Shown here one piece after another: positions 1-10,220 of a stretch of DNA of 10,220 nucleotides. The position numbers were made by a program, and so were the translations under genes. The notes under the pieces are model-generated. The model had not been told where the DNA came from. It made no database searches and saw only the letters and a program-made list of their open reading frames with translations. The DNA is taken from assembly GCA_048938385.1 (NCBI GenBank), contig JBHLMG010000039.1:1-10220 (forward strand). Direction: 5' to 3'. This DNA is from Promethearchaeota archaeon (GTDB taxonomy: Archaea; Asgardarchaeota; Hermodarchaeia; Hermodarchaeales; Hermodarchaeaceae). The stretch's first letter is position 1; the number at the start of each line of letters is the position of its first letter.

Positions 1-3000
1 AGATCGATGATATGATCAGCAGCTTGTATTATCATGGGGTCATGTTCGACAACAATAACAGTATTCCCTTCATCTCGGAGTTCTTGAAGCGCATCGCGTA
101 AAGCTTCAAGTTCAGTAGGATGCATGCCACGGGAGGGCTCATCAACGAGAATTGTTAAAGAATTTAGGCCACTACCAAGTAAGCTGGCTAGCTGGACGCG
201 TTGAGCTTCGCCTGCAGAGAGGGTTCCTGTTGGGCGGTGCAAGTGCAGGTACCCAATCCCGACCAGGCGAAGGAACCGTAATCGTTTTTGAATGACCTTC
301 AGGCTGGTTTCAACGAGAGAAGTTGTTTTTTCTGGTGCTTTTACTGTCTTGAGAAGGGCTTCTAGTTGTGTTAAGGGTGATACATTCAATTCGTAGATGT
401 TTTTGCCCTGTAGGGTTACTGCGAGAAATTCTGGACGCAATCCTGAGCCTTCACATTCGGGGCAGACAATCCTGTTGGTGTAAGTGCCATGAATATCCCA
501 ATTGAAAATCCAGCTGTCTTCGCGATAGAATCCACGCCAGGTCCACTTAGTCTTCCGTTCCTTGCCCTTTAATCGACCGGTAGATTTGCTAATGTATGTA
601 AACTGGTAAGTATTCCCATCACCCCATAAGAATACGGTACGAGCTTTTTCTGGCATCTCGTTCCAAGGTGTTTTGAATGGGTCGAAGCCATAGCGTTTTC
701 CTAGTTCCGGAATGATGGGTTGATCCTTACACAGATATGTTTTAGGCCAATATCCGGGGGAATACATGGCTCCCGCACATAGGGGTTTGTCTGGCTGAAC
801 GATTAGCTTCTCAGGTTGGGCTTCGTGTAAGAAACCTAGACCACTACACTTTGGACAGGAGCTTGTCCAGTGGTTGCCTGCAAAATGTCGAGGTAGCGCT
901 ATCGGCGCGACCGCCCTGCATTCAGGACAATTCCAGTGGTCTCCTCGTTGCATCGTAGTGCCACATTCAAGGCATTTACGAGTTCCTAATGCTGCCAGAA
1001 CATTCGCAAGGTGAAATGATAATTCTGAAATCGTCCCTACGGTGTTTCTTCGTGTGAACTGTGGTAGAGTAGACCAGCGATGGACAACCTCGTCTTTAAG
1101 GGTCAAAGTGACTCCCAGACCTGAAATCGAGTCAACAGGAGCCTCAGCGCTTTCTCGCGTTCCTTGCCGTTCATACATAGATAGCGTTTCTAAATAGCGC
1201 CGGCGTGCTTCAGTTTCTAAAACATCGCGCACCAGACTTGATTTTCCAGAGCCTGAGACGCCTGTTACTACCGTTAAGGTGTTCTTGGGAATCGTCACAT
1301 TGATGCCTTTCAGGTTATTTGCTCGGGCGTTACGAATATCAATAAATGGACGCGTCTTGGACTCTGTAGGGACCGCTAATGTATGGGGTTGAATGGTGCG
1401 TTCATCCTGCAAAGCACGACAGGTCGCGGAGCCTGTCATATTGGTTAATCCGTCTGGTGGACCTGTGTATAGGAGTTTTCCGCCCTTTGGACCTGCTCCT
1501 GGTCCCAAATCGATGATCCAATCAGCTGTGCGAATGAAATCTAAGTTGTGTTCGACAACGATGATCGTAGCACCATGTTGAACAAGCCGATTTAACACCA
1601 CCAGAAGACCCTCTAGGTCGTGAGGATGTAATCCCGTTGAGGGTTCGTCCAGTACGACAAGCTGGTTGGTGAGTTTATTGCGACCCAGAAATTTTGTTAA
1701 CTTGACACGCTGTGCTTCGCCCCCTGAAAGGGTAGGAGAGGGCTGTCCAAGTTCGAGGTATCCTAACCCCACATCATTCAAAGCCTGTAAAATTCTTTTT
1801 GCGGCATTTCGCTGGGCTGGTGATAGCCAGGGAGTTTTGGAGATCAGTGGTTCAATTTCCTTAATTGGTGTTGCATAAAAATCAGCGATAGTTAAGGATT
1901 GGTTTCCAAATTCGACAGGGGCAGTCAGGACTTTCGGGTTGAATCGTTTTCCTTCACAATCATTACAGGGAATCCAAATGGAGGGCAAAAACCGCATCTT
2001 GACTTCGGTTGCCCCAATACCTTTACAGCTAGGGCAAGCACCTTCTGGACGGTTAAAAGAGAAGTGGGATTTAGATAATCTCGTTGCAGCAGCGTACATG
2101 TCTCTTATGATGTCTGATAACTTAGTGTAAGTTGCAGGATTAGACCGAGGGTTTCGACCGATTGGACTTTGATCGACTATCATTGGTTGGAGGGGGTTCC
2201 CTTTAATTCCCGCACAACCCACCGCTTTCTTGTTCTTCAAACTCGGAACGATTACATGTTCTACGAGAGTACTTTTCCCTGAACCTGATACACCGGTAAT
2301 AACGGTTAATCGACCCAAAGGAATTGAAACATCTATCCCTTGCAGGTTATGCTGAGAGGCGTTTTGAATAGTGATAAACCGTTCGGGAGGAGGACGCTTT
2401 TTGAGTGTTGGTACGCCTTCCTGGAGGCTGAAATAGCGCCCTGTTATGGTGTTGGCTTGCCATAACTCTGAGGGCGTTCCTTTGAAGATCACTTCACCCC
2501 CTTCTCGACCTGCGCCAGGACCTAGATCGATGGCATGATCTGCGGCCGCCGCCGCAACACGATCATGTTCTACGAAAATCACAGGCCCATTGAGCTCTCG
2601 GAATGCTGGAAGAAAGCGGGCTATATCAGCGGGGTGTTGTCCAATGGTTGGTTCGTCCAGTACATGGAGCATATCCTCAAGGCGACTTGATAAGGAAATC
2701 GCGAGTCGTACTCGTTGTGATTCGCCTCGAGATAGAGTGGTGGCGGGTCGGTTCAAAGTAAGGTAACCAAGCCCTACCCGTTCTAGAGCGTTTAGTCGAT
2801 GTTGGATTTCAGAGCATAATCGTTTTGCCGTTGTTGGGAGTGTCACTTCTGAAAACAGGTGCTGCGCCTCTTCCACTGATAACGAAAGAAGTTCGGGTAG
2901 ACGCATTCCCTCCCAACGAACGGACGCCGCTTGGGGATGCATTCCAGTTTGATTACAGCGTTCACAGCCTCTCCCTTTACAATAGGGGCAGTTCTGGTTG

Positions 3001-3770
3001 AAATGAGTAGCCCGTAACTCTCGCAATCCAACTCCACAGGCTACGCAAGAAAGGGCCGTGGTAAAGACAGCGTTCACCTTATCCCCCTTTACACGAACCC
3101 TACCTGCCCCTAGCGCTGTGGTTGCCTGGACGAATCCACGGATCTGTTTTATCGACTTAGATTTGTCCAGAATGCCTATTTCTACTTCAATGGCATGACC
3201 TGCGGTTGGGTCAAGAACCTGACCATTCCACACTCTCCCATCCACTAGTATCCGCTGTTTTCCAAATTCACTTACTAAGGCACTAAGGAGCGTGCTGTGA
3301 CTTCCCTGGACATTTTGCATCAAAGGCGCATAGATGCGAAAGGACTCCTCTTTTGACCACAAGGCTAGCCGCTCAATGATTTCATCTTCGGTGAGCACGC
3401 TAACGGGTTCGTTACAGGCAAGACAACATCGAGTGCCATAATTCGTGAACAACAAGCGCAAAAAGGGGTGCAATCCCGATGCCGATGCCAGCGTAGATAA
3501 TGGATTACGGTTCAAGAGGTTTTGACCAACGGCAATAGTAGGTCCAAGTCCTATGATCTCCTCGACATTCGCTGGCGCAAGCCGTTGACCACCTCGCCCA
3601 TACAAGAATACATCTAGAAATCGCCGCCGAGCCTCATGGTACAATGTGTCAAAAACCAGTGAAGTTTTACCAGACCCTGAGACTCCCGTCACAACAGTAA
3701 GTCCATCACTAAACTGCACATCGATATTTTTCAGGTTATGCTCGTGCGCACCACGAATGCGAATGTCCAT
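1..3770 (-). CDS. uvrA: Double-length (tandem-duplicated) UvrA-family ABC ATPase, 3' end beyond the window edge (>1256 aa)
   Basis: Manual translation from ATG at 3770 (MDIRIRGAHEHNLKNIDV...) stays in one frame to the edge (...VEHDPMIIQAADHIID). Three Walker A motifs: GVSGSGKT 3686-3663, GVSGSGKS 2294-2271, GVSGSGKS 1262-1239. Three signature/Walker B sets: LSRGE..LDEPTIG, LSGGE..LDEPSTG, LSAGE..VDEPSRG. Other UvrA hallmarks: GLGYL, DLGPGAG (twice), DQSPIGRNPRSNPATY, and the FSFN..CPSC..MRFLP..CNDC zinc finger. A GGAG RBS lies 6 nt upstream. Confidence 0.95.
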   Translation of the reverse strand, partial: MDIRIRGAHEHNLKNIDVQFSDGLTVVTGVSGSGKTSLVFDTLYHEARRRFLDVFLYGRGGQRLAPANVEEIIGLGPTIAVGQNLLNRNPLSTLASASGLHPFLRLLFTNYGTRCCLACNEPVSVLTEDEIIERLALWSKEESFRIYAPLMQNVQGSHSTLLSALVSEFGKQRILVDGRVWNGQVLDPTAGHAIEVEIGILDKSKSIKQIRGFVQATTALGAGRVRVKGDKVNAVFTTALSCVACGVGLRELRATHFNQNCPYCKGRGCERCNQTGMHPQAASVRWEGMRLPELLSLSVEEAQHLFSEVTLPTTAKRLCSEIQHRLNALERVGLGYLTLNRPATTLSRGESQRVRLAISLSSRLEDMLHVLDEPTIGQHPADIARFLPAFRELNGPVIFVEHDRVAAAAADHAIDLGPGAGREGGEVIFKGTPSELWQANTITGRYFSLQEGVPTLKKRPPPERFITIQNASQHNLQGIDVSIPLGRLTVITGVSGSGKSTLVEHVIVPSLKNKKAVGCAGIKGNPLQPMIVDQSPIGRNPRSNPATYTKLSDIIRDMYAAATRLSKSHFSFNRPEGACPSCKGIGATEVKMRFLPSIWIPCNDCEGKRFNPKVLTAPVEFGNQSLTIADFYATPIKEIEPLISKTPWLSPAQRNAAKRILQALNDVGLGYLELGQPSPTLSGGEAQRVKLTKFLGRNKLTNQLVVLDEPSTGLHPHDLEGLLVVLNRLVQHGATIIVVEHNLDFIRTADWIIDLGPGAGPKGGKLLYTGPPDGLTNMTGSATCRALQDERTIQPHTLAVPTESKTRPFIDIRNARANNLKGINVTIPKNTLTVVTGVSGSGKSSLVRDVLETEARRRYLETLSMYERQGTRESAEAPVDSISGLGVTLTLKDEVVHRWSTLPQFTRRNTVGTISELSFHLANVLAALGTRKCLECGTTMQRGDHWNCPECRAVAPIALPRHFAGNHWTSSCPKCSGLGFLHEAQPEKLIVQPDKPLCAGAMYSPGYWPKTYLCKDQPIIPELGKRYGFDPFKTPWNEMPEKARTVFLWGDGNTYQFTYISKSTGRLKGKERKTKWTWRGFYREDSWIFNWDIHGTYTNRIVCPECEGSGLRPEFLAVTLQGKNIYELNVSPLTQLEALLKTVKAPEKTTSLVETSLKVIQKRLRFLRLVGIGYLHLHRPTGTLSAGEAQRVQLASLLGSGLNSLTILVDEPSRGMHPTELEALRDALQELRDEGNTVIVVEHDPMIIQAADHIID

Positions 3771-3776
3771 TGATAT

Positions 3777-3780
3777 CTCC
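3777..3780 (-). promoter_or_regulatory. Shine-Dalgarno site of the uvrA-like gene
   Basis: Minus strand reads aaaGGAGatatcaATG. Confidence 0.75.
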
Positions 3781-3836
3781 TTTGGATAACCGTTCAACCT
3801 TAATTAGGTCTTTCCAGGGTACGAAATTTTCCTTAG

Positions 3837-3844
3837 TTATATAT
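3837..3844. promoter_or_regulatory. Candidate archaeal TATA box in the divergent intergenic region
   Basis: TTATATAT on plus, ATATATAA on minus, about 70 nt upstream of the uvrA ATG. The direction of use cannot be determined from sequence. Confidence 0.4.
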
Positions 3845-4010
3845 GAACGAGCACAGACCAGATTAAAAGTAATCAGTAAGATCATAAAAGCCCGGATGAT
3901 GGGGTAAGTGTTTGTTGCAAACAAAATCAGGTAAGAATTGCTTTAACGGAAATAAAAATAGAGCTGGTTACAAAGCTAGTCATCACACTCGAAACGAGGT
4001 AACCCCTTCA

Positions 4011-5324
4011 ATGTTATCACTGAGTAGCTACAACACGAAACATTGGGTGGGGCCTCTGCTGCTATTACTTGTAACTTTCATTCTTCCTGCCACAACTGCT
4101 CAAGAAATTCGTTGGTTCCACACATTTGGTGGCCCCATCTGGGATCAAGGATACGCCATCGTTGAGGTGAGCTCTGGCGGGTTCGCTATCACTGGTCATA
4201 CTGTTCCTTACTATGGAGCTAACGCTGAATTCTGGCTAGTTCGAACCGACAGTTATGGAAACCTATTATGGTCGCAAAGTTATGGAAGTACTGATGCCAC
4301 TTGGGGACGCACACTGATTGAATGCCGTACAGGTGGGTTTGCCCTGGCTGGCGCAATAGTCGAACCCGGGAATGATTACTGGGATTGTTACATTCTTCGT
4401 ACAGCACCAGATGGAACCCTGCTCTGGAATCAGACTTTCTGGGGATTAAAGCGAGATCGGGCTGAATCCATCATTGAGTGTACTACGGGGGGATATGCAG
4501 TAGTGGGTTATACTGGCTATGTCCACGAAACGGTGTTTCAAAATCGTGATGTGTGGTTCATTCGGCTTGCTGAAGATGGTTCACATCTTTGGAATCATAC
4601 CTTTGGAGGACCTAATCACGATTGGAGTTACCAAGTGATCGAAGTGGACACGGGAGGATTTGCTATTATTGGTCATACGGCCAGTTATGGTGTCGGCGAA
4701 GATGATGTGTGGCTCATCCGTACTGATGCAGATGGTAACCTCCTTTGGAATCGGACTTTTGGGGGACCTGAAGGAGATTGGGGGTGGTCTATCACGGCAT
4801 GTAGTACCGGTGGCTTTGCCATTGCTGGATATACGGAAAATTACGGTCCGGATAACACTAACCTTTGGCTTCTCCGCACTAATGCCACGGGATACGCTCT
4901 ATGGAACCAGACCTACATTAATGGTCAGGCTTACTCGCTCCTTGAAACCCATGACGGCGGTTTTGTTATGACTGGAGTTACCGATACCCACACTGGAATT
5001 GGGTATGATGCCTGTGTCCTTCGAACTAATTCAACAGGCCATCTGGTTTGGAAACAAGTCTTTGGTGGACCACAAAACGATCAAGCCTATCACCTCACCA
5101 CCTGTTCAACCGGTGGATACGCCCTCACAGGCTACACAGAAAGTTTTGGAATCGGTGGACGAAGTATGTGGCTCGTCCGTATTTCCGATGAAGGCCTACC
5201 CTATCCCACAGTAAATCCCCTTAGAGTCGTCGGATGGCTTTTAGTAGTGATTCCCCCTGTTCTGGCTCTTTTTCTAATCATTGGAGTGTTAATTTGGCGA
5301 AAAAGACGCTACAAAACATGCTAG
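4011..5324 (+). CDS. Secreted, C-terminally membrane-anchored protein with 7 beta-propeller-like repeats (437 aa from the ATG at 4011)
   Basis: The ATG at 4011 is preceded by GAGGT (3996-4000) and followed by a signal peptide (KHWVGPLLLLLVTFILPATTAQ). Seven ~50-aa repeats follow, of the form xIxE(C/V/T)xxGG(F/Y)AxxG...DxW(L/F)xRTxxxGxxxWxxT(F/Y)GG. The C-terminal TM helix VVGWLLVVIPPVLALFLIIGVLIW ends in a basic tail, RKRRYK. Confidence 0.88.
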   Translation: MLSLSSYNTKHWVGPLLLLLVTFILPATTAQEIRWFHTFGGPIWDQGYAIVEVSSGGFAITGHTVPYYGANAEFWLVRTDSYGNLLWSQSYGSTDATWGRTLIECRTGGFALAGAIVEPGNDYWDCYILRTAPDGTLLWNQTFWGLKRDRAESIIECTTGGYAVVGYTGYVHETVFQNRDVWFIRLAEDGSHLWNHTFGGPNHDWSYQVIEVDTGGFAIIGHTASYGVGEDDVWLIRTDADGNLLWNRTFGGPEGDWGWSITACSTGGFAIAGYTENYGPDNTNLWLLRTNATGYALWNQTYINGQAYSLLETHDGGFVMTGVTDTHTGIGYDACVLRTNSTGHLVWKQVFGGPQNDQAYHLTTCSTGGYALTGYTESFGIGGRSMWLVRISDEGLPYPTVNPLRVVGWLLVVIPPVLALFLIIGVLIWRKRRYKTC

Positions 5325-5425
5325 CCAGTACTACCTTTTTGTCTGGTTTCAAAACACTAATAATTCCGCGCTCGAAACTACTAAATCAGTCTAATTGCAT
5401 CACATTGCAATTTGAGGGATTTTGA

Positions 5426-6901
5426 TTGGTTTCGATAAAATCTAAAGGGATCTTTTTAGGATTTTGCCTACTCCTCTTTCTCTTATTAAACCACTCAAAC
5501 ATCCAGTCATTTATGACTTCTCCCCTTCGCCTGGTGAATGAAACCTCTGATTTACACTATGTTGAAAGGAGTGCATGGTGTAACCGCGTACCTCCGGTAT
5601 TCCCTGTTGAAAATTATTCAATGTGGTATAATGTCCTCGATGAGTTGTATGGGGGGATGGATATCATCCAGTTGCCCGACAAGGGGTTTATGCTATTAGT
5701 CCAAAGTGGTCTCATTCGAACGGATGCAAATGGAAATTTCCTATGGTATAGAGAACATGAACACGATTTCACTGCTTCTTCCTTCGTTCGATGTGCAAAC
5801 GGGGATTACGCTATCATCGGAAGCAAGGTAGTGTACAATCTTGAAGACTCCAATGGGTCCGCGGTTGTCCTGCGAACGACAGCAGAAGGAACTCCTCTTT
5901 GGAACACCACCTTTGATTCTCCTTACATCGATTGGGGTACATCAATCGTGGAGTGTGGAAATGGTGATTTCCTCGTTACCATCACCTCTGAAAAATACTA
6001 TGAGTGGTCCCAAGGAACCAGTGGGGGTGGGCAGGGATTGGAAAGGTATGCAGTGCATTTACTGCGACTTACCAACGAAGGCACTCCACTCTGGAATTCC
6101 ACATACGGGGAGGGCTATCGACATTACTTCTCCAAGATCATTGCTTGTAATGATGGGAGTTTCGCCATCGTCGGGGGACGCAACATTACTAACCCATTTG
6201 ATATAATTCTACCAGACAATGACATAAGGGATGATATCTGGGTGCTTCGGGTGGATTCAGGCGGAACCATTCTTGGTAACTATATCTACGATATTGGGGA
6301 TTATGATCGCAGCGTTTCCATTGTCGAATCCCAAGCTGGCGGGTTTGCTATCACGGGTCACTCAAATCACGAATATTTCTTGTTGCGGGTTTCTGATGAG
6401 GGTGCCCACCTTTGGCATGAAGTGTATCCCTTATGGCAACAATATCCTTACGATTTAGTTGAATGTCAATCAGGAGGGTACGCTATAATTGGACGGTTTA
6501 GAAGTTATGGTGTGGAACTTCCTCCAAACCTAGTATCACTGAAATGCTGTAATGAATACGATATACGGCTTGTTCGCACAAATGAAACAGGAACCCTTCA
6601 ATGGGATTTCATTTTTGGTGCATATGAACCTGATTATGCTAGAGCTATAGTCGAATGCTCAGACGGTGGCTTCGTCATCACTGGCGACACCTTCATAGAT
6701 GGAACATACCCCGAAGATGGAGGAACCTGGCTGGTATATATCCCGGATGAAGTTCCACCAGAATATCTCCGAAATTGGCCTCCGAAATCGTCACCACCTC
6801 CACCAAATCTCGCTCTCATTACCTTGATAGTGATAGTAACTGCATCATCAATGATTGCTGTCAGTTTTGGTATTTACCGTTGGCGACGCGGAATGAGATA
6901 A
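5426..6901 (+). CDS. Paralogous secreted, membrane-anchored 7-repeat beta-propeller-like protein (491 aa)
   Basis: TTG start with GAGG 8 nt upstream and an N-terminal hydrophobic segment (GIFLGFCLLLFLLL). It has the same repeat type (e.g. SIVESQAGGFAITG, AIVECSDGGFVITG, LWNTTF), a Pro-rich linker PPKSSPPPP, a TM helix and an RWRR tail. Confidence 0.88.
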   Translation: MVSIKSKGIFLGFCLLLFLLLNHSNIQSFMTSPLRLVNETSDLHYVERSAWCNRVPPVFPVENYSMWYNVLDELYGGMDIIQLPDKGFMLLVQSGLIRTDANGNFLWYREHEHDFTASSFVRCANGDYAIIGSKVVYNLEDSNGSAVVLRTTAEGTPLWNTTFDSPYIDWGTSIVECGNGDFLVTITSEKYYEWSQGTSGGGQGLERYAVHLLRLTNEGTPLWNSTYGEGYRHYFSKIIACNDGSFAIVGGRNITNPFDIILPDNDIRDDIWVLRVDSGGTILGNYIYDIGDYDRSVSIVESQAGGFAITGHSNHEYFLLRVSDEGAHLWHEVYPLWQQYPYDLVECQSGGYAIIGRFRSYGVELPPNLVSLKCCNEYDIRLVRTNETGTLQWDFIFGAYEPDYARAIVECSDGGFVITGDTFIDGTYPEDGGTWLVYIPDEVPPEYLRNWPPKSSPPPPNLALITLIVIVTASSMIAVSFGIYRWRRGMR

Positions 6902-7081
6902 AATATGTCAGGTTTTAGACGCTCTGTGCAATAAATTCCTACAGAATATAACACCTCTTCATCTTTTCGGACAACACTGACTCAACACACACTTTGAAAC
7001 CGCCAATGAAGAGAGAGGATTTTAAGAAGTAAAATGCGAGAACTGCAAAAGCCTCTTTGCGGAGAATAAAACACACAACGC

Positions 7082-7089
7082 TTTAAATA
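7082..7089 (+). promoter_or_regulatory. Archaeal TATA box for the 7121 gene
   Basis: TTTAAATA matches the TTTAWATA consensus and ends 31 nt before the ATG at 7121. Confidence 0.6.
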
Positions 7090-7120
7090 GACACCAAGAA
7101 CTTCAGCCCTTGGGGATATC

Positions 7121-7567
7121 ATGTCTGAACATCATTATGTACCACTTGATCAATTAGATACTGAATTGAAAAAACACATTCCCGAAGGTGAAACCATCCA
7201 TTATACTACTCGTGCAGACATCCTCAAACGAGGAATGGGTGCCCATAAAAAAACTGGGTACCTGGCTGTAACAGATTCTGGCATCGCATTTCGGGCAACC
7301 AAAACTGGCGTTTTCGAAATGAGCATCGTCACACTTGCAGCTGGAGCCTTAGAGGGCTTCATACCTTACTCCACGATCCAGAAGTTCGGAAATTACAAAG
7401 ATAAAATACAGGTCAAACATACTCTTGTCGACGATCCCAAGAAGAAGATGGAGTGGTTCTTCAAAGTCGAACGCTGTAAGGATCACGGCGAGGAAAAAGG
7501 TGCCTTTGAGCAACGAAAGAAGGACTTTGGGAAAATCGTTGAACAACTCTACAAAGCTAACAAATAA
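7121..7567 (+). CDS. Hypothetical cytoplasmic protein, possible PH/GRAM-like fold
   Basis: 148-aa ORF with an upstream TATA box and GGGGA before the ATG. The pattern IPEGETI...GYLAVTDSGIAF...FIPYSTI plus a C-terminal amphipathic helix resembles prokaryotic PH-like domains. The CDS is well supported and the fold is tentative. Confidence 0.75.
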   Translation: MSEHHYVPLDQLDTELKKHIPEGETIHYTTRADILKRGMGAHKKTGYLAVTDSGIAFRATKTGVFEMSIVTLAAGALEGFIPYSTIQKFGNYKDKIQVKHTLVDDPKKKMEWFFKVERCKDHGEEKGAFEQRKKDFGKIVEQLYKANK

Positions 7568-7594
7568 TCCTAAATCGAAGTATCAGAAAGAGCG

Positions 7595-7960
7595 CTAGAT
7601 TGTGGCTGGGCAACCAGGACAATTGAATTTCTCTCGCATAGGACAGGCCGCACAGTTCGAACCACACGGTGGAGCGTCAAGTCTAGTAGTTGGCAATCGA
7701 GGTTCAAAATCTTCAGGGTAGGCAATATCCTCTGTGATGAAGACATCCACTTTTTCTGCTCCAAGAAGTTCAGGATTATCAGCTGGACCCTCAAACCACC
7801 ACCGTAGCGTGTCTGGAACGATAAAGGTCATCGTGGTCTTTTTTCCTGAGGTTCCAGCGATCACGAGATGGGGACAGTGTTTCATAGACGCAATAACTGC
7901 GTTTGCCTTTTCGCTATTCGCGTATTCAGTGATGAATATGCCACAGATGTTTTTACTCAT
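7595..7960 (-). CDS. Small Cys-cluster protein, possibly a stand-alone Lrp/AsnC-type ligand-binding-like domain with a C-terminal metal/Fe-S motif
   Basis: 121 aa. It has an internal HCPH and a C-terminal PCGSNCAACPMREKFNCPGCP (Cx3Cx2Cx7Cx2C), and no HTH is visible. It starts 15 nt after the upstream stop with an AGGTTGA RBS-like sequence. Confidence 0.75.
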   Translation of the reverse strand: MSKNICGIFITEYANSEKANAVIASMKHCPHLVIAGTSGKKTTMTFIVPDTLRWWFEGPADNPELLGAEKVDVFITEDIAYPEDFEPRLPTTRLDAPPCGSNCAACPMREKFNCPGCPATI

Positions 7961-7975
7961 TTTAAATCAACCTTC

Positions 7976-9004
7976 TCATGTTTTAGTTAGTGGTTGCATA
8001 TCGACATCAGAAAAATACCGAAATGCTCGGTCTTCGTGTTTTTCGAGTAGCTTCTTGCCATACATCTGAAACGCCTTCAGGCTTGTTAGACCACCAATCT
8101 TCTTTGTGAATGTCAGGTTCAGTTCCCAGCCGCTTTTCCGTAAGGCACCAGTAGGTGTTTTCCAATTCGGATTTAAGTCAACTAATTGAACTTGTATTCC
8201 ATACGGTTTTAGCGTGGGAGTGATGACTTGGTCAAGGAATGACCAAGTGGTCAATCCTGTTTCACTTCCTCGGTTGTTATGAAAGGTTTCAGCGTCAACT
8301 ACGAGAAACCCTCCGTTAGTCTCTTCGTGTGTACTAAAAGCCGCAAAAATCCAAAGGAACCTGAAAAAGTGTTTAACTCGTTTTTTCAATCGGAATTGTT
8401 GTGGTGGAAGATCAACATCCTTCACTCCTAGTGTGGATTGCTTGAGGTTGCTTAAGAGTGTATAAACTGGTTTGAAGACTTTTGATTGTTGATCAGAGAA
8501 TGTGTCAGGAAATTCGACCACTTTCATTTTCAGGGGAGGAACGGTAATGGCCTCTACAATCTCCTCAGGTTTTAGTGTCGAGCGGATGCGCTCTAATCGT
8601 TTCAAACCTTCAAAAGGCTCAATGAAGGTGTGATACTCATCATTGGTTACTGATCGACCGAGTCTTTTCTCATAGTCTTCCCGAGTTGCTCCCGCATGCG
8701 CCTTTTCAGACGCACAAGGAAATCGTGAACAATAGGCACAGTTCTTGATGTCCATCTTAGTGACACATTTCCGAATTTGACAACCTCGTCGGAAATTTGC
8801 GTGCCAATGCTTGGCATTCTTTCCGATTTTGTCTTCGGGTGTTAAACATAATAAGCAAGGCTTTTCTGTAGGTGTATACCCCATGATTGTCTTTGCCTGT
8901 TTCCGAAAATCGTTGAATTCCTCATCTGGGATTCCTTTGCGGGTGATTGGGGACCAAGGGCATGCTGCACAGTTCATTCCGCATTTTGAAATAACTTCTG
9001 GCAT
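7976..9004 (-). CDS. DUF3795-like cysteine-rich domain protein with an uncharacterised C-terminal region
   Basis: The N-terminus CGMNCAAC...CLLC...CQIRKC..KMDIKNCAYCSRFPC has 10 Cys in the spacing typical of DUF3795. The remaining ~240 aa are Cys-free and not recognised. Confidence 0.82.
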   Translation of the reverse strand: MPEVISKCGMNCAACPWSPITRKGIPDEEFNDFRKQAKTIMGYTPTEKPCLLCLTPEDKIGKNAKHWHANFRRGCQIRKCVTKMDIKNCAYCSRFPCASEKAHAGATREDYEKRLGRSVTNDEYHTFIEPFEGLKRLERIRSTLKPEEIVEAITVPPLKMKVVEFPDTFSDQQSKVFKPVYTLLSNLKQSTLGVKDVDLPPQQFRLKKRVKHFFRFLWIFAAFSTHEETNGGFLVVDAETFHNNRGSETGLTTWSFLDQVITPTLKPYGIQVQLVDLNPNWKTPTGALRKSGWELNLTFTKKIGGLTSLKAFQMYGKKLLEKHEDRAFRYFSDVDMQPLTKT

Positions 9005-9011
9005 GAGAAAC

Positions 9012-9139
9012 CACTCGGCTGGAAAGTATCGCTGGGGTTCCTCTGTCGGTTTCTCCTATATAATCAGGGAGTCTTGTAGCGAAGTGAATTCTCTAGAGCA
9101 CAAGTAGGCCGAGATGACCAACCCCTCCGCCACCGAGTG
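9012..9139. repeat. Long imperfect nested inverted repeat (possible structured RNA element)
   Basis: Nested complementary pairs: CACTCGG 9012-9018/CCGAGTG 9133-9139, TGG 9020-9022/CCA 9130-9132, GGGGTT 9034-9039/AACCCC 9120-9125, TCGG 9046-9049/CCGA 9109-9112, CTTGT 9073-9077/ACAAG 9100-9104. Confidence 0.5.
9057..9063 (-). promoter_or_regulatory. Candidate TATA box for the DUF3795-like gene pair
   Basis: Minus strand TTATATA, ending 52 nt upstream of the ATG at 9004, in the only sizeable gap of the cluster. Confidence 0.5.
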
Positions 9140-9638
9140 TGCAACCCATCATGTCCTTCTGATAGATTCGAAGCGTAAACCCAGCATGGGGTTCTTCTTG
9201 CTCACCCACCTTTTGATAACCTAGTTTCTCGTAAAAGTGATGATTGCGAGTATGCCACTCTGGTGTATCAAGGATCCACCGCTTCGCTGGAAAGGTTCGA
9301 TGAATGTATTCCATTGTAAAGGTCCCGATACCGAGACCTTGGTACTCGGGATCTAGAAATATTGTCCCTAGTACATTCGAACCCTTCTCTGGGTAGTTCT
9401 TGAATATGATGAAAGCACCGATTAATGTATCACCTAAGATTATCTTATAACACTCACCAGGACCCATAAATTGCTGAAAAAATCGTCCATCATTGTAACC
9501 ATCTGGACCACCCTCAGGCTCGCCACGAAAACGTTGTGTATCATCATCAAAGCTTCGCGTCATTACAGCCGTGAGGGCTGGAATATCTGCCCTAGTTGCT
9601 ATTACATATTGAAGTTGATCTAAATCGGCTTTTCTCAT
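9093..9638 (-). CDS. GNAT family N-acetyltransferase (start probably the ATG at 9638 rather than the GTG at 9650)
   Basis: It has the acetyl-CoA-binding motif A (IFLDPEYQGLGIGT) and motif B (NHHFYEKLGY). AGGTGA lies 8 nt upstream of the ATG at 9638. Confidence 0.92.
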   Translation of the reverse strand: MRKADLDQLQYVIATRADIPALTAVMTRSFDDDTQRFRGEPEGGPDGYNDGRFFQQFMGPGECYKIILGDTLIGAFIIFKNYPEKGSNVLGTIFLDPEYQGLGIGTFTMEYIHRTFPAKRWILDTPEWHTRNHHFYEKLGYQKVGEQEEPHAGFTLRIYQKDMMGCTLGGGGVGHLGLLVL

Positions 9639-9650
9639 TCGTAGAATCAC

Positions 9651-10139
9651 CTACTTGATTATTGGATAGTAGAGATCTAACACCAGGTCTGCACCTGCGT
9701 CTGGATCGCGAGGCTTTTCAAGACCTGGATGTCCACGGTACTTGTACCCGTGTGCTTTTGCCCATTTTTCCAAACGATGCCAAGATTCCAAGATCCCATG
9801 TTTTTTGAAGAAGTCTGACTCCAATTCCTCCTTTAACACACAGGTGGTGACCGCGTACTCGCCGCCCTCCACTTCCTTCACTTCAACCAGATCGTCTGAC
9901 TCGATATCATCCCCTACGCGAATCCAGAACATGTAACCGTATTCACGCTTCCCTGGTTCCGGTGGAGGATCATTGAATCCAAAAACTGGGTGTTTTTCCA
10001 AATCACCCAGCAGTCCTTTCGCTGCAGCCCAAGCACGTATCTTAGCCCAGGCTTCTAATTCTGGTGTAACGCTAATTACGCGTAAACTTGCTACCCGCAT
10101 CGGAGCAAGCTTAACGATACGCACTTCCTTGTTTTTCAT
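9651..10139 (-). CDS. Stand-alone GyrI-like (AraC effector-binding-type) small-molecule-binding protein
   Basis: Motifs VRIVKLAPMRVAS...PE..AW...WA...FGFNDPPP....YGY.FWI...GGEYAVT...W..L..W...LE...LDLYYPI are typical of the GyrI-like fold. No HTH is present. An AAGGAG RBS lies upstream. Confidence 0.9.
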   Translation of the reverse strand: MKNKEVRIVKLAPMRVASLRVISVTPELEAWAKIRAWAAAKGLLGDLEKHPVFGFNDPPPEPGKREYGYMFWIRVGDDIESDDLVEVKEVEGGEYAVTTCVLKEELESDFFKKHGILESWHRLEKWAKAHGYKYRGHPGLEKPRDPDAGADLVLDLYYPIIK

Positions 10140-10165
10140 TTTGCTCCTTCCTTTTCATACGCCTC

Positions 10166-10220
10166 TTAGGAGGATTGTTGAATCTCCTTGATGGGCTGAT
10201 ACAAGTCTAGCACTAGCTCC
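10166..10220 (-). CDS. C-terminal end of a second GyrI-like paralogue (partial, enters from the right edge)
   Basis: The minus strand from 10219 translates ELVLDLYQPIKEIQQSS* (TAA at 10168-10166), matching the C-terminus DLVLDLYYPIIK* of the adjacent gene. Confidence 0.75.
   Translation of the reverse strand, partial: ELVLDLYQPIKEIQQSS

Follow-up and report, generated by a model that had tools for sequence, protein, structure and literature searches.

The window, that is, the whole stretch of 10,220 nucleotides that was analysed, is an entire 10.2-kb contig and carries on its minus strand an open reading frame whose own 3' end is open, being cut by the end of the contig. The frame encodes the larger part of a UvrA protein that has two UvrA units in one chain (a double UvrA). 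Its features in the window are listed below, with residues numbered from the ATG at position 3770.

3..3770, minus strand: double UvrA gene, residues 1-1256 of 1642; ATG at 3770-3768, protein start MDIRIRG
1356..3770, minus strand: half 1 (residues 1-805), with NBD-I and NBD-II and a UvrB-binding-type domain, no insertion domain
3036..3425, minus strand: Zn module 1 of half 1, C116/C119...C242/C245, around a 122-aa UvrB-binding-like domain (Pfam UvrA_inter)
2955..2990, minus strand: collapsed Zn module 2 of half 1, CPYC-x4-CxRC; insertion domain missing
1401..2390, minus strand: NBD-II of half 1, with Walker A 493-500, Zn3 C579...C605, LSGGE 681, Walker B 706-711, H-loop 739-742
1326..1400, minus strand: linker between the UvrA units, about 25 aa (residues 791-815), poorly conserved (35% family identity)
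3..1325, minus strand: half 2, in-window part (residues 816-1256), with NBD-I and the insertion domain; NBD-II continues on contig C2
918..974, minus strand: collapsed Zn module 1 of half 2, CLEC-x11-CPEC; UvrB-binding domain missing
453..857, minus strand: Zn module 2 of half 2, C972/C975...C1103/C1106, around a 127-aa insertion (DNA-binding) domain (Pfam UvrA_DNA-bind)

The gene ends on contig C2 (G000:C2:193232-194467), where the final 386 residues are encoded and the stop codon lies; this contig overlaps positions 1-77 of the window exactly. Joining C2 to the window contig recovered the full reading frame, a complete tandem UvrA of 1642 aa; this is the commonest length in the double-UvrA family, and the N-terminus agrees with those of the homologues. 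The join was confirmed by a near-identical public scaffold, JBHLKQ010000003.1, which is unbroken across the junction between C2 and the window. An assembly artefact was ruled out, as this scaffold bridges the join of C2 and C21, while C21 bridges the gap of the scaffold itself. A split gene was ruled out as well: the two gene calls of 1192 aa and 475 aa in the public scaffold stem from a gap of 100 N. No SSU rRNA was found in the MAG, which is 90% complete; its PCNA assigned it to the Archaea, and the genome is of Asgard type. A pattern-based scan of the genome contigs with P0003 returned an unrelated UvrA, 33% identical, as its sole match.

The original prediction had described two UvrA units joined in one chain, each having lost the accessory domain that the other keeps, and profiles, alignments and motifs all bear this description out. 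The eight CxxC pairs on which it was built are present in half 1 as C116/C119 (3425-3414), C242/C245 (3047-3036) and C261-C272 (CPYC-KGRG-CERC, 2990-2955), and in half 2 as C933/C936 (974-963), C948/C951 (929-918), C972/C975 (857-846) and C1103/C1106 (464-453); the inserts between them, in order, measure 122 aa, 4 aa, 11 aa and 127 aa, as had been predicted. The identification of the two long inserts as the UvrB-binding and the insertion domain also held, with Pfam, TIGR00630 and the structure of Thermotoga maritima UvrA (3pih) in agreement. In the protein (P0001) Pfam places UvrA_inter at residues 136-237 and UvrA_DNA-bind at 995-1075. Half 1 matches positions 2-284 and 401-922 of the TIGR00630 profile, so that 285-400 are missing, and half 2 matches 2-126, 250-560 and 536-924, so that 127-249 are missing. 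Against 3pih, half 1 aligns to residues 3-280 and 383-914 and half 2 to 4-127 and 245-914, and the insertion domain of half 2 is colinear with that of 3pih. Judged by these alignments, the homology of both halves to UvrA is well beyond chance.

The double UvrA has six CxxC...CxxC zinc modules, three per unit, two of which are reduced to a bare finger; in the commonest family variants listed, the collapsed module of half 1 reads CPYCxGxGCxRC. Both Zn3 modules (signature domain II) are intact, and Walker A, signature, Walker B and H-loop are present at all four NBDs and conserved across 59 family members. The reading of the protein as a covalent asymmetric dimer stands; one chain holds four sets of ATPase motifs and both Zn3 modules, and the two halves presumably pack like a UvrA dimer. 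Identity within the family is 68-82% in the NBDs and 65% in the insertion domain, which has long invariant runs. The survey of homologues found the same reciprocal architecture conserved across hundreds of genomes.

UvrA is the textbook example of a symmetric homodimer, and the double UvrA departs from each of its described relatives. With class I UvrA (TIGR00630/NF001503; 3pih, 2r6f, 9gxk) each half of the double UvrA shares the two ABC ATPase domains with all their motifs and the three Zn modules, Zn3 in signature domain II among them, and its identity to the canonical UvrA of the host genome is about 40%. However, the double UvrA carries two units per chain, of which half 1 is without the insertion domain and half 2 without the UvrB-binding domain, and its remaining accessory domains are highly diverged. 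The NF001503 profile scored 969 bits, under its cut-off of 1147, while on TIGR00630 it reaches 955 bits, above the cut-off of 730, when both units are added together, each separate piece being below that cut-off. Class II UvrA proteins (UvrA2 2vf7, DrrC, Ecm16 7sh1) operate outside canonical NER and, like half 2, have an insertion domain and no UvrB-binding domain. They are single homodimerising units without a docking domain, whereas the double UvrA has one in half 1 and does not fall into class II. Moreover, half 2 scores 523 bits against 3pih, 419 bits against 2vf7 and 381 bits against 7sh1. Two units in one reading frame, as here, are also seen in the tandem UvrAs of Planctomycetes, where a tandem-fused double-length UvrA has been noted (PMC8567305), in the Chlamydia type (NF001885) and in two genomes of the phylum, G042 and G021. 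In the latter two both units are complete (profile positions 2-923, each above 1000 bits), in contrast to the incomplete units here; the tandem frame is the only UvrA-family match in either genome and has no toroid partner. The double UvrA reaches 637 bits on NF001885, whose cut-off is 3054. A search of the full-text literature for 'class III UvrA' or 'class IV UvrA', for a tandem UvrA with reciprocal losses and for a UvrA-toroid pair found none, and a review (PMC7835731) does not discuss UvrA paralogues.

Directly downstream of the double UvrA lies a gene of 349 aa (G000:C2:192189-193235) which overlaps its stop codon by 4 bp. Fold searches identified the product as an alpha/alpha-toroid, (alpha/alpha)6, with the fold of terpene cyclases and thioester domains: squalene cyclase 1gsz was matched with VIA Z 15.4 (rmsd 4.6 Å, 251 aligned residues), the C5 TED 9y6c with VIA Z 15.1 (rmsd 5.1 Å, 248 aligned residues), and Foldseek returned drimenyl diphosphate synthase with E 1.6e-5. 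Family profiles respond less: the score on Pfam SQHop_cyclase_C (PF13243) is 25.8, just under the cut-off of 26.1, that on TIGR01507 is 16.6 against 431, and the repeat matches in Pfam and NCBIfam are weak. The toroid shares its fold with class II terpene cyclases and TED domains, but a search for the cyclase DxDD and the thioester motif found neither, and it differs from both groups in being a single 349-aa domain encoded beside a UvrA-type ATPase of the DNA-binding class.

The toroid gene is an obligatory neighbour of the double UvrA, which is another difference from class I, and we know of no toroid partner reported for a class II UvrA. Among 400 genomes of the phylum the double UvrA was found in 99 and the toroid in 101, with both genes in 93, UvrA alone in 6 and the toroid alone in 8; those of the unpaired genes that were checked are at contig ends or are fragments. 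The toroid gene follows directly in 20 of 22 carriers from another archaeal class, and in the remaining two the genes are at contig ends. It also lies directly 3' of the double UvrA in records from Chloroflexota, Bathyarchaeota and Acidobacteria, where the other neighbours vary. The spread of the module across the domains of life is patchy.

When the complex of the excised UvrB-binding-like domain of half 1 with the toroid was predicted, the median score was 0.81, compared with 0.17 for the best control. Among solved complexes 58 of 80 attained this mark, among mismatched pairs 2 of 110; the counts are approximate because our own alignments were used. The three docking runs share at least 68% of their contacts, the pLDDT of the toroid is at least 82, and the score is unlikely to reflect a memorised structure, since no solved complex resembles this pair. 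On the double UvrA the predicted interface comprises residues 154-161, overlapping GSHxTLL (156-162), the most conserved motif of the docking domain; the contacts of lowest error are G45, S46, H47, T49 and L50 (slice numbering), all invariant or nearly so, and on the toroid they fall in a conserved N-terminal segment and the tail PFQPY. The toroid is therefore predicted, by modelling, to sit on the UvrB-binding-like domain of half 1. As for conservation, this docking domain is the least conserved folded region of the double UvrA (44% identity) and the toroid is about 80% conserved in the family, a disparity one would not expect of a fixed interface, though the motif in contact shows no variation.

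The original prediction also held that the retained domain of half 1 could load a single UvrB, and it advised a check for the repair genes. Canonical uvrB, uvrA and uvrC are indeed all present in the host genome, as a uvrB-uvrA-uvrC cluster, which makes the double UvrA a paralogue. One could argue that the protein is an asymmetric single-chain sensor of NER that works with the UvrB and UvrC of the host, where half 1 loads exactly one UvrB, the insertion domain of half 2 clamps DNA and the toroid is accessory or unrelated. The homology of the retained domain to the UvrB-binding domain agrees with this, as does the presence of UvrB in 39 of 40 good carrier genomes of the phylum and in all 12 carriers searched in the genus, besides the host itself. 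The complete tandem UvrAs of about 1920 aa, which are apparently the sole UvrA in two genomes of the phylum, likewise indicate that a covalent dimer is compatible with NER. However, the host already has a canonical UvrA, and in the other archaeal class UvrB was found in 0 of the 22 carriers, compared with 48 of 301 genomes overall (the completeness of the carriers was unreported). One of these carriers, G062 (CP070765, 1.5 Mb), has the double UvrA and lacks UvrB, canonical UvrA and UvrC; its protein P0057 scores 36.9 bits on UvrA_inter, equal to the highest among the family members tested. Across the family the domain is strongly diverged, with 20-37 bits on UvrA_inter where the canonical UvrA of the host reaches 129 bits, and its most conserved motif is the predicted seat of the toroid. 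Thus, unlike class I UvrA, the double UvrA occurs without UvrB in many genomes, and, judged by co-occurrence only, it is not tied to a partnership with UvrB and UvrC. The loading of one UvrB is not supported, and we regard the single-chain NER sensor as quite unlikely; a module independent of UvrB is favoured, so that a role outside NER, which had been offered as a fallback, is the better-supported branch of the original prediction.

We consider it reasonably probable that the reading frame is the first gene of a conserved two-gene module of UvrA and toroid that works without UvrB and UvrC. The two fused units would together mimic a UvrA dimer, which would bind and probe DNA through ATP-driven conformational cycling as UvrA does and may sense a DNA lesion or adduct. 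With the sole insertion (DNA-clamp) domain in half 2 and the sole peripheral docking domain in half 1, the latter would seat one toroid instead of UvrB at an end of the DNA-binding groove, and the toroid could be a client or effector that is handed to the flagged site. If the toroid is held in place of UvrB, the module would function without UvrB and UvrC. As to what the toroid does there, we can only guess that it captures a bulky adduct or a DNA-bound compound. The docking, however, rests on a prediction with an excised domain, and the nearly universal presence of UvrB among the carriers of the phylum means that UvrB may be used here. We put forward only tentatively, as possible but short of probable, that the pair is an unrecognised route of DNA surveillance or repair needing neither UvrB nor UvrC, in which the old UvrB-docking domain sets the toroid, a new lesion-handling factor, beside a lesion or DNA-bound compound, and that this route is widespread in Asgard archaea, Bathyarchaeota-type archaea and Chloroflexota.

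A more specific form of the UvrA-toroid module would be protection against DNA-binding compounds in the manner of the class II proteins DrrC and Ecm16: the ATPase would find and dislodge an intercalator or bulky adduct without incision, and the toroid, whose cavity resembles that of terpene cyclases, would take up the molecule once it is set free or modify it. There is a precedent in Ecm16, which needs ATPase activity and is independent of UvrA, UvrB, UvrC and UvrD (bioRxiv 10.1101/2022.02.02.478902). The layout of half 2 is that of class II, its alignment to UvrA2 of Deinococcus radiodurans (2vf7) is continuous, and the fold of the toroid is known from enzymes and binding proteins that act on hydrophobic polycyclic molecules; the occurrence of the module without UvrB, its patchy distribution and its varying neighbours fit as well. 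By contrast, half 2 is nearer to class I than to UvrA2 or Ecm16 in the scores given above, no biosynthetic cluster or exporter was seen near the module in the four loci read, and the toroid has no recognised catalytic motifs and no known ligand. This version is therefore unlikely in our judgement.

A patchy, horizontally spread cassette of two genes could also be a defence module against phages or plasmids, with the ABC-type ATPase as sensor of foreign DNA and the toroid as effector. The NBDs match mad3 and mad8 of the MADS system in PADLOC, and hence UvrA-like ATPases do exist in defence systems. Nevertheless, these matches are confined to the generic UvrA NBDs, the toroid matches nothing in PADLOC, and scans with Pfam, NCBIfam and PADLOC detected no nuclease or effector-type domain. 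The neighbours at the loci read are not defence genes and no other mad genes are nearby, so that the locus does not qualify as a MADS system, and tblastn of the toroid against the PLSDB plasmids gave no match. We hold a defence function to be very improbable.

To our knowledge, UvrB and Mfd are the only known clients of UvrA. If the docking prediction is true, the UvrB-binding domain has found a second use in the recruitment of a protein whose fold had no earlier link with DNA metabolism, which would point to an unstudied pathway of repair or detoxification. In the double UvrA asymmetry is hard-wired, with a single clamp domain, a single docking domain and four ATPase sites that can be told apart; it would therefore allow a role to be assigned to each site and each side of the UvrA dimer, a task that the symmetry of the canonical protein makes difficult. 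About a quarter of the sampled genomes in the archaeal phylum nearest to eukaryotes hold the module, and so do abundant sediment archaea without UvrB.

The window is an entire contig of 10,220 bp. Its largest ORF lies on the minus strand, starts at the first possible TTG (3797) and stays open down to position 3, with no stop codon inside the window. Window positions 1-77 recur exactly as the final 77 bases of contig C2 of the same genome, and the frame runs on into C2 for 386 further residues before it reaches a stop. With the ATG at 3770 (MDIRIRG) as its start, the joined double UvrA has 1642 residues, the commonest length among more than 100 homologues, and its N-terminus agrees with theirs. 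The scaffold JBHLKQ010000003.1 (GCA_048886565.1, Candidatus Hodarchaeota archaeon) carries identical DNA that is uninterrupted across the junction of C2 and the window's contig (C21), and the 100-N gap of this scaffold, at window ~193-270, is bridged by C21. Because the independent scaffold spans the junction and C21 spans the scaffold's gap, the double UvrA gene is whole and real. In the public scaffold this gap splits the gene call into two proteins of 1192 aa and 475 aa. The breaks of the two assemblies, which are of essentially one organism, fall at different points of the gene (window 1-77 and about 193-270), and each has a 77-bp overlap. The source genome is archaeal, as its PCNA scores above the cut-off, and its completeness is 90%. 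The search of this genome for uvrB, uvrC and a canonical uvrA found all three, clustered as uvrB-uvrA-uvrC on contig C22 (uvrB at 40785-42743), which makes the double UvrA a paralogue.

The original prediction had read the gene as a single-chain double UvrA whose two halves have complementary deletions, and this reading proved right when the full ORF was recovered, each half was aligned and profiles were run. Every cysteine pair that it listed was found in its place, and the residues separating the pairs in half 1 (residues 1-805) and half 2 (residue 816 onward) are as follows.

Spacing of the cysteine pairs in zinc modules Zn1 and Zn2 of the double UvrA
Half 1, Zn1: 122 residues
Half 1, Zn2: 4 residues
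Half 2, Zn1: 11 residues
Half 2, Zn2: 127 residues

Pfam, TIGR00630 and the comparison with T. maritima UvrA (3pih) agree on the reciprocal loss of accessory domains. Pfam places the UvrB-binding-like, docking-type domain (UvrA_inter) in half 1 only and the insertion domain (UvrA_DNA-bind) in half 2 only; the TIGR00630 positions matched are 2-284 and 401-922 by half 1, and 2-126 and 250-924 by half 2. Against 3pih, half 1 skips residues 281-382 (insertion domain) and half 2 skips residues 128-244 (UvrB-binding domain), and two clean reciprocal deletions are visible when the canonical UvrA of this genome is included in a three-way alignment. Among 59 family members, Walker A, signature, Walker B (DEP) and H-loop are kept in all four nucleotide-binding domains (NBDs) and the Zn3 module in both halves. 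The signature of NBD-I is invariably LSRGE in half 1 versus LSAGE in half 2 (window 2721-2735 and 207-221), a fixed asymmetry, and that of NBD-II is LSGGE in both halves. NBD-I of half 2 lacks the usual Q-loop glutamine and carries a 7-residue insertion there (window 1100-1130, residues about 881-890). The halves are joined by a variable linker of ~25 residues. One chain thus holds two UvrA units whose ATPase and Zn3 elements are intact, together with a single insertion domain and a single docking domain.

Judged by their profile scores, these two accessory domains have diverged much further than their counterparts in the canonical copy.

Pfam scores of the accessory domains
UvrA_inter: 20-37 bits in the double UvrA, 129 bits in the genome's own canonical UvrA
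UvrA_DNA-bind: about 30 bits in the double UvrA, 108 bits in the genome's own canonical UvrA

Among family members the insertion domain is well conserved (65% identity, with long invariant stretches); of the folded parts, the docking-type domain is conserved least (44%), yet it contains invariant motifs such as GSHxTLL.

Directly downstream, on C2, lies a 349-aa ORF (P0122) whose start overlaps the stop of the double UvrA by 4 bp. Its product, of pI 9.2, has weak matches to squalene-cyclase repeats, and neither a DxDD nor a thioester motif was found in its sequence. The AlphaFold model (pLDDT 72, pTM 0.76) is an (alpha/alpha)6 toroid; among solved folds it most resembles squalene cyclase, drimenyl diphosphate synthase, the type II cyclase MstE and the thioester domains of complement proteins. 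Conservation of the toroid is extreme: archaeal and bacterial copies have a mean column identity of about 80%, and the loop GYRRLxHSKFGCRTNTT and the basic C-terminal tail PFQPYPKKPxRF are invariant. In one chromosome each of Chloroflexota and Bathyarchaeota and in an Acidobacteria contig, the toroid gene likewise comes after the double UvrA, with no other neighbour shared. Among 400 genomes of the window's phylum the double UvrA occurs in 99 and the toroid in 101, with both genes in 93, the double UvrA alone in 6 and the toroid alone in 8; the unpaired cases that were checked are contig ends or fragmentary matches. Wherever both genes share a contig in this phylum, their coordinates place the toroid directly downstream on the same strand.

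The original prediction supposed that such a protein could load at most one UvrB, and offered a role outside nucleotide excision repair (NER) as the alternative. Within the window's phylum co-occurrence cannot show whether UvrB is needed: of 40 good carrier genomes 39 have UvrB, as do all 12 genomes searched in the genus and the source genome. The family is also found in the archaeal class of CP070765, a record labelled Bathyarchaeota. There the double UvrA occurs in 22 of 301 genomes, with the toroid directly downstream in 20 of these 22, the remaining two genes being cut by contig ends. UvrB occurs in 48 of the 301 and was found in none of the 22 carriers, against ~3.5 expected if the two were independent and kinship is ignored. 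In CP070765 itself, a single 1.5-Mb record, no canonical UvrA, UvrB or UvrC was found, and its double UvrA still has the docking-type domain (36.9 bits to UvrA_inter). The double UvrA is thus paired with a toroid gene, often in a genome without UvrB, and the module is maintained across many species without NER partners, which counts against the loading of UvrB as an obligatory function. The one-UvrB model is disfavoured and the non-NER role is favoured over it.

A candidate client for the docking-type domain is the toroid itself. Complex prediction with the domain of half 1 (139 residues) and the toroid, using 26 UvrA domains paired with same-contig toroids, gave a median score of 0.81 versus 0.17 for the best of three controls; three runs share at least 68% of contacts, and the partner pLDDT is at least 82. 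Of 80 solved complexes 58 attained this mark, as did 2 of 110 mismatched pairs; because our own alignments were used, these figures are approximate only. The score is unlikely to echo a known structure, because a comparable solved complex does not exist. The most confident predicted contacts are residues 154-161 (VQGSHSTL) of the double UvrA and, on the toroid, the conserved N-terminal segment (residues 5-43) and the invariant C-terminal tail (residues 333-341); on both proteins these contact residues are the best-conserved positions. The prediction supports, rather than demonstrates, docking of the toroid on half 1, and such docking fits the translational coupling, the single docking domain per chain and the retention of this domain in UvrB-less genomes. 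In canonical complexes a client on the docking domain of one protomer also contacts the other's signature-II domain (PMC12796330); with dimer-like packing of the two halves, the toroid would then adjoin half 2.

We propose that the two halves, tethered by the linker, would form an intramolecular UvrA-like dimer, which would scan and clamp DNA in the manner of UvrA and, at one end of the DNA segment it binds, would present one toroid. One could guess from the toroid fold, and from UvrB-independent class II UvrAs such as Ecm16 (bioRxiv 10.1101/2022.02.02.478902), that the toroid might capture or process a bulky adduct or a DNA-bound compound.

Double-length UvrAs are already known (PMC8567305). 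Two genomes of the window's phylum encode tandem UvrAs of about 1920 aa (G042:C1:418710-424412 and G021:C24:96513-102194) in which both units are complete, in contrast to the incomplete ones of the double UvrA; the tandem ORF is apparently the sole UvrA-family match in each genome, and no toroid partner was found in either. Class II UvrAs are without the UvrB-binding domain (bioRxiv 10.1101/2022.02.02.478902) and have the same layout as half 2, whose sequence is nevertheless closer to class I. Our literature search found nothing on reciprocal domain loss in a tandem UvrA and nothing on a UvrA-toroid pair, and a double UvrA with both features is undescribed in the literature searched. Two PADLOC profiles from the MADS defence system, mad3 (E 5e-122) and mad8, strongly match NBD-II of the double UvrA (residues 1326-1628); those MADS components are therefore UvrA-like ATPases.

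Other genes of the window
3912-5324, plus strand: 470-aa ORF, first of two tandem paralogues (31% identical to each other)
5426-6901, plus strand: 491-aa ORF, second paralogue
7976-9004, minus strand: DUF3795 protein, first of three small genes in a row (7976-10139)
9093-9650, minus strand: GNAT acetyltransferase, second of the three
9651-10139, minus strand: GyrI-like/Cass2 small-molecule-binding protein, third of the three

The two paralogues are transcribed divergently from the double UvrA and are built from internal repeats (...GGFAI.G...LLRT...G..LWN...). They matched no Pfam family, giving just weak delta-60/SBBP beta-propeller hints, and were not seen next to the module at the loci inspected in three further genomes. 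Some GyrI-like proteins guard against DNA-alkylating natural products. Downstream of the toroid gene on C2 (L016:4672-11203), a 266-aa ORF without a family match precedes a complete operon for an Opp/Dpp-type peptide ABC importer, with SBP_bac_5, two permeases and two ATPases.
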